From Escherichia phage teqskov, in the sequence record NC_054934.1: a DNA stretch of 64,000 nucleotides; one strand, given 5' to 3'. A program made the translations under genes and the position numbers. The number at the start of each line of letters is the position of its first letter. Position 1 is the first letter of the stretch. The notes beneath the pieces are model-generated. The model had not been told where the DNA came from. It saw nothing but the letters and a program-made list of their open reading frames with translations, and made no database searches. Positions 1-64,000 of this stretch are shown here, piece by piece.

Positions 1-24
1 ATGCTTTTATGAATAGAGGTTAAT

Positions 25-189
25 ATGAAAACGTTTAAAGAATTTATCAAAGAAGATATGGTCGCTGGAGATTCAGGTGGTAATCCTGAAAATATCTCTA
101 CTGGAACAACGTCAGGCGCTGTAGTAAATAAAGGTCCTGAACAGATTCCTAAAAAGAAAAAAGAGGAATCTAAAGAAAAAGAAGAGTAA
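25..189 (+). CDS. hypothetical small charged protein (54 aa)
   Basis: ATG-initiated 54-codon frame ending 3 nt before the primase start; Lys/Glu-rich C-terminus; below ORF-track cutoff; no recognised motif. Confidence 0.3.
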   Translation: MKTFKEFIKEDMVAGDSGGNPENISTGTTSGAVVNKGPEQIPKKKKEESKEKEE

Positions 190-191
190 AA

Positions 192-1220
192 ATGTCATCG
201 ATACCTTGGATTGATAATGAGTTTGCATATCGTGCATTAGCTCATTTACCTAAATTCACACAAGTAAATAATAGTTCAACTTTTAAATTGCGGTTTAGAT
301 GCCCTGTTTGTGGAGATTCAAAAACCGACCAAAATAAAGCCCGTGGATGGTATTATGGTGATAATAATGAAGGAAATATTCATTGTTATAACTGTAACTA
401 TCATGCACCAATCGGAATATATTTAAAGGAGTTTGAACCTGATTTATATCGTGAGTATATCTTTGAAATAAGAAAAGAAAAAGGTAAAAGTCGTCCAGTA
501 GAAAAACCTAAAGAACTTCCTAAACAACCTGAGAAGAAAATAATTAAATCTCTTCCGTCATGTGTTAGATTAGATAAACTGACGGAAGACCATCCAATTA
601 TAAAATACGTAAAAGCTCGCTGTATTCCAAAGGATAAATGGAAATATCTTTGGTTTACAACTGAATGGCCTAAATTAGTTAATAGCATAGCACCAGGAAC
701 ATATAAAAAGGAAATACCTGAGCCTCGTCTTGTTATTCCAATTTATAATGCTAATGGAAAAGCTGAGTCTTTTCAAGGGCGTGCATTAAAGAAAGATGCT
801 CCCCAAAAATATATCACCATCAAAGCTTATCCTGAGGCAACAAAAATCTATGGTGTTGAACGGGTTAAAGATGGTGATGTATATGTTCTAGAAGGACCTA
901 TAGATTCGCTTTTTATTGAAAATGGTATAGCTATTACGGGTGGTCAATTAGACCTAGAAATTGTTCCATTTAAAGATAGACGTGTATGGGTTTTAGATAA
1001 TGAACCTCGTCACCCTGACACTATTAAACGAATGACTAAATTAGTTGATGCAGGAGAAAGGGTTATGTTTTGGGACAAATCTCCCTGGAAATCAAAAGAT
1101 GTTAATGATATGATTAGAAAGGAAGGTGCAACCCCTGAACAAATTATGGAATATATGAAAAATAATATTGCCCAAGGGTTGATGGCTAAAATGCGGCTAT
1201 CTAAATATGCTAAGATTTAA
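192..1220 (+). CDS. 61: DNA primase gp61
   Basis: 342 aa, same length as T4 gp61; N-terminal Cys4 zinc ribbon (CPVCGDS...CYNCNYH); sequence recognised as T4-type primase. Confidence 0.9.
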   Translation: MSSIPWIDNEFAYRALAHLPKFTQVNNSSTFKLRFRCPVCGDSKTDQNKARGWYYGDNNEGNIHCYNCNYHAPIGIYLKEFEPDLYREYIFEIRKEKGKSRPVEKPKELPKQPEKKIIKSLPSCVRLDKLTEDHPIIKYVKARCIPKDKWKYLWFTTEWPKLVNSIAPGTYKKEIPEPRLVIPIYNANGKAESFQGRALKKDAPQKYITIKAYPEATKIYGVERVKDGDVYVLEGPIDSLFIENGIAITGGQLDLEIVPFKDRRVWVLDNEPRHPDTIKRMTKLVDAGERVMFWDKSPWKSKDVNDMIRKEGATPEQIMEYMKNNIAQGLMAKMRLSKYAKI

Positions 1221-1417
1221 ATTAACCCAACCAAAGCAAATGATAAATCTACGAATGTATCAAGAGTAATTACTGGAATATTAACACCATGAGCAATAGC
1301 AATTGGTGATAAAACAAAATTCCAGAGTAAAATTCCTACCGTAGCAGAAATAGTAAAAGCTATACGTTTTTTATTACCTTTTATGGCATTAACAAGTGCC
1401 ATTAATTTTTGTACCAT
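1217..1417 (-). CDS. hypothetical small membrane protein (66 aa), antisense to the early gene block
   Basis: Minus-strand ORF with strong SD (AAGGAGGA) 3-4 nt before ATG; two hydrophobic segments; sits in a 268-bp gap between 61 and 56. Confidence 0.45.
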   Translation of the reverse strand: MVQKLMALVNAIKGNKKRIAFTISATVGILLWNFVLSPIAIAHGVNIPVITLDTFVDLSFALVGLI

Positions 1418-1488
1418 ATGTCCTCCTTATTGCTTTATATATTTATTGTATAATTAATCTACTAAACCATGAATTGAAAGGAAAAATA

Positions 1489-2007
1489 ATGGCATACTTT
1501 AATGAATGTTCACAACTGATTGAAGGCGCTGATAAAGCTCAAAATGAATACTGGGATATTCTCGGTGATGAAAAAGACCCGCTGCAAGTTATGCTTGATA
1601 TGCAGAAATCTCTTCAGGTTCGTTTAGCTAAAGATAAACCTGAATATAACCGTCATCCTGATGATTTGGCTACCGCAGGCGAAGTTGTTGATTGGTTGCG
1701 TAATCAGAAAGATTATATTGATGATGAATTCCGCGAACTATTGACTTCTCTTGGTGGTATGAGCAATGGTGAAAAAGATGCATCTGCTGTATGGAAGCCT
1801 TGGAAAGCTCAACATGGTGAACGACGTGAAACTCTGATTACTGATTTGTCTCCACAAGACCAGTTGGAAATTAAATTCGAAATGATTGATATTCTTCATT
1901 TCGTTCTGAACATGTTCCAAGGTCTCGGTCTTACGGCTGAAGAAATCTTTAAACTTTATTATTTGAAAAATGCTGAAAACTTCGCTCGTCAAGACCGAGG
2001 TTATTAA
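1489..2007 (+). CDS. 56: dCTP pyrophosphatase gp56 (MazG-like)
   Basis: 172 aa from ATG at 1489 with RBS (T4 gp56 is 171 aa); all-alpha NTP-PPase acidic motifs (DDEFRELL, EIKFEMIDILHF). Confidence 0.85.
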   Translation: MAYFNECSQLIEGADKAQNEYWDILGDEKDPLQVMLDMQKSLQVRLAKDKPEYNRHPDDLATAGEVVDWLRNQKDYIDDEFRELLTSLGGMSNGEKDASAVWKPWKAQHGERRETLITDLSPQDQLEIKFEMIDILHFVLNMFQGLGLTAEEIFKLYYLKNAENFARQDRGY

Positions 2008-2231
2008 TGGCTCGTTTAAATAAACGCCAGCTTAAGAAAGCCCACAAGAAACGTATTGACCAGCTATTTAAAAATTATGACAAAGAGCTCACATACGAGC
2101 TCTTATCTAATCAGCTTCGTGCAGTTGATTGGGGTGTAGAAGAAGGTCTTGATGAAATTTTTGTCAGTAAAGAAGCCTTAAAATTAATTATAGAGCATTC
2201 AAATGAAAATATCCAAAGAAGAATTTATTAG
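2007..2231 (+). CDS. hypothetical protein (74 aa)
   Basis: ATG overlaps gp56 stop (TAATG); basic N-terminus; no recognised motif. Confidence 0.4.
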   Translation: MARLNKRQLKKAHKKRIDQLFKNYDKELTYELLSNQLRAVDWGVEEGLDEIFVSKEALKLIIEHSNENIQRRIY

Positions 2232-2376
2232 ACGACAAAAAGCTTTAATTAATTTACACGAGTGGTATGCCTATCAACTTAAAGTAGATAGCTCTAATAT
2301 AAATGCTGTAATGGCTTTATATAAACAAATTCAAGATGAACACGAATTCCTGGCACAAGTTTTCATTGAAGACTGA
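2203..2376 (+). CDS. hypothetical protein (57 aa), overlaps previous ORF out of frame
   Basis: ATG-initiated frame, 29-nt overlap with 2007..2231; could be a separate gene or the remnant of a frameshifted longer gene. Confidence 0.3.
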   Translation: MKISKEEFIRRQKALINLHEWYAYQLKVDSSNINAVMALYKQIQDEHEFLAQVFIED

Positions 2377-2384
2377 TATAAATA
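2377..2384 (+). promoter_or_regulatory. late promoter (TATAAATA) for soc
   Basis: Exact TATAAATA about 32 nt upstream of soc ATG. Confidence 0.55.
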
Positions 2385-2415
2385 CACCTGTAATTAAACA
2401 ATAAAGGAGTTTATT

Positions 2416-2652
2416 ATGGGTGGTTTCGTTAACATCAAGACCTTTACTCATCCAGCAGGTGAAGGCAAAGAAGTTAAAGGTATGGAAGTTTCTGTAGCAT
2501 TTGATGTATATTCAAATGAACACCGTATTGCAGATTCTCATTATCAAATCTTTCCGTCAGAAAAAGCAGCTTATTCTGATGTAGTTTCCGATGCAGCAAC
2601 TTGGAAAACTAAGAATGCTGCAATGTTTACACCTACAGAAATAGGTGGTTAA
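2416..2652 (+). CDS. soc: small outer capsid protein Soc
   Basis: 78 aa; conserved Soc segments VNIKTF, VAF, HYQ.FPSEKAAYS; preceded by late promoter, followed by terminator. Confidence 0.8.
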   Translation: MGGFVNIKTFTHPAGEGKEVKGMEVSVAFDVYSNEHRIADSHYQIFPSEKAAYSDVVSDAATWKTKNAAMFTPTEIGG

Positions 2653-2659
2653 TAATTCA

Positions 2660-2684
2660 AGGACTCCTTCGGGAGTCCTTTTTC
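2660..2684 (+). terminator. rho-independent terminator (UUCG tetraloop hairpin + T-tract)
   Basis: AGGACTCCTTCGGGAGTCCT followed by TTTTT; identical hairpin recurs at 55518. Confidence 0.75.
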
Positions 2685-2693
2685 ATTTAAATG

Positions 2694-2723
2694 GTTTACT
2701 TTCCAAAATGAGTATGGTATAAT
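2694..2723 (+). promoter_or_regulatory. early promoter
   Basis: GTTTAC -35, 18-bp spacer, TGGTATAAT extended -10. Confidence 0.55.
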
Positions 2724-2749
2724 AGAATTATCTTATAGAGGAGAGCACT

Positions 2750-2956
2750 ATGTTAAATCGCTGGATTAAACCAAATGAAGATTTAGATATTATCATTTCA
2801 CGGCATGTAATGAAGAAATATGAACTACAGCCATGGTCTACAGAAGTTGTTGTGCATTCATTTATGATGTACGCAGATGGTTCTGTCGAATTTAATGCAG
2901 AGATTCGATATGATTATGGCGAAAAGCAAGTCGAATTCAAAAGAGGCTTTTTGTAA
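2750..2956 (+). CDS. hypothetical protein (68 aa)
   Basis: ATG with AGAGGAGAG RBS; no recognised motif. Confidence 0.45.
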   Translation: MLNRWIKPNEDLDIIISRHVMKKYELQPWSTEVVVHSFMMYADGSVEFNAEIRYDYGEKQVEFKRGFL

Positions 2957-3297
2957 TGTTTATCTTTAATTGGTTTAAAAGTTTCTTTACGGATTTTTTC
3001 TCTACAACTCCCGGAGAAGGTGTAGTTCCTATTTCAAATGACTACCTTCCTTTAACTGTAGTTGAATATGTTTATATGGGAGATGGAACAGTAGAAGCAG
3101 TCACTATGACTTATGAAGAAGCCCAAGAATATTATAAAAATCCTTGGCGCTGGTCAACACCTACTACATCATCTAATGCACAGAAAACACAGTCTAGTTC
3201 TGATTCATATGATACAAATGTTCCTGTTTATGTATGGACGGGCGATTCATGTGGAAGTTCTTGTGATTCTAGTTGTTCATCTACATCTTGTGATTGA
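2956..3297 (+). CDS. hypothetical protein with Cys/Ser-rich C-terminal tail (113 aa)
   Basis: Hydrophobic N-terminus; C-terminal [18 protein letters not shown] low-complexity Cys repeat. Confidence 0.5.
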
Positions 3298-3305
3298 GGA
3301 AAATT

Positions 3306-3791
3306 ATGGAAGCGATTTTGTTTGAAATGTATATTAGCAGTAATAGTATGTCATTTGCTAAAGACGTTCCAATTACCGTAGCAGTAATGATTGATAAGGG
3401 TTATTGTGACCCAATGTATCTCGTAGAAAATTTCGTTTCAATGCCAGTTCCAGAAGATGCTGAAATAAAACTTAAAAAGATTGGTATTATTGAAACTGTA
3501 CCAAATATTCCGTTTAGAGCAATTGAAGCATTTACTAAATCCGAATACATTAATGTTAGCGCAGAACAATATAATGATAAACCTATATCTTTCTATTCGT
3601 ATGATTCAGTATATAGTTGGAAAATAGATAAAGGAAATAAATTTATAATTGTGAGTGAAGATGCTTTATCATACTTTATTTCTTCTATATGGAATAGTTT
3701 ACATCCAAATTTGCTAAAAATTCATGAATTTGATGATGCTCCTACTGTTGTTTTAGGTAAAACAGATGAAAGTTCTGAAGAAAATGCTTGA
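3306..3791 (+). CDS. hypothetical protein (161 aa)
   Basis: ATG at 3306 with GAGGA RBS (ORF-track start 3294 is TTG); same length as T4 Mrh but sequence identity not verifiable. Confidence 0.5.
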
Positions 3792-3969
3792 ATGGTTCAG
3801 TAGACCAAACTCAATGTATATTGACGATGGTTGGGTTGAACAGGCAAATAAAGAAATGCAGAACGAATCGGAAGAATGGATGAAATCTATGATTAAAGCT
3901 GAGCAAGAAAAGAAATTAGAGCGCTCAGCTCTTAAATTAATGAGAGATATTTACGGTGATAAATCATGA
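3784..3969 (+). CDS. hypothetical protein (about 61 aa)
   Basis: ATG overlapping stop of upstream gene; charged, helical-looking sequence. Confidence 0.4.
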
Positions 3970-4130
3970 GCAAAGATATGACGTTAGAAGAGGCCAAAGC
4001 AAAAGCAAATGAAGCAATGGATTTGCTTCTTAAAATTGGTAGTAAAATGATGGAAGAAAATGAGAAATACATTCAGGAAAACAAAATTCCTGACGGTCCA
4101 TTAGTAGGCAAAAGGAAATCACATGATTGA
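3966..4130 (+). CDS. hypothetical protein (54 aa)
   Basis: ATGA start/stop overlap with previous ORF; below ORF-track cutoff. Confidence 0.35.
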
Positions 4131-4593
4131 AGTAGCAAAACTATATTCAATAGAATTTATGTCTAAAGAAGGTAAATCAGTAAATACACTTGATAAAAAA
4201 TGCTCATTAATTATTCCTTTAGCAGAAAATCCGGATTTTTTAATTAAAGATATAAAAGAAAGAAAATATCCAGAAAATGTTATTCTAATTATAAAGCATA
4301 CTGAAGATATTTTGCAGAATACTGATTCACCGTTTTCTTCTTCCGAAGCTTTAACTATTAAAGGCTATAAAAGAGCTCATGAATATGGTCTTTTTGACAT
4401 GTTTGAAGACGATAAAGTTAAATTAGCGAGTCAACCTTCTAAAAGTAAAACATTCATTATTGAAGATATTAAAGATATAAATGCATTTGTTAAGATGGTC
4501 TGGGCTCATTTTGATGTTGGACTACGCTGGAGAATGTCCGAAGAAGAAAGAAAGATTATTGAAGCTAATCGTCAATTTGGTTTTTATCGCTAG
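4123..4593 (+). CDS. hypothetical protein (156 aa)
   Basis: ATG with AAAGGAAA RBS; no recognised motif. Confidence 0.5.
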
Positions 4594-4601
4594 GAATTAG
4601 T

Positions 4602-4784
4602 ATGGATTTATTTGAGATGTTAGAAGATAATCATTCTACGAATATCCAGAATGATTCTAGTGATTATAAGAAAGAATACCGTATAGTATTACAGAATTAT
4701 GGAATTGAAGCCCCAGATGCTCTTCTAGAAGAACTAGCTTCATACCATCTTGACCCTCCGCCCTGGGCTCCCTGGGCAAAATAA
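4602..4784 (+). CDS. hypothetical acidic protein (60 aa)
   Basis: ATG with RBS; acidic, Pro/Trp-rich C-terminus. Confidence 0.4.
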   Translation: MDLFEMLEDNHSTNIQNDSSDYKKEYRIVLQNYGIEAPDALLEELASYHLDPPPWAPWAK

Positions 4785-4795
4785 TTCAAAAAGTT

Positions 4796-4825
4796 GTTTA
4801 CTTTCCTTTCTAACGATGATATGAT
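4796..4825 (+). promoter_or_regulatory. early promoter
   Basis: GTTTAC -35, 18-bp spacer, TATGAT -10; inverted repeat ATGATAGC/GCTATCAT links the -10 to the modB start codon. Confidence 0.5.
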
Positions 4826-4851
4826 AGCTTCTGAAGTATACGGAGGCTATC

Positions 4852-5475
4852 ATGATTATTAATCTTGCAGATGTTGAACAGTTATCTATAAAAGCTGAAA
4901 GCGTCGATTTTCAATATGATATGTATAAAAAGGTCTGTGAAAAATTTACTGACTTTGAACAGTCAATTCTTTGGCAATGTATGGAAGCCAAAAAGAATGA
5001 AGCTCTTCATAGGCAGTTGAATAAAATCGTTAAAAAGCATTTAACTAAATCACCTTATCAGTTATATCGTGGTATATCAAAATCAACAGAAGAACTTATT
5101 AAAGATTTACAAGTTGGAGAAGTGTTTTCAACGAACAGGGTAGATTCATTTACTACTAGTTTGCTCACAGCATGTTCTTTTTCTTACGCTGAATATTTTA
5201 CTAAAATAATACTTCGCTTAAAAACTAATAAAGCTTTTAATTATTCTGACCATATCAGCGATATTATACTTTCTTCTCCTAATACTGAGTTTAAGTACAC
5301 GTATGAAGATACTGATGGATTAGATTCAGAGCGTACTGATAACTTAATGATGATTGTGCGTGAACAGGAATGGATGATTCCAATTGGAAAGTATAGAATA
5401 ACTTCTATTTCAAAAGAAAAATTACACGATTCATTTGGAACATTTAAAGTTTATGATATTGAGGTAGTTGAATGA
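4852..5475 (+). CDS. modB: ADP-ribosyltransferase ModB
   Basis: 207 aa (T4 ModB length); ART R-S-E triad (YRG, FTTSL, EQEWMIP); position upstream of modA. Confidence 0.7.
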   Translation: MIINLADVEQLSIKAESVDFQYDMYKKVCEKFTDFEQSILWQCMEAKKNEALHRQLNKIVKKHLTKSPYQLYRGISKSTEELIKDLQVGEVFSTNRVDSFTTSLLTACSFSYAEYFTKIILRLKTNKAFNYSDHISDIILSSPNTEFKYTYEDTDGLDSERTDNLMMIVREQEWMIPIGKYRITSISKEKLHDSFGTFKVYDIEVVE

Positions 5476-6074
5476 AATACTCAGTAATGCAACTAAAAGA
5501 TTTTAAAATAAAATCAATGGATGCATCGGTGCGTGCTTCTATTCGTGAAGAATTACTTTCTGAAGGGTTTAATTTATCTGAAATTGAACTTTTAATTCAT
5601 TGTATTACTAATAAACCAGATGACCATACTTGGTTAAATGAAATAATCAAATCTCGTTTGGAACCAAACGATAAACCTCTTTGGAGAGGTGTTCCAGCTG
5701 AGACTAAACAAGTATTAAATCAAGGAATTGATATTATTACATTTGATAAAGTCGTATCAGCTTCATATGATAAAAATATAGCTCTACATTTTGCTTCTGG
5801 TTTAGAGTATAACACACAAGTTATTTTTGAATTCAAAGCTCCTATGGTATTCAATTTCCAGGAGTATGCTATAAAAGCTCTACGCTGTAAAGAATACAAT
5901 CCAAACTTTAAGTTTCCGGATAGCCATCGTTATCGTAATATGGAATTAGTTTCAGATGAACAAGAAGTAATGATACCAGCTGGAAGTGTATTTAGAATTG
6001 CAGATAGATATGAATACAAAAAGTATTCAACATACACTATCTATACTCTTGATTTTGAAGGATTTAATCTATAA
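5472..6074 (+). CDS. modA: ADP-ribosyltransferase ModA
   Basis: 200 aa (T4 ModA length); ART triad (WRG, SAS, EQEVMIP); tandem with modB. Confidence 0.7.
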   Translation: MKYSVMQLKDFKIKSMDASVRASIREELLSEGFNLSEIELLIHCITNKPDDHTWLNEIIKSRLEPNDKPLWRGVPAETKQVLNQGIDIITFDKVVSASYDKNIALHFASGLEYNTQVIFEFKAPMVFNFQEYAIKALRCKEYNPNFKFPDSHRYRNMELVSDEQEVMIPAGSVFRIADRYEYKKYSTYTIYTLDFEGFNL

Positions 6075-6130
6075 TGGAAGGACTTAGATTCATTATACCA
6101 TGAAAGTTTTAAAGCATTTTTCATAAAGTT

Positions 6131-6160
6131 GTTTACAAGTTAAAGTAAAAATGTTATAGT
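6131..6160 (+). promoter_or_regulatory. early promoter
   Basis: GTTTAC -35, 18-bp spacer, TATAGT -10. Confidence 0.5.
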
Positions 6161-6196
6161 ATAAGTAGTTAACCGTCCGTAAGATGTGAGAAAAAT

Positions 6197-6943
6197 ATGA
6201 AGCTGTCTAATAACCAAATTCGTAAAATTAAACGTCGTCTAGAGCATACCCAGGCATCTGCAAAAAGACGTTCTAAAGATTTTAACTTAGACTTCAATTA
6301 CATTAAGAACATTTTAGATCAGAAAGTTTGTGCTTACTCAGGAGAACCTTTTGATAATCGTGTTGAAGGAGAGAAATTATCATTAGAACGTTTTGATAAT
6401 AACGTTGGATACATTAAAGGGAATGTTATTGCAGTAAAGAAAAAGTATAATACATTTCGTTCTGATTATACTTTAGAAGAGTTGATTGAAAAGCGTGATT
6501 TATTTGCTTTGCGAATTGGTCGTTCATCTGCGAAAAAAGTTCATAAACTAAATTTAGATGAAAAGAAATGGGCTAAAATCAAAAAGACTTATAATCAAAT
6601 TAAAGCTATACAGAAAAAACGTGAAAACCGAATTGAACACATTTCTCAGCTTTCTAAATCAAAACAGACCTCTGACATTAAGCTAAGAATTATAGCACTT
6701 AAAGCTCGTATTGATGGTTCTCGCATAGCAGAAGGCGCTGAAGTTGTTAAACTGAACGTTCTTCTTAAAGGCTCGGATTGGAAAATTGTGAAAAAGTTGT
6801 CAGAAGCAGAAATGCAATATGATATGTGTGATAAAATTATTCAAGGTGTAGAGCGGTATCAAAACTTGTCTTTTATTGATAAACTTAAACTGAAAAGAGG
6901 ATACCCGCTAAATTGTTCAATTTTTAAACTTATCCGAGGATAA
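6197..6943 (+). CDS. Srd-position protein (248 aa) with degenerate HNH-like N-terminal motif
   Basis: Size and position (between modA and dda) match T4 srd; N-terminus CAYSGEPF...LSLERFDNNVGYIKGNVIAV resembles an HNH core lacking the catalytic His/Cys. Confidence 0.5.
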   Translation: MKLSNNQIRKIKRRLEHTQASAKRRSKDFNLDFNYIKNILDQKVCAYSGEPFDNRVEGEKLSLERFDNNVGYIKGNVIAVKKKYNTFRSDYTLEELIEKRDLFALRIGRSSAKKVHKLNLDEKKWAKIKKTYNQIKAIQKKRENRIEHISQLSKSKQTSDIKLRIIALKARIDGSRIAEGAEVVKLNVLLKGSDWKIVKKLSEAEMQYDMCDKIIQGVERYQNLSFIDKLKLKRGYPLNCSIFKLIRG

Positions 6944-6944
6944 T

Positions 6945-7256
6945 ATGGTTTATGTATATGCGATAGTTTACCGAGACAAAGACGGATTTACGGCGCCAGT
7001 TCCGCTTGATGAACATCGTCCTGCTGTATTTTTTGAATGGAATATTGCTGATAAAGTATTTACTACTCTTAAAGAGCAGTATCGATTAGCTTTAGGTAAG
7101 GGAATTCCAAGATTAGTTGAGACTCCACGCAAGTTTTGGTTTAATAAAATAGAAGTTAAACATGTTAAGCCTGACGTAGACACACAAAGATTATATCAGC
7201 GAATTTTAGATACTGGGCGTATTGTTAGTATTCCAATTGCAGGGACTTTCCGATGA
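6945..7256 (+). CDS. hypothetical protein (103 aa)
   Basis: ATG with GAGGA RBS; immediately upstream of dda. Confidence 0.5.
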   Translation: MVYVYAIVYRDKDGFTAPVPLDEHRPAVFFEWNIADKVFTTLKEQYRLALGKGIPRLVETPRKFWFNKIEVKHVKPDVDTQRLYQRILDTGRIVSIPIAGTFR

Positions 7257-8572
7257 CATTTGATGATTTGACCGAAGGCCAGAAAAATGCCTTTAACATT
7301 GTTATGAAGGCTATTAAAGAAAAGAAACATCATGTAACTATTAATGGACCTGCTGGTACCGGTAAGACTACTCTTACTAAATTCATCATTGAAGCTTTAA
7401 TATCTACGGGTGAAACTGGTATTATTTTAGCAGCTCCTACGCATGCGGCTAAAAAGATTCTTTCAAAACTATCAGGGAAAGAAGCGAGTACTATTCATAG
7501 TATTCTTAAAATTAACCCAGTAACATATGAAGAAAACGTTCTTTTTGAACAAAAAGAAGTACCAGATTTAGCTAAATGCAGGGTATTAATCTGCGACGAA
7601 GTGTCAATGTATGATAGAAAGCTATTTAAAATTCTGCTTTCAACTATCCCGCCATGGTGTACCATAATTGGAATAGGGGATAATAAGCAAATTAGACCTG
7701 TTGACCCAGGAGAAAACACTGCTTATATCAGTCCATTCTTTACACATAAAGATTTTTATCAGTGTGAACTTACTGAAGTTAAACGCAGTAATGCTCCTAT
7801 TATTGATGTAGCTACTGACGTTCGTAACGGTAAGTGGATTTATGATAAAGTTGTTGACGGGCATGGAGTACGTGGATTTACTGGTGATACCGCTTTACGC
7901 GATTTTATGGTAAATTATTTTTCAATCGTCAAATCTTTAGATGATTTGTTTGAAAATCGCGTAATGGCATTTACGAATAAATCTGTTGACAAGTTAAATA
8001 GCATTATTCGTAAAAAGATTTTTGAAACTGATAAAGATTTTATTGTCGGTGAAATTATTGTAATGCAGGAACCATTAATTAAAACATATAAAATTGATGG
8101 AAAGCCTGTATCAGAAATTATTTTTAATAACGGACAATTAGTTCGTATTATAGAAGCAGAGTATACATCAACGTTTGTTAAAGCCCGTGGTGTTCCTGGG
8201 GAATATCTAATTCGTCATTGGGATTTAACAGTAGAAACTTACGGCGATGATGAATATTATCGTGAAAAGATTAAAATAATTTCATCTGATGAAGAGCTAT
8301 ATAAGTTTAACCTATTTTTAGGTAAAACTGCAGAAACTTATAAAAATTGGAACAAAGGCGGAAAAGCTCCGTGGAGTGATTTTTGGGATGCTAAATCACA
8401 GTTTAGTAAAGTGAAAGCACTTCCTGCATCAACATTCCATAAAGCTCAGGGTATGTCTGTAGACCGTGCTTTCATTTATACGCCTTGTATTCATTATGCA
8501 GATGCTGAATTGGCCCAACAACTTCTTTATGTTGGTGTTACCCGTGGTCGTTATGATGTGTTTTATGTGTGA
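7253..8572 (+). CDS. dda: Dda DNA helicase (SF1B)
   Basis: 439 aa; Walker A GPAGTGKT, DEVSM Walker B; sequence recognised as T4 Dda. Confidence 0.92.
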   Translation: MTFDDLTEGQKNAFNIVMKAIKEKKHHVTINGPAGTGKTTLTKFIIEALISTGETGIILAAPTHAAKKILSKLSGKEASTIHSILKINPVTYEENVLFEQKEVPDLAKCRVLICDEVSMYDRKLFKILLSTIPPWCTIIGIGDNKQIRPVDPGENTAYISPFFTHKDFYQCELTEVKRSNAPIIDVATDVRNGKWIYDKVVDGHGVRGFTGDTALRDFMVNYFSIVKSLDDLFENRVMAFTNKSVDKLNSIIRKKIFETDKDFIVGEIIVMQEPLIKTYKIDGKPVSEIIFNNGQLVRIIEAEYTSTFVKARGVPGEYLIRHWDLTVETYGDDEYYREKIKIISSDEELYKFNLFLGKTAETYKNWNKGGKAPWSDFWDAKSQFSKVKALPASTFHKAQGMSVDRAFIYTPCIHYADAELAQQLLYVGVTRGRYDVFYV

Positions 8573-8578
8573 GGTTAT

Positions 8579-8839
8579 ATGATTAACATCAATTCAAAAT
8601 ATTTAAATCGTCTAATAGATGGTATAAGGAAGCATACTAATAAGCAAGATAATCTTAATGTTATGGTAACAGGAGCTGAGCTCCTTCATAAGCTTTATCT
8701 TATAAGTGATACTATATTAGCAATTAAACGAATTGAAAAACAATCATATCACAGTAATACAGATACGGTAATTACACTAGATGAAAGTGTCTGTAAATTA
8801 CTAATTAAATTTGAGGAAGCTATTCGTGGAAATAACTAA
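8579..8839 (+). CDS. hypothetical protein (86 aa)
   Basis: ATG with GAGG RBS; first of three similar-sized small ORFs. Confidence 0.45.
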   Translation: MININSKYLNRLIDGIRKHTNKQDNLNVMVTGAELLHKLYLISDTILAIKRIEKQSYHSNTDTVITLDESVCKLLIKFEEAIRGNN

Positions 8840-9071
8840 AGATCAGTTTTATCTTCTTCAGGATAAAGTTAGCGAAATTTATGAAATTGCTCATGGTAAA
8901 AATCGTGAAACTGTAAAAATTGAATCTAGTAAGTTGATGCTTCAATTAGAAGAAATTGAACGAGATTTAATTGCGTTAGAATTCTTTTGTGGTGAAGTGA
9001 AAACTGTTACAATCAATGATTACGTTTTAGGCGAAATTAGCTATCTTTATGAGGCGATTATTAATGATTGA
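8826..9071 (+). CDS. hypothetical protein (about 81 aa, GTG start)
   Basis: No ATG available; GTG with GAGGAAG RBS; paralogous to next ORF (LEEIERDL / YVLGEI). Confidence 0.4.
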   Translation: MEITKDQFYLLQDKVSEIYEIAHGKNRETVKIESSKLMLQLEEIERDLIALEFFCGEVKTVTINDYVLGEISYLYEAIIND

Positions 9072-9306
9072 ATTAAGTTGGTACCAGTTTAAATCTCTTA
9101 TGGCAAATGTTAAAGCTGTCATTCAAGAAAATTCAGGACCTGATAATGTTACTATTCGCGAAAAAGCTTTAAAGATAGTATACAGTCTTGAAGAGATACA
9201 AAAAGATATTGAATCTATGGCAAAATTTATTGATGAGCCTATTAATAAAGTTTATATTCAAGACTATACTGTAGGCCAAATTCGTGATTTAGCGAGGAAA
9301 ATTTAA
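9064..9306 (+). CDS. hypothetical protein (about 80 aa)
   Basis: Paralogue of previous ORF (LEEIQKDI / YTVGQI); ATG with GAGG RBS. Confidence 0.4.
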   Translation: MIELSWYQFKSLMANVKAVIQENSGPDNVTIREKALKIVYSLEEIQKDIESMAKFIDEPINKVYIQDYTVGQIRDLARKI

Positions 9307-9989
9307 TGTTTGATTTTATTATAGATTTTGAAACAATGGGAAGCGGTGAAAAAGCAGCTGTTATTGATTTGGCTGTAATTGCTTTTGACCCTAACCCAGA
9401 AGTAGTTGAATCATTCGATGAACTAGTTTCACGTGGCATTAAAATCAAATTTGATTTAAAAAGCCAAAAAGGACATCGTCTTTTTACTAAAAGCACTATC
9501 GAATGGTGGAAAAATCAGTCTCCTGAAGCTCGAAAAAATATTGCACCATCCGATGAAGATGTAAGCACCATTGATGGTATTGCAAAATTCAACGATTACA
9601 TCAATGCACATAATATCGATCCTTGGAAATCTCAAGGCTGGTGCCGTGGAATGTCGTTTGATTTTCCAATTTTAGTCGATCTCATTCGCGATATTCAACG
9701 TCTTAATGGCGTTTCCGAGAATGAGCTTGATACGTTTAAGTTAGAACCATGTAAATTCTGGAATCAGCGTGATATTCGTACCAGAATTGAAGCACTTCTG
9801 CTTGTTCGTGATATGACCACGTGTCCTCTTCCAAAGGGAACTTTAGATGGATTCGTTGCACATGATTCTATTCATGACTGTGCGAAAGACATCCTGATGA
9901 TGAAGTATGCTTTGCGATACGCTATGGGTCTTGAAGATGCTCCGTCAGAGGAAGATTGCGATCCTCTGTCTCTTCCAACAAAACGATAA
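9306..9989 (+). CDS. dexA: exonuclease A DexA (DEDD-type 3'-5' exonuclease)
   Basis: 227 aa (T4 DexA length); DFETMG and HDSIHDCAKD exonuclease motifs. Confidence 0.85.
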   Translation: MFDFIIDFETMGSGEKAAVIDLAVIAFDPNPEVVESFDELVSRGIKIKFDLKSQKGHRLFTKSTIEWWKNQSPEARKNIAPSDEDVSTIDGIAKFNDYINAHNIDPWKSQGWCRGMSFDFPILVDLIRDIQRLNGVSENELDTFKLEPCKFWNQRDIRTRIEALLLVRDMTTCPLPKGTLDGFVAHDSIHDCAKDILMMKYALRYAMGLEDAPSEEDCDPLSLPTKR

Positions 9990-9995
9990 AAAGTT

Positions 9996-10027
9996 GTTTA
10001 CTTCCTCGGTTAGTTGTGGTATTATAA
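9996..10027 (+). promoter_or_regulatory. early promoter
   Basis: GTTTAC -35, 18-bp spacer, TGGTATTATAA -10 region. Confidence 0.55.
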
Positions 10028-10052
10028 CACCATAGCTACTGAGGATAATAAA

Positions 10053-10565
10053 ATGAAAATTTATCGTGTTGAATCATCGTTTAGCGCATTAAATGATGAT
10101 AGTGGTATAGTCAAAATTAGGCAAGAGTTATGCGTTCAATCAACTCCTTATCGTGGATTTGATTCTATGAAAACTCGAACTTGGCTAAAATTTTGCGGTA
10201 TTAATTCATCGTCATTTCATCATCATAGCGATAATTATGAAAGCCATGAAAGTATTCCTATTCCACACGATGATAAGTTATTAGTTGAAAATGCTAATGA
10301 TGTTATTAAAACTAAATGGAATAAAGATTATTCACGAATTGAAAATTATATTCCATTGTGGTTTATTGCATTATATCATTTTGCTTTCGCTAGCGAATAT
10401 GATATGATGAGATGGTTCACTCGAGAAGAGCGTGAAGACTTAAAAGAACGTGGAATGTACATTGCGATTTATGAAGTGCCAGATGACCAAGTTATCATTG
10501 GCGGACATCAAGTAATGTTCCGCAAATCGCATGCCGAATTAAAAGGCTTTATTACCTTAGATTAA
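10053..10565 (+). CDS. hypothetical early protein (170 aa), in the position of T4 motB
   Basis: ATG at 10053 with GAGGA RBS directly after early promoter; identity with MotB not verifiable. Confidence 0.5.
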   Translation: MKIYRVESSFSALNDDSGIVKIRQELCVQSTPYRGFDSMKTRTWLKFCGINSSSFHHHSDNYESHESIPIPHDDKLLVENANDVIKTKWNKDYSRIENYIPLWFIALYHFAFASEYDMMRWFTREEREDLKERGMYIAIYEVPDDQVIIGGHQVMFRKSHAELKGFITLD

Positions 10566-10575
10566 AGAGAAAATT

Positions 10576-11079
10576 ATGATTAAAAATAATGCTGTTTATC
10601 AATTGAAAAAATTTGATGAAATTAAGAATTTTCCGGTACTGTCTAATACATCTCATAATAAGTTTTGTGAACTTCTTGCTTTAACTGGCGGATATCCTTT
10701 TACTGTTATTAGTGTTAATAGCGGAATTCTTATCGGCATGGTGTATATTGAAATTAGAAACTATTATGGAATGGTGTCATCGCTTATTATTTATGAAAAA
10801 GATTTTAGTCTATTGACAGAAATTGAAAAAGAAGAACAGGAAAAATTCCATATTGATATGGATTTAGTTTCTATGTATGTGGCACCAGTTGAAAAAATTG
10901 AAGACCCGACTGATTTGTTGTGTAAGGCAGTTTATATTCGTCGTCCATTCGCGAATCCGATTGGCGGTTGGGTAACTGACCAGTGGATTGAAGATGGCGT
11001 TGAACTTCTTAATGTAGTTCATGCTGGAGAGTACTCCGTAGTTCCTCGCAGCGCAGTGATTAATGTTCGTGTAAGCTAG
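10576..11079 (+). CDS. hypothetical protein, paralogue A (167 aa)
   Basis: C-terminal module (WVTDQWIEDGVELLNVV) shared with next gene. Confidence 0.55.
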   Translation: MIKNNAVYQLKKFDEIKNFPVLSNTSHNKFCELLALTGGYPFTVISVNSGILIGMVYIEIRNYYGMVSSLIIYEKDFSLLTEIEKEEQEKFHIDMDLVSMYVAPVEKIEDPTDLLCKAVYIRRPFANPIGGWVTDQWIEDGVELLNVVHAGEYSVVPRSAVINVRVS

Positions 11080-11108
11080 TTTACAAACTCTTGGGACCAG
11101 AGTATAAT
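11079..11108 (+). promoter_or_regulatory. early promoter
   Basis: GTTTAC -35 overlapping upstream stop, 18-bp spacer, TATAAT; -10 flanked by inverted repeat GGACCA/TGGTCC. Confidence 0.6.
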
Positions 11109-11152
11109 GGTCCTGCGGAGTATAAAATCTTTTTAACAAGTGAGAGATAATT

Positions 11153-11644
11153 ATGAATATTAATATCGGTGAAATTGCTCGTGTATCTGATAAATCCCGT
11201 TCTAAGGCAGCAGGAAAATTGGTTGAAGTTGTAAGCATTCAGCTTAAACATGGTGTTAAAGATGAAGATTCTGAAGTAAAAGTGCGTATCATTCCTAAAG
11301 ATGGAATGTCTAAACCTCAGTTTGGTTATGTTCGATGGAAATTTCTTGAGCCTGCGTTTTTGAAAGCTGTTCCCGCTAAAGGAATTGAAACGATTGATAC
11401 TTCGCATGTAGGTGTAGATTTTAAGTGGAAACTCGGTCAAGCTATCAAGTTCGTTGCTCCTTATGAGTTTGAATTTACTGAAGGTGAGGAAGGGGTTGTT
11501 AACCGTACTCGTGCTATGTGCGCATACATTACCGATCAGTGGGTAGAAGACGGTGTTAAGCTGTACAACACGGTATTTTTAGGAACATACAAAGTCATTC
11601 CTGAAAGTTGGATTAAACACTACAGCAAAGCTCGCTATGCATAA
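11153..11644 (+). CDS. hypothetical protein, paralogue B (163 aa)
   Basis: C-terminal module (YITDQWVEDGVKLYNTV) shared with 10576..11079; different N-terminal domain. Confidence 0.55.
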   Translation: MNINIGEIARVSDKSRSKAAGKLVEVVSIQLKHGVKDEDSEVKVRIIPKDGMSKPQFGYVRWKFLEPAFLKAVPAKGIETIDTSHVGVDFKWKLGQAIKFVAPYEFEFTEGEEGVVNRTRAMCAYITDQWVEDGVKLYNTVFLGTYKVIPESWIKHYSKARYA

Positions 11645-11664
11645 AGTTTAAATTTTTTTCATAA

Positions 11665-11705
11665 AACTATATACATCAGTAGTTGATTATGGTACTATAT
11701 CAATA
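11665..11705 (+). promoter_or_regulatory. probable early promoter (-10 region only)
   Basis: TGGTACTATATCAA -10/start region conserved with other promoters here; no clear GTTTAC -35. Confidence 0.4.
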
Positions 11706-11741
11706 TCAACTACTGATACAGAAAACAACTTGGAGAATAAA

Positions 11742-12011
11742 ATGGAAAACTTAATTATCATCGAGCAATCTTTTAACGATTATGGTATGGCTTACGGTTA
11801 TCGTGCGATAATGGAAGATTCTCGTGGATGTGTTATCGATATTGCTGAATGTAAAGATTTACTGCAGCTTTTGAAGATTGTTCGTAAAAATTGGGATTGT
11901 GAAAATATTAAAGTTCGAGTTGTTACAGAAGAAGAAACTGTTTTTCATGATGTAAAATTCGCTAAAGGTGCTGCTACTCTTCTGAAACGTATCGCTCCAA
12001 TGTTTAATTAA
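11742..12011 (+). CDS. hypothetical protein (89 aa)
   Basis: ATG at 11742 with GGAGAA RBS (ORF-track start 11730 is TTG). Confidence 0.5.
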   Translation: MENLIIIEQSFNDYGMAYGYRAIMEDSRGCVIDIAECKDLLQLLKIVRKNWDCENIKVRVVTEEETVFHDVKFAKGAATLLKRIAPMFN

Positions 12012-12024
12012 TGAGGAAATTGTA

Positions 12025-12240
12025 ATGAAACGTAAAATTGTTCAGAATTGCACTAATGACGAATTTGAAGATGTATTATTTGATCCAGATTTGGTAGTGG
12101 TTCAAAAGGAACATACCGTTAAGTTTACTCACTTGACTTCGGTTTATGTGTATGAGAAAGTCGGTGATAAACAACCAATTTATGGTGTATTTCGTGAAAT
12201 TACTGAAGATGGAACAACTTACTGGAAGGAAATTTATTAA
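12025..12240 (+). CDS. hypothetical protein (71 aa), same size and position as T4 Cef
   Basis: ATG with GAGGAAA RBS; identity inferred only from length and synteny. Confidence 0.5.
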
Positions 12241-12665
12241 TGGCTATTAAATTTGAAGTTAATAAATGGTATCAATTTAAAAATAAACAAGCTCAAGAAA
12301 AATTTATTAAATATCATACTGAAAACGGAATTTATGCACGACGTTTAGGTATGGAACCTTTTAGAGTTACAGATATTGACTATCTTGGTCGTCCTACTAA
12401 ACTTGTGACATCTAGTGGAAAATTGGCGTTATCTTCTGGTAAAGATATTTTGGATGAAGATTTTATCTGGCTTTCAGCGAGCGAAGCTGAGTTCTTTAAT
12501 GAAGTGGAAAATCCATACCAGGCAGCCGAAGAGCAAGAGCAGGAAGAGAAAGAGCAAGAACAGATAGAAGATTTCATAGAATTCCCGGTCATGAAAGTTA
12601 CTATTGAAAATAATGAACAGGCATGGTCCTTGTATCAGATGTTGAAAGCACATTTTAAGGAATAA
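12240..12665 (+). CDS. hypothetical protein (141 aa) with acidic [11 protein letters not shown] tract, same size and position as T4 GoF
   Basis: TAATG overlap with upstream gene; identity inferred only from length and synteny. Confidence 0.5.
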
Positions 12666-12667
12666 TT

Positions 12668-12844
12668 ATGCCAATGTATGATTATAAATGCCAATCCGAA
12701 GATTGCGGGCATGAATATGAAAAAATTAAAAAGATTTCTGAACGAGAAAATGATGTTTGCCCTAAATGTCATCGTCTGTCTACTCGTCGGCCTTCTGCTC
12801 CTAAGCATGTGAATGGTGGATTTTACGACTTACTTAAGGGATAA
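12668..12844 (+). CDS. FmdB-type zinc-ribbon protein (58 aa)
   Basis: MPMYDYKCQSEDCGHEYE...CPKCH matches the FmdB/Zn-ribbon signature (MPxYxYxCxxCG...CPxC). Confidence 0.6.
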   Translation: MPMYDYKCQSEDCGHEYEKIKKISERENDVCPKCHRLSTRRPSAPKHVNGGFYDLLKG

Positions 12845-12846
12845 TT

Positions 12847-13218
12847 ATGTTTAAAATCGGTAAGAAATATCGTATTCGCGAAGGTGAAGAACAGAAATAT
12901 CTACTTTCTGCTATTTATAGGAATGGTTCTATTAGTAATGTAATATCTACAAGCGAATTTATCGTTGAAGATATGAAAGGTCATAATGTTACAATGATTA
13001 GTACAGCATCTGGAAATGATGGAAAAATTCTTCATAGTTGTCAGAGTAATGTTCTAATTTATGATGAAGAATTTGACTTCTTCAAAGAAGTTTCCGAAGA
13101 TTTTGATTTTGAATGCACTATCACTATGAAATCTGGCGATCCTCTTTCTTTTACAGTTAAAGATGAAAGAAGCCGTTTAAGAATTATTAGTCTTCTTCAA
13201 GCCATTAAATTTAAGTGA
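12847..13218 (+). CDS. hypothetical protein (123 aa)
   Basis: ATG with RBS; no recognised motif. Confidence 0.5.
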   Translation: MFKIGKKYRIREGEEQKYLLSAIYRNGSISNVISTSEFIVEDMKGHNVTMISTASGNDGKILHSCQSNVLIYDEEFDFFKEVSEDFDFECTITMKSGDPLSFTVKDERSRLRIISLLQAIKFK

Positions 13219-13223
13219 AAACT

Positions 13224-13484
13224 ATGAAATATATTAATCGTTCTATCGCAGCATTAGTATTAGCAGTGTCTTTAGTAGGATGTACTGATGCTGATAATGC
13301 AACCAAAGTTTTGTCTTCAAGTGGTTTTACTAATATTGAAATCACTGGATATAACTGGTTCGGTTGCTCTGAAAATGATTTCCAACATACTGGATTTCGT
13401 GCTATTGGACCTACCGGGCAGAAAGTAGAAGGAACAGTATGTTCTGGTCTATTCTTCAAAGATTCGACTATCCGTTTTAAATAA
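13224..13484 (+). CDS. putative lipoprotein (86 aa)
   Basis: Signal peptide with lipobox LVGC (MKYINRSIAALVLAVSLVGC); ATG at 13224 (ORF-track start is GTG). Confidence 0.55.
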   Translation: MKYINRSIAALVLAVSLVGCTDADNATKVLSSSGFTNIEITGYNWFGCSENDFQHTGFRAIGPTGQKVEGTVCSGLFFKDSTIRFK

Positions 13485-13502
13485 AAGGCCTTCGGGCCTT
13501 TA
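13485..13502 (+). terminator. hairpin terminator (UUCG loop), weak T-tract
   Basis: AGGCCTTCGGGCCT immediately after stop. Confidence 0.5.
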
Positions 13503-13526
13503 GCTTTATGATTACCGGAGTATAAT
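13502..13526 (+). promoter_or_regulatory. candidate middle promoter (MotA box + -10) for gene 39
   Basis: aGCTTTA about 18-20 bp upstream of TATAAT; no -35 element. Confidence 0.4.
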
Positions 13527-13553
13527 ATTCCCGAAACCAAACGAGGATAAGTG

Positions 13554-15371
13554 ATGATTAAGAATGAAATTAAAATTCTGAGCGATATTGAACATATCAA
13601 AAAGCGTAGCGGCATGTATATTGGCTCTTCTGCTAATGAAATGCATGAGCGCTTTCTGTTTGGTAAATGGGAAAGTGTTCAGTATGTACCTGGTCTTGTT
13701 AAGCTTATTGATGAAATTATCGATAACTCAGTAGATGAAGGTATTCGTACTAAGTTTAAATTCGCAAATAAAATTAATGTTACTATTAAAAACAATCAAG
13801 TAACAGTTGAAGATAACGGTCGCGGTATTCCACAAGCGATGGTTAAAACACCTACCGGTGAAGAAATTCCTGGTCCTGTTGCCGCATGGACTATTCCAAA
13901 AGCAGGTGGTAACTTCGGTGATGATAAAGAACGCGTCACTGGCGGTATGAACGGTGTTGGTTCTAGTTTGACAAACATTTTTTCTGTGATGTTTGTCGGT
14001 GAAACTGGCGATGGTCAAAATAATATTGTAGTTCGTTGCTCAAATGGCATGGAAAATAAATCATGGGAAGATATTCCTGGAAAATGGAAAGGAACCCGTG
14101 TTACTTTCATTCCTGATTTTATGTCATTTGAAACTAATGAGCTGTCCCAAGTTTATCTTGACATTACATTAGATCGTCTCCAGACACTTGCTGTTGTTTA
14201 TCCTGATATTCAATTTACCTTTAATGGTAAAAAGGTTCAGGGCAATTTTAAGAAATATGCACGCCAATATGATGAGCATGCTATCGTTCAAGAACAAGAA
14301 AATTGTTCTATTGCGGTTGGTCGTTCACCGGATGGATTTCGTCAATTAACTTATGTGAATAACATCCACACTAAGAATGGTGGCCATCACATTGACTGTG
14401 TTATGGATGATATTTGTGAAGACCTTATTCCACAAATCAAACGTAAGTTCAAAATTGATGTAACTAAAGCACGTGTCAAAGAATGTTTGACTATCGTTAT
14501 GTTTGTTCGTGATATGAAAAACATGCGATTTGATTCTCAAACTAAAGAGCGTTTGACTTCTCCATTTGGTGAAATCCGTAGTCATATTCAACTTGATGCT
14601 AAAAAGATTTCACGCGCTATTCTAAATAATGAAGCAATTTTGATGCCAATTATTGAAGCAGCATTAGCTCGTAAATTGGCAGCAGAAAAAGCAGCAGAAA
14701 CTAAAGCAGCTAAAAAGGCTTCTAAAGCTAAGGTTCATAAACATATCAAAGCGAATCTTTGTGGTAAAGATGCTGATACTACACTATTCTTAACTGAGGG
14801 CGATTCTGCTATCGGATATCTTATTGATGTTCGTGATAAAGAACTTCATGGTGGTTATCCATTGCGCGGTAAAGTTCTCAACAGTTGGGGTATGTCTTAT
14901 GCAGATATGCTTAAAAACAAAGAATTATTTGATATTTGCGCAATCACTGGATTAGTTCTTGGTGAAAAAGCTGAAAACTTGAATTATCATAATATTGCTA
15001 TTATGACTGATGCTGACCATGATGGTCTAGGAAGCATTTATCCTTCTCTGCTCGGGTTTTTTAGTAATTGGCCAGAATTGTTTGAGCAAGGACGAATTCG
15101 CTTTGTCAAAACTCCTGTAATCATCGCTCAGGTCGGTAAAAAACAAGAATGGTTTTACACAGTCGCTGAATATGAGAGTGCCAAAGATGCTCTACCTAAA
15201 CATAGTATCCGTTATATTAAGGGACTTGGCTCTTTGGAAAAATCTGAATATCGTGAGATGATTCAAAATCCAGTATATGATGTTGTTAAACTTCCTGAGA
15301 ACTGGAAAGAGCTTTTTGAAATGCTCATGGGAGATAATGCTGACCTTCGTAAAGAATGGATGAGCCAGTAG
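13554..15371 (+). CDS. 39: DNA topoisomerase II large (ATPase, GyrB-like) subunit, fused gp39+gp60 form
   Basis: 605 aa uninterrupted ORF from ATG 13554; GHKL ATPase N-terminus; T4 splits this into 39 (516 aa) and 60. Confidence 0.9.
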   Translation: MIKNEIKILSDIEHIKKRSGMYIGSSANEMHERFLFGKWESVQYVPGLVKLIDEIIDNSVDEGIRTKFKFANKINVTIKNNQVTVEDNGRGIPQAMVKTPTGEEIPGPVAAWTIPKAGGNFGDDKERVTGGMNGVGSSLTNIFSVMFVGETGDGQNNIVVRCSNGMENKSWEDIPGKWKGTRVTFIPDFMSFETNELSQVYLDITLDRLQTLAVVYPDIQFTFNGKKVQGNFKKYARQYDEHAIVQEQENCSIAVGRSPDGFRQLTYVNNIHTKNGGHHIDCVMDDICEDLIPQIKRKFKIDVTKARVKECLTIVMFVRDMKNMRFDSQTKERLTSPFGEIRSHIQLDAKKISRAILNNEAILMPIIEAALARKLAAEKAAETKAAKKASKAKVHKHIKANLCGKDADTTLFLTEGDSAIGYLIDVRDKELHGGYPLRGKVLNSWGMSYADMLKNKELFDICAITGLVLGEKAENLNYHNIAIMTDADHDGLGSIYPSLLGFFSNWPELFEQGRIRFVKTPVIIAQVGKKQEWFYTVAEYESAKDALPKHSIRYIKGLGSLEKSEYREMIQNPVYDVVKLPENWKELFEMLMGDNADLRKEWMSQ

Positions 15372-15400
15372 TTTACTTTACCACAAGGATGTGGTATAAT
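15371..15400 (+). promoter_or_regulatory. early promoter
   Basis: GTTTAC -35, 18-bp spacer, TGTGGTATAAT extended -10. Confidence 0.6.
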
Positions 15401-15425
15401 TAATTGGGCAAATGAGGATATTGAA

Positions 15426-15629
15426 ATGAAATCATATAGAGTAAATTTAGAACTTTTTGATAAAGCAGTTCATCGAGAATATAGAATCATTCAACGCTTT
15501 TTCGATATGGGAGAAGCCGAAGAATTTAAAAACCGCTTTAAAGATATTAGAGATAAAATTCAATCCGACACTGCAACTAAAGATGAACTACTAGAAGTTG
15601 CTGAAGTTATTAAGCGTAATATGAATTAA
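15426..15629 (+). CDS. hypothetical protein (67 aa)
   Basis: ATG with GAGGA RBS; charged helical sequence. Confidence 0.5.
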
Positions 15630-15639
15630 TGAGGAAATT

Positions 15640-17817
15640 ATGATTATCACCACTGAAAAAGAAACAATTCTTGGCAATGGTTCTAAATCAAAAGCATTTA
15701 GCATCGCAGCAAATCCTAAAGTATTTAAAATTCTATCATCTGATTTGTATACAAACAAGATTCGCGCAGTAGTCCGTGAATTGATTACCAACATGATTGA
15801 TGCCCATGCTCTTAATGGAAATCCTGAAAAATTTATCATTCAAGTTCCAGGACGATTAGATCCACGATTTGTTTGTCGAGATTTTGGTCCGGGTATGAGT
15901 GATTTTGATATTCAGGGTGATGATAATTCTCCTGGTCTGTATAATTCATACTTCAGTTCATCTAAGGCTGAATCTAATGATTTCATTGGCGGATTTGGTT
16001 TAGGTTCTAAATCTCCGTTTAGTTATACTGATACGTTTAGTATTACTTCGTATCATAAAGGTGAAATTCGTGGTTATGTAGCTTACATGGATGGCGATGG
16101 TCCACAAATTAAACCTACATTCGTAAAAGAAATGGGTCCAAATGATAAAACTGGTATTGAAATCGTAGTTCCAGTTGAAGAAAAAGACTTTAGAAACTTT
16201 GCTTATGAAGTTTCTTATATCATGCGACCATTCAAAGATTTGGCTATCATTAATGGTCTTGACCGCGAAATTGATTATTTTCCGGATTTTGATGATTATT
16301 ATGGCGTAAATCCAGAAAGATACTGGCCTGATCGCGGTGGATTATATGCTATCTATGGCGGTATTGTTTATCCTATCGATGGTGTTATTAGAGACCGTAA
16401 CTGGCTAAGCATTCGCAATGAAGTGAATTACATTAAGTTTCCAATGGGTTCACTTGATATTGCTCCATCTCGCGAGGCTCTTTCACTAGATGATCGCACT
16501 CGTAAAAATATCATTGAACGAGTTAAAGAACTCAGTGAGAAAGCATTTAATGAAGATGTAAAACGATTTAAAGAATCTACATCGCCTCGTCACACATATC
16601 GTGAATTGATGAAGATGGGGTATTCTGCTCGAGATTATATGATTAGTAATTCAGTCAAATTCACGACTAAAAATCTGTCATATAAGAAAATGCAGAGCAT
16701 GTTTGAACCTGACAGTAAGTTATGTAATGCAGGAGTTGTGTATGAAGTAAATCTTGACCCTCGACTGAAGCGCATTAAGCAAAGTCATGAAACATCAGCC
16801 GTTGCGTCAAGTTATCGTCTGTTTGGTATTAATACAACAAAAATTAATATCGTTATTGATAATATTAAAAATCGTGTTAATATTGTCCGTGGATTAGCAC
16901 ATGCGCTAGATGATAGTGAATTTAATAACACTTTAAATATTCATCACAATGAGCGTCTTCTATTTATTAATCCGGAAGTAGAATCGCAGATTGATTTACT
17001 ACCTGATATTATGGCAATGTTTGAAAGTGATGAAGTTAACATTCATTATTTGTCAGAAATTGAAGCTTTAGTTAAAAGCTATATTCCAAAGGTAGTTAAA
17101 AGTAAAGCTCCTCGTCCTAAAGCTGCTACAGCATTTAAGTTTGAAATTAAAGACGGGCGCTGGGAAAAAGAGGAATTATTTACGCTCACATCAGAAGCAG
17201 ATGAAATTACTGGTTATGTAGCGTATATGCATCGTTCTGATATTTTCTCTATGGATGGTACTACATCTCTTTGTCATCCATCTATGAATATTTTGATTCG
17301 TATGGCTAATCTTATTGGCATTAATGAATTTTATGTTATTCGTCCGCTTTTACAGAAAAAGGTAAAAGAACTCGGTCAGTGCCAATGTATTTTTGAAGCT
17401 TTGCGTGATTTATATGTAGATGCTTTTGATGATGTAGATTATGATAAGTACGTAGGTTATTCAAGTTCAGCTCAACGATATATTGATAAAATTATCAAGT
17501 ATCCTGAACTAGATTTTATGATGAAGTACTTCAGTACAGATGAAGTTTCTGAAGAATATACACGACTCGCTAATATAGTTAGTTCATTACGGGGCGTATA
17601 TTTCAATGGTGGAAAAGATACCATCGGTCATGACATCTGGACAGTAACTAATCTTTTTGATGTATTATCAAATAATGCTTCAAAAAACAGTGATAAAATG
17701 GTTGCTGAGTTTACCAAGAAATTCCGTATTGTTTCCGACTTCATCGGATATCGCAACTCTTTAAGTGATGATGAAGTTTCTCAAATCGCTAAAACTATGA
17801 AGGCCCTTGCGGCCTAA
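15640..17817 (+). CDS. rIIA: rIIA protein
   Basis: 725 aa (T4 RIIA length); upstream of rIIB; sequence recognised. Confidence 0.9.
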
Positions 17818-17828
17818 TAAGGAAAATT

Positions 17829-18767
17829 ATGTACAATATTAAATGCCTGACCAAAAACGAACAAGCTGAAATTGTTAAACTGTATTCAAGTGGTAATTAC
17901 ACTCAGCAGGAATTAGCTTATTGGAAGGATGTATCGGTTGACACAATCCGTCGTGTTTTGAAAAATGCTGAAGAAGCTAAACGCCCTAAAGTTACTATTA
18001 GCGGTGATATTACAGTTAAAGTTAATAGCGATGCAGTTATTGCTCCAGTTGCTAAATCTGACATTATTTGGAATGCATCTAAAAAATTCATTTCAATTAC
18101 TGTTGATGGCGTAACTTATAACGCAACTCCTAATACTCATTCAAACTTCCAGGAAATTCTTAATCTGCTTGTAGCGGATAAGCTGGAAGAAGCTGCGCAA
18201 AAAATTAATGTTCGGCGCGCTGTTGAAAAATATATTTCCGGCGATGTTCGAATTGAAGGCGGAAGCTTGTTCTATCAAAATATCGAATTACGGTCTGGTT
18301 TAGTTGATCGTATTCTCGATTCGATGGAAAAAGGTGAAAACTTTGAATTTTATTTTCCGTTCTTGGAAAATCTGCTGGAAAACCCAAGCCAGAAAGCGGT
18401 ATCTCGACTCTTTGATTTCTTGGTAGCAAACGATATTGAAATTACAGAAGATGGTTACTTCTATGCTTGGAAAGTAGTTCGTGACAACTACTTTGACTGT
18501 CACTCAAACACCTTTGATAACAGTCCTGGTAAAGTAGTTAAAATGCCGCGTACTCGTGTGAATGACGATGATACACAAACTTGTTCTCGTGGTCTGCATG
18601 TGTGTTCTAAATCTTATATTCGTCACTTTGGCAGTTCAACCAGCCGAGTTGTAAAAGTTAAAGTACATCCACGTGATGTAGTATCAATTCCGATTGATTA
18701 CAACGATGCTAAAATGCGTACCTGCCAATACGAAGTAGTTGAAGACGTTACTGAACAATTTAAATAA
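17829..18767 (+). CDS. rIIB: rIIB protein
   Basis: 312 aa (T4 RIIB length); directly downstream of rIIA. Confidence 0.88.
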   Translation: MYNIKCLTKNEQAEIVKLYSSGNYTQQELAYWKDVSVDTIRRVLKNAEEAKRPKVTISGDITVKVNSDAVIAPVAKSDIIWNASKKFISITVDGVTYNATPNTHSNFQEILNLLVADKLEEAAQKINVRRAVEKYISGDVRIEGGSLFYQNIELRSGLVDRILDSMEKGENFEFYFPFLENLLENPSQKAVSRLFDFLVANDIEITEDGYFYAWKVVRDNYFDCHSNTFDNSPGKVVKMPRTRVNDDDTQTCSRGLHVCSKSYIRHFGSSTSRVVKVKVHPRDVVSIPIDYNDAKMRTCQYEVVEDVTEQFK

Positions 18768-18785
18768 GGGCTTCGGCCCTTATCA
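18766..18785 (+). terminator. hairpin terminator (UUCG loop), weak T-tract
   Basis: AAGGGCTTCGGCCCTT overlapping rIIB stop. Confidence 0.5.
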
Positions 18786-18799
18786 TATTAAGGAAAATT

Positions 18800-18994
18800 A
18801 TGTTAGGTTATCAAGCACGAGTAAAAGAAGAATACGATCAATTAATGCTCAAAATTAATGCACTGAGCAAATTTTTAGAAAGCACAAAGTTTCTAACGGT
18901 TAGTGCAGTTGAGCAAGAACTGCTGCTTTCACAGTTCATCTCAATGAAATCTTATGCTGAGTGTCTAGAGAAAAGAATCGCACAATTCAAATAA
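18800..18994 (+). CDS. hypothetical protein (64 aa)
   Basis: ATG with AGGAAA RBS; bracketed by two terminator hairpins. Confidence 0.5.
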   Translation: MLGYQARVKEEYDQLMLKINALSKFLESTKFLTVSAVEQELLLSQFISMKSYAECLEKRIAQFK

Positions 18995-18997
18995 AAT

Positions 18998-19020
18998 AAG
19001 GGCTTCGGCCCTTTTGTTTT
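18998..19020 (+). terminator. rho-independent terminator
   Basis: AAGGGCTTCGGCCCTT followed by TTTTGTTTT. Confidence 0.7.
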
Positions 19021-19058
19021 AAGAGAAATTATGATTCCGACATAAAAGGAAAGTTTAA

Positions 19059-19616
19059 ATGCAGAAAACGAATCCGGGTTTGCAGAGACTATTTCAGATT
19101 CCGTCATTTACCCTATCGAACAGTGACTTGACTAGTGAAATGAAGGTCAAAATTGCTGATACTGCAAGATACTCTTTAAAACAAAACCCGAACCAGGATA
19201 AAGCAGAGGTTATCGAAAGATGCCGTATCGCTGTGTACGCAGAGTTTTTTGTGGCAGATTGGCTAAGCGGATATGTCAATAAAGGTCAAGAAGATGTTAA
19301 TGACCCGTATACATACGCATGGGATGTATTGGCGCATCCAAGATACTGCGGGCTTCGTGTAGAAGTTAAGACACACCAAACTGACTCACGTTGGATTTCT
19401 GTAACAACAGGATGCAGCGGAGAGTATCCATACGGTTCTGGAATAAATCTAGGGCCCATTCTAAATCATCAAGTCGCTGACTGTATAATTATATTCAACA
19501 CTAAAGAAATTCATCCAGGTGTCATCCAGTACACTCCGAAGTTCATCGGTGATAGAGAAGACCTTCGTAAGGTTGTAAGAAAAAGCAACTACAACGGATG
19601 GTATCTTTCCATTTAA
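19059..19616 (+). CDS. denB: endonuclease IV DenB
   Basis: 185 aa (T4 DenB length); synteny after rIIB; sequence recognised. Confidence 0.8.
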   Translation: MQKTNPGLQRLFQIPSFTLSNSDLTSEMKVKIADTARYSLKQNPNQDKAEVIERCRIAVYAEFFVADWLSGYVNKGQEDVNDPYTYAWDVLAHPRYCGLRVEVKTHQTDSRWISVTTGCSGEYPYGSGINLGPILNHQVADCIIIFNTKEIHPGVIQYTPKFIGDREDLRKVVRKSNYNGWYLSI

Positions 19617-19632
19617 AAAATTTCACAAAACA

Positions 19633-19662
19633 GTTTACATACCACAAGGACCGTGGTACTAT
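19633..19662 (+). promoter_or_regulatory. early promoter
   Basis: GTTTAC -35, 18-bp spacer, TGGTACTAT; shares downstream leader with promoters at 23272 and 39649. Confidence 0.6.
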
Positions 19663-19696
19663 ACAACTATCAACTGATACGGATTTGGAGAATAAA

Positions 19697-19960
19697 ATGA
19701 AATTTAAATTTTATTACGCTAAACATAAAATAACTGATGAGTTTGTGTCAGTTGAATATTCTAGCGATGATGAAGGCATGATTTATACTCGCTTAGGATT
19801 ATCACATTGGGAGTCTGATCAGCCTTATTTTTCAACTCCTGAAGAAATTACACGCTTAGTTAATGGTCATATGAATGACCACTGGAATGTAATTCTTTCA
19901 GATAGTCTTAAAGCGGCTATTAATAGTAATGAAATGAAAATCGCTGAGATTGAACTATGA
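19697..19960 (+). CDS. hypothetical protein (87 aa)
   Basis: ATG at 19697 with GGAGAA RBS downstream of promoter (ORF-track start 19598 runs through the promoter). Confidence 0.5.
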   Translation: MKFKFYYAKHKITDEFVSVEYSSDDEGMIYTRLGLSHWESDQPYFSTPEEITRLVNGHMNDHWNVILSDSLKAAINSNEMKIAEIEL

Positions 19961-20043
19961 GTTCATTGTGGTGGTGTTTTGTTTGGTTAATTAGTATTCC
20001 ATTAATTTGTTTAACATTTACTTTTGTGATGAGGTTATTATGA
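19957..20043 (+). CDS. micro-ORF, hydrophobic peptide (28 aa)
   Basis: ATGA overlap with upstream stop; single predicted TM segment. Confidence 0.35.
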   Translation: MSSLWWCFVWLISIPLICLTFTFVMRLL

Positions 20044-20138
20044 AAATTTTGAATTCTGTGCTTATTGCTTGTGCGTGGTGGGTTGCACAAGTTTCAGCGG
20101 TAGTAGTTGGTATTCACATTTATTACGAATATTTTTAA
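20040..20138 (+). CDS. micro-ORF, hydrophobic peptide (32 aa)
   Basis: ATG overlapping previous stop; TM-like sequence. Confidence 0.35.
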   Translation: MKILNSVLIACAWWVAQVSAVVVGIHIYYEYF

Positions 20139-20145
20139 AAAAGTT

Positions 20146-20175
20146 GTTTACAAGACTGTTCCTCTGTGGTACTAT
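20146..20175 (+). promoter_or_regulatory. early promoter
   Basis: GTTTAC -35, 18-bp spacer, TGGTACTAT; spacer is complementary to the downstream SD (CTGTTCCTC / GAGGAACAG). Confidence 0.55.
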
Positions 20176-20203
20176 TACCCTATCAACTACGGAGGAACAG
20201 AAA

Positions 20204-20317
20204 ATGAAAAAGATTGTTAAAGCTATATGGAATGTAGTTATAATACTAACAGTTTTGTGTATATTCCCAATCGTTTTAATGATTGATGTATTAAACGTTT
20301 ACTTTGGATTTATGTGA
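20204..20317 (+). CDS. small membrane peptide (37 aa)
   Basis: ATG with GGAGGA RBS; single TM helix. Confidence 0.45.
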   Translation: MKKIVKAIWNVVIILTVLCIFPIVLMIDVLNVYFGFM

Positions 20318-20324
20318 GGAAAAT

Positions 20325-20522
20325 ATGAAGCGTAAACGCAGTGCTTTTACATTTATTGAATGGTTTTTCGATAATATTTTTCCGGCTTTATTCATTTTCA
20401 TGCTGATTTTTGCCTTAGGTTCAGTTGTAGTTGGAATCTATTTGATGGCGGTAGTCGGAATGGATATTCATCAAAATGGTTTAAAATCTGTGGTTGAAAC
20501 AATTTGGAATGGTGTAAAATGA
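20325..20522 (+). CDS. small membrane protein (65 aa)
   Basis: ATG with GAGGA RBS; long hydrophobic segment. Confidence 0.45.
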   Translation: MKRKRSAFTFIEWFFDNIFPALFIFMLIFALGSVVVGIYLMAVVGMDIHQNGLKSVVETIWNGVK

Positions 20523-20629
20523 TGAATTTACTAAACATTTGGTTTTATATTCTTATGTTTTACATTGGCGCAAATTTCCCATATTGGATGGGATGGTCAA
20601 CAACTGCATTTGGATTTTATACTCCTTGA
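20519..20629 (+). CDS. micro-ORF, hydrophobic peptide (36 aa)
   Basis: ATGATG start overlapping previous stop; aromatic-rich TM-like sequence. Confidence 0.35.
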   Translation: MMNLLNIWFYILMFYIGANFPYWMGWSTTAFGFYTP

Positions 20630-20637
20630 GGTGAATT

Positions 20638-20853
20638 ATGAAAAGTTTTAAAGATGTAAAAGTTGGTGAAATTTTCTGTTTAGATAATGGTGATCAGTTA
20701 ATTCGTATTTCACCTCTTAAGAGCACTAGCGAGAAACCGACAGTTAATGCTACTTTAGCAAATAATAGTAATGAACGTTTCTGTATTGAAAATGATACTG
20801 AAACTTACACTGTAGAAGAATTCTGGGAATTGAGCGTCGACTGCGACGATTAA
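20638..20853 (+). CDS. hypothetical protein (71 aa)
   Basis: ATG with GAGG RBS; hydrophilic. Confidence 0.5.
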   Translation: MKSFKDVKVGEIFCLDNGDQLIRISPLKSTSEKPTVNATLANNSNERFCIENDTETYTVEEFWELSVDCDD

Positions 20854-20859
20854 TTTAAT

Positions 20860-20882
20860 GGCCGCGTGTATTCATGCGGCCT
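20860..20882 (+). terminator. possible hairpin terminator (weak)
   Basis: GGCCGC...GCGGCC stem, poor T-tract. Confidence 0.35.
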
Positions 20883-20912
20883 TGGAGTAGAAAATAATTA
20901 GAGGAAATTAAA

Positions 20913-21356
20913 ATGAAATACATGACTGTTACTGATCTGAACAACGCAGGCGCTACTGTTATTGGTACAATCAAGGGTGGTAAGTGGTTTTTGGGAACTC
21001 CGCATAAAGATATTTTATCTAAACCTGGATTTTACTTTTTAGTAAATGAATTCGATGGTTCATGCGTATCCGCACGATTTTATGTGGGTAATCAGCGTTC
21101 TAAGCAAGGATTCAGCGCAGTTCTAAGTCATATTCGTCAACGCCGGTCTCAACTTGCGCGTACTATTGTAAATAACAATGTTCCATACACAGTATTTTAT
21201 CTGCCTGCTTCTAAGATGAAACCTCTGACGACAGGATTTGGTAAAGGTCAGTTAGCTTTGGCGTTTACTCGTAATCATCATTCTGAGTATCAAACACTTG
21301 AAGAAATGAACCGTATGTTGGCTGATAACTTTAAATTCGTTTTGCAGGCATATTAA
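20913..21356 (+). CDS. ndd: nucleoid disruption protein Ndd
   Basis: 147 aa (T4 Ndd about 151 aa); N-terminus [23 protein letters not shown] recognised; followed by stp and ac as in T4. Confidence 0.8.
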
Positions 21357-21436
21357 TGAGTAATTTCCACAACGAACATGTGATGCAGTTTTATCGTAAC
21401 AATCTTAAAACTAAAGGCGTCTTCGGACGCCAGTGA
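21356..21436 (+). CDS. stp: Stp peptide (26 aa)
   Basis: [26 protein letters not shown] recognised as T4 Stp; TAATG overlap with ndd. Confidence 0.85.
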
Positions 21437-21443
21437 GGAAAAT

Positions 21444-21602
21444 ATGAATATCGCAAAATTATTAGGAGTTATTTCATTTATTTGTTGGATAGTAGCATGT
21501 GTTTTAACTATCTGTATTGATGCCAGCAGTGTGTTTTCACAAGCTTTAGCCCAGGGTATGTGTGCATATTTAACATTTGTGTTGTTATCTACTAATGATT
21601 AA
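21444..21602 (+). CDS. ac: Ac (acridine sensitivity) small membrane protein
   Basis: 52 aa hydrophobic ORF immediately after stp, size and position as T4 ac. Confidence 0.6.
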   Translation: MNIAKLLGVISFICWIVACVLTICIDASSVFSQALAQGMCAYLTFVLLSTND

Positions 21603-21736
21603 GAAAATCTTGGGCTATTCACTAGCCCTTGCTACTTTATTGGTAGCGTTATATTACGGAATAATGTTCGGATTAATTCAAGTCGTGCTTTTCATTTCTG
21701 ATGTTATTATGGCACTACATTCACTAGTATGGTAAA
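21596..21736 (+). CDS. small membrane peptide (46 aa)
   Basis: ATG overlapping ac stop; hydrophobic. Confidence 0.4.
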
Positions 21737-21739
21737 TTT

Positions 21740-23068
21740 ATGCAACTGAATAATCGCGATTTAAAAAGTATCATTGATAATGAAGCATTGGCTTATGCTA
21801 TGTACACGGTTGAAAATCGTGCTATCCCAAATATGATTGACGGATTTAAGCCAGTCCAACGATTTGTTATTGCTCGAGCTCTTGATTTGGCACGAGGAAA
21901 TAAAGATAAGTTTCACAAACTTGCTTCTATTGCAGGTGGTGTAGCTGACCTTGGATATCATCATGGTGAAAACTCTGCACAAGATGCAGGTGCTTTGATG
22001 GCTAACACTTGGAATAATAATTTTCCTCTGTTAGATGGTCAAGGAAACTTTGGTTCTCGTACCGTCCAAAAAGCAGCAGCAAGTCGTTATATTTTTGCTC
22101 GTGTAAGTAAAAATTTCTATAACGTATATAAAGATACTGAATATGCTCCGGTACATCAAGATAAAGAACACATTCCGCCTGCTTTCTATTTACCTATTAT
22201 TCCTACTGTTCTTCTTAATGGCGTTTCCGGTATTGCAACTGGTTATGCAACTTACATTCTTCCTCATAGTGTTTCTTCTGTCAAGAAAGCTGTACTGCAA
22301 GCTCTTCAAGGAAAGAAAGTAACTAAACCGAAGGTAGAATTCCCAGAATTTCGTGGTGAAGTCGTTGAAATTGATGGGCAATATGAAATTCGTGGAACAT
22401 ATAAGTTTACTTCACGAACTCAAATGCATATCACTGAGATTCCGTATAAGTATGATCGTGAAACTTATGTGAGTAAAATCTTAGACCCACTTGAAGATAA
22501 AGGCTTCATTACATGGGATGATGCTTGTGGTGAGCATGGTTTTGGCTTTAAAGTTAAATTCCGTAAAGAATATTCTTTGAGCGATAATGAAGAAGAACGC
22601 CATGCAAAAATTATGAAAGACTTCGGGTTGATTGAGCGTCGTTCTCAGAATATTACGGTTATTAATGAGAAAGGAAAACTACAAGTTTACGATAACGTAG
22701 TCGATTTAATTAAAGACTTTGTTGAAGTTCGTAAAACTTATGTCCAAAAACGAATTGATAACAAAATCAAAGAAACTGAATCAGCTTTTCGTTTAGCCTT
22801 TGCCAAGGCGCATTTCATTAAGAAAGTAATTTCAGGTGAAATTGTTGTACAGGGTAAAACTCGTAAAGAACTGACCGAAGAACTTTCTAAAATTGAGATG
22901 TATTCTTCTTATGTTGATAAACTAGTTGGTATGAATATTTTTCATATGACTTCTGATGAAGCAAAGAAACTTGCTGAAGAAGCTAAAGCTAAAAAAGAAG
23001 AAAACGAATATTGGAAAACTACTGATGTAGTTACAGAATACACCAAAGATTTAGAGGAAATCAAATGA
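21740..23068 (+). CDS. 52: DNA topoisomerase II medium (GyrA-like) subunit gp52
   Basis: 442 aa (T4 gp52 length); synteny stp-ac-52-motA. Confidence 0.9.
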   Translation: MQLNNRDLKSIIDNEALAYAMYTVENRAIPNMIDGFKPVQRFVIARALDLARGNKDKFHKLASIAGGVADLGYHHGENSAQDAGALMANTWNNNFPLLDGQGNFGSRTVQKAAASRYIFARVSKNFYNVYKDTEYAPVHQDKEHIPPAFYLPIIPTVLLNGVSGIATGYATYILPHSVSSVKKAVLQALQGKKVTKPKVEFPEFRGEVVEIDGQYEIRGTYKFTSRTQMHITEIPYKYDRETYVSKILDPLEDKGFITWDDACGEHGFGFKVKFRKEYSLSDNEEERHAKIMKDFGLIERRSQNITVINEKGKLQVYDNVVDLIKDFVEVRKTYVQKRIDNKIKETESAFRLAFAKAHFIKKVISGEIVVQGKTRKELTEELSKIEMYSSYVDKLVGMNIFHMTSDEAKKLAEEAKAKKEENEYWKTTDVVTEYTKDLEEIK

Positions 23069-23214
23069 GTCCATTCATAGGTATTACAAGCGCTGCATTA
23101 GTATCCGGTAGCATTTTACTGGCGGGTTTAGGTGTTGTTCCAGCCGTAGCAGGAGGTCTTCTTGCGTTCGGCATTCAACGTGTTATCATGACAGTTATCA
23201 CAGTCATGCAGTAA
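23065..23214 (+). CDS. small membrane peptide (49 aa)
   Basis: ATGA overlap with gp52 stop; Gly/Ala-rich hydrophobic sequence; followed by strong terminator. Confidence 0.45.
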   Translation: MSPFIGITSAALVSGSILLAGLGVVPAVAGGLLAFGIQRVIMTVITVMQ

Positions 23215-23219
23215 TTTTA

Positions 23220-23247
23220 GGGAGAGCCGAGGCTCTCCCTTTTTTTA
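23220..23247 (+). terminator. rho-independent terminator
   Basis: GGGAGAGCCGAGGCTCTCCC followed by TTTTTTT. Confidence 0.8.
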
Positions 23248-23310
23248 TTTCAAAAATTTTTTCACAAAACGGTTTACAACCAAAGCATACTGTGGTACTA
23301 TACAACTATC
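23243..23310 (+). repeat. about 68-bp promoter cassette repeat, copy A
   Basis: Near-identical (1 indel, 1 mismatch) to 39621..39687. Confidence 0.8.
23272..23301 (+). promoter_or_regulatory. early promoter for motA
   Basis: A/T-rich upstream tract, GTTTAC -35, 18-bp spacer, TGTGGTACTAT. Confidence 0.65.
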
Positions 23311-23342
23311 AACTACTGATACAGAATTACGGAGATTAGAAA

Positions 23343-23978
23343 ATGTCTAAAGTAACTTACATCATCAAAGCTTCTAACGATGTTCTGAATGAAAAAACCG
23401 CTGCGATTTTAATTACCATTGCTAAGAAAGATTTCATTACAGCTGCAGAAGTTCGTGAGGTGCATCCAGATTTAGGTAACGCAGTAGTTAATAGTAATAT
23501 TGGGGTATTAATTAAAAAAGGCCTGGTAGAGAAATCAGGTGATGGATTAATCATCACGGGTGAAGCACAAGATATTATTTCAAATGCAGCAACTTTATAT
23601 GCACAGGAAAATGCTCCAGAACTTCTGAAAAAACGAGCAACTCGTAAAGCTCGTGAGATTACTTCTGATATGGAAGAAGATAAAGACCTCATGTTAAAAC
23701 TTTTAGATGAAAATGGATTTGTTCTTAAAAAGGTTGAAACTTATCGTAGTAATTATCTTGCCATTTTAGAAAAACGTACTCATGGAATTCGCAATTTTGA
23801 AATTAACAACAATGGAAATATGCGAATTTTTGGATACAAAATGATGGAACATCATATTCAGAAATTTACTGATATCGGAATGTCATGTAAAATCGCTAAA
23901 AACGGTAATGTGTATCTTGACATTAAACGCTCAGCAGAAAACATTGAAGCAGTAATCACTGTAGCATCTGAACTGTGA
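23343..23978 (+). CDS. motA: middle transcription activator MotA
   Basis: 211 aa (T4 MotA length); sequence recognised. Confidence 0.88.
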   Translation: MSKVTYIIKASNDVLNEKTAAILITIAKKDFITAAEVREVHPDLGNAVVNSNIGVLIKKGLVEKSGDGLIITGEAQDIISNAATLYAQENAPELLKKRATRKAREITSDMEEDKDLMLKLLDENGFVLKKVETYRSNYLAILEKRTHGIRNFEINNNGNMRIFGYKMMEHHIQKFTDIGMSCKIAKNGNVYLDIKRSAENIEAVITVASEL

Positions 23979-23988
23979 GGAATAAATA

Positions 23989-24318
23989 ATGAACAAGTTA
24001 GAAATTGTTAATGAACTTCGTCGTTGTGCAGAACCTACACAAGAGGGTTGGGACATCTGGTATCATGGAGCTTATCTTGGAACTATCGTAAAGATTAAGA
24101 CTGGTAAATACATGATTATTCGTGAAAGTAAAGATGCTCCAGTAGGTATTCGTAATAATTTTATGGCAGCGATAAGTTCATTTACGGATGCAGCTTACGA
24201 AATTTACCTTGCTGATTATAAAGAATTCCAGGAATCTCAACCGGTTATTCGTTCAATTGGTGTTAACAGAGCTCAGCAGAAAACTTTGTGGCAACGTATT
24301 AAAGGATGGTTTAAATGA
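23989..24318 (+). CDS. hypothetical protein (109 aa)
   Basis: ATG with GAGGAATAAA RBS. Confidence 0.5.
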
Positions 24319-24776
24319 ACCCATTTATCAATCGTTTAAAAATGCTGAATGTTCCTTTATCTCGTGAAACTCCAGAAAGTCTTGTTGAAAAATTTAAAAC
24401 GCATGGTTATAAATGCACAGAAGAAGATATTCTGAAAGAAGTTCCTGAAATCTGTTGGCAGACTGCGTACTGGGATGAAAACCAAAAGTATCAACGACGA
24501 ATTGTCTGTGCAGCCAACCGTTTTAAATTAAAAGATGGACGAACTCTTATTATTCCAGGTGCTCGTCATTATTCTAAAGATATGGCAGAAGTTTTAGATG
24601 TAGTTAAACCTCAATTAGTTACTCAACAAGTTTGTGATGATGACCAAGGGTTTATTGACCAATACAGTAATTATTGGACACGTGAAGAAGCAATGATTAT
24701 TGCAACTTACGCTGGACAAGTACGTATTGAACGTGGTGGTAGTGAAAAAGAACTTTACTCTGAGGACCTTTACTAA
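24315..24776 (+). CDS. hypothetical protein (153 aa)
   Basis: ATGA overlap with previous gene. Confidence 0.5.
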
Positions 24777-25072
24777 TGAATATTAAAAAGTTTCAAATCG
24801 ATGGAATTATGAATCAAATCCAGGCACTGGAATATGCCAATAAAATGATGTCAACTAATTGGGGAATTTATGCGAATGAGCCGGCATTTAAATTTTGTGA
24901 TATGGAATTTGCCAAAAAGCTTGTAGGAAAAGATTATGTATGTCCATTTAGTTCTCCAGTAAATGGAATGCTAAAACCTGCTTTACGCGATCTTTATATT
25001 GCGATGAACGAAGAAATGATAAAAGAATTAAAACGTCAACTGAAGGTGATTCAATTTGGCCAGGGAAATTAA
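24776..25072 (+). CDS. hypothetical protein (98 aa)
   Basis: TAATG overlap with previous gene. Confidence 0.5.
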   Translation: MNIKKFQIDGIMNQIQALEYANKMMSTNWGIYANEPAFKFCDMEFAKKLVGKDYVCPFSSPVNGMLKPALRDLYIAMNEEMIKELKRQLKVIQFGQGN

Positions 25073-25357
25073 TTCAAAATCTGATTATTTTAATTCTCTC
25101 AATGATAAAGATAAAAATCTAATACGGCATTTTATTGTTGAGATGGGATATACCGATACACGCGATTTAAGAGAACATATATTTGAATGTGGTGTAGCTA
25201 AAAAGTTTTCATTCACATGCAAATGTTTAAAAGAGGTAATTCAGCATTATGAACAATTTAGTCGCAAAACATAATTTTAATAAAGCTTCTGTTCATAAGG
25301 ATAAGAAGAAAGCGTTTAAAGAATCTAATCGCAAACAGAAACATAAGGGGAAGGTCT

Positions 25358-25636
25358 ATGATTATTGATTCTCAGTCTGTGGTTCAATACACAATCAAAA
25401 TTGATATTCTAGAAAAGCTATATAAGTTTCTACCAAATTTATACCACTCAATTGTTAATGAATTAGTTGAAGAACTGCATCTTGAGAATAATGATTTCTT
25501 GATTGGAACTTATAAAGACCTCTCAAAAGCCGGATATTTCTACGTAATTCCAGCTCCAGGAAAAAGTATTGATGATGTATTAAAAACTATAATGATTTAT
25601 GTCCATGATTATGAAATTGAAGATTATTTCGAATGA
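25358..25636 (+). CDS. acidic 92-aa protein, Arn-like anti-restriction candidate
   Basis: 92 aa (T4 Arn length), strongly acidic, located upstream of asiA; identity not verifiable. Confidence 0.45.
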   Translation: MIIDSQSVVQYTIKIDILEKLYKFLPNLYHSIVNELVEELHLENNDFLIGTYKDLSKAGYFYVIPAPGKSIDDVLKTIMIYVHDYEIEDYFE

Positions 25637-25785
25637 GTTATAATCTTGAAAAAGTAATCGAGCATAATGTAGCTCAGGAGCGTAAGTCGTTCAAGGAATT
25701 CGTAGAAAAAATTTTTGAAGAAAATAACACAGACCAGTTTACAAATCAAGCGTCTGATGATATTATAACAAAGTCAACTAATTGA
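25633..25785 (+). CDS. hypothetical protein (50 aa)
   Basis: ATGA overlap with previous stop; below ORF-track cutoff. Confidence 0.35.
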   Translation: MSYNLEKVIEHNVAQERKSFKEFVEKIFEENNTDQFTNQASDDIITKSTN

Positions 25786-25797
25786 GTGGTATAGTTA

Positions 25798-26070
25798 ATG
25801 AATAAAAACATTGATACAGTTCGTGAAATTATTACTGTTGCGTCTATTTTGATTAAATTTTTCAGAGAAGATATTGTTGAAAATCGTGCTAATTTTATTG
25901 CATTTCTGAATGAGATTGGAGTAACGCATGAAGGTAGAAAATTAAATCAGAATTCATTCCGTAAAATTGTTTCTGAATTAACTCAAGAAGATAAGAAAAC
26001 CCTCATCGACGAATTCAACGAGGGTTTTGAGGGTGTATATCGATATCTAGAGATGTATACGAACAAATAA
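25798..26070 (+). CDS. asiA: anti-sigma70 factor AsiA
   Basis: 90 aa; MNKNIDTVREIITVASILIKF... recognised as T4 AsiA. Confidence 0.9.
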   Translation: MNKNIDTVREIITVASILIKFFREDIVENRANFIAFLNEIGVTHEGRKLNQNSFRKIVSELTQEDKKTLIDEFNEGFEGVYRYLEMYTNK

Positions 26071-26727
26071 TTATTTAGCCCTTCCTAATATTCTGGCCGC
26101 CTGAGCACATATTGATTCAAGGCGGTCATTACTTATATGATCATTTCTATACCAGTACATTGTTATTGTTCCAGCATAGATATTATCCAAATTAAAATAT
26201 GGACAACTATACATGTAGTTTATTTCGGGAGTAGGCTTTTTAGTTGGTAAAAAAGCAAATTTTGAGTCAGAATAATAATGACGTCCATTTAAATGAACTG
26301 TATATTCATCCATAGTTTTATCAACAGGATATCCTCCAAGTGATTTTTCAGTTATTGTTGAAGGTAATCTTCCTTCGTATGCTATAATATCAACAAAATA
26401 GTTTAAGTTTTTAGGGCGGAAAGAATACACCGCACTAAAGTCTGCCTCAGATGATATATGAACTATCTGGAGTTGTTCCAGGGCGACAGATTCAAAGCGT
26501 GCATTTCTTTCCTTTTCAATAATTTCACTGTATGTTTCATACTTTGATTGCTTATAGTACTCAAAGAAACTATCTCCCCTATACCAAACAATCGCCATCA
26601 TAAATAAAAGAATTACGACAGCTACCCGGGAAGCAAGAACCTTCCCAGTAGCGTTATCTTTGAACAAGCGATCTAGAACACCAAACAGAATATCAGAGGG
26701 CGAAAATGATATTCTAGGTGCTGCCAT
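26071..26727 (-). CDS. t: holin T
   Basis: 218 aa (T4 holin length); N-terminal TM segment; downstream of gene 38. Confidence 0.88.
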   Translation of the reverse strand: MAAPRISFSPSDILFGVLDRLFKDNATGKVLASRVAVVILLFMMAIVWYRGDSFFEYYKQSKYETYSEIIEKERNARFESVALEQLQIVHISSEADFSAVYSFRPKNLNYFVDIIAYEGRLPSTITEKSLGGYPVDKTMDEYTVHLNGRHYYSDSKFAFLPTKKPTPEINYMYSCPYFNLDNIYAGTITMYWYRNDHISNDRLESICAQAARILGRAK

Positions 26728-26744
26728 AGACCCTCCTTTTAAGA

Positions 26745-26752
26745 TATTTATA
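26745..26752 (-). promoter_or_regulatory. late promoter (TATAAATA) for t
   Basis: TATAAATA on minus strand inside the 3' end of gene 38, about 18 nt before t start. Confidence 0.5.
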
Positions 26753-27299
26753 CGTAATGCTTGAATAAACGCTTATACCAAGGTTTCCGTTCTTTTTCAG
26801 GCCATGAAGGGAATTCACCACCTAAATGCTCATGCTTTTCTAAAAGAGCAAAGAACCGCTTAAGGTTTTTATAATAAAATTTTTCCTTTTTATTGGCGAC
26901 AGAAGCTTCAATCATATTATTTAAAACTTGGAACTCTTTATATAATTCTTCAATTTTTCTATTACGAATTAAAACTCGCTTATATGTTTCGTCTTCTTTC
27001 CAACCGTCATCAGTCCATATATCAAATTCGCCAGGCTCATCAAAAGTTATACCAACCGGGCTTCCAATTTCACTTATAAAAATTTCTTCTTTATTAAAAG
27101 TCCATGCTCGTTTTCCGCGATGGTCTTCTTCATAAATCCAATCCTGAGTACGTTCATCAAATACAACTGCATATCCTTCTTTAGGTTCTAAAGGTTTTTT
27201 AATTGTTGAATGAGCAGGAAGACCGAGGCCTTTAACCGGTTTGTAATTTTCTTCTTTGTAAAATTCTTTAGTGTCAAAATAATAATGATATATTTTCAT
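26748..27299 (-). CDS. 38: gp38 tail-fibre assembly chaperone (T4-type)
   Basis: 183 aa (T4 gp38 length); downstream of gene 37. Confidence 0.8.
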   Translation of the reverse strand: MKIYHYYFDTKEFYKEENYKPVKGLGLPAHSTIKKPLEPKEGYAVVFDERTQDWIYEEDHRGKRAWTFNKEEIFISEIGSPVGITFDEPGEFDIWTDDGWKEDETYKRVLIRNRKIEELYKEFQVLNNMIEASVANKKEKFYYKNLKRFFALLEKHEHLGGEFPSWPEKERKPWYKRLFKHYV

Positions 27300-27326
27300 A
27301 TTTAGAAGGGGCCGAAGCCCCTCTCC

Positions 27327-30300
27327 TTATGCTAAACGAACGATATAGTTAAAAGCAATGTTTTTAACCGTGTTTTCTGTATTACCTGTACTATTTACAG
27401 TGATAGTATGACCATGCGAGCCAATTGCTACCGTGTGGGTATGAGCACCGATACCTACAGTATGGGTATGAGCACCAATACCTACTGTGTGAGCATGGTT
27501 ACCTGTAGTGCTTGTAGTACCAGACCAAGTATGAGTATGAGCACCGTCTGAAGAAGTTTTGGCTATATTCGACCCTGCAGTAGCACCGTTCACGGTTCCA
27601 GTGAATTTAGCGTTGGCGTTTGCACCTACACTATTATATCCGTCATAGAATATGTTATTGGGTATGCCGGCTTGTATCTGAGGACCTGAGCGCGCATGTT
27701 GGTGTGCACCAGCAAAACTCGTAGTACCGCTTACAATATGAGAGTGGTTACCTGTGGTATTGCTAGTCTTAGTGCCATAGTCAAAGCTACTTGTCGTCTT
27801 AGTACCATAATCAAAACTCGACGTAGTTTTAGTACCCAAGTCAGTACTTGAAGCCGATGCACTATGGCTATGAGCCTTAACACCATCGGCTTCTGCGCTT
27901 AATACAGCTCGACCACTTGGTTTACCTTTAATAGTTTGCCCGCGCATATCTGGAATTACGCCAGATGGGTAAGCCATAGCCAATTTTGGGTATGCAGACT
28001 TATCAAAAGTCTGGCCTTCCATAATAGCGTAACCGTCAGGAGGAGTATCCGTTGGCCATGGAATAGGAGCACCGATTGGGTAACTCGATACAATATCGGT
28101 TTTAAGTGATTCAATTGTACTGTTTAAATTAGCAAAATTGCCAGAACCACCTGTAATATTGCCGTCTGTACCTAAATAAACTGAACCACCAGCAGAAACA
28201 CGCTTAGGAGATATAAAATCACCATTTTTGTTAAATTCCCAACCTAAATCCTTTATAATAGCGCCAGTCGAACCGCCATCGCCGCCTTCATGATAATGAA
28301 CTCTGAAGTTACCGCCGTTAATTAGAGTTCCCAGAGAATAACAACTGTTTCCTTGGACATATCGTTGTTTCAAAATAGGAACGTAAGTACTTGTATCTGT
28401 ACGATTAATATTCATATAGAATGGAGCACGAACGTTTTCATTATTTTGTGAAGCAAAAGAACCGGCTCCAGCAGGACGCACAGCGTCAGTACATTCAGCA
28501 TCAATATAAGCTGATTGTCCTAATTGCATTCTGAAATTAGCATTAACACGAGAGTGGCTGTTAATTGCAACACGAGCAGCTGAAGTATCCACAGCAAACA
28601 ATCCATTCGTTCTTACTGTATTCCCCACAGAAAGAGAATGATGCATTTGCACAAATCCGTTTGAAAGATCAATACTTAATGGGCGAAGATTACTTATTCC
28701 ACCATTTTCCCCTGCATCTTTAAGTGTAGGAATAATATGCAATGATGTTTCTGAACGACGGAAAATGGCTCCATATTCAGCGTTCCATATTCTAAAAGCA
28801 TCAGCTGTATTAGCATTAGATATTTTTAGCGGTCCTTTAATATTAGCAGAATCTGCTATAACTGCCCCAGATAAAGTAATATTACCTAATCCATTGATAT
28901 GACCGGTTTCTACAGTACCATTAAATTTAAAATTAATAGGACCTACTGTTTGACCGGATGCAGGGGTAGTACGTTGAGCATAAAAGTAGTATCCTTGCGA
29001 ATCAGAAACTTCAAATACAGTATGTCTATCAGTTCCACCACTTGTATTAAATGAATTTCCCCATGCTTTTAAAATTACTGTATTTTTGTTTTGACCTGCA
29101 CGAGTACCAGCATCCCAATTAAGAGTTTTAGTTCCATCTATACTGCTAGAAGCTTTAAACGATATACCGTTGTTATTTCCATCAGAAGATAAAAATATAC
29201 CATTCTGCAATGAAAGACGCTGAGTAGATGAAATTCCGCCATCAGCTCTAATAGAAACAGTATTTGAACCAGTTTTAATATCTAAAATTCCAGGCTCAAC
29301 AATAAGACCTTCAGCCATTCCAACAGCCATTCGGCCTCTGCCTCTAAAATAATGATAAAACTTGCTGTTACTATTATATCCAATATGAGTTTGACCATCA
29401 CCGTTATTATTTTGATCAATATCTGTACGAACTGAAAGAAGAGCAGCGTTTTGACCAGGAAGAAGCCATGTACCGCCTTGGTCTTCAGAACGTCCAAAAA
29501 TTGCTTTACGGGTACTACGAAAACTGTCGGGAGTGATAGAAGCAACAGATAAACCACTACCAACTAAGTCATAAACTCCTGTCTTTTTATAAGCTAGTCC
29601 AGTTGACGCATCTCCAAGAACAATGTATTTTTCTCCCATTGCTCCAGCAGATCCATAGTTATTTACGTTTTCATCTGTAGTAATTGTGCCAATAGCAAGT
29701 GAACGACGTAATACCATTGCACCATCATTACGAAGACCCATTTGTTTATTAACGGCTGTATTTCCAGTCCACCACGAAATTTCATCGCTTTTTCCACTTT
29801 GAGCTGAAGCTATTTCATGATAAATTGTACCACCTGATTTTGCGCGAACTTTACGAAGATAGTTTATACCGTTTGTTTCGCCAGTGCCAGGATAAACATA
29901 CTGAACTAATGACTGCGAATCATATTGTCCAAATGCTTTTGTATCTAAAACAATGGTTTTTGTATTAATTTGAGGAGCTGAAACAACCCCTGATGCCGAA
30001 TTAATATTGCCTGAAGCAGATATGTTTCCAGCAGTAACAGTTAAACTACCACTATCAACAACAAAACCACCATCACGTCGGAAAGTCCAATATTTTGAAG
30101 TGCCAGTTTCATCGATATAGTGTATCTTCATTGAGCCTTCAGAAACTAAAGTCCCTAATGAAAACGTTCCATCTTTATAACGTTGTTTAATTAGCGGATG
30201 ATATTCAGAAGTTGAAGTAGTTGAACTCAAATCGGTGAAAATTGGAGCTTTATTTGTGTGCTGATTTGCCCAAGCACCATTTCCAGCAGTTTTTGGCAAG

Positions 30301-30569
30301 AATTCAATATACTTTCCTGCATAAACAAACTGATTTCCATTAAGATTATACGTGCCGTTTTGTAAATAATCACCATTTTGAGTAATATTTCCACTAATGT
30401 TACCACCGGCAGAAATGCTTAAATCAATAATATTTCCCGAGTCATCTTTAGTAAAAAGAGTACGGTCTTTTAAGTTTATAGCCAATTCACCTTCGGCTAA
30501 TACTGAAGCAGCAGGGCGTTGACCTGCAGTTTTGCTTCTTTTAAATTGTATTTGTTTTAAAGTAGCCAT
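27327..30569 (-). CDS. 37: gp37 long tail fibre distal subunit
   Basis: 1080 aa; C-terminal His-x-His tandem repeats ([16 protein letters not shown]...), SSFDYGTKT repeats; synteny 34-35-36-37-38. Confidence 0.88.
27395..27500 (-). repeat. tandem repeats about 27 nt encoding the HxH(T)V boxes of the gp37 tip
   Basis: Three to four near-identical units encoding VGIGAHTHT. Confidence 0.6.
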
Positions 30570-30577
30570 AAGTCCTC

Positions 30578-31243
30578 TTAATAATAGCCGAAATCTTGAA
30601 CAGAATCCTTAATAACAATTTGATCAAATCGTGGAACATGTGAAGGTTGAGACGCTGGATTCTGTGAGAAAAAGTTTGGAGCTGTTAAATTTCCAGTCAT
30701 AGTATCGCCTCTACGCAATACACGTGAATTTGCGTTATCCGTAACAATATTTATTGCTCCATCAACATAATCTTTTCTTGTGAGATCATTTGCTGCAACT
30801 GGAGCAGTCATATCGCTTCTTACTTGTCCTGAAGCAGATACAACGCCTTTTGTGCTAATATCACCATTACGTGCATTAATTACTACAGTTCTACCTGCAG
30901 ATCCTTGTGATGATTTAAAACCAATTCCATACCATGAAACAATATCAATATTTGCTGTAGCAAAAGTAGCAGCATCACCATTACCAGGAAAAATACCGCT
31001 TTGGTTTGTATTGTTTATAGCATATGGTATTTGCACGCCACCGTTAAATGTTACCTTTGAAGCGTAAGTACCACCATTAGCTTTAGAAACGAAATCGTTA
31101 TCAGCTGCTTGTGGTTTATTATATTCTGTATATATTTTAAATGATTTATAGAGTACATCGTCACCGGCTGGATTCAATGGAAAATTTCCTTGATGCCAAA
31201 TGACAGAGCCTCCAGTTGTTGAACCTACTTTTAAATCAGCCAT
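30578..31243 (-). CDS. 36: gp36 long tail fibre distal connector
   Basis: 221 aa (T4 gp36 length); own late promoter upstream. Confidence 0.85.
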
Positions 31244-31266
31244 TGTATGCCCCTTTATTTTAATAG

Positions 31267-31274
31267 TATTTATA
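31267..31274 (-). promoter_or_regulatory. late promoter (TATAAATA) for gene 36
   Basis: TATAAATA on minus strand about 24 nt upstream of gene 36 ATG. Confidence 0.55.
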
Positions 31275-31305
31275 AAGAAAAAGGGAACCCGAAGGCTCCC
31301 TCAAT
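31275..31305 (-). terminator. rho-independent terminator after gene 35
   Basis: Minus-strand GGGAGCCUUCGGGUUCCC hairpin (UUCG loop, one G-U pair) followed by UUUUUC. Confidence 0.5.
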
Positions 31306-32421
31306 TTAAACTTCTCTAAATTCTTGCCCAAACACTTTACCAGTTTTAGACGATGCTTGCGTAGGAAGTACCATTATATCCGGAGGTGAAGCAGATTCAC
31401 AGACATAATTAACTCTAATACCGTTAACACCAAACTCAGCGGGTTTTGAAATTCCACCATTTCTTGATACTTCAGAAAAGCTTAAATTTCGCATGCCGCC
31501 TTGTCCTGCTTGAGCAGTTCTCTGCGCATATATCGTAAATCCTACAGCGTTTTCTGGAACAACTACATAATCTTCCTTTAATTCCCAAGACCCAGCCTGT
31601 CCAGTAAACTCAGCCTGTGTTGAAGAAATATATCCGTTTGATGAATTATAAAAACGAATGGATATATTTGTAGTTCCAAGAGCGAGTAAATCAGCATCAG
31701 CATATAGTTGCGCTTTAAGATAAAGAACATCGCCAGGAATTAAATTGTAGTCAGATAGTTTACTTATCGCGGATGAAGTCGGTAAACGCGCAATTTCGTT
31801 ATTAGTTCCACCAACAGCTGACATAAATTGCTCAACGCTTTCGTATGTTCTTTTAGGAAATCCTGTCGCTCCAACATCTTCTAAACTATCAAATACTACA
31901 TCTAATACAGTTTGATAATCATCTGTGCTTTTTCTGTTACTTAATTTAACATGTTCTAATGCGATAGCTCTTTTAGAAGAAGTGTAAAAAGCAGCATATG
32001 ATACATCAAATCTCGACAATATAGAGTCAGATGGAAAAGCAGACGTTCCTGCTGTTCTTAACCAAGATACTACTTCAGGAGGAAAATTAACCTTTCCGTT
32101 AGTTAATATAGCAACAAGTCTATTGCTTGAAAAAGAATTCATGAAACTAACAAAAGCAGCAGATGTAGTATCATTTGAAGTAGAAAAAGCATATGACTTA
32201 CTATCAACTAATGCTCCTGTAGAAGGGTCAAAAACTCTTAAATGAAGACCTGCGCTAAATGTTTGACTTCCTGCAGGATTATCCTGAAATTTAACATATG
32301 GTCCTGCGGTAGAAAGCGGGCAAGAACCCGCTATGCTTATTTTGTATCTTACTGAATTGCTTTCCGATAAAAATGGCGTTTGAACATATCCTTGTCCAAA
32401 CTCTGCCATAAATTTTTCCAT
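31306..32421 (-). CDS. 35: gp35 tail fibre hinge protein
   Basis: 371 aa (T4 gp35 372 aa); between 34 and 36. Confidence 0.85.
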   Translation of the reverse strand: MEKFMAEFGQGYVQTPFLSESNSVRYKISIAGSCPLSTAGPYVKFQDNPAGSQTFSAGLHLRVFDPSTGALVDSKSYAFSTSNDTTSAAFVSFMNSFSSNRLVAILTNGKVNFPPEVVSWLRTAGTSAFPSDSILSRFDVSYAAFYTSSKRAIALEHVKLSNRKSTDDYQTVLDVVFDSLEDVGATGFPKRTYESVEQFMSAVGGTNNEIARLPTSSAISKLSDYNLIPGDVLYLKAQLYADADLLALGTTNISIRFYNSSNGYISSTQAEFTGQAGSWELKEDYVVVPENAVGFTIYAQRTAQAGQGGMRNLSFSEVSRNGGISKPAEFGVNGIRVNYVCESASPPDIMVLPTQASSKTGKVFGQEFREV

Positions 32422-32429
32422 AATACCTC

Positions 32430-35400
32430 TTATTCAACCCATTCAAATTTAACAGTTTTATTCACTGGGTCAGGAACAATGCGAACATTACCAATTCGCA
32501 AGAAATCACGAATAGTAAGATTCCCCATTGTAGCATTATCAGATGGTAAAGCACCGATATCAGATGGTTGAGGAGGGTTACCTCCGTCAAATACCTGAAC
32601 AAAACTTGACCAAGAGTTTTTGGTTTTCTGCCATGTACGTGTCCAACGAGTGGTACGCGCTTCTGGTGTCGTTGGATAAGTAATCCAATCTTGGTAAAGC
32701 GAATCAAGTGTGTTACCAAACTGAGTCAGTGTACCAGGAGATTTAACTTCTTCGCCACGTTCTAAGTATGGAAGCCCAGTCACTTCATTAGTTTTTTCAA
32801 CCATTTTAAAATAACCCGGGAACTGGTTATAAGTAGCTGAATCGTTAATATCAATTGACCAGAATCCTACCGTATCAGATGTTGGCGCACGGGTATATAA
32901 ATCAGATGTTTTAGTACCCTGAGAACGAATTCTCGAGTTAACAGTCAAACCACCTGAATTTATAGTAGCACCTTTAGCAATGATTAAGCTTTCACCGATC
33001 GTTACTTGACCAGATGCATTGTTAATAGCTAAAGGACGTAATCCATTAAATCCGCCAGTCTGATCACCCGATGCAGTAAGCATAAAATAGGTGTTAGCAG
33101 CATCATTGCGAATAAAGAACCCATAATCACCGTTTATTGCTCTAAAAGCATTTGCAGACTTGCTGATGAATTCACCATTGGCTGTAACTGAACTACCAAA
33201 TGTTGCAACGCCATTCGCATTTAAAGAACCCGAAGCATTAATGTTTATTGGCATTACAGTACCATTGATACTAAACGTTATATTCCCAGCTTTATTACGT
33301 TGAGAATAAAAGTGATTAGACGTTTCATCACCAACTTCAAATACAGTAGAACGTGTTGTATCTGAACCGCCGCCAAACTGATTTCCCCAAACTCTGATAG
33401 TCATCGTCTGTGCTGGGTTAGTTCCAGTTTGAGGTCCTTTCTCAAAAATCAGACGAGTTGCTGTTCCAGTATTAGAAATAGTTAATGTACTATTTGCCGA
33501 AACTGAACCACCAAACGTAGCAGTACTAGATGATACAAGAGGGGCACTCAGATTCGTTTGTTGGGTTAAGGTTAGTGAACCATTAACCGTCTGTGCAATA
33601 TCCCTACGAATGAACTGAGATGAATCTAGACCATCCAATAAATTACTATCTGCAGCTTTTGCTTTTAACGGTAAATAATTTGCTAATACACGGTTTAATT
33701 CATATGGTGATATTGCATAGCTATTTTTCTCATACAGTTCTAAATCTTGGGTAGAACCGACTGTATCATTACCAACGAACGTAATTGAACCAGATGAAGT
33801 TTTAACAAAACCTCTTACCGCAGTAGTAGCTGCCCAGGTAGGTTCACTCTGCACAATCCATTTTAAATTTTTTGGAGATACAGCAGTATTTGCTGATGCT
33901 CCAGTCACAGTTTCAGACTGAGTTGCAACTTTAATAACACCTTCCTGTGATTCGGTAGATTTAGTACCTAAAAGCTTTTTAGGAGTTATTAAAACATTAT
34001 CTAATGTTCCTGCAGCAGCTTCAACTTGTGTAGCTACACGAAGTGTACCACGTTGTGTCTCATTTGCTTCAAGAATATTAAGGGTATAATGGTCCCAGAG
34101 AGTTCCTGATTCAACTAATCCAGATAGAGCAACAACAGAAGTACGATCAGTACTATTAAATCTGGTTTTAATTTTTAATGGTGTAGAGATACGAGTATCG
34201 TCGACGCCTGCGTCGAATTCAACTTGTGTGGCAATTTCAGCTATACCACTTAAACTTTCAGTTGCTCTACGGTCATTTAAAGTTTTAGGAGTGACTGCAC
34301 GAGTATAATCAGTTCCTGTATTAACTTCACTTTGCGTAGCAATTTCAATTAAACCAATTCTTCCATCAGTTGATGTCTTTTTATGTAACGTTTCTGGAGT
34401 TACAACTGCATTTGCCCATCCTTCTTGACTCTGTCCAGCAATTACTTCACTTTCAACTGCTAAAATTACTGCACCTTGCTGTGTTGGAGTAGCTTTATAC
34501 TGATCCAAGGCTTTAGGTGAAACAACTAAGTTATTAGTGTTTTTATTATAAACATTTGTACCATTTAATTCACGGCTAGAAGCTGGAGTAGCACCTGCAG
34601 TAGATACAAAAGTTACAATACCAGATAATGACTCAGAACCCTGGCGGGCTTGAAGCTTTTTAGGAGTAATGATGGTTGTATCATCTGTTCCTGTGTTTGT
34701 TTCTTGCTGCGTAGCAATTTCAGCGACACCCCTACGAGTTTCTGTAGCAGTTCTTTCATTCAACTTTTTAGGAGTGATGATAAGGTCATCTGCAAAAGAG
34801 AATGTGGTATCCTGGTTTACTTGCGCAGTTGTTGCTATTCTTGCAATACCTCTACGAGTTTCTGTAGCAGTACGATTAGCTAACGTTTCTGGAGTAATTG
34901 CCAATTCTTTTTGTGGAGAATTTTCTAGATCAGCATTAGCTTGAGCCTGTGTAGCTAAAGCAATTACGCCTAATCTTGCTCTAGTAGAATTATTTAAAGA
35001 GTCTACTCTTTCTACAGTTGGAACGTTTTGCTGTACAACCCAATATTTTCCATCGGAATCTTCGATATAAGCAAGCTGTAAAACTGGAACATAATTGGTT
35101 TCGCCATTAAAAACTAATTCTTGAACAGTCACCCATTTAGTTTCAGGTGGGTATTCTGAACGTTTTGGAAATTGCAGCAATTGAACTGAAGAAGCAATTT
35201 TATCTTCACCGGCAGCTTTGATTTTAACTGTTTGTCCTTTTCTCATATAATTCATGGAAATCTTAACAGTATCACCGATAGAAATATCAGTTGGAAGCTG
35301 AAGCTCAATTGTTTGAGTTGTTCCGTTATTCGCACCAAATACCATGACTTCTTCATTTGGACGAATATTAGAATTAGTTGTTATAATACGTAAACGTGCT

Positions 35401-36299
35401 TTACTATCCCCGTCAAACAATCTCCACAATTTCTCATTATCATCAAACATCAAGAAACCGTCAATCGATGTACGGCCTTCAATGGAATGAGTTCCAACTT
35501 CTTGTACTGAAGTCGTTTCATCGTATGTAGTAACAATTGTATGATAAAGTGGATTCAGTTTATCTAAATCGACAAAATTAATAATATCGCCATGATTAGC
35601 AAATCTTGGAAGTTTAACATTAATTGGTGCAGCAGAAGTAAATCTACGTACGATAAAATCATTAGATTGCGCCTGATAGAGACTTGCTGGTGTTACAATT
35701 ACCGCTTCTCTACTATAATCAGCTACATACATTTGCCACAGACGATTACTAAAAATTAAAACTAGCTGTGACTTTGGATGAGTCATTAGTACTGAACGTA
35801 CTTGTTCACCTCTAAAGTTTACAATACTTTGCACTGGAGCTACAATTAAAACTTGGTTAACTCCGGGTTTTCCTCCAATATCTTGGAGAACGATAGTATC
35901 ACCATCAATTGGAGTAGATGGTAAAGTAAATGTGATGTCATTTCCAGCTGCAGTATTAACCGAAATTGCTTCGCCAGATTTTAATTGATATGAACCAGAT
36001 GAAACCGTAATCCAGTTAGCATCTGTACGTAATGCTCTCCAGCGTCCGCTATTAAAAGCTCCTGCCGGTTTTGGAATATCATTTATAGCAGCCCAAAAGC
36101 GGTTATCATAAATGATTACAAAATCTTTTAAATATCCACGAGTTGGGTCATATTGCTGAACTGTGTTTTCTTGAATTAAGTAATCAACGTTAACACCGTC
36201 AGTTCCTACGGTACGATCAGCTAAAGCTACGTTGATTATTTTATCGCCACCTGCGTCCAGACCATCTTCTGCTCTGAACTTTCTTTTAATCTCGGCCAT
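32430..36299 (-). CDS. 34: gp34 long tail fibre proximal subunit
   Basis: 1289 aa (T4 gp34 length); internal ATETRRG...ITPKKL repeats. Confidence 0.9.
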   Translation of the reverse strand: MAEIKRKFRAEDGLDAGGDKIINVALADRTVGTDGVNVDYLIQENTVQQYDPTRGYLKDFVIIYDNRFWAAINDIPKPAGAFNSGRWRALRTDANWITVSSGSYQLKSGEAISVNTAAGNDITFTLPSTPIDGDTIVLQDIGGKPGVNQVLIVAPVQSIVNFRGEQVRSVLMTHPKSQLVLIFSNRLWQMYVADYSREAVIVTPASLYQAQSNDFIVRRFTSAAPINVKLPRFANHGDIINFVDLDKLNPLYHTIVTTYDETTSVQEVGTHSIEGRTSIDGFLMFDDNEKLWRLFDGDSKARLRIITTNSNIRPNEEVMVFGANNGTTQTIELQLPTDISIGDTVKISMNYMRKGQTVKIKAAGEDKIASSVQLLQFPKRSEYPPETKWVTVQELVFNGETNYVPVLQLAYIEDSDGKYWVVQQNVPTVERVDSLNNSTRARLGVIALATQAQANADLENSPQKELAITPETLANRTATETRRGIARIATTAQVNQDTTFSFADDLIITPKKLNERTATETRRGVAEIATQQETNTGTDDTTIITPKKLQARQGSESLSGIVTFVSTAGATPASSRELNGTNVYNKNTNNLVVSPKALDQYKATPTQQGAVILAVESEVIAGQSQEGWANAVVTPETLHKKTSTDGRIGLIEIATQSEVNTGTDYTRAVTPKTLNDRRATESLSGIAEIATQVEFDAGVDDTRISTPLKIKTRFNSTDRTSVVALSGLVESGTLWDHYTLNILEANETQRGTLRVATQVEAAAGTLDNVLITPKKLLGTKSTESQEGVIKVATQSETVTGASANTAVSPKNLKWIVQSEPTWAATTAVRGFVKTSSGSITFVGNDTVGSTQDLELYEKNSYAISPYELNRVLANYLPLKAKAADSNLLDGLDSSQFIRRDIAQTVNGSLTLTQQTNLSAPLVSSSTATFGGSVSANSTLTISNTGTATRLIFEKGPQTGTNPAQTMTIRVWGNQFGGGSDTTRSTVFEVGDETSNHFYSQRNKAGNITFSINGTVMPININASGSLNANGVATFGSSVTANGEFISKSANAFRAINGDYGFFIRNDAANTYFMLTASGDQTGGFNGLRPLAINNASGQVTIGESLIIAKGATINSGGLTVNSRIRSQGTKTSDLYTRAPTSDTVGFWSIDINDSATYNQFPGYFKMVEKTNEVTGLPYLERGEEVKSPGTLTQFGNTLDSLYQDWITYPTTPEARTTRWTRTWQKTKNSWSSFVQVFDGGNPPQPSDIGALPSDNATMGNLTIRDFLRIGNVRIVPDPVNKTVKFEWVE
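34730..34870 (-). repeat. intragenic direct repeats in gene 34
   Basis: ACGAGTTTCTGTAGCAGT recurs about 120 bp apart, encoding repeated TETRRG...ITPKKL units. Confidence 0.6.
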
Positions 36300-36333
36300 T
36301 CTCCCGGGCTCCTATTGTGTTTTCAATAATAAG

Positions 36334-36341
36334 TATTTATA
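36334..36341 (-). promoter_or_regulatory. late promoter (TATAAATA) for gene 34
   Basis: TATAAATA on minus strand about 35 nt upstream of gene 34 ATG. Confidence 0.6.
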
Positions 36342-36344
36342 CTT

Positions 36345-36374
36345 GTTTACTTTAAGATTTGGATGGTATATAAT
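36345..36374 (+). promoter_or_regulatory. early promoter for rnh
   Basis: GTTTAC -35, 18-bp spacer, TGGTATATAAT; divergent from and adjacent to the gene 34 late promoter. Confidence 0.6.
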
Positions 36375-36403
36375 AGAAATCTCACTAATTGAACGAGGTT
36401 CAT

Positions 36404-37321
36404 ATGGATTTAGAAATGATGCTGGATGAAGATTACAAAGAAGGAATTTGCTTTATTGACTTTAGTCAAATTGCGCTTTCAACTGCTTTGGTAAACTTCC
36501 CAGATAAAGAAAAAATTAATTTATCAATGGTTCGTCATTTGATATTGAACTCAATTAAGTTTAATGTCAAAAAAGCAAAAGCTCTTGGATACACTAAAAT
36601 TGTATTGTGTATTGATAACGCGAAATCTGGATACTGGCGTCGTGATTTCGCTTATTATTATAAGAAAAACCGTGGAAAAGCACGAGAAGAATCTACTTGG
36701 GACTGGGAAGGTTATTTTGAATCCAGCCATAAAGTTATAGATGAATTGAAAGCTTATATGCCATACATTGTTATGGATATTGATAAGTATGAAGCGGATG
36801 ACCACATTGCTGTTCTTGTTAAAAAGTTCTCTTTAGAAGGACATAAGATTTTAATCATTTCGTCGGATGGTGACTTTACTCAACTTCACAAATATCCAAA
36901 TGTTAAGCAATGGTCACCGATGCATAAGAAATGGGTTAAAATTAAAAGCGGTTCTGCTGAAATTGACTGTATGACTAAAATCCTTAAAGGCGATAAAAAG
37001 GATAACGTTGCTTCAGTTAAAGTACGATCTGACTTTTGGTTTACCAAAGTTGAAGGTGAACGAACTCCTTCAATGAAAACTTCAATCGTTGAAGCTATTG
37101 CTAATGACCGTGAGCAAGCTAAGGTGCTTCTCACAGAATCTGAATATAATCGTTATAAAGAAAATCTAGTTCTAATTGATTTTGATTATATTCCTGATAA
37201 TATTGCTTCAAACATTGTGAATTACTATAATTCATATAAATTACCACCGCGTGGCAAAATTTATTCATATTTTGTAAAAGCGGGTCTTTCTAAATTAACT
37301 AATAGCATTAATGAATTTTGA
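36404..37321 (+). CDS. rnh: RNase H (5'-3' exonuclease / flap endonuclease)
   Basis: 305 aa from ATG 36404 (MDLEMMLDEDYKEG...), recognised as T4 RNase H. Confidence 0.92.
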   Translation: MDLEMMLDEDYKEGICFIDFSQIALSTALVNFPDKEKINLSMVRHLILNSIKFNVKKAKALGYTKIVLCIDNAKSGYWRRDFAYYYKKNRGKAREESTWDWEGYFESSHKVIDELKAYMPYIVMDIDKYEADDHIAVLVKKFSLEGHKILIISSDGDFTQLHKYPNVKQWSPMHKKWVKIKSGSAEIDCMTKILKGDKKDNVASVKVRSDFWFTKVEGERTPSMKTSIVEAIANDREQAKVLLTESEYNRYKENLVLIDFDYIPDNIASNIVNYYNSYKLPPRGKIYSYFVKAGLSKLTNSINEF

Positions 37322-37329
37322 GGTGAATA

Positions 37330-37599
37330 ATGGCTAAAAAAGAAATGGTTGAATTTGATGAAGCTATCCACGGCGAAGACTTGGCTAAATTTATTAAAGA
37401 AGCATCTGATCATAAACTGAAAATTTCCGGTTATAATGAACTGATTAAAGATATTCGAATTCGTGCTAAAGATGAACTTGGCGTTGATGGTAAGATGTTT
37501 AATCGTCTATTAGCTTTGTATCATAAAGATAACCGTGATGTGTTTGAAGCTGAAACTGAAGAGGTAGTTGAACTTTATGACACAGTTTTCTCTAAATGA
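37330..37599 (+). CDS. dsbA: DsbA double-stranded DNA binding protein
   Basis: 89 aa (T4 DsbA length); synteny rnh-dsbA-33-59-32. Confidence 0.8.
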   Translation: MAKKEMVEFDEAIHGEDLAKFIKEASDHKLKISGYNELIKDIRIRAKDELGVDGKMFNRLLALYHKDNRDVFEAETEEVVELYDTVFSK

Positions 37600-37915
37600 T
37601 ATTCGTCCGGTCGATGAGACCGGTCTTTCAGAAAAAGAACTTTCAATCAAGAAAGAAAAGGATGAAATAGCAAAGCTTCTTGATCGTCAAGAAAATGGAT
37701 TTATTATTGAAAAAATGGTAGAAGAGTTTGGAATGAGTTATCTTGAAGCTACGACAGCATTCTTGGAAGAAAACTCTATTCCTGAAACTCAATTTGCTAA
37801 ATTTATTCCTTCGGGTATAATTGAAAAAATTCAGTCAGAAGCTATTGACGAAAATCTTTTACGTCCTTCTGTTGTTCGTTGTGAAAAAACTAATACATTA
37901 GATTTTCTACTATGA
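37577..37915 (+). CDS. 33: gp33 late transcription co-activator
   Basis: 112 aa from ATG 37577 (T4 gp33 length); synteny. Confidence 0.8.
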   Translation: MTQFSLNDIRPVDETGLSEKELSIKKEKDEIAKLLDRQENGFIIEKMVEEFGMSYLEATTAFLEENSIPETQFAKFIPSGIIEKIQSEAIDENLLRPSVVRCEKTNTLDFLL

Positions 37916-38565
37916 TTAAACTCCGCATGCCTGCTGGTGGTGAAAGATACATTGATGGTAAATCAGTTTATAAATTATACTTAATGATAAAACAACATAT
38001 GAATGGAAAGTATGATGTTATTAAGTATAATTGGTGCATGCGGGTGTCTGATGCCGCTTATCAAAAGCGAAGGGATAAGTATTTTTTCCAGAAGTTATCA
38101 GAAAAATATAAATTAAAGGAACTTGCTTTAATCTTTATAAGCAATCTGGTTGCTAACCAAGATGCTTGGATTGGTGACATCTCTGACGCTGATGCACTTG
38201 TGTTTTATCGTGAATATATCGGACGCTTAAAGCAAATTAAATTTAAGTTTGAAGAAGATATTCGCAACATTTATTATTTTAGTAAAAAAGTTGAAGTTTC
38301 TGCTTTTAAAGAAATCTTTGAGTATAATCCAAAAGTTCAATCAAGTTATATTTTTAAACTACTTCAATCGAATATAATTTCGTTTGAGACGTTTATCTTG
38401 CTTGATTCGTTTTTAAATATAATTAATAAACATGATGAACAGACTGATAATTTAGTCTGGAATAATTATTCTATAAAGTTAAAGGCTTATAGAAAAATTT
38501 TAAATATTGATTCACAGAAAGCTAAAAGTGTTTTCATTGAAACTGTGAAATCTTGTAAGTATTAA
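37912..38565 (+). CDS. 59: gp59 helicase loader
   Basis: 217 aa (T4 gp59 length); immediately upstream of gene 32. Confidence 0.85.
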   Translation: MIKLRMPAGGERYIDGKSVYKLYLMIKQHMNGKYDVIKYNWCMRVSDAAYQKRRDKYFFQKLSEKYKLKELALIFISNLVANQDAWIGDISDADALVFYREYIGRLKQIKFKFEEDIRNIYYFSKKVEVSAFKEIFEYNPKVQSSYIFKLLQSNIISFETFILLDSFLNIINKHDEQTDNLVWNNYSIKLKAYRKILNIDSQKAKSVFIETVKSCKY

Positions 38566-38590
38566 TTGCTTATTATAAATAGATTATAAT
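38566..38590 (+). promoter_or_regulatory. gene 32 promoter region (MotA box TTGCTTA, TATAAATA, TATAAT)
   Basis: MotA-box-like TTGCTTA, a TATAAATA late element at 38574..38581 and a TATAAT within 25 bp. Confidence 0.45.
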
Positions 38591-38664
38591 TATCTCACTG
38601 ACCAGCTATGAGGTCATACATCGTCATAGCACCAACTGTTAATTAAATTAAAAAGGAAATAAAA

Positions 38665-39573
38665 ATGTTTAAACGTAAATCTACTGCTGAACTCGCTGCA
38701 CAAATGGCTAAACTGGCTGGAAATAAAGGTGGTTTTTCTTCTGAAGATAAAGGCGAGTGGAAACTGAAACTCGACAATGCGGGTAACGGTCAAGCAGTAA
38801 TTCGTTTTCTTCCGTCTAAAAATGATGAACAAGCACCGTTCGCAATTCTTGTAAATCACGGTTTCAAGAAAAATGGTAAATGGTATATTGAAAACTGTTC
38901 ATCTACCCACGGTGATTACGATTCTTGTCCAGTATGTCAGTACATCAATAAAAATGATTTGTACAACACTGACAATAAAGAATACGGTCTTGTTAAACGT
39001 AAAACTTCTTACTGGGCTAACATTCTTGTTGTAAAAGACCCAGCTGCTCCAGAAAATGAAGGTAAAGTATTTAAATACCGTTTCGGTAAGAAAATCTGGG
39101 ATAAAATCAATGCAATGATTGCAGTTGATGTTGAAATGGGTGAAACTCCGGTTGATGTAACTTGTCCGTGGGAAGGTGCTAACTTTGTACTGAAAGTTAA
39201 ACAAGTTTCTGGTTTTAGTAACTACGACGAATCTAAATTCCTGAATCAATCTGCGATTCCAAACATTGATGATGAATCTTTCCAGAAAGAACTGTTCGAA
39301 CAAATGGTTGACCTTTCTGAAATGACTTCTAAAGATAAATTCAAATCGTTTGAAGAACTGAGCACTAAGTTCAGTCAAGTTATGGGAACTGCTGCTATGG
39401 GTGGTGCCGCAGCAACTGCTGCTAAGAAAGCCGATAAAGTTGCTGATGATTTGGATGCATTCAATGTTGATGACTTCAAAACAAAAACTGAAGATGATTT
39501 TATGAGCTCAAGCTCTGGCAGTTCATCTAGTGCTGATGACACGGACCTGGATGACCTTTTGAATGACCTTTAA
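38665..39573 (+). CDS. 32: gp32 single-stranded DNA binding protein
   Basis: 302 aa; zinc-binding Cys/His region, acidic Ser-rich C-terminus; sequence recognised. Confidence 0.95.
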
Positions 39574-39595
39574 TAGATTATATTACTAATTAATT

Positions 39596-39624
39596 GGGGA
39601 CCCTAGAGGTCCCCTTTTTTTTTT
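39596..39624 (+). terminator. rho-independent terminator
   Basis: GGGGACCCTAGAGGTCCCC followed by a 10-nt T-tract. Confidence 0.85.
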
Positions 39625-39687
39625 ATTTCAAAAATTTTTCACAGAACGGTTTACAACCAAAGCATACTGTGGTACTATACAACTATC
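39621..39687 (+). repeat. about 68-bp promoter cassette repeat, copy B
   Basis: Near-identical to 23243..23310. Confidence 0.8.
39649..39678 (+). promoter_or_regulatory. early promoter
   Basis: GTTTAC -35, 18-bp spacer, TGTGGTACTAT. Confidence 0.65.
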
Positions 39688-39721
39688 GGCAATACTGCTG
39701 ATGATTAAAGAGGAAAACAAT

Positions 39722-39952
39722 ATGGCTAAAGTTGATATTGACATCGTTGATTTTGAATATATTGAAGAAATTATTCGTAATCGTTATCCTGAACTTAGTA
39801 TCACAAGTATTCATGATGATCCCAATTATTGCAATTTTTCTATTGTTATTGAAGGTCCTTTAGAAGTTCTTGAACGATTTATGGCTAATGAATACTGTGA
39901 TGGTATGGATGCTGAAGATGCAGAATTTTACATGGGATTGATTGAACAGTAA
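39722..39952 (+). CDS. hypothetical acidic protein (76 aa)
   Basis: ATG at 39722 with AAAGAGGAAAA RBS. Confidence 0.5.
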
Positions 39953-39958
39953 TTATCG

Positions 39959-39975
39959 AGGGGCTATCAAGCCCC
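39959..39975 (+). terminator. possible hairpin (weak terminator)
   Basis: GGGGCTATCAAGCCCC stem-loop, poor T-tract. Confidence 0.35.
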
Positions 39976-39996
39976 TATTAAAATGAGGAAAACACA

Positions 39997-40359
39997 ATGT
40001 ATATTGATAAAAAGTACGAACTTGTTCCAAGACTTATTGATACATTTATTAATTATCGCCCGCGTTCTAATTCATTAATAGTTAAAGCTATTCAAGAAAA
40101 TGGCGGATGGTTTGAAGTTAAAGAAGTTTTCTTTGCTGATGGATTTAAAGTAGTAAAACACGTAGAATGCGCCAATGGAAAGCATTTTTACTTCAACGTC
40201 TGCGAAGATGAATTTCATTGTTTTCGTGAGTATAAAGAACCGACTTCTGAAGATGAAGTCGAAGACAAGGTTTCTGGCGTAACAAAAATTCACTGCATTG
40301 TTGACGAAAACAATGTAGATGAAATCATTGAACTTTTGCGAAAAACTTTCAAAAAGTAG
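39997..40359 (+). CDS. hypothetical protein (120 aa)
   Basis: ATG with GAGGAAAA RBS. Confidence 0.55.
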   Translation: MYIDKKYELVPRLIDTFINYRPRSNSLIVKAIQENGGWFEVKEVFFADGFKVVKHVECANGKHFYFNVCEDEFHCFREYKEPTSEDEVEDKVSGVTKIHCIVDENNVDEIIELLRKTFKK

Positions 40360-40389
40360 TTTACAGAAGGGTAGTAGTGTGATACTATT
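40359..40389 (+). promoter_or_regulatory. early promoter
   Basis: GTTTAC -35 overlapping upstream stop, 19-bp spacer, TGTGATACTAT. Confidence 0.55.
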
Positions 40390-40413
40390 ACCCTATCAAC
40401 TAAGGAGAATAAA

Positions 40414-40656
40414 ATGAGATTACAACGCCAGAGCATCAAAGATTCAGAAGTTAGAGGTAAATGGTATTTTAATATCATCGGTAAAGATTCTGAACTCGTT
40501 GAAAAAGCTGAACGTCTTTTGCGTGATATGGGATGGGAAGATGAATGCGATGGATGCCCTCTTTATGAGGATGGAGAAAGCGCAGGATTCTGGATTTACC
40601 ATTCTGATGTTGATCAGTTTAAAGCTGATTGGAAAACTGTGAAAAAGTCTGTTTGA
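40414..40656 (+). CDS. hypothetical protein (80 aa)
   Basis: ATG with AAGGAG RBS. Confidence 0.5.
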   Translation: MRLQRQSIKDSEVRGKWYFNIIGKDSELVEKAERLLRDMGWEDECDGCPLYEDGESAGFWIYHSDVDQFKADWKTVKKSV

Positions 40657-40666
40657 GGAAAATATT

Positions 40667-40999
40667 ATGTCTGACATTCATGTAACTGGAATTTCTCAAG
40701 TAAACATTCGCTGTCAATTTAAAACTGTACCTGGGGTGACTCATATTACTTTATCACATGACCCATATTCTCGTGGAAGACAGTTAACTGGGGTAATTAA
40801 GTTTTTCGGTGGAATTGGCGGTAATGAATTTACTATAGGCGATGACGAAATTGTTGGCTGTAAATTAAAAGTTCAGAAGGGTGTGCTAGAACTTTTTAAT
40901 GATGAAGTTTTTGATGAAATCTCACAAGCAGTTAACAAAGGAATGGTAACATTAGTTAAAATGATTAAAGCTAGTGGATATGTTCCTGATCCTTTTTAA
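40667..40999 (+). CDS. hypothetical protein (110 aa)
   Basis: ATG with GAGGAAAA RBS. Confidence 0.5.
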   Translation: MSDIHVTGISQVNIRCQFKTVPGVTHITLSHDPYSRGRQLTGVIKFFGGIGGNEFTIGDDEIVGCKLKVQKGVLELFNDEVFDEISQAVNKGMVTLVKMIKASGYVPDPF

Positions 41000-41010
41000 T
41001 AGGAGATAAT

Positions 41011-41840
<830 letters not shown>

Positions 41841-41860
41841 AATAACACGTGGCGGAAAAT

Positions 41861-42208
41861 ATGAATTTTAATTATTACCCTATTCTATTAGAAAAAGACG
41901 CGAAACAACCAAAATGGCAGGGTCCTCAGTTTATTAAAGGCGTCTATCAATTAGTAGTTCCTAAAGACAAGATTTATAGCAGTTGTTTCACTGAATCCGC
42001 TTGTAGTATTTTCGGTAATAGTTCTCCGTATTGGAATTTTGATATAAAGCTTGACAGAAATATCGATATTTGGTTGAAAGCTATGGATATCGGCAATATC
42101 ACGTTTGATGAGAATAATTATCATATTATTGGTCGCTTTTCCAAGCGTGGTAAAGAATTGTATTTTACGCCTGAAATTGAAAGAAAATTTGATGCTAAAC
42201 CGTATTGA
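41861..42208 (+). CDS. hypothetical protein (115 aa) inserted between frd and td
   Basis: ATG at 41861; no recognised motif; frd and td abut in T4 as I recall. Confidence 0.5.
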   Translation: MNFNYYPILLEKDAKQPKWQGPQFIKGVYQLVVPKDKIYSSCFTESACSIFGNSSPYWNFDIKLDRNIDIWLKAMDIGNITFDENNYHIIGRFSKRGKELYFTPEIERKFDAKPY

Positions 42209-42252
42209 TTATTAGCTTCATAAAATGTATTATAATTTATATAAGGTACTAA

Positions 42253-43113
42253 ATGAAACAATACCAAGATTTAATTAAAGACATTTTTGAAAATGGCTAT
42301 GAAACTGATGACCGAACAGGCACAGGAACAATTGCTTTGTTCGGTACTAAATTACGCTGGGATTTAACTAAAGGTTTTCCTGCAGTAACGACTAAGAAGC
42401 TCGCCTGGAATGCATGTATTTCTGAGTTATTGTGGTTCTTATCAGGAAGTACTAACGTAAATGATTTACGTCAACGTACTCATGGATCTTTAATTTCAGG
42501 AAAAACAATTTGGGATGAAAACTACGAAAACCAGGCCAAAGACTTAGGTTATCATAGCGGTGAACTTGGTCCAATTTACGGAAAACAGTGGCGTGATTTT
42601 GGTGGTGTAGATCAAATTGTAGAAGTTGTTAATCGTATTAAAACATTTCCCAACGATAGGCGTCAAATTGTGTCGGCATGGAATCCAGCTGAACTCAAGC
42701 AGATGGCATTACCTCCTTGTCATATGTTCTATCAGTTTAATGTGCGTAACGGATACCTTGACCTCCAATGGTATCAACGTTCGGTAGATGTTTTCCTCGG
42801 TCTTCCATTTAACATCGCGAGTTATGCTGCTCTTTTGCATATTGTTGCTGACATGTGTGAACTAGTTCCGGGCGATTTGGTATTCTCGGGTGGTAATACA
42901 CACATTTATTCTAACCATATTGAGCAATGCAAAGAGATATTAAATAGAACTCCTATGGATCTATGCAAACTCAGTATTAATTGGCCTAATGGATTCAGTC
43001 AATGCGATACTGAAACTCAAATGTATTGGTTAACTGAATATATGACAGCACGGGATTTCGTTCTCAAAGATTATCAGTCCCACGGTGTATTGAAAGGAAA
43101 GATGGCGGTGTAA
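42253..43113 (+). CDS. td: thymidylate synthase (uninterrupted)
   Basis: 286 aa continuous ORF; TS active-site region (PPCH...); no intron. Confidence 0.93.
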   Translation: MKQYQDLIKDIFENGYETDDRTGTGTIALFGTKLRWDLTKGFPAVTTKKLAWNACISELLWFLSGSTNVNDLRQRTHGSLISGKTIWDENYENQAKDLGYHSGELGPIYGKQWRDFGGVDQIVEVVNRIKTFPNDRRQIVSAWNPAELKQMALPPCHMFYQFNVRNGYLDLQWYQRSVDVFLGLPFNIASYAALLHIVADMCELVPGDLVFSGGNTHIYSNHIEQCKEILNRTPMDLCKLSINWPNGFSQCDTETQMYWLTEYMTARDFVLKDYQSHGVLKGKMAV

Positions 43114-43136
43114 TTTTAATTTAATTGAGAGGATAT

Positions 43137-43400
43137 ATGATTTTACGATTTAAGGATACTTCTGGTGTCGTTCTTTTTACACTTCCTAATCCAAGCGAGT
43201 TAGAAGTTCCAGGACCAGAACAGCCTATTATAATTTATGGTAAAAAATATTATACTCATAAAATGACTCGTGAGTATTTTGATAATAAAATTTCTACAGT
43301 TAAAACTTCTTCTGATTGTTATTATGATATTACTGTTTTAACGGAAAAACAATATGACGAATTATTACCACGCGGGCCGTCTATGTCGGGTAGTGAATAA
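43137..43400 (+). CDS. hypothetical protein (87 aa)
   Basis: ATG at 43137 with GAGAGGA RBS. Confidence 0.45.
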
Positions 43401-43680
43401 ATATAAATCCGACTTTGATGTTAATATTCACCGTGGTACATTTTGGGGAAATTACGTCGGTAAAGATGCTGGCAGCCGGGAGGCTGCCATTGAATTATTC
43501 AAAAAAGATTTTATACGTCGAATTAAATCCGGAGAAATAACTAAAGCACATTTAGAGCCTTTACGTGGAATGAGGCTAGGATGCACATGTAAACCAAAGC
43601 CGTGTCATGGTGATATAATAGCTCATATAGTTAACCGATTGTTTAAAGACGATTTTCAAGTTGAGGACTTATGCAATTAA
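43354..43680 (+). CDS. DUF4326-like protein (108 aa)
   Basis: WGNY...[15 protein letters not shown] resembles the GNP/CHA signature I recall for DUF4326; overlaps upstream ORF by 47 nt. Confidence 0.45.
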
Positions 43681-45935
43681 TTAATGTTATCAAAAGTAGT
43701 GGTGTTTCTCAGAGCTTTGACCCGCAAAAAATTATTAAAGTTTTATCTTGGGCAGCCGAAGGAACATCTGTAGATCCTTATGAATTATATGAAAATATTA
43801 AATCATATCTCCGTGATGGAATGACCACTGATGACATTCAAACCATTGTAATTAAGGCTGCTGCGAATTCTATTTCAGTTGAAGAGCCTGATTATCAATA
43901 TGTAGCTGCACGCTGTTTAATGTTTGCTCTTCGTAAGCATGTTTACGGACAATATGAACCACGTTCATTTATTGACCATATTTCTTACTGTGTAAATGAA
44001 GGTAAATATGACCCTGAACTGCTGTCAAAATATTCAGCAGAAGAAATTACATTTTTAGAATCAAAAATTAAGCACGAGCGGGATATGGAATTTACTTATT
44101 CCGGGGCGATGCAATTAAAAGAAAAATATCTCGTTAAAGATAAAACCACTGGTCAAATTTATGAAACTCCGCAGTTTGCATTTATGACTATTGGAATGGC
44201 ATTGCATCAAGATGAACCTGTTGATAGACTAAAACACGTTATTCGTTTTTATGAAGCGGTATCTACTCGACAGATTTCATTACCAACTCCTATTATGGCT
44301 GGCTGTCGTACTCCGACTCGACAGTTTAGTTCATGTGTTGTTATTGAGGCAGGTGATTCGCTGAAGTCTATCAATAAGGCTTCCGCTTCAATTGTTGAAT
44401 ATATCTCCAAACGCGCTGGAATTGGTATTAACGTTGGTATGATTCGTGCCGAAGGTTCTAAGATTGGTACAGGTGAAGTACGTCATACTGGTGTTATTCC
44501 TTTTTGGAAACATTTTCAGACTGCTGTTAAATCATGCTCACAGGGTGGAATTCGTGGCGGCGCTGCTACTGCTTATTATCCTATTTGGCATTTGGAAGTT
44601 GAAAATCTTCTCGTTTTGAAAAATAACAAAGGCGTAGAAGAAAACCGTATTCGTCATATGGATTATGGCGTTCAACTGAATGACCTAATGATGGAACGTT
44701 TTGGAAAGAACGACTACATTACTTTGTTCAGTCCACATGAAATGGGTGGTGAGCTTTATTATTCTTATTTTAAAGACCAAGACCGTTTCCGTGAATTATA
44801 TGAAGCCGCAGAAAAAGACCCTAATATTCGTAAAAAGCGTATTAAAGCCCGTGAACTGTTTGAATTGCTAATGACTGAACGCTCAGGAACAGCAAGGATT
44901 TATGTACAGTTCATTGATAATACGAATAACTATACTCCATTTATTCGTGAAAAGGCACCTATTCGTCAGAGCAACTTGTGTTGTGAAATTGCTATTCCAA
45001 CAAATGACGTGAATAGTCCTGATGCTGAAATTGGATTGTGTACGTTATCTGCATTTGTGTTAGATAACTTTGATTGGCAAGACCAAGATAAAATTAATGA
45101 ATTGGCAGAAGTTCAAGTTCGTGCTCTTGATAATCTTTTGGACTACCAAGGATATCCAGTTCCTGAAGCAGAAAAAGCTAAAAAGCGTCGAAACCTCGGC
45201 GTAGGTGTTACTAACTATGCAGCTTGGCTGGCAAGTAATTTTGCTTCTTATGAAGATGCTAACGATTTAACACATGAACTATTTGAGAGATTGCAGTATG
45301 GACTCATTAAAGCATCCATTAAGCTCGCCAAAGAAAAAGGACCTTGCGAATATTATTCAGACACTCGTTGGTCTCGAGGCGAATTACCTATCGACTGGTA
45401 CAATAAAAAGATTGACCAAATCGCAGCTCCAAAATACGTTTGTGACTGGTCGTCGCTGCGGGAAGACCTTAAGCTCTTTGGCATCCGTAATAGCACATTA
45501 TCAGCACTTATGCCATGTGAGTCATCTTCCCAAGTTTCTAACAGTACAAACGGTATCGAGCCTCCACGTGGACCAGTCTCTGTTAAAGAATCAAAAGAGG
45601 GTTCCTTTAATCAAGTCGTGCCCAATATTGAGCATAACATAGACCTCTATGATTATACGTGGAAATTAGCTAAGAAAGGTAATAAACCTTATCTTACGCA
45701 GGTAGCTATTATGCTGAAATGGGTATGTCAATCAGCTTCAGCGAATACATATTATGACCCGCAGATTTTTCCAAAAGGAAAGGTTCCAATGTCAATAATG
45801 ATTGATGACCTTTTGTATTTTTGGTATTTTGGCGGAAAAAATTTCTATTATCATAATACCCGCGATGGTTCTGGTACTGATGATTATGAAATAGAAACTC
45901 CAAAAGCTGAAGATTGTTCATCCTGTAAATTATGA
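43671..45935 (+). CDS. nrdA: ribonucleotide reductase large subunit NrdA
   Basis: 754 aa (T4 NrdA length); sequence recognised. Confidence 0.93.
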   Translation: MQLINVIKSSGVSQSFDPQKIIKVLSWAAEGTSVDPYELYENIKSYLRDGMTTDDIQTIVIKAAANSISVEEPDYQYVAARCLMFALRKHVYGQYEPRSFIDHISYCVNEGKYDPELLSKYSAEEITFLESKIKHERDMEFTYSGAMQLKEKYLVKDKTTGQIYETPQFAFMTIGMALHQDEPVDRLKHVIRFYEAVSTRQISLPTPIMAGCRTPTRQFSSCVVIEAGDSLKSINKASASIVEYISKRAGIGINVGMIRAEGSKIGTGEVRHTGVIPFWKHFQTAVKSCSQGGIRGGAATAYYPIWHLEVENLLVLKNNKGVEENRIRHMDYGVQLNDLMMERFGKNDYITLFSPHEMGGELYYSYFKDQDRFRELYEAAEKDPNIRKKRIKARELFELLMTERSGTARIYVQFIDNTNNYTPFIREKAPIRQSNLCCEIAIPTNDVNSPDAEIGLCTLSAFVLDNFDWQDQDKINELAEVQVRALDNLLDYQGYPVPEAEKAKKRRNLGVGVTNYAAWLASNFASYEDANDLTHELFERLQYGLIKASIKLAKEKGPCEYYSDTRWSRGELPIDWYNKKIDQIAAPKYVCDWSSLREDLKLFGIRNSTLSALMPCESSSQVSNSTNGIEPPRGPVSVKESKEGSFNQVVPNIEHNIDLYDYTWKLAKKGNKPYLTQVAIMLKWVCQSASANTYYDPQIFPKGKVPMSIMIDDLLYFWYFGGKNFYYHNTRDGSGTDDYEIETPKAEDCSSCKL

Positions 45936-45986
45936 TATAATTTGACTCACGGACGAGTCACTATCTATTAACTAAGCGGAAAATTT

Positions 45987-47156
45987 ATGAGCACAGTTTT
46001 TAATACAAATCCAGTTGATGTTTTAAAAGAACCTATGTTCTTCGGTTCAGGTCTTGGTATTGCGCGTTATGATATTCAACGCCATAAAGTTTTTGAAGAT
46101 TTAACCGAAAAGCAATTATCATTTTTCTGGCGTCCTGAAGAAGTAAACTTGATGATGGATGCTGCACAATTTAACAAGCTTCCTCAGTATCAGCAAGATA
46201 TTTTTACTAATAACCTGAAGTATCAATCACTTCTAGATAGCATTCAGGGTCGTGCACCGTCTGCTGTACTTATGTCATTAATTTCAGATCCAAGCCTTGA
46301 TACATGGGTTGCTACATGGACTTTTAGCGAAACTATTCACAGTCGTTCATATACTCATATCATGCGAAATCTTTATACTGATCCATCAAAGGTATTTGAT
46401 GAGATTGTATTAGATAAAGCTATCATGAAACGTGCTGAATCTATTGGTCGTTATTATGATGACGTTCTAGTTAAGACTCGTGAATATCAGAATGCGGTTG
46501 AAGATTATGAAGGAATTTTATCAGAAGGATTTCGTAAAGAAGAGCTAGGCAAAGTTGTTGAATGTACTAAACGAGCACTAATGAAATCTCTTTACCTCTG
46601 CCTGCACGTAATCAACGCATTGGAAGCTATTCGTTTTTATGTATCTTTCGCATGTACCTTTAACTTCCATAAGAACATGGAAATCATGGAAGGTAATGCC
46701 AAGATTATGAAGTTCATTGCACGTGATGAGCAGCTTCACCTTAAAGGCACCCAATATATTATTCGTCAACTTCAACTTGGCACTGATGGTGATGAATGGG
46801 TTAAAATTGCTCAAGAGTGTGAACAAGAAGCAGTTGATATTTTCATGGAAGTTAACCGTCAAGAAAAAGACTGGGCAGTTCATTTATTTAAAGATGGCGA
46901 TGTTCCTGGATTAAATACAAATAGCATGTGGAGCTTTATTGATTACTTAACTGTATCTCGTATGAAACAGTGTGGTCTTCCATGCCCAATTACTGATGCT
47001 CCGGTTAAACATCCGTATCCTTGGATTCGTGAATATCTTAATTCTGATAATGTTCAATCTGCACCGCAAGAAGTAGAACTGTCATCTTATCTTGTAGCAC
47101 AGATTGATAATGACGTTGATGATAAAGTTATGATGAGTTTTAAAAAATATTTTTAA
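45987..47156 (+). CDS. nrdB: ribonucleotide reductase small subunit NrdB (uninterrupted)
   Basis: 389 aa continuous ORF; no intron or I-TevIII-type ORF. Confidence 0.92.
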   Translation: MSTVFNTNPVDVLKEPMFFGSGLGIARYDIQRHKVFEDLTEKQLSFFWRPEEVNLMMDAAQFNKLPQYQQDIFTNNLKYQSLLDSIQGRAPSAVLMSLISDPSLDTWVATWTFSETIHSRSYTHIMRNLYTDPSKVFDEIVLDKAIMKRAESIGRYYDDVLVKTREYQNAVEDYEGILSEGFRKEELGKVVECTKRALMKSLYLCLHVINALEAIRFYVSFACTFNFHKNMEIMEGNAKIMKFIARDEQLHLKGTQYIIRQLQLGTDGDEWVKIAQECEQEAVDIFMEVNRQEKDWAVHLFKDGDVPGLNTNSMWSFIDYLTVSRMKQCGLPCPITDAPVKHPYPWIREYLNSDNVQSAPQEVELSSYLVAQIDNDVDDKVMMSFKKYF

Positions 47157-47160
47157 GGAG

Positions 47161-47183
47161 TGGGCCGCAAGGCCCATTTTATT
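47161..47183 (+). terminator. rho-independent terminator
   Basis: TGGGCCGCAAGGCCCA followed by TTTTATT, overlapping denA start. Confidence 0.65.
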
Positions 47184-48771
<1,588 letters not shown>

Positions 48772-48774
48772 GCT

Positions 48775-48804
48775 GTTTACAAGTCCCTCGTGTTGTGTTA
48801 CAGT
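48775..48804 (+). promoter_or_regulatory. early promoter
   Basis: GTTTAC -35, 18-bp spacer, TACAGT; spacer complementary to the alc SD region. Confidence 0.5.
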
Positions 48805-48835
48805 AGTCTTACTGACATAACATGAGGACTTTATG

Positions 48836-49339
48836 ATGGATTTACAGCTTATTACTACTGAAATGGTCGTTGAAGCATACGGTGATACTACAGATGGGAT
48901 TTCTGTATTTAAAGGAAATCGTCGAGTTGGATATATCACCGATCTTAAGAAAGATTTAGCTAAGCAAGTCAAGCGGAAAACGACCATTAAAGAATATCGA
49001 AATCGTCGTCTTGAGCAAGCCCGTGATATGCTTCCTGATGCAGTTGAGGAGATGAAAGTCTTTTTAGAAAATCAGCTTGCGAAATATGATTGTGATGTGT
49101 TCATTAATCAGACTCAACCTAATGTTCATATTAACAACTGTAAATGCTATATCATCGTTAATCCTTTGACGGGAAAACATCGTCTTGGAATTAGTAATCC
49201 AAATCGTAGCGCATCAGATATGGCAGAAGATGTTGAGGCATGCTTTAAAATTTCTAAATCTCCTGCTGAACATCATATTTTAATTAACGGTCTTTCTCAA
49301 GACGATATTATAGAGGTTATTAAAACTTTATGCAATTAA
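48836..49339 (+). CDS. alc: Alc (host transcription unfolding/termination) protein
   Basis: 167 aa from second ATG (T4 Alc length); position after rnlA. Confidence 0.6.
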   Translation: MDLQLITTEMVVEAYGDTTDGISVFKGNRRVGYITDLKKDLAKQVKRKTTIKEYRNRRLEQARDMLPDAVEEMKVFLENQLAKYDCDVFINQTQPNVHINNCKCYIIVNPLTGKHRLGISNPNRSASDMAEDVEACFKISKSPAEHHILINGLSQDDIIEVIKTLCN

Positions 49340-49683
49340 GTAATACGACAGCAGGCTTGCTATTAATTGTAATTGCATTGGGCGGAACTTCTTTAATTTT
49401 AAAAAATAAAATTGAAAGATTAGAAACGTCTGTTGTAGAAATTACAAAAACGGCCAATGAAAACGCTTTAGCATTAAATAATTTGCGAATTCAGTATAAT
49501 TATATTGATGCGATGAATAATAAAAATCGTGAGGCAATTGCTGCTATTGAGCGTGAAAATGAAAAACTGCGCAAAGACGCAAAGAAGGCGGATGTGGTGG
49601 CTCATAAGCCAGGATTGGTTGAAAAACAAATCAACAACTCCTTCAACAAGTTCGCAGAAGACATCCAGGACCTTTCTAAATGA
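49330..49683 (+). CDS. i-spanin (inner membrane spanin subunit)
   Basis: N-terminal TM helix then coiled-coil-rich periplasmic region; immediately followed by a lipoprotein gene. Confidence 0.7.
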   Translation: MQLSNTTAGLLLIVIALGGTSLILKNKIERLETSVVEITKTANENALALNNLRIQYNYIDAMNNKNREAIAAIERENEKLRKDAKKADVVAHKPGLVEKQINNSFNKFAEDIQDLSK

Positions 49684-49979
49684 TTAAACTATCAACAGTA
49701 ATATTATCTATTGGTCTTCTAGTTGGTTGTTCGACAAAGCCTCTAGAAGTAAAGAAAGAAACAGTTCATCCTAATTGGCCTGTACAAATAAAGTCATATG
49801 ATGAAGCTAAACTATCTTGGCAAGTTAAAGTTATTGATGGTAAAGCTTGGGTCGGTATGCCATTTGAAGATTCCCAGGAATTTCGCATTTGGCTTAATGA
49901 TGTAAAACGATATGTACATGATCAGAAAACTATGATATGTTATTATCGTCAAGAGTTAAAAGAGGATAAATGCAAATGA
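49680..49979 (+). CDS. o-spanin (outer membrane lipoprotein spanin subunit)
   Basis: Signal peptide with lipobox LVGC; ATGA overlap with i-spanin stop. Confidence 0.7.
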   Translation: MIKLSTVILSIGLLVGCSTKPLEVKKETVHPNWPVQIKSYDEAKLSWQVKVIDGKAWVGMPFEDSQEFRIWLNDVKRYVHDQKTMICYYRQELKEDKCK

Positions 49980-50200
49980 TTTCATGGCATCAATTTGAAC
50001 ATCTCAAAGGATTGATTTATGAATCCGAGATGGCTGCAATGATTTATGGACGCCAGATTCAACGGTTAGAATCTTTACCTCCAACTAATGATGTTTTATT
50101 AGCTCAATCTCGGGCTAATCTTAAAAATGAATACCAAAATAAGTGGGGTAAAGCATCTAAAGACTTGCATGATTATATTCAATCATTGGTTGAGAAATAA
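49970..50200 (+). CDS. hypothetical protein (76 aa)
   Basis: ATG overlapping previous gene end. Confidence 0.5.
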   Translation: MQMISWHQFEHLKGLIYESEMAAMIYGRQIQRLESLPPTNDVLLAQSRANLKNEYQNKWGKASKDLHDYIQSLVEK

Positions 50201-50203
50201 TAA

Positions 50204-51428
<1,225 letters not shown>

Positions 51429-51429
<1 letters not shown>

Positions 51430-51626
51430 TGGCGTGGCATCATGAAACTTGGTCTATTGTTATTGTAAATAGTGGTTTAGTCGGTACTAGTAATGGGCAA
51501 TTTTGTGTATTCACTAGTGAAATCAGAGCATGGGAGGAATGTCTTAAATTAAGAGAAAAGAATCCCGATGTTGAACTAACAGTAAAGAAAACTAAACTGC
51601 CTTTACCATGGAAAACTTATGAATAA
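51429..51626 (+). CDS. hypothetical protein (65 aa)
   Basis: ATG at 51429 overlapping pseT stop. Confidence 0.45.
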
Positions 51627-51819
51627 CCTAGAAAAGATTTATCGTCTTTGTGATAAAATTGAAAAAGAAAAGAAATATCTATTTTGTCTATGGCCTATTG
51701 TTAACGGAAGATTAGGCTTAGATGTTCTTGATTATGAAACAGAAGACAAAGTAGATGGTTCAACTTTTGATAATGCGTTGGATGTTATTGATTGGCTTGA
51801 AGAAAATTATGTGAGGTAA
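51619..51819 (+). CDS. hypothetical protein (66 aa)
   Basis: ATG overlapping previous gene end. Confidence 0.45.
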   Translation: MNNLEKIYRLCDKIEKEKKYLFCLWPIVNGRLGLDVLDYETEDKVDGSTFDNALDVIDWLEENYVR

Positions 51820-51821
51820 AT

Positions 51822-52097
51822 ATGTTTCCGACTTATTCTAAAATCGTAGAAGTAGTGTTTAGTCAAATTATCGCTAATAATATGTTTGAAAAGCTTGATA
51901 ACGCAGCCGAGCTTCGAATTCATGCTCAAGTGACTCATGTATTGAATACTTTGCTTCCAGACCAAGTGGATTCTATTGCAATTACGTTGTATCCAGGTTC
52001 AGCGCATATCATTGTTGTATTCGGTCTTGATGCTGAGTTAGTTATCAAAGGCGACATTCGTTTTGAATCGCAGACAGCAGAATTCAAAGCAATTTAA
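51822..52097 (+). CDS. hypothetical protein (91 aa)
   Basis: ATG with GAGG RBS. Confidence 0.5.
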   Translation: MFPTYSKIVEVVFSQIIANNMFEKLDNAAELRIHAQVTHVLNTLLPDQVDSIAITLYPGSAHIIVVFGLDAELVIKGDIRFESQTAEFKAI

Positions 52098-52099
52098 TA

Positions 52100-52129
52100 G
52101 TTTACTTTACGGTAGAGTTGTGATATTAT
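52100..52129 (+). promoter_or_regulatory. early promoter
   Basis: GTTTAC -35, 18-bp spacer, TATTAT; -10 flanked by inverted repeat GGTAGAG/CTCTACC. Confidence 0.55.
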
Positions 52130-52159
52130 AGCTCTACCAAAACAAACGAGGAAATTGAA

Positions 52160-52687
52160 ATGAGCGAATGGTTTGAAGAAGATAAGGTTTATCGCTTTAA
52201 AGCTGGATATAAAGATATTTTTAATGAAACTTGCGGGGCTAATAAACGAATTGCCCAGTTTATTGGGGAAAATTCATTTAAAGTAAAAATTGACCCTGCA
52301 AAGAATGTTATTAGCATTAAACGCGAAATTGATGACTGCTGGTATAAAGCTGTTGACGTAATGGGCGAATCCTATAAAGTTAGCCCGTTATTTTCAATTG
52401 CTTATATGTTAGAATATTCTTTTTTCGAAGAAGTTCAAAAAGATGATTCTGTCAGTAAATTTGAAATTAAAGCTGATAAAGAAATTAAGTGGAAAGTAGT
52501 AGGTATTACTGGTTGTATGTTTTATATCTATGCTCAAACTGATACGAAAGAAGAAGCTAAAAAGAAAGCTCTAGAATATCTTGAAGAGTATGAAGAAGGT
52601 CCGGTAATGATTACTCAAGATGCTGAATTAGTTTCTGTCAAATTAGTTAAAAACGTTGAAAGTAAGGAGCTGGGATCAACATGCTAA
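52160..52687 (+). CDS. hypothetical protein (175 aa)
   Basis: ATG with GAGGAAA RBS. Confidence 0.55.
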   Translation: MSEWFEEDKVYRFKAGYKDIFNETCGANKRIAQFIGENSFKVKIDPAKNVISIKREIDDCWYKAVDVMGESYKVSPLFSIAYMLEYSFFEEVQKDDSVSKFEIKADKEIKWKVVGITGCMFYIYAQTDTKEEAKKKALEYLEEYEEGPVMITQDAELVSVKLVKNVESKELGSTC

Positions 52688-52917
52688 GTGAAAAACCAAT
52701 TACTGTTAAAGAATTCCAAGAAAAAGTTAAACTATTTGCGCAGGAATTAGTAAATAGGGTTTCTGAACGATTTCCTGAAACATCGGTTCGTGTTATTACC
52801 GAAACTCCTCGTTCAGTATTAGTAATTGTGAATCCAGGTGATGGCGATCAAATATCGCATCTTAAATTAGATTTTGATGGATTAGTTGAAGCACAAAGGG
52901 TGTATGGCGTACTATGA
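52681..52917 (+). CDS. hypothetical protein (78 aa)
   Basis: ATG overlapping previous gene end. Confidence 0.5.
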   Translation: MLSEKPITVKEFQEKVKLFAQELVNRVSERFPETSVRVITETPRSVLVIVNPGDGDQISHLKLDFDGLVEAQRVYGVL

Positions 52918-53252
52918 TGAATTTAACTGATATAATTGATAATTGTCTTGAAAATGATACTGGCGATCATAGAGCGCTTGACTCTGAAACAGCAAAGTTC
53001 ATTAAAATAACTTTAATGAATGATACTCTGGTGAATAGTATTCATCCTTCTGTGTATGATGCTATTATTGTGACGAAGTATCCGGTTGAGCTTCACAAAA
53101 AGATGACTGGTGCAGTTTTTATTGATAAGAAAAACCGCTTTAAAGATGGGCAGAATATAATTAGTTCTGTTATTAAAAGTATAACTAAACTTCGTCACGA
53201 AATTTATCGTGTTGAAACTGCTAAATCTACTTATCTGGTGATTATGAAATGA
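52914..53252 (+). CDS. hypothetical protein (112 aa)
   Basis: ATGA overlap. Confidence 0.5.
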   Translation: MMNLTDIIDNCLENDTGDHRALDSETAKFIKITLMNDTLVNSIHPSVYDAIIVTKYPVELHKKMTGAVFIDKKNRFKDGQNIISSVIKSITKLRHEIYRVETAKSTYLVIMK

Positions 53253-53830
53253 AAGCGAGTACAGTACTTCAAATTGCATATTTAGTATCGCAGGAATCAA
53301 AATGTTGCTCCTGGAAGGTAGGAGCAGTAATTGAAAAGAATGGACGTATTATTTCTACTGGGTATAATGGTTCACCCGCAGGTGGAGTAAATTGCTGTGA
53401 TTATGCTGCTGAGCAAGGTTGGTTGCTGAATAAGCCTAAACATACTATCATTCAAGGTCATAAGCCTGAATGTGTATCATTTGGTTCAACTGATCGCTTT
53501 GTCTTGGCGAAAGAACACCGTAGTGCTCACTCTGAATGGTCGTCTAAAAATGAAATTCATGCTGAACTAAATGCAATTTTGTTTGCTGCACGAAATGGTT
53601 CTTCTATTGAAGGTGCTACTATGTATGTAACACTTTCTCCTTGTCCAGATTGTGCAAAAGCGATAGCTCAATCTGGTATTAAAAAGCTAGTTTATTGTGA
53701 AACATACGATAAAAATAAACCTGGCTGGGATGATATTCTGCGAAATGCAGGTATTGAAGTGTTTAATGTTCCTAAGAAAAACTTGAATAAGTTAAACTGG
53801 GAAAATATCAACGAATTCTGTGGTGAATAA
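53249..53830 (+). CDS. cd: dCMP deaminase
   Basis: 193 aa (T4 Cd length); cytidine/dCMP deaminase zinc motifs HAE...PCPDC. Confidence 0.88.
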   Translation: MKASTVLQIAYLVSQESKCCSWKVGAVIEKNGRIISTGYNGSPAGGVNCCDYAAEQGWLLNKPKHTIIQGHKPECVSFGSTDRFVLAKEHRSAHSEWSSKNEIHAELNAILFAARNGSSIEGATMYVTLSPCPDCAKAIAQSGIKKLVYCETYDKNKPGWDDILRNAGIEVFNVPKKNLNKLNWENINEFCGE

Positions 53831-54066
53831 TGAAATTTCGTTTGGTACAACTTACAGCAATTAGTTCTTATTCTAATGAGAACATCTCGTTTGCTGTAGA
53901 GTATAAGAAATATTTTTTCTCTAAATGGAAACAGTATTATAAAACTGATTGGACTAGTATTGATAGACCATATAGTTGGAAATCTGATTTAGAAAAATGC
54001 CAAAAATTACTTTCCACCCTTAAAGAACGTGGAACAACTCATATTAAAACTGTGATAGGTAAATAA
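53830..54066 (+). CDS. hypothetical protein (78 aa)
   Basis: TAATG overlap with cd. Confidence 0.5.
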   Translation: MKFRLVQLTAISSYSNENISFAVEYKKYFFSKWKQYYKTDWTSIDRPYSWKSDLEKCQKLLSTLKERGTTHIKTVIGK

Positions 54067-54375
54067 ATGAAACTGACAACTGAGCAGAAAGTAGCAATTC
54101 GCGAAATTTTGAAAACTAAATTGTCCATGGGTGTTTCAAACGTAGTTTTTGAAAAGTCTGATGGTACTATTCGTACTATGAAAGGTACTCGTGATGCAGA
54201 CTTTATGCCAACCATGCAAACTGGCAAATTGACTGAATCTACTCGGAAAGAATCTACTGACATGATTCCAGTATTTGATGTTGAACTTAGTGCATGGAGA
54301 GGTTTTTCTATTGATAAATTGATTTCCGTTAATGGTATGAAAGTTGAGCATTTGCTTCAATTTATTGGTAAATAA
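54067..54375 (+). CDS. hypothetical protein (102 aa)
   Basis: ATG directly after previous stop. Confidence 0.5.
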   Translation: MKLTTEQKVAIREILKTKLSMGVSNVVFEKSDGTIRTMKGTRDADFMPTMQTGKLTESTRKESTDMIPVFDVELSAWRGFSIDKLISVNGMKVEHLLQFIGK

Positions 54376-54431
54376 ATGCTTTAAGAATTATTTGTTATTA
54401 TTAATTCATCTGTTAACAAAAAGGAAAAACG

Positions 54432-54767
54432 ATGTCTGAAGTACAACAGCTACCAATTCGTGCTGTCGGTGAATATGTTATTTTAGTTTCTGAACCTGCA
54501 CAAGCTGGTGATGAAGAAGTTACAGAATCAGGACTTATTATCGGTAAACGTGTTCAAGGTGAAGTTCCTGAACTGTGTGTAGTTCACTCTGTTGGTCCTG
54601 ATGTTCCTGAAGGTTTCTGCGAAGTTGGTGATTTGACTTCTCTTCCAGTTGGTCAAATTCGAAATGTTCCGCATCCTTTTGTAGCTCTGGGTCTTAAGCA
54701 GCCAAAAGAAATTAAACAAAAATTCGTTACTTGTCACTATAAAGCTATTCCGTGTCTTTATAAGTGA
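54432..54767 (+). CDS. 31: gp31 co-chaperonin (GroES-like)
   Basis: 111 aa; [23 protein letters not shown]... recognised as T4 gp31. Confidence 0.88.
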
Positions 54768-54775
54768 TATAAATA
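54768..54775 (+). promoter_or_regulatory. late promoter (TATAAATA) upstream of rIII
   Basis: TATAAATA directly after gp31 stop, followed by about 120-nt leader. Confidence 0.55.
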
Positions 54776-54893
54776 ATAATATGAATTGAGTTTCAATTCT
54801 ATGTGGTAGTCTACAACTGAGAGATCTGTCGAAAGAAGATGAAATTCAGAAGAACGTGACTACCGAGTTTTAATCTCTAACGAGAATTTTTAA

Positions 54894-55142
54894 ATGATTA
54901 AACAATTACAACACGCTCTTGAACTGCAACGAAACGCATGGAATAATGGTCACGAAAACTATGGCGCATCTATTGATGTTGAAGCCGAAGCTCTTGAAAT
55001 CCTGCGTTATTTCAAACATCTGAATCCTGCTCAAACTGCATTAGCTGCTGAGCTTCAGGAAAAAGATGAACTTAAATATGCTAAGCCTCTGGCTTCTGCC
55101 GCACGAAAAGCAGTTCGTCACTTTGTGGTAACACTGAAGTAA
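54894..55142 (+). CDS. rIII: rIII lysis-inhibition accessory protein
   Basis: 82 aa (T4 RIII length); position after gene 31. Confidence 0.8.
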   Translation: MIKQLQHALELQRNAWNNGHENYGASIDVEAEALEILRYFKHLNPAQTALAAELQEKDELKYAKPLASAARKAVRHFVVTLK

Positions 55143-55336
55143 TTTATTGGAGAGTCACTGCCTTAGTGTGAAGTTAAAACGAGGAGCCGTCGAACTTTGT
55201 TTTACGGTGTACCTCTTGAATGTTGACGAGGTTTATGGTTATCCTGTCGGTAAATATTCAAAACCTAAGTACCCCTTGAGGGCTTGCGCAGGCAATGCCA
55301 ATAAGTCCTGCATTTTCATTTAAAAGAGAATTTATA

Positions 55337-55513
55337 ATGGCAAAACAAGCTAAAGCAAAGAAAGCAGTTGAAAAGAAAGTTGGTGATTCTAAACGCGCTG
55401 GTTACAAGCGTGGGTCGAACTCTCGTATCAATCAAACTGTTGAGAAGATCATGCGCCGAGCACGTGCGGTTCTTCGAGATGATGCTTCTCGTTTTGGTAA
55501 GCAGAAAGCATAA
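55337..55513 (+). CDS. small basic protein (58 aa)
   Basis: ATG at 55337 (alternative ATG 55295); Lys/Arg-rich; followed by strong terminator. Confidence 0.5.
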   Translation: MAKQAKAKKAVEKKVGDSKRAGYKRGSNSRINQTVEKIMRRARAVLRDDASRFGKQKA

Positions 55514-55517
55514 GTTA

Positions 55518-55547
55518 AGGACTCCTTCGGGAGTCCTTTTTTATTTT
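55518..55547 (+). terminator. rho-independent terminator
   Basis: AGGACTCCTTCGGGAGTCCT followed by TTTTTTATTTT; same hairpin as at 2660. Confidence 0.85.
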
Positions 55548-55566
55548 CCAAAGATTGCACAAAGTT

Positions 55567-55599
55567 GTTTACAGTATGGCTCCTTTGTGATAGTATTAT
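55567..55599 (+). promoter_or_regulatory. early promoter
   Basis: GTTTAC -35, 18-bp spacer, TAGTATTAT; spacer CTCCTTTG complementary to downstream SD CAAAGGAG. Confidence 0.6.
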
Positions 55600-55623
55600 C
55601 TTACACAAACAAAGGAGAATAAA

Positions 55624-55992
55624 ATGAAAATCAATCTTAACTCATATATCAAAGGTAAAGACCACGACGGCTATAAAGCTATCGAAACTAAAGAACTTCA
55701 GTGGCACTTATACAAAGAACAATTTGAATTTGTAGGTTGCATGACTCCTGAAGGTCCTTCTGATGATTTCTCTTGGAAAATAATGTTAACTAACTTTTTT
55801 ACTGGAGATACATACGAATTAAAAACTTTGATTCTTGGTAAAATTCGCTGTGAGACTTATGAAGATAAAGAAACTGGTTACTCTGAAGATGTTACGTGGT
55901 ATCAAAATGGTCGTATTACCGCTGACCTCTTGATTGAAAAAATGAAAGCCAAAGGTGAATTAAATTTAGATAATTGGATTAAAGTTGCATAA
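55624..55992 (+). CDS. hypothetical protein (122 aa)
   Basis: ATG with AAGGAG RBS. Confidence 0.55.
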   Translation: MKINLNSYIKGKDHDGYKAIETKELQWHLYKEQFEFVGCMTPEGPSDDFSWKIMLTNFFTGDTYELKTLILGKIRCETYEDKETGYSEDVTWYQNGRITADLLIEKMKAKGELNLDNWIKVA

Positions 55993-55996
55993 AATA

Positions 55997-56025
55997 GTTT
56001 ACTTTGGTACAGGATATGATATTAT
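55997..56025 (+). promoter_or_regulatory. early promoter
   Basis: GTTTAC -35, 17-bp spacer, TATTAT; inverted repeat GGTACAGG/CCTGTACC flanks the -10. Confidence 0.55.
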
Positions 56026-56062
56026 ATACCTGTACCGCAATTAAACATCTCGGAGAATAAAA

Positions 56063-56428
56063 ATGAATTACATCAACTTTGAACGTAAATATGTTTCTAA
56101 CGGTATTGCAGGTTCTATTGATACTATCTGCCTTTGGAAACATCAAAATGGATCAGTATGCGAAATTGAACAGTATATGACTCCTAACTACGTTTATATG
56201 CGATTTGAAAATGGCATCACGGTTTCAATCACGAAAGAAGGTTCTTCTTTTAAAATCGCATTGGATGATGATTTTCGTCAACGCGATTTAGGGACTCATC
56301 CTTGCTGGAATGGCGTTAATCGCAAGCTTCTGGTTAAAACTTGGATTCGTCATATTCTGAGTAACAGAGCTAAACCTGAGCATCTTGAAGCAATCTTTGA
56401 TGTAGTTCTTAACGAATTTGATATTTAA
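56063..56428 (+). CDS. hypothetical protein (121 aa)
   Basis: ATG with GGAGAA RBS. Confidence 0.55.
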   Translation: MNYINFERKYVSNGIAGSIDTICLWKHQNGSVCEIEQYMTPNYVYMRFENGITVSITKEGSSFKIALDDDFRQRDLGTHPCWNGVNRKLLVKTWIRHILSNRAKPEHLEAIFDVVLNEFDI

Positions 56429-56437
56429 AAATAAAAT

Positions 56438-56456
56438 GAGGGGCTTCGGCCCCTTA
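56438..56456 (+). terminator. hairpin terminator (UUCG loop), weak T-tract
   Basis: AGGGGCTTCGGCCCCT. Confidence 0.5.
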
Positions 56457-56470
56457 CTGAGGAAAATATT

Positions 56471-56758
56471 ATGTTTATGACTACTTATTTTGATACCCGC
56501 AAAAATTTCTGTGAAGTGGTTTTCTCAAAGGCGCCTAAAGACCTTCCTGCTCATTTGCAGCCTACTAGTGAATCGATTAAAAACTACGTTGATGTGGTTT
56601 GTCCTTTAGAGTTCCGTACTGTAAATGGGCGCGATACTTTAGCTATCACTAAACTCAATCGTGAAATTGACATTGACCCTTCAATTGCGCGTGAAATTAA
56701 TATTTCTGATATTGGCGGTGGTAACGTTAAATCGCATGGTTTTCAGATGAGGTTTTAA
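56471..56758 (+). CDS. hypothetical protein (95 aa)
   Basis: ATG with GAGGAAAA RBS. Confidence 0.5.
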   Translation: MFMTTYFDTRKNFCEVVFSKAPKDLPAHLQPTSESIKNYVDVVCPLEFRTVNGRDTLAITKLNREIDIDPSIAREINISDIGGGNVKSHGFQMRF

Positions 56759-56955
56759 TGAAATTCTTTTTAGGTCAAACCGTTGAATTAAAGGGAGTTG
56801 GTATACCTGGATTAATTTCTAAGGTTCTACCTCCATTTAAATGGAGTGGTATTCAAATAAAAGAGGCTTATATTGTTTCCTGGGTAGATGGAAATGAAGA
56901 CCTTCGTATGGGTGATGAATTATCTCCTATCTACGGATTAAAGGAATTAGTATGA
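56758..56955 (+). CDS. hypothetical protein (65 aa)
   Basis: TAATG overlap. Confidence 0.45.
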   Translation: MKFFLGQTVELKGVGIPGLISKVLPPFKWSGIQIKEAYIVSWVDGNEDLRMGDELSPIYGLKELV

Positions 56956-57158
56956 ATATAATTAATAAGATTTTTGGAATTCAGTACATTAAGGTCACAT
57001 ATAAAGTAACAGATAAAAATCCGTATACTGATGAACACGAAGAACCACAAGTTAAGTCTATTATATTAGAAAAGGACCCTAACTGGCCAGTTGAATTTCG
57101 TCTTCCTTGCTATGGTCATTGGGCTGATGTTGAAATTATAAGCATTGAAAATGTCTGA
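56952..57158 (+). CDS. hypothetical protein (68 aa)
   Basis: ATGA overlap. Confidence 0.45.
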   Translation: MNIINKIFGIQYIKVTYKVTDKNPYTDEHEEPQVKSIILEKDPNWPVEFRLPCYGHWADVEIISIENV

Positions 57159-57609
57159 GTTAGAGATTAGAAGTAATTTTAGGTGGCCATCATGTGCATT
57201 AAGTAATTTCGCCCAATGGCCTTTCGTTATGGATGGTATTCAATTTGGAGGTCTTGAAGGATTCCTCCAAGGGTGTAAGGTGAAAAATGTTGAACAACAA
57301 CGTCGTATATTTGGGTTATCCGGGCTTGCCGCCCAACAAGCTGGAAGGTCTTATGCTAGAGCTCAGGACCGTGGGACCCTCTTCTGGCTTGGAGTTCCGT
57401 TTTCAAGATACTCCCCGGCGTGGAAAGAATTATACACAAATGCATATTTTGAAGCAGCGATCCAAAACAAGGGCTTTCGTGATGCATTACAAGCCTCGAA
57501 AGGAAAAGTTTTGAAGCACAGCATGGCTAGTGGTCTAACAAAAGATGATACAATATTAACCGAAGCTGAATTTATTGATGTGTTAAACCTATTAAGAGAC
57601 TCTCTATGA
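57151..57609 (+). CDS. NADAR / YbiA-like (DUF1768) domain protein
   Basis: LSNFAQWPFVMDGIQFGGLEGFLQGCK matches the YbiA/NADAR signature (SNFxxWP...DG...E...Q..K); ATG at 57151. Confidence 0.6.
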   Translation: MSELEIRSNFRWPSCALSNFAQWPFVMDGIQFGGLEGFLQGCKVKNVEQQRRIFGLSGLAAQQAGRSYARAQDRGTLFWLGVPFSRYSPAWKELYTNAYFEAAIQNKGFRDALQASKGKVLKHSMASGLTKDDTILTEAEFIDVLNLLRDSL

Positions 57610-58445
57610 AGCCTACTATTTTAACTGATATTGATGGAGTTTGTTTAAGCTGGCAATCAGGTCTTCCTTATTTTGCTCAGAAATATAATCTTCCGTTAGA
57701 ACATATTTTAAAAATGATCCAAGATGAGAAATTTATTTCTCCAGGTAAACTCTTTAATTGTGATGAAGAACTTGGTGTCAAGTTAATTGAAAAATATAAT
57801 CGATCAGATTTTATTCGTTACTTGTCTCCATATAAAGATGCCCTGTGTGTAATTAACAAACTAAAAGAAGATTATAATTTTGTAGCTGTTACAGCATTGG
57901 GTGATTCTATTGACGCTCTGTTGAATCGTCAATTTAATTTGAATGCTCTTTTTCCTGGCGCCTTCTCGGAAGTAATGATGTGTGGTCATGATTCTTCAAA
58001 AGAAGAGTTGTTCAAAAAGGCAAAAGAGAAATATAACGTAATTTGTTATATTGACGATCTCGCGCATCATTGCGATCATGCGAGTGAAATATTAAATGTT
58101 CCTGTTTATTGGATGGCTCGAGGAGAGCGTGACAATATTCCAAAAACTGCGCAGCGAGTTTATACATGGAATGATGTAGAAAATAAACTTTTTTCACCGA
58201 AGGAAAATAAAGAAAGTTTTGATAGTGAAAAAGCTATAAAAGATGTAATTGAAAAGATGATTAAAAATGATTCTTTTCGTTGGAACACTACCTGGAGAAC
58301 TCCTGGGTTTAATCCTTATAATCATCTATATCATCCATATCAGACACATCCGTTTCAGACATGGAACTATATTAAACCTGGTGGCATAGAGTATTTGTAT
58401 AATAGACCTACTTGTGGTGATAATATTTTCCAAGGAGCATTCTAA
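57606..58445 (+). CDS. HAD-superfamily phosphatase-like protein (279 aa)
   Basis: N-terminal DIDGV (HAD motif I DxDG[TV]) and downstream Asp pairs; ATGA overlap with NADAR gene. Confidence 0.55.
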   Translation: MKPTILTDIDGVCLSWQSGLPYFAQKYNLPLEHILKMIQDEKFISPGKLFNCDEELGVKLIEKYNRSDFIRYLSPYKDALCVINKLKEDYNFVAVTALGDSIDALLNRQFNLNALFPGAFSEVMMCGHDSSKEELFKKAKEKYNVICYIDDLAHHCDHASEILNVPVYWMARGERDNIPKTAQRVYTWNDVENKLFSPKENKESFDSEKAIKDVIEKMIKNDSFRWNTTWRTPGFNPYNHLYHPYQTHPFQTWNYIKPGGIEYLYNRPTCGDNIFQGAF

Positions 58446-58714
58446 TGTTTGTCGTTCACACTATTTATGAAAATGAAGGTAATACTACGCGTGATTACGG
58501 TCACGTAAATCAATTCTTTAGATGCAATCCAGAATTCCGAGCTCAAAAAGACGAACGAATTTTTAAAAAATGTGTAGAGCAAGGTTTCATTTATATCAAG
58601 CACTGGATGCAAGGAAATAAAGTTAGAACTACATATCATAGGTCTTTAACTGAGCTTAATGATGAATTGATTTATAATAGAGCTGTAAATCAAACTCTGA
58701 AGGATGAACAATGA
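58445..58714 (+). CDS. hypothetical protein (89 aa)
   Basis: TAATG overlap; precedes ligase with ATGA overlap. Confidence 0.5.
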   Translation: MFVVHTIYENEGNTTRDYGHVNQFFRCNPEFRAQKDERIFKKCVEQGFIYIKHWMQGNKVRTTYHRSLTELNDELIYNRAVNQTLKDEQ

Positions 58715-60174
58715 TTCTTAAAATTCTGAATGAAATAGCATCTATTGGATCAACTAAGCAGAAGCAAGCAATTCTTGAAAAGAATAAAGATAATGAATTG
58801 CTTAAACGAGTATATCGTCTGACTTATTCTCGTGGGTTACAGTATTATATCAAGAAATGGCCTAAACCTGGTATTGCTACCCAGAGTTTTGGAATGCTGA
58901 CCATTACCGATATGCTTGATTTCATTGAATTCACGTTAGCTACTCGGAAATTGACTGGAAATGCTGCAATTGAGGAATTAACTGGATATATCACTGATGG
59001 TAAAAAGGATGATGTTGAAGTTTTGCGTCGAGTGATGATGCGAGACCTTGAATGCGGTGCTTCAGTATCTATTGCAAACAAAGTTTGGCCAGGTTTAATT
59101 CCTGAACAACCTCAAATGCTGGCAAGTTCTTATGATGAAAAGGGCATTAGTAAGAATATCAAGTTTCCAGCCTTTGCGCAGTTAAAAGCAGATGGAGCCC
59201 GGTGTTTTGCTGAAGTCCGAGGCGATGAATTAGATGATGTTCGTCTTTTATCACGAGCTGGTAATGAATATCTAGGATTAGATCTTCTTAAGGAAGAGTT
59301 AATCAAAATGACTGCTGAAGCCCGCCAGATTCATCCAGAAGGTGTGTTAATTGATGGCGAATTGGTATACCATGAGCAAGTTAAAAAGGAACCAGAAGGC
59401 CTAGATTTTCTTTTTGATGCTTATCCTGAAATTAGTAAAGCTAAAGAATTCGCCGAAGTAGCGGAATCTCGTACTACTTCTAATGGAATCGCCAATAAAT
59501 CCTTAAAAGGAACCATTTCTGAAAAAGAAGCTCAATGCATGAAGTTTCAGGTTTGGGATTATGTCCCGTTGGTAGAAATATACGGTCTTCCGGCGTTTCG
59601 TTTAAAATATGATGTACGTTTTTCTAAACTAGAACAAATGACATCAGGATATGATAAAGTAATTTTAATTGAAAACCAGGTAGTAAATAACCTAGATGAA
59701 GCTAAGGTAATTTATAAAAAGTATATTGACCAAGGTCTTGAAGGTATTATTCTCAAAAATATCGATGGATTATGGGAAAATGCTCGTTCAAAAAATCTCT
59801 ATAAATTTAAAGAAGTAATTGATGTTGATTTAAAAATTGTAGGAATTTATCCTCACCGTAAAGACCCTACTAAAGCAGGTGGATTTATTCTTGAATCAGA
59901 GTGTGGAAAAATTAAAGTAAATGCTGGTTCAGGCTTAAAAGATAAAGCCGGTGTAAAATCGCATGAACTTGACCGTACTCGCATTATGGAAAACCAAAAT
60001 TATTATATTGGAAAAATTCTAGAGTGCGAATGCAACGGTTGGTTAAAATCTGATGGCCGCACTGATTACGTTAAATTATTTCTTCCAATTGCGATTCGTT
60101 TACGCGAAGATAAAACTAAAGCTAACACATTTGAAGATGTATTCGGCGATTTTCATGAGGTAACTGGTCTATGA
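58711..60174 (+). CDS. 30: ATP-dependent DNA ligase gp30
   Basis: 487 aa (T4 DNA ligase length); adenylation motif region KADGAR; sequence recognised. Confidence 0.95.
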   Translation: MILKILNEIASIGSTKQKQAILEKNKDNELLKRVYRLTYSRGLQYYIKKWPKPGIATQSFGMLTITDMLDFIEFTLATRKLTGNAAIEELTGYITDGKKDDVEVLRRVMMRDLECGASVSIANKVWPGLIPEQPQMLASSYDEKGISKNIKFPAFAQLKADGARCFAEVRGDELDDVRLLSRAGNEYLGLDLLKEELIKMTAEARQIHPEGVLIDGELVYHEQVKKEPEGLDFLFDAYPEISKAKEFAEVAESRTTSNGIANKSLKGTISEKEAQCMKFQVWDYVPLVEIYGLPAFRLKYDVRFSKLEQMTSGYDKVILIENQVVNNLDEAKVIYKKYIDQGLEGIILKNIDGLWENARSKNLYKFKEVIDVDLKIVGIYPHRKDPTKAGGFILESECGKIKVNAGSGLKDKAGVKSHELDRTRIMENQNYYIGKILECECNGWLKSDGRTDYVKLFLPIAIRLREDKTKANTFEDVFGDFHEVTGL

Positions 60175-60359
60175 AAGCTTACTTAGAAACAATTGTCGTG
60201 GCTCAAAAAGAAGGTGGAGATGTTTCTACTTCTGTATCACAAATCATGATTGAATTTATAGATGCATATGCTTATAATAAATTCACAGAAACATTTGATG
60301 CCTATGAAAAAGGTCCAAAGTTTGAAATATATCGTACTCTCTTACCAATAGATTATTAA
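60171..60359 (+). CDS. hypothetical protein (62 aa)
   Basis: ATGA overlap with ligase stop. Confidence 0.5.
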   Translation: MKAYLETIVVAQKEGGDVSTSVSQIMIEFIDAYAYNKFTETFDAYEKGPKFEIYRTLLPIDY

Positions 60360-60380
60360 AGGCCTTCGGGCCTTTAATTT
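60358..60380 (+). terminator. hairpin terminator (UUCG loop)
   Basis: AAAGGCCTTCGGGCCTTT followed by A/T-rich run. Confidence 0.5.
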
Positions 60381-60388
60381 TATAAATA
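60381..60388 (+). promoter_or_regulatory. late promoter (TATAAATA) for alt
   Basis: Exact TATAAATA about 24 nt upstream of alt start. Confidence 0.55.
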
Positions 60389-60411
60389 GAATAAACATTA
60401 GAGAGGATATG

Positions 60412-62505
60412 ATGGAACTCATTACAGAATTATTTGACGAAGATACTACTCTTCCGATTACAAACTTAAATCCAAAGAAGAAAATACCACAAATTTTTTC
60501 AGTTCATGTTGATGACGCAATTGAACAACCAGGCTTTCGTTTATGCACGTATACATCTGGAGGTGATACTAATCGCGATTTAAAAATGGGCGATAAAATG
60601 ATGCATATCGTTCCTTTTACATTAACTGCAAAGGGGTCAATTGCTAAATTAAAGGGTCTTGGACCGAGTCCTATTAATTACATCAATTCAGTATTTACCG
60701 TAGCAATGCAAACAATGAAACAGTATAAAATTGATGCATGTATGCTACGCATTCTTAAATCTAAAACAGCCGGTCAATCTCGACAAATTCAACTTATTGC
60801 AGATAGACTCATCCGTAGTCGTTCAGGCGGTAGATACGTCCTTCTTAAGGAACTCTGGGATTACGATAAAAAGTATGCATATATTCTTATACATCGCAAA
60901 AATGTATCACTAGAAGACATTCCAGGAGTTCCGGAAATTAGTACAGAGCTCTTTACTAAAGTTGAATCGAAGGTCGGTGATGTTTATATCAATAAAGATA
61001 CTGGGGCTCAAGTAACTAAAAATGAGGCAATTGCAGCATCAATTGCACAAGAAAATGATAAGCGTTCTGACCAAGCTGTTATTACTAAAGTTAAAATTTC
61101 CCGTAGAGCAATTGCACAAAGTCAGTCATTGGAATCTTCTAGATTTGAAAGTGAATTATTCCAGAAGTATGAATCTACGGCAGCTAATTTTAATAAACCA
61201 GCTACTGCACCTTTAATTCCCGAAGCAGAAGAAATGAAAATTGGAATTAATTCATTAGCTTCTAAAACAAAGGCAGCAAAAATTATTGCTGAAGGAACGG
61301 CAGATGAACTTCATTATGATTATAAATTCTTTCCGCTGAGTCGGGTTGGTGAAGTTTCTGAAAAAATTAAAGATACAATTCTACATGCTATTAAAAATGA
61401 GCCAACTACCTCAATAAAATGTTTAGAAAAATACGCAGCAGCAGTTAATTCACTTTTTGATGAATACAAAGATAGTTGGCTTGCTAAACACAATAAAAAT
61501 CGCAAAGGTCAACCTGACGAAGTTTGGGAAGAATTGACTAAAAATGCTTGGAATGCGGCAAAAACTAAATTTCTTAAACGAATGATATACAGTTTCTCTG
61601 GCGTAGGAGCTGGTCCTATGATTGATATTACAATCGCTCGTGATGGTTCTAAATATACTCCATCACAAAAGAGAGGTATTAGAGAATACTGTGGATCAGG
61701 GTATACTGACATCAATAATCTTCTTTTGGGTCGTTATGATCCAGAACGTTATGAAGTAATGAGTGAAAAAGAAATTGAAGCTGCTATAACTAATTTAGAT
61801 TCTGCTTTTGAAAATGGTGATCGTATACCAGAAGGCATTACAGTTTATCGTGCTCAGAGTATGACTGCTCCTATATACGAAGCTTTAGTTAAAAATAAAG
61901 TGTTCTACTTCAGAAATTTTGTATCTACTTCTTTAACTCCTATCATTTTTGGACGTTTTGGAATCACACATGCTGGTATTGGTCTTTTAGAACCAGAAGC
62001 TCGCAATGAATTAACAGTTGATAAAAATGAAGAAGGAATAACTATTAATCCAAACGAAATAAGAGCGTATAAAGAAAATCCTGAATACGTTAAAGTTCAA
62101 ATAGGATGGGCAATTGATGGAGCTCATAAAGTTAATGTTGTATATCCAGGAAGTCTCGGAATAGCAACAGAAGCTGAAGTTATTCTACCGCGTGGATTGA
62201 TGGTCAAAGTTAATAAAATAACTGATGCTTCTAATAATGACGGAACAACATCTAATAATACAAAACTCATTCAAGCTGAAGTTATGACCACGGAAGAGCT
62301 CACCGAATCGGTAATCTATGATGGAGACCATTTAATGGAAACTGGTGAATTGGTTGCAATGACAGGTGATATTGAAATAGAAGACAGAGTTGACTTTGCA
62401 TCATTTGTTTCATCAAACGTTAAACAGAAAGTAGAATCATCTCTTGGAATTATTGCGTCTTGCATAGATATTACAAACATGCCTTACAAGTTCGTTCAAG
62501 GATAA
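60412..62505 (+). CDS. alt: Alt ADP-ribosyltransferase (virion-packaged)
   Basis: 697 aa; C-terminal ART triad (YRAQ, STS, EAEVILP); N-terminal MELITELF region; late promoter. Confidence 0.85.
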   Translation: MELITELFDEDTTLPITNLNPKKKIPQIFSVHVDDAIEQPGFRLCTYTSGGDTNRDLKMGDKMMHIVPFTLTAKGSIAKLKGLGPSPINYINSVFTVAMQTMKQYKIDACMLRILKSKTAGQSRQIQLIADRLIRSRSGGRYVLLKELWDYDKKYAYILIHRKNVSLEDIPGVPEISTELFTKVESKVGDVYINKDTGAQVTKNEAIAASIAQENDKRSDQAVITKVKISRRAIAQSQSLESSRFESELFQKYESTAANFNKPATAPLIPEAEEMKIGINSLASKTKAAKIIAEGTADELHYDYKFFPLSRVGEVSEKIKDTILHAIKNEPTTSIKCLEKYAAAVNSLFDEYKDSWLAKHNKNRKGQPDEVWEELTKNAWNAAKTKFLKRMIYSFSGVGAGPMIDITIARDGSKYTPSQKRGIREYCGSGYTDINNLLLGRYDPERYEVMSEKEIEAAITNLDSAFENGDRIPEGITVYRAQSMTAPIYEALVKNKVFYFRNFVSTSLTPIIFGRFGITHAGIGLLEPEARNELTVDKNEEGITINPNEIRAYKENPEYVKVQIGWAIDGAHKVNVVYPGSLGIATEAEVILPRGLMVKVNKITDASNNDGTTSNNTKLIQAEVMTTEELTESVIYDGDHLMETGELVAMTGDIEIEDRVDFASFVSSNVKQKVESSLGIIASCIDITNMPYKFVQG

Positions 62506-62508
62506 ATC

Positions 62509-64000
62509 ATGGAACTTATTACAGAATTATTTGACGGCGCTTCGGCGCCGGTTGTTAACTTAAATCCTAAGCATAAAATACCACAAATTTTTGCTATTCA
62601 AGCCGGTGAAGAAAGCGTTCTTCCTGGATTTAGATTTTGTACATACACCTCTGGCGGTGATACGAATAAAAACGTTAAGCCAGGCGACAAAATGATGCAT
62701 ATCGTAATGATAGGTGTCAACGAGAAATTATCGTTAGTCAAGCTTAGAAACTTGGGTGGAAATCCAATTGGCGTCATTAATGCTGTTTTTGATACTGCTC
62801 TTCAAACAATGAAACAGTATAAAATCGACGCATGCCTATTCCGCGTACTAAAAAGTAAAACAAACGGCGCAGCTCGTCAAATGCAAGTTATTGCTGACCG
62901 TTTAGTACGTACTAAAGGAGCAGGTCGATATGTTCTTTTAAAGGAAATCTGGGACTATGATAAGAAATATGCATATATTATGGTTTACCGTAAAAATGCC
63001 AATTTAGAAGACATTCCAGGTGTACCTCCTATTTCAACTGAGTTATTCACAAAAGTTGAATCAAAGGTTGGTGATGTTTATGTAGACGTTAAAACAGGTA
63101 ATGCTGTTCCTAAAGCTGTCGCTGTTGCTGCTTCTATTGCTTTAGAAAATGATAAGCGCACGGATCAAGCTGTTATTCAGAAAACTAAAATTAGTCGTCG
63201 ATTAGCAGCACAAGCTCAATATTCTACTGTTGATGCTTCACTTCAGGGTGATAGCTTCGCTGCTAAGAAATATCAAGAGTTTGAATCTAAAGTTCCGGTA
63301 TATAAAGCAGAAGGTCCGATGAACTCTGGCGTTATTCAGATTGGTTCAAACTTTAGCAAAGGAGCTATCGGTGGTATGAGAAGTGCTTCTCGTTTTAAAT
63401 CTAACGATTATGAACTAGAAAGTTTCCGAAATCATATTGCATTGGCCCATGCACGTTTACGTGATCCATCTATCAAGTTGCAGAGCGATATAACATATCA
63501 AGGTTCTCAAGAATATTTAAAGAATAAAGAATTCTTTGATTATAAAACTGATAAAATTTTAAGCGATCTTGCTGACATTAATATTTCTAATAGCTTTGAT
63601 GTTATTAAGAAAATTATCAATGATTTAGTTAAAGGTTCTAAAGCTACACCAGATGAAAAGACAGCTATTATTCAATTTGTCATGAATGGCATTTATAAAT
63701 TGATTAATGAATCTGCCGCCCAGGCATATGAATACGCAAGCACTGAAGTAACTCCAAAAGGATTAACTCAGGCTGAGTCTGATGTAATTGAAGATTATTG
63801 TGCAGATTCATATGTTGAAATGAACTCGTTCCTTTTAGGTAAACCTGATTCTACCCGTGAAGAATATATGGAACGAGCTATTAAACACATCGAGACGTTG
63901 GATTCTGCATTTGCTAAAGGTTCAGTTCTTCCTCCAGGAACTACTCTTTATCGTGGGCAAGAAGTTACCTTTAAAACTTTGCGTCATAACATTGAAAATA
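62509..64000 (+). CDS. Alt-like ADP-ribosyltransferase paralogue (3' end beyond window)
   Basis: N-terminal 230 aa closely parallel to alt (MELITELFD...KIPQIF...CTYTSGGDTN...KMMHIV); ART Arg motif LYRGQ near window end. Confidence 0.75.
   Translation, partial: MELITELFDGASAPVVNLNPKHKIPQIFAIQAGEESVLPGFRFCTYTSGGDTNKNVKPGDKMMHIVMIGVNEKLSLVKLRNLGGNPIGVINAVFDTALQTMKQYKIDACLFRVLKSKTNGAARQMQVIADRLVRTKGAGRYVLLKEIWDYDKKYAYIMVYRKNANLEDIPGVPPISTELFTKVESKVGDVYVDVKTGNAVPKAVAVAASIALENDKRTDQAVIQKTKISRRLAAQAQYSTVDASLQGDSFAAKKYQEFESKVPVYKAEGPMNSGVIQIGSNFSKGAIGGMRSASRFKSNDYELESFRNHIALAHARLRDPSIKLQSDITYQGSQEYLKNKEFFDYKTDKILSDLADINISNSFDVIKKIINDLVKGSKATPDEKTAIIQFVMNGIYKLINESAAQAYEYASTEVTPKGLTQAESDVIEDYCADSYVEMNSFLLGKPDSTREEYMERAIKHIETLDSAFAKGSVLPPGTTLYRGQEVTFKTLRHNIEN

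Follow-up and report, generated by a model that had tools for sequence, protein, structure and literature searches.

Organization of the alt locus

The window, i.e., the whole 64,000-nt stretch of Escherichia phage teqskov DNA (NC_054934.1) that was analysed, comes from a Tequatrovirus (T4-like) genome and ends within a tandem pair of genes, referred to here as alt-A and alt-B. The features of the locus are as follows.

60171-60359, plus strand: alt.1-like small ORF of 62 aa, between the DNA ligase gene 30 and alt (PHROG 1976, E=1.2e-34)
60355-60378, plus strand: terminator-like hairpin upstream of alt, with a 10-bp stem and a UUCG loop, followed by UUUUAU
60381-60388, plus strand: TATAAATA, match to the T4 late-promoter consensus, directly after the hairpin and 23 nt ahead of the alt-A ATG
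60412-62505, plus strand: alt-A, T4 Alt orthologue, 697 aa (ATG 60412, TAA 62503-62505; alternative in-frame ATG at 60409)
60412-60429, plus strand: alt-A N-terminal propeptide MELITE, terminating in the gp21 cleavage motif I-T-E6
60430-61125, plus strand: alt-A N-domain, residues 7-238, common to alt-B
61126-61641, plus strand: middle region of alt-A (residues 239-410), all-helical in the AF2 model and without conservation in alt-B
61642-62271, plus strand: alt-A ART catalytic domain, residues 411-620 (R480, S505-T-S507, E587-A-E589)
62299-62307, plus strand: alt-A C-terminal gp21 cleavage motif L630-T-E632, counterpart of T4 Alt LTE-619
62308-62502, plus strand: alt-A C-terminal propeptide of 65 aa, beginning SVIYDGDHLMETGE, aligned to T4 Alt
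62509-64000, plus strand: second Alt paralogue (alt-B), an ORF that exceeds the window, with 497 of its roughly 685 codons inside
62509-62526, plus strand: MELITE propeptide at the alt-B N-terminus, carrying I-T-E6 and matching residues 1-6 of alt-A exactly
62527-63219, plus strand: alt-B N-domain, residues 7-237
63754-64000, plus strand: start of the alt-B ART domain, with the catalytic Arg motif Y481-R482 at 63949-63954

The genomic position is that of the T4 Alt family, with the ligase gene and alt.1 upstream in the window (the T6 and T2 annotations name alt.1 at the place of the small ORF), while alt.-3/gene 54 was observed downstream of the alt genes in phage 132, T2 and T6. Neither tRNA genes nor Rfam families were found anywhere in the window. 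The alt-A product shares 96% amino acid identity with T4 Alt and matches Pfam PF03496 (ADPrib_exo_Tox) over residues 378-627 at 1.1e-36. Its catalytic elements are encoded at 61849-61851 (R480), 61924-61932 (S505-T-S507) and 62170-62178 (E587-A-E589), and its C-terminal propeptide is the lowest-confidence part of the AF2 model.

The alt-B gene begins with an ATG at 62509 after a 3-nt spacer from the alt-A stop, in agreement with the initial annotation, which placed the second start 4 nt after the first stop, and an AAGGA Shine-Dalgarno sequence lies ahead of it (62497-62501). A check for stop codons and frameshifts found the frame open for all 497 codons to the window end; alt-B is intact in this phage as far as it is readable, its end lying beyond the window. 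Over these codons the protein is 100% identical to the phage 132 copy, with 27 nucleotide differences, all synonymous, and 492 of 497 residues are identical to the T2 and T6 copies. PF03496 matches the in-window part at residues 416-489 (E=1.4e-9). The initial annotation had both ORFs ending in ART motifs, which holds for all three elements of alt-A, whereas in alt-B only the Arg motif falls inside the window. The S-T-S and E-x-E motifs of alt-B lie beyond base 64000 and were seen only in the orthologues of phage 132, T2 and T6, all intact at 685 aa, which carry S507-T-S509 and E587-A-E589 together with R482.

Both proteins match PHROG 802 ('Alt-like RNA polymerase ADP-ribosyltransferase') over their full length, alt-B at 1.5e-179, and NCBIfam has no model for either. 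Tandem alt paralogues, as first proposed from the letters of the stretch, are thus what the locus holds, and hundreds of Tequatrovirus records annotate both genes as Alt-like.

Upstream signals and expression

The hairpin upstream of alt folds as RNA at -13.5 kcal/mol (z = -2.95). It was not called by a simple terminator scan of the window, and sigma-70 and terminator scans gave background levels. A conserved terminator upstream of alt was described in 5 of 6 T4-like genomes (Nolan 2006, PMC1524935). The late promoter that the initial annotation saw ahead of alt-A is present as a TATAAATA match 23 nt from the ATG, but the motif is not enriched in the window (8 copies vs 9.3 expected), hence the weight rests on its intergenic position and on the status of T4 alt, a documented late gene (PMC9697503). 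A pattern search found no TATAAATA ahead of alt-B; because of this and of the 3-nt spacing, co-transcription with alt-A is the simplest reading. Late expression of both genes, also put forward initially, is therefore plausible, with the promoter itself a predicted one.

Divergence of the two paralogues

The pairwise alignment and the comparison with T4 Alt that had been proposed as checks were run. Compared with full-length alt-B, alt-A shows 41% identity (BLASTP, E=5e-160), a similarity that, judged from this alignment, is far above chance. It is unevenly distributed: residues 1-6 are 100% identical and residues 7-238 are 66% identical, while identity falls to 20% over residues 239-410 and stands at 38% in the ART domain and 42% in the C-terminal tail. 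In a multiple alignment, the helical middle retains only 7% identity, and the loops between S-T-S and E-x-E are unrelated. All six N-terminal strings quoted in the initial annotation as shared were recovered, and its statement that the C-terminal halves differ is borne out by these values.

Over the N-domain (residues 7-238), alt-A and alt-B differ with pS 0.69, dS ~1.95 and dN 0.29. The first ~30 codons are unusually alike at the DNA level (79% nucleotide identity, pS 0.36). Since the synonymous sites of the N-domain are near saturation, its likeness points to selection and not to recent gene conversion, which was rejected as its cause. On these grounds, alt-B is taken to be an old paralogue under selection.

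Survey of the N-domain family

Relatives of the N-domain were collected by searching a profile against a representative library, which gave 74 clusters in 1.84 billion representatives; this library was used instead of another homologue search with the same profile, which returned only 7 proteins, mostly truncated. The domain is N-terminal in every profile match, and its precomputed annotation in the relatives is PF26846. A Pfam-detectable ART domain accompanies it in 58 of 63 members. Among the proteins lacking a detectable one, P0071, P0077 and probably P0076 look like degenerate ARTs and P0073 has no match; for these exceptions, neither relatives in the PDB nor occurrences in the phage collection were found. 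The sequence search gave no clear example of the N-domain joined to a non-ART effector. Candidate remote fold matches in BFVD comprise, among others, proteins with the names zeta toxin, deaminase and ParB/Srx, and a PDB search with the N-domain model gave weak GNAT-like matches only.

N-domains group by phage lineage (genus) in 1000 of 1000 bootstrap quartets. The quartets built from the middle plus ART region and from the C-propeptide group by type across genera, again in 1000 of 1000 bootstraps, which places the A/B split before the Tequatrovirus-Dhakavirus split. The exchange of ART types on a lineage-specific N-domain is clear, and on the strength of these groupings the alt genes evolve as a mosaic. 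The N-domain therefore tracks the phage lineage and not the effector, as expected if its partner is a phage component.

Cleavage motifs and probable head packaging

T4 Alt is trimmed by the prohead protease gp21 at ITE-6, with the loss of six N-terminal residues, and at LTE-619, a cut mapped by mass spectrometry that removes 63 C-terminal residues (PMC5694885). Each head contains ~40 copies of it, which reach the cell together with the DNA, and phages can do without alt under laboratory conditions (PMC9026906). Its substrates include Arg265 of RNA polymerase alpha and other host proteins (PMC2988021).

Motifs of the gp21 type, (L/I)-x-E, occur in alt-A as ITE6 and LTE632 and in alt-B as ITE6 within the window and LEE631 in the orthologues, the C-terminal site lying ~55-65 residues from the C-terminus. 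Among the 63 family members, the N-terminal site has L or I at position 4 in 54 and E at position 6 in 58, and the C-terminal site has L or I at position 630 in 52 and E at position 632 in 59, to be compared with the catalytic residues R480 (57/63) and E589 (59/63). The C-propeptide start carries YDGDxLMETGE, conserved in the paralogues. Because the cleavage-site Glu is as conserved as the catalytic residues and both motifs are kept in alt-B, packaging of both proteins is indirectly supported. The conditional suggestion of the initial annotation, that two different ARTs would be injected if the shared N-terminus targets the capsid, gains the same indirect support, to which the evolution of the N-domain with the phage lineage adds. 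Literature searches on Alt-B, as far as the papers were searchable, turned up neither proteomic data, from virions or otherwise, nor biochemistry.

Distribution of alt-B and its remnant in T4

The alt-B gene occurs in about 395 phage records (>=95% amino acid identity). The tandem pair is already known, its paralogy with T4 alt.-1/alt.-2 having been pointed out in 2006 by Nolan et al., who called these two ORFs paralogous duplications of alt (PMC1524935). At 95-97% identity, T4 alt.-1/alt.-2 align with two parts of alt-B, nucleotides 1-348 and the final ~20 nt, and alt-B is matched by the corresponding PHROGs, 23015 (1e-40) and 15247 (7e-38). From this alignment, T4 alt.-1/alt.-2 is read as a deletion remnant of alt-B, which in T4 has lost ~1.69 kb internally and is frameshifted near codon 54. 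The deletion junction is found in 91 records, and records with alt-B are about four times as many.

Proposed role of the two genes

The locus probably encodes two paralogous mono-ADP-ribosyltransferases of the T4 Alt family that are packaged in the head and injected. The identity and paralogy of the genes, the conservation of their motifs, the purifying selection and the mosaic evolution are observed, alt-A being the T4 Alt orthologue and alt-B the intact form of an old second paralogue that is kept in T2, T6 and most Tequatrovirus; for alt-B, we infer packaging, processing, catalytic activity and targets of its own. A single late message from the promoter upstream of alt-A would serve both genes, with alt-B translated from its own Shine-Dalgarno sequence. 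Entry of both proteins into the prohead core would depend on the N-terminal module that they share, made up of the 6-residue propeptide and the ~230-residue N-domain, perhaps with the C-propeptide as well; the N-domain would act as a prohead-targeting module, and both proteins would be trimmed by gp21 at I-T-E6 and at the L-x-E near the C-terminus. The mature enzymes would then be ejected with the DNA and modify different host targets, as suggested by their unrelated helical middles and S-T-S to E-x-E loops. The modification of Arg265 by T4 Alt affects one of the RNA polymerase alpha subunits, and at 96% identity the same target is expected for alt-A. T4 and at least 91 other records do without alt-B and alt is non-essential, hence alt-B may add little in the laboratory.

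A broader and more tentative proposal, which we hold to be somewhat short of an even chance, is that the N-domain and the two gp21-cleaved propeptides form a lineage-specific head-loading cassette for ART warheads exchanged by recombination. In that case, infection by natural Tequatrovirus phages such as T2, T6 and the present one would deliver two or more ARTs that differ in their host targets, and the second might act on a host defence or translation factor.

Alternative explanations

It is unlikely that Alt-B is made late and left out of the head, acting in the producing cell, e.g., on host or phage proteins late in infection, or that the N-domain has another use such as target binding or auto-inhibition until cleavage. 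Both gp21 motifs and YDGDxLMETGE are kept, which is sensible only inside the prohead; moreover, Tequatrovirus and Dhakavirus N-domains are 42-48% identical even though E. coli is a host of both, and within a genome the N-domain is homogenised among paralogues. This genus difference and the homogenisation within genomes argue for a phage partner rather than a host partner. Somewhat less probable still is that alt-B has no function distinct from that of alt-A, being a superfluous copy that decays towards the pseudogene found in T4. The deletion remnant in T4 and 91 records, the dispensability of alt in the laboratory (PMC9026906) and the truncated family members that are common in databases would fit such a decay. 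However, two phages show 0 non-synonymous vs 27 synonymous differences over 497 codons, T2, T6 and phage 132 retain the residues for catalysis and cleavage, the B type is conserved across genera (47/56/65% to Dhakavirus copy 3), and the gene outnumbers its deletion about four to one in the records. The middle and the S-T-S to E-x-E loops unrelated to those of alt-A further speak against simple redundancy.

The N-terminal likeness could also be a mere trace of recent duplication or gene conversion, uninformative on function, which we consider very improbable. It would account for the similarity of the first ~30 codons (79% nucleotide identity, pS 0.36), and the N-domains of Dhakavirus copies 2 and 3, with ~90% amino acid and ~80% nucleotide identity, indicate that conversion does occur in the Alt family. 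Against it stand the pS, dS and dN values over residues 7-238: with synonymous sites near saturation, any homogenisation is old and the likeness has since been held by purifying selection.

Significance

As a genome feature, the pair is ordinary: hundreds of Tequatrovirus genomes, T2 and T6 among them, have it annotated. To our knowledge, T4, which is without the second enzyme, is the only source of biochemical work on injected phage ARTs. Should Alt-B turn out to be packaged and to have targets of its own, infection by most natural T-even phages would open with ADP-ribosylation by two enzymes. In that case, the alt locus, which holds 1-3 copies and whose warheads are swapped between genera, would be a variable locus for host takeover or counter-defence, like the IP locus. 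Should the cassette proposal be true, half of the injected ART repertoire escaped notice in forty years of T4 research, the second gene being deleted there.

Comparison with known systems

The likeness of alt-A to T4 Alt, an internal head protein and NAD+:arginine mono-ADP-ribosyltransferase, extends to its position after gene 30 and alt.1, the ITE-6 and LTE motifs and the R-S-E catalytic residues. alt-B is built like T4 Alt, beginning with the propeptide and continuing through N-domain, helical middle and ART domain to L-x-E and the C-propeptide, but is 41% identical overall, with an unalignable middle and other S-T-S to E-x-E loops. In T4 itself, alt.-1 and alt.-2 are hypothetical proteins of 61 and 67 aa that derive from the same gene as alt-B, and the T6 record labels the intact alt-B gene as 'alt.-2 ... 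apparent insertion'.

In the Dhakavirus phages UGJNEcP4, 04086, WG01 and MX01, the locus similarly lies between ligase and alt.-3/gene 54, with the alt genes arranged head-to-tail 3-8 nt apart, but it holds three copies vs two here. Copy 3 is of the B type, with 47% (middle), 56% (ART) and 65% (C-propeptide) identity to alt-B, and copy 1 or 2 is of the A type. The Dhakavirus N-domains are a separate, lineage-specific version.

T4 ModA and ModB are small, unpackaged enzymes of the early phase and are without the Alt N-domain, and the bacterial C3/VIP2/iota-type ARTs have other delivery domains and no Alt N-domain; outside the ART core, no PDB sequence matches were found. The MuF-fused head-packaged ARTs (Iyer et al. 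2022) carry an N-terminal MuF (SPP1 gp7-like) domain, for which alt-A and alt-B gave no Pfam match, and the T4 genomic context was handled as a case separate from the MuF-fused ARTs (PMC9503650). In polymorphic-toxin-like modular effectors, one constant delivery domain is combined with swappable toxin domains that are unrelated to one another; for the Alt N-domain, the partner is an ART in 58 of 63 members, with exchange among ART types.

[quoted passage not shown] The IP targeting sequence, however, is a removed propeptide of ~10 residues with no sequence relationship to Alt, whereas in the Alt proteins a folded N-domain of ~230 residues is retained after maturation, and there is a second propeptide at the C-terminus.

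Organization and expression of the tandem alt genes

The two adjacent alt ORFs, A and B, lie downstream of the DNA ligase gene. The elements of the locus are listed below, together with a group of long ORFs on the opposite strand, whose sizes we take to be those of the T4 tail-fibre genes 37-34.

58711-60174, + strand: DNA ligase gene 30, identity from annotated orthologues
60171-60359, + strand: alt.1-like ORF, 62 aa
60355-60378, + strand: hairpin, 10-bp stem with UUCG, then UUUUAU (-13.5 kcal/mol, z = -2.95)
60381-60388, + strand: TATAAATA, placed where expected for alt
60412-62505, + strand: ORF A, 697 aa, ATG at 60412, stop at 62503-62505
62497-62501, + strand: Shine-Dalgarno AAGGA upstream of B
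3 nt, + strand: spacer between ORF A and ORF B
62509-64000, + strand: ORF B, ATG at 62509, open to the window end, 497 codons
27327-36299, - strand: long ORFs of 1080, 221, 371 and 1289 aa

The 4-kb stretch has matches in 541 phage records, all T4-like (Tequatrovirus), 277 of which show at least 80% coverage at more than 90% nucleotide identity; in most of them, two neighbouring genes are annotated as "Alt-like RNA polymerase ADP-ribosyltransferase". Over its 497 visible residues, B matches the second gene of phage 132 (685 aa) at 100% amino acid identity, the 27 nucleotide differences between them all being synonymous; 492/497 residues are identical in the T2 and T6 counterparts. A B gene with ≥95% amino acid identity occurs in about 395 records. 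Pairwise comparison bears out the paralogy proposed in the initial annotation: A matches T4 Alt at 96% identity, A and full-length B (the phage 132 sequence) share 41% identity by BLASTP (E = 5e-160), and the strings quoted as shared were all found in both ORFs.

Both ORFs were also said to end in catalytic motifs of ADP-ribosyltransferases (ARTs). This holds for A (R480, S505-T-S507, E587-A-E589); B shows only Y481-R482 (63949-63954) within the window, hence the claim is partly checkable here, and its remainder comes from the B orthologues of T2, T6 and phage 132, which carry S507-T-S509 and E587-A-E589 and have no internal stops. The tandem arrangement is thus real and confirmed in part, since the catalytic core of B lies outside the window. 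In related (C3-like) ARTs, substrate-recognition loops sit between S-T-S and E-x-E; in one part of this region (A residues 538-567), A-B identity falls to 10%.

In T4, alt is late in both transcript and protein (PMC9697503). The frequency of TATAAATA is at chance level (8 in the window, 9.3 expected). A pattern search of the window found no further TATAAATA ahead of B, so that co-transcription of A and B would be the simplest reading. The start of alt-A contains two in-frame ATGs (ATGATG, 60409-60414), and the upstream ribosome-binding GAGG is 2 nt away from the first ATG and 5 nt away from the second, the latter matching the annotated T4 start (MELITE). No tRNA genes or Rfam families at gathering score were found in the window (1-64000).

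Packaging and cleavage motifs

T4 Alt belongs to the prohead core, with about 40 copies per head (PMC9026906). It is cut by the prohead protease gp21 at ITE-6 and LTE-619, with the loss of 63 C-terminal residues (PMC5694885). Both motifs are kept in A (ITE6 and LTE632); in B, ITE6 lies in the window and orthologues carry LEE631, followed by SVYDGDHLMETGE. An N-domain profile search of 1.84 billion representative proteins returned 74 matches, 62 of which were aligned with A (n=63). The N-domain is N-terminal in every case, 58/63 members have a Pfam-detectable ART domain, and conservation at the cleavage sites equals that of the catalytic residues.

Residue conservation in the 63-member alignment
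Position 4: L 45/63, I 9/63
Position 6: E 58/63
Position 630: L 34/63, I 18/63
Position 632: E 59/63
R480: 57/63
S507: 61/63
E589: 59/63

The initial interpretation, in which a shared capsid-targeting N-terminus would allow two different effectors to be injected, is supported within the reach of sequence analysis. Searches of BFVD with the N-domain fold gave, beyond Alt homologues, remote matches to large uncharacterised phage proteins (E 1e-7 to 1e-4, TM ~0.5), with names including zeta toxin, deaminase and ParB/Srx, a lead hinting that the N-domain may have a broader delivery role.

Several relatives depart from the common pattern. In P0071 and P0077 the core is ART-like, but its catalytic residues are changed (YK for YR; SCS or CS). 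The C-terminal parts of the remote metagenomic members P0073 (541 aa) and P0076 (1142 aa) matched nothing in Pfam or the PDB and lack counterparts in the phage collection. Three Alt fragments filed as Enterococcus faecalis and E. coli (P0005, P0006 and P0007; 0.4-1 kb contigs) probably reflect contamination by a T4-like phage or bacterial assemblies that include short phage contigs. Just upstream of alt in Aeromonas phage 25, ORF178c (L006:5041-5946) is a 301-aa ART-only paralogue with WRGMS, FVSTSF and ECEVIL motifs and without the Alt N-domain, and would represent a relative at the alt locus that is not packaged.

Selection and mosaic evolution

Region-wise amino acid identity of A and B, numbered on A residues
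1-6: 100%
N-domain, 7-238: 66% (pS 0.69, dS ~1.95, dN 0.29)
Middle, 239-410: 20% (7% in multiple alignment)
ART, 411-620: 38%
C-terminal tail: 42%

The N-terminal likeness of A and B could stem from recent conversion or from constraint. The N-domain substitution values rule out recent conversion and argue for purifying selection maintaining the likeness of an old duplicate. The first ~30 codons (60412-60501 in alt-A, 62509-62595 in alt-B) are much more alike in DNA sequence (79% nucleotide identity, pS 0.36) than the remaining N-domain (pS ~0.6-1.0), possibly through a short conversion tract or 5′ mRNA constraint.

Quartet bootstrapping was applied to TeqA and TeqB (A and B) and two Dhakavirus proteins, an A-type copy and copy 3. 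N-domain columns placed TeqA with TeqB (1000/1000 bootstraps), whereas middle+ART and C-propeptide columns grouped the proteins by effector type across genera (1000/1000). N-domain identity is 66% between TeqA and TeqB, 42-48% between Tequatrovirus and Dhakavirus and 61-89% among Dhakavirus paralogues, while Dhakavirus copy 3 and TeqB share 47% in the middle region, 56% in the ART domain and 65% in the C-propeptide. These groupings and identities argue that the A/B split predates that of the two genera. Within each lineage, the N-domain has been homogenised or has co-evolved, which fits a putative module docking to a phage-specific partner.

Individual Dhakavirus genes show similar mosaicism. 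Copies 2 and 3 of UGJNEcP4 (L005:2952-7121) are ~90% identical in amino acids and ~80% in nucleotides up to residue ~240, beyond which identity drops sharply to 10-30%; a breakpoint at the conserved KISRR ending the N-domain suggests N-domain homogenisation or effector replacement. In phage 04086, the ART domain of copy 2 (L004:3388-5466) is close to that of TeqA (82-98% amino acid, 80-94% nucleotide identity), whereas its flanks are distant (N-domain 30-57%, C-terminal tail ~50%), a pattern suggestive of recent exchange between genera confined to the catalytic ART module. The third alt of this phage (L004:6209-8032) has its annotated start within the N-domain and one ambiguous residue (X), suggesting misassembly or 5′ truncation of the gene. 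This mosaic evolution goes beyond the original finding.

Comparison with T4 and other phages

Where teqskov has alt-B, T4 has alt.-1 (61 aa) and alt.-2 (67 aa). In T4_ev151 (L002:5092-5477), these two ORFs align at 95% identity with nt 1-348 of alt-B, are frameshifted near codon 54 and run straight into the final ~20 nt of the gene. The junction implies a ~1.69-kb deletion that left alt.-1 and alt.-2 as the remnant of alt-B. The same junction occurs in 91 phage records. Because the gene is deleted in T4, work based on T4 has been blind to the possible packaging of the second enzyme and to its modification targets.

The tandem feature itself is already known and annotated. The gene is intact in T2 and T6, the T6 record describing an "apparent insertion in alt.-2; also similar to alt". 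Nolan et al. (2006) classed alt.-1/alt.-2 of T4 and ORFs like them as paralogous duplications of alt and reported a full-length alt duplicate in phage 44RR (PMC1524935). Dhakavirus phages carry three alt copies in tandem. Tandem alt genes are thus common, T4 being the derived exception.
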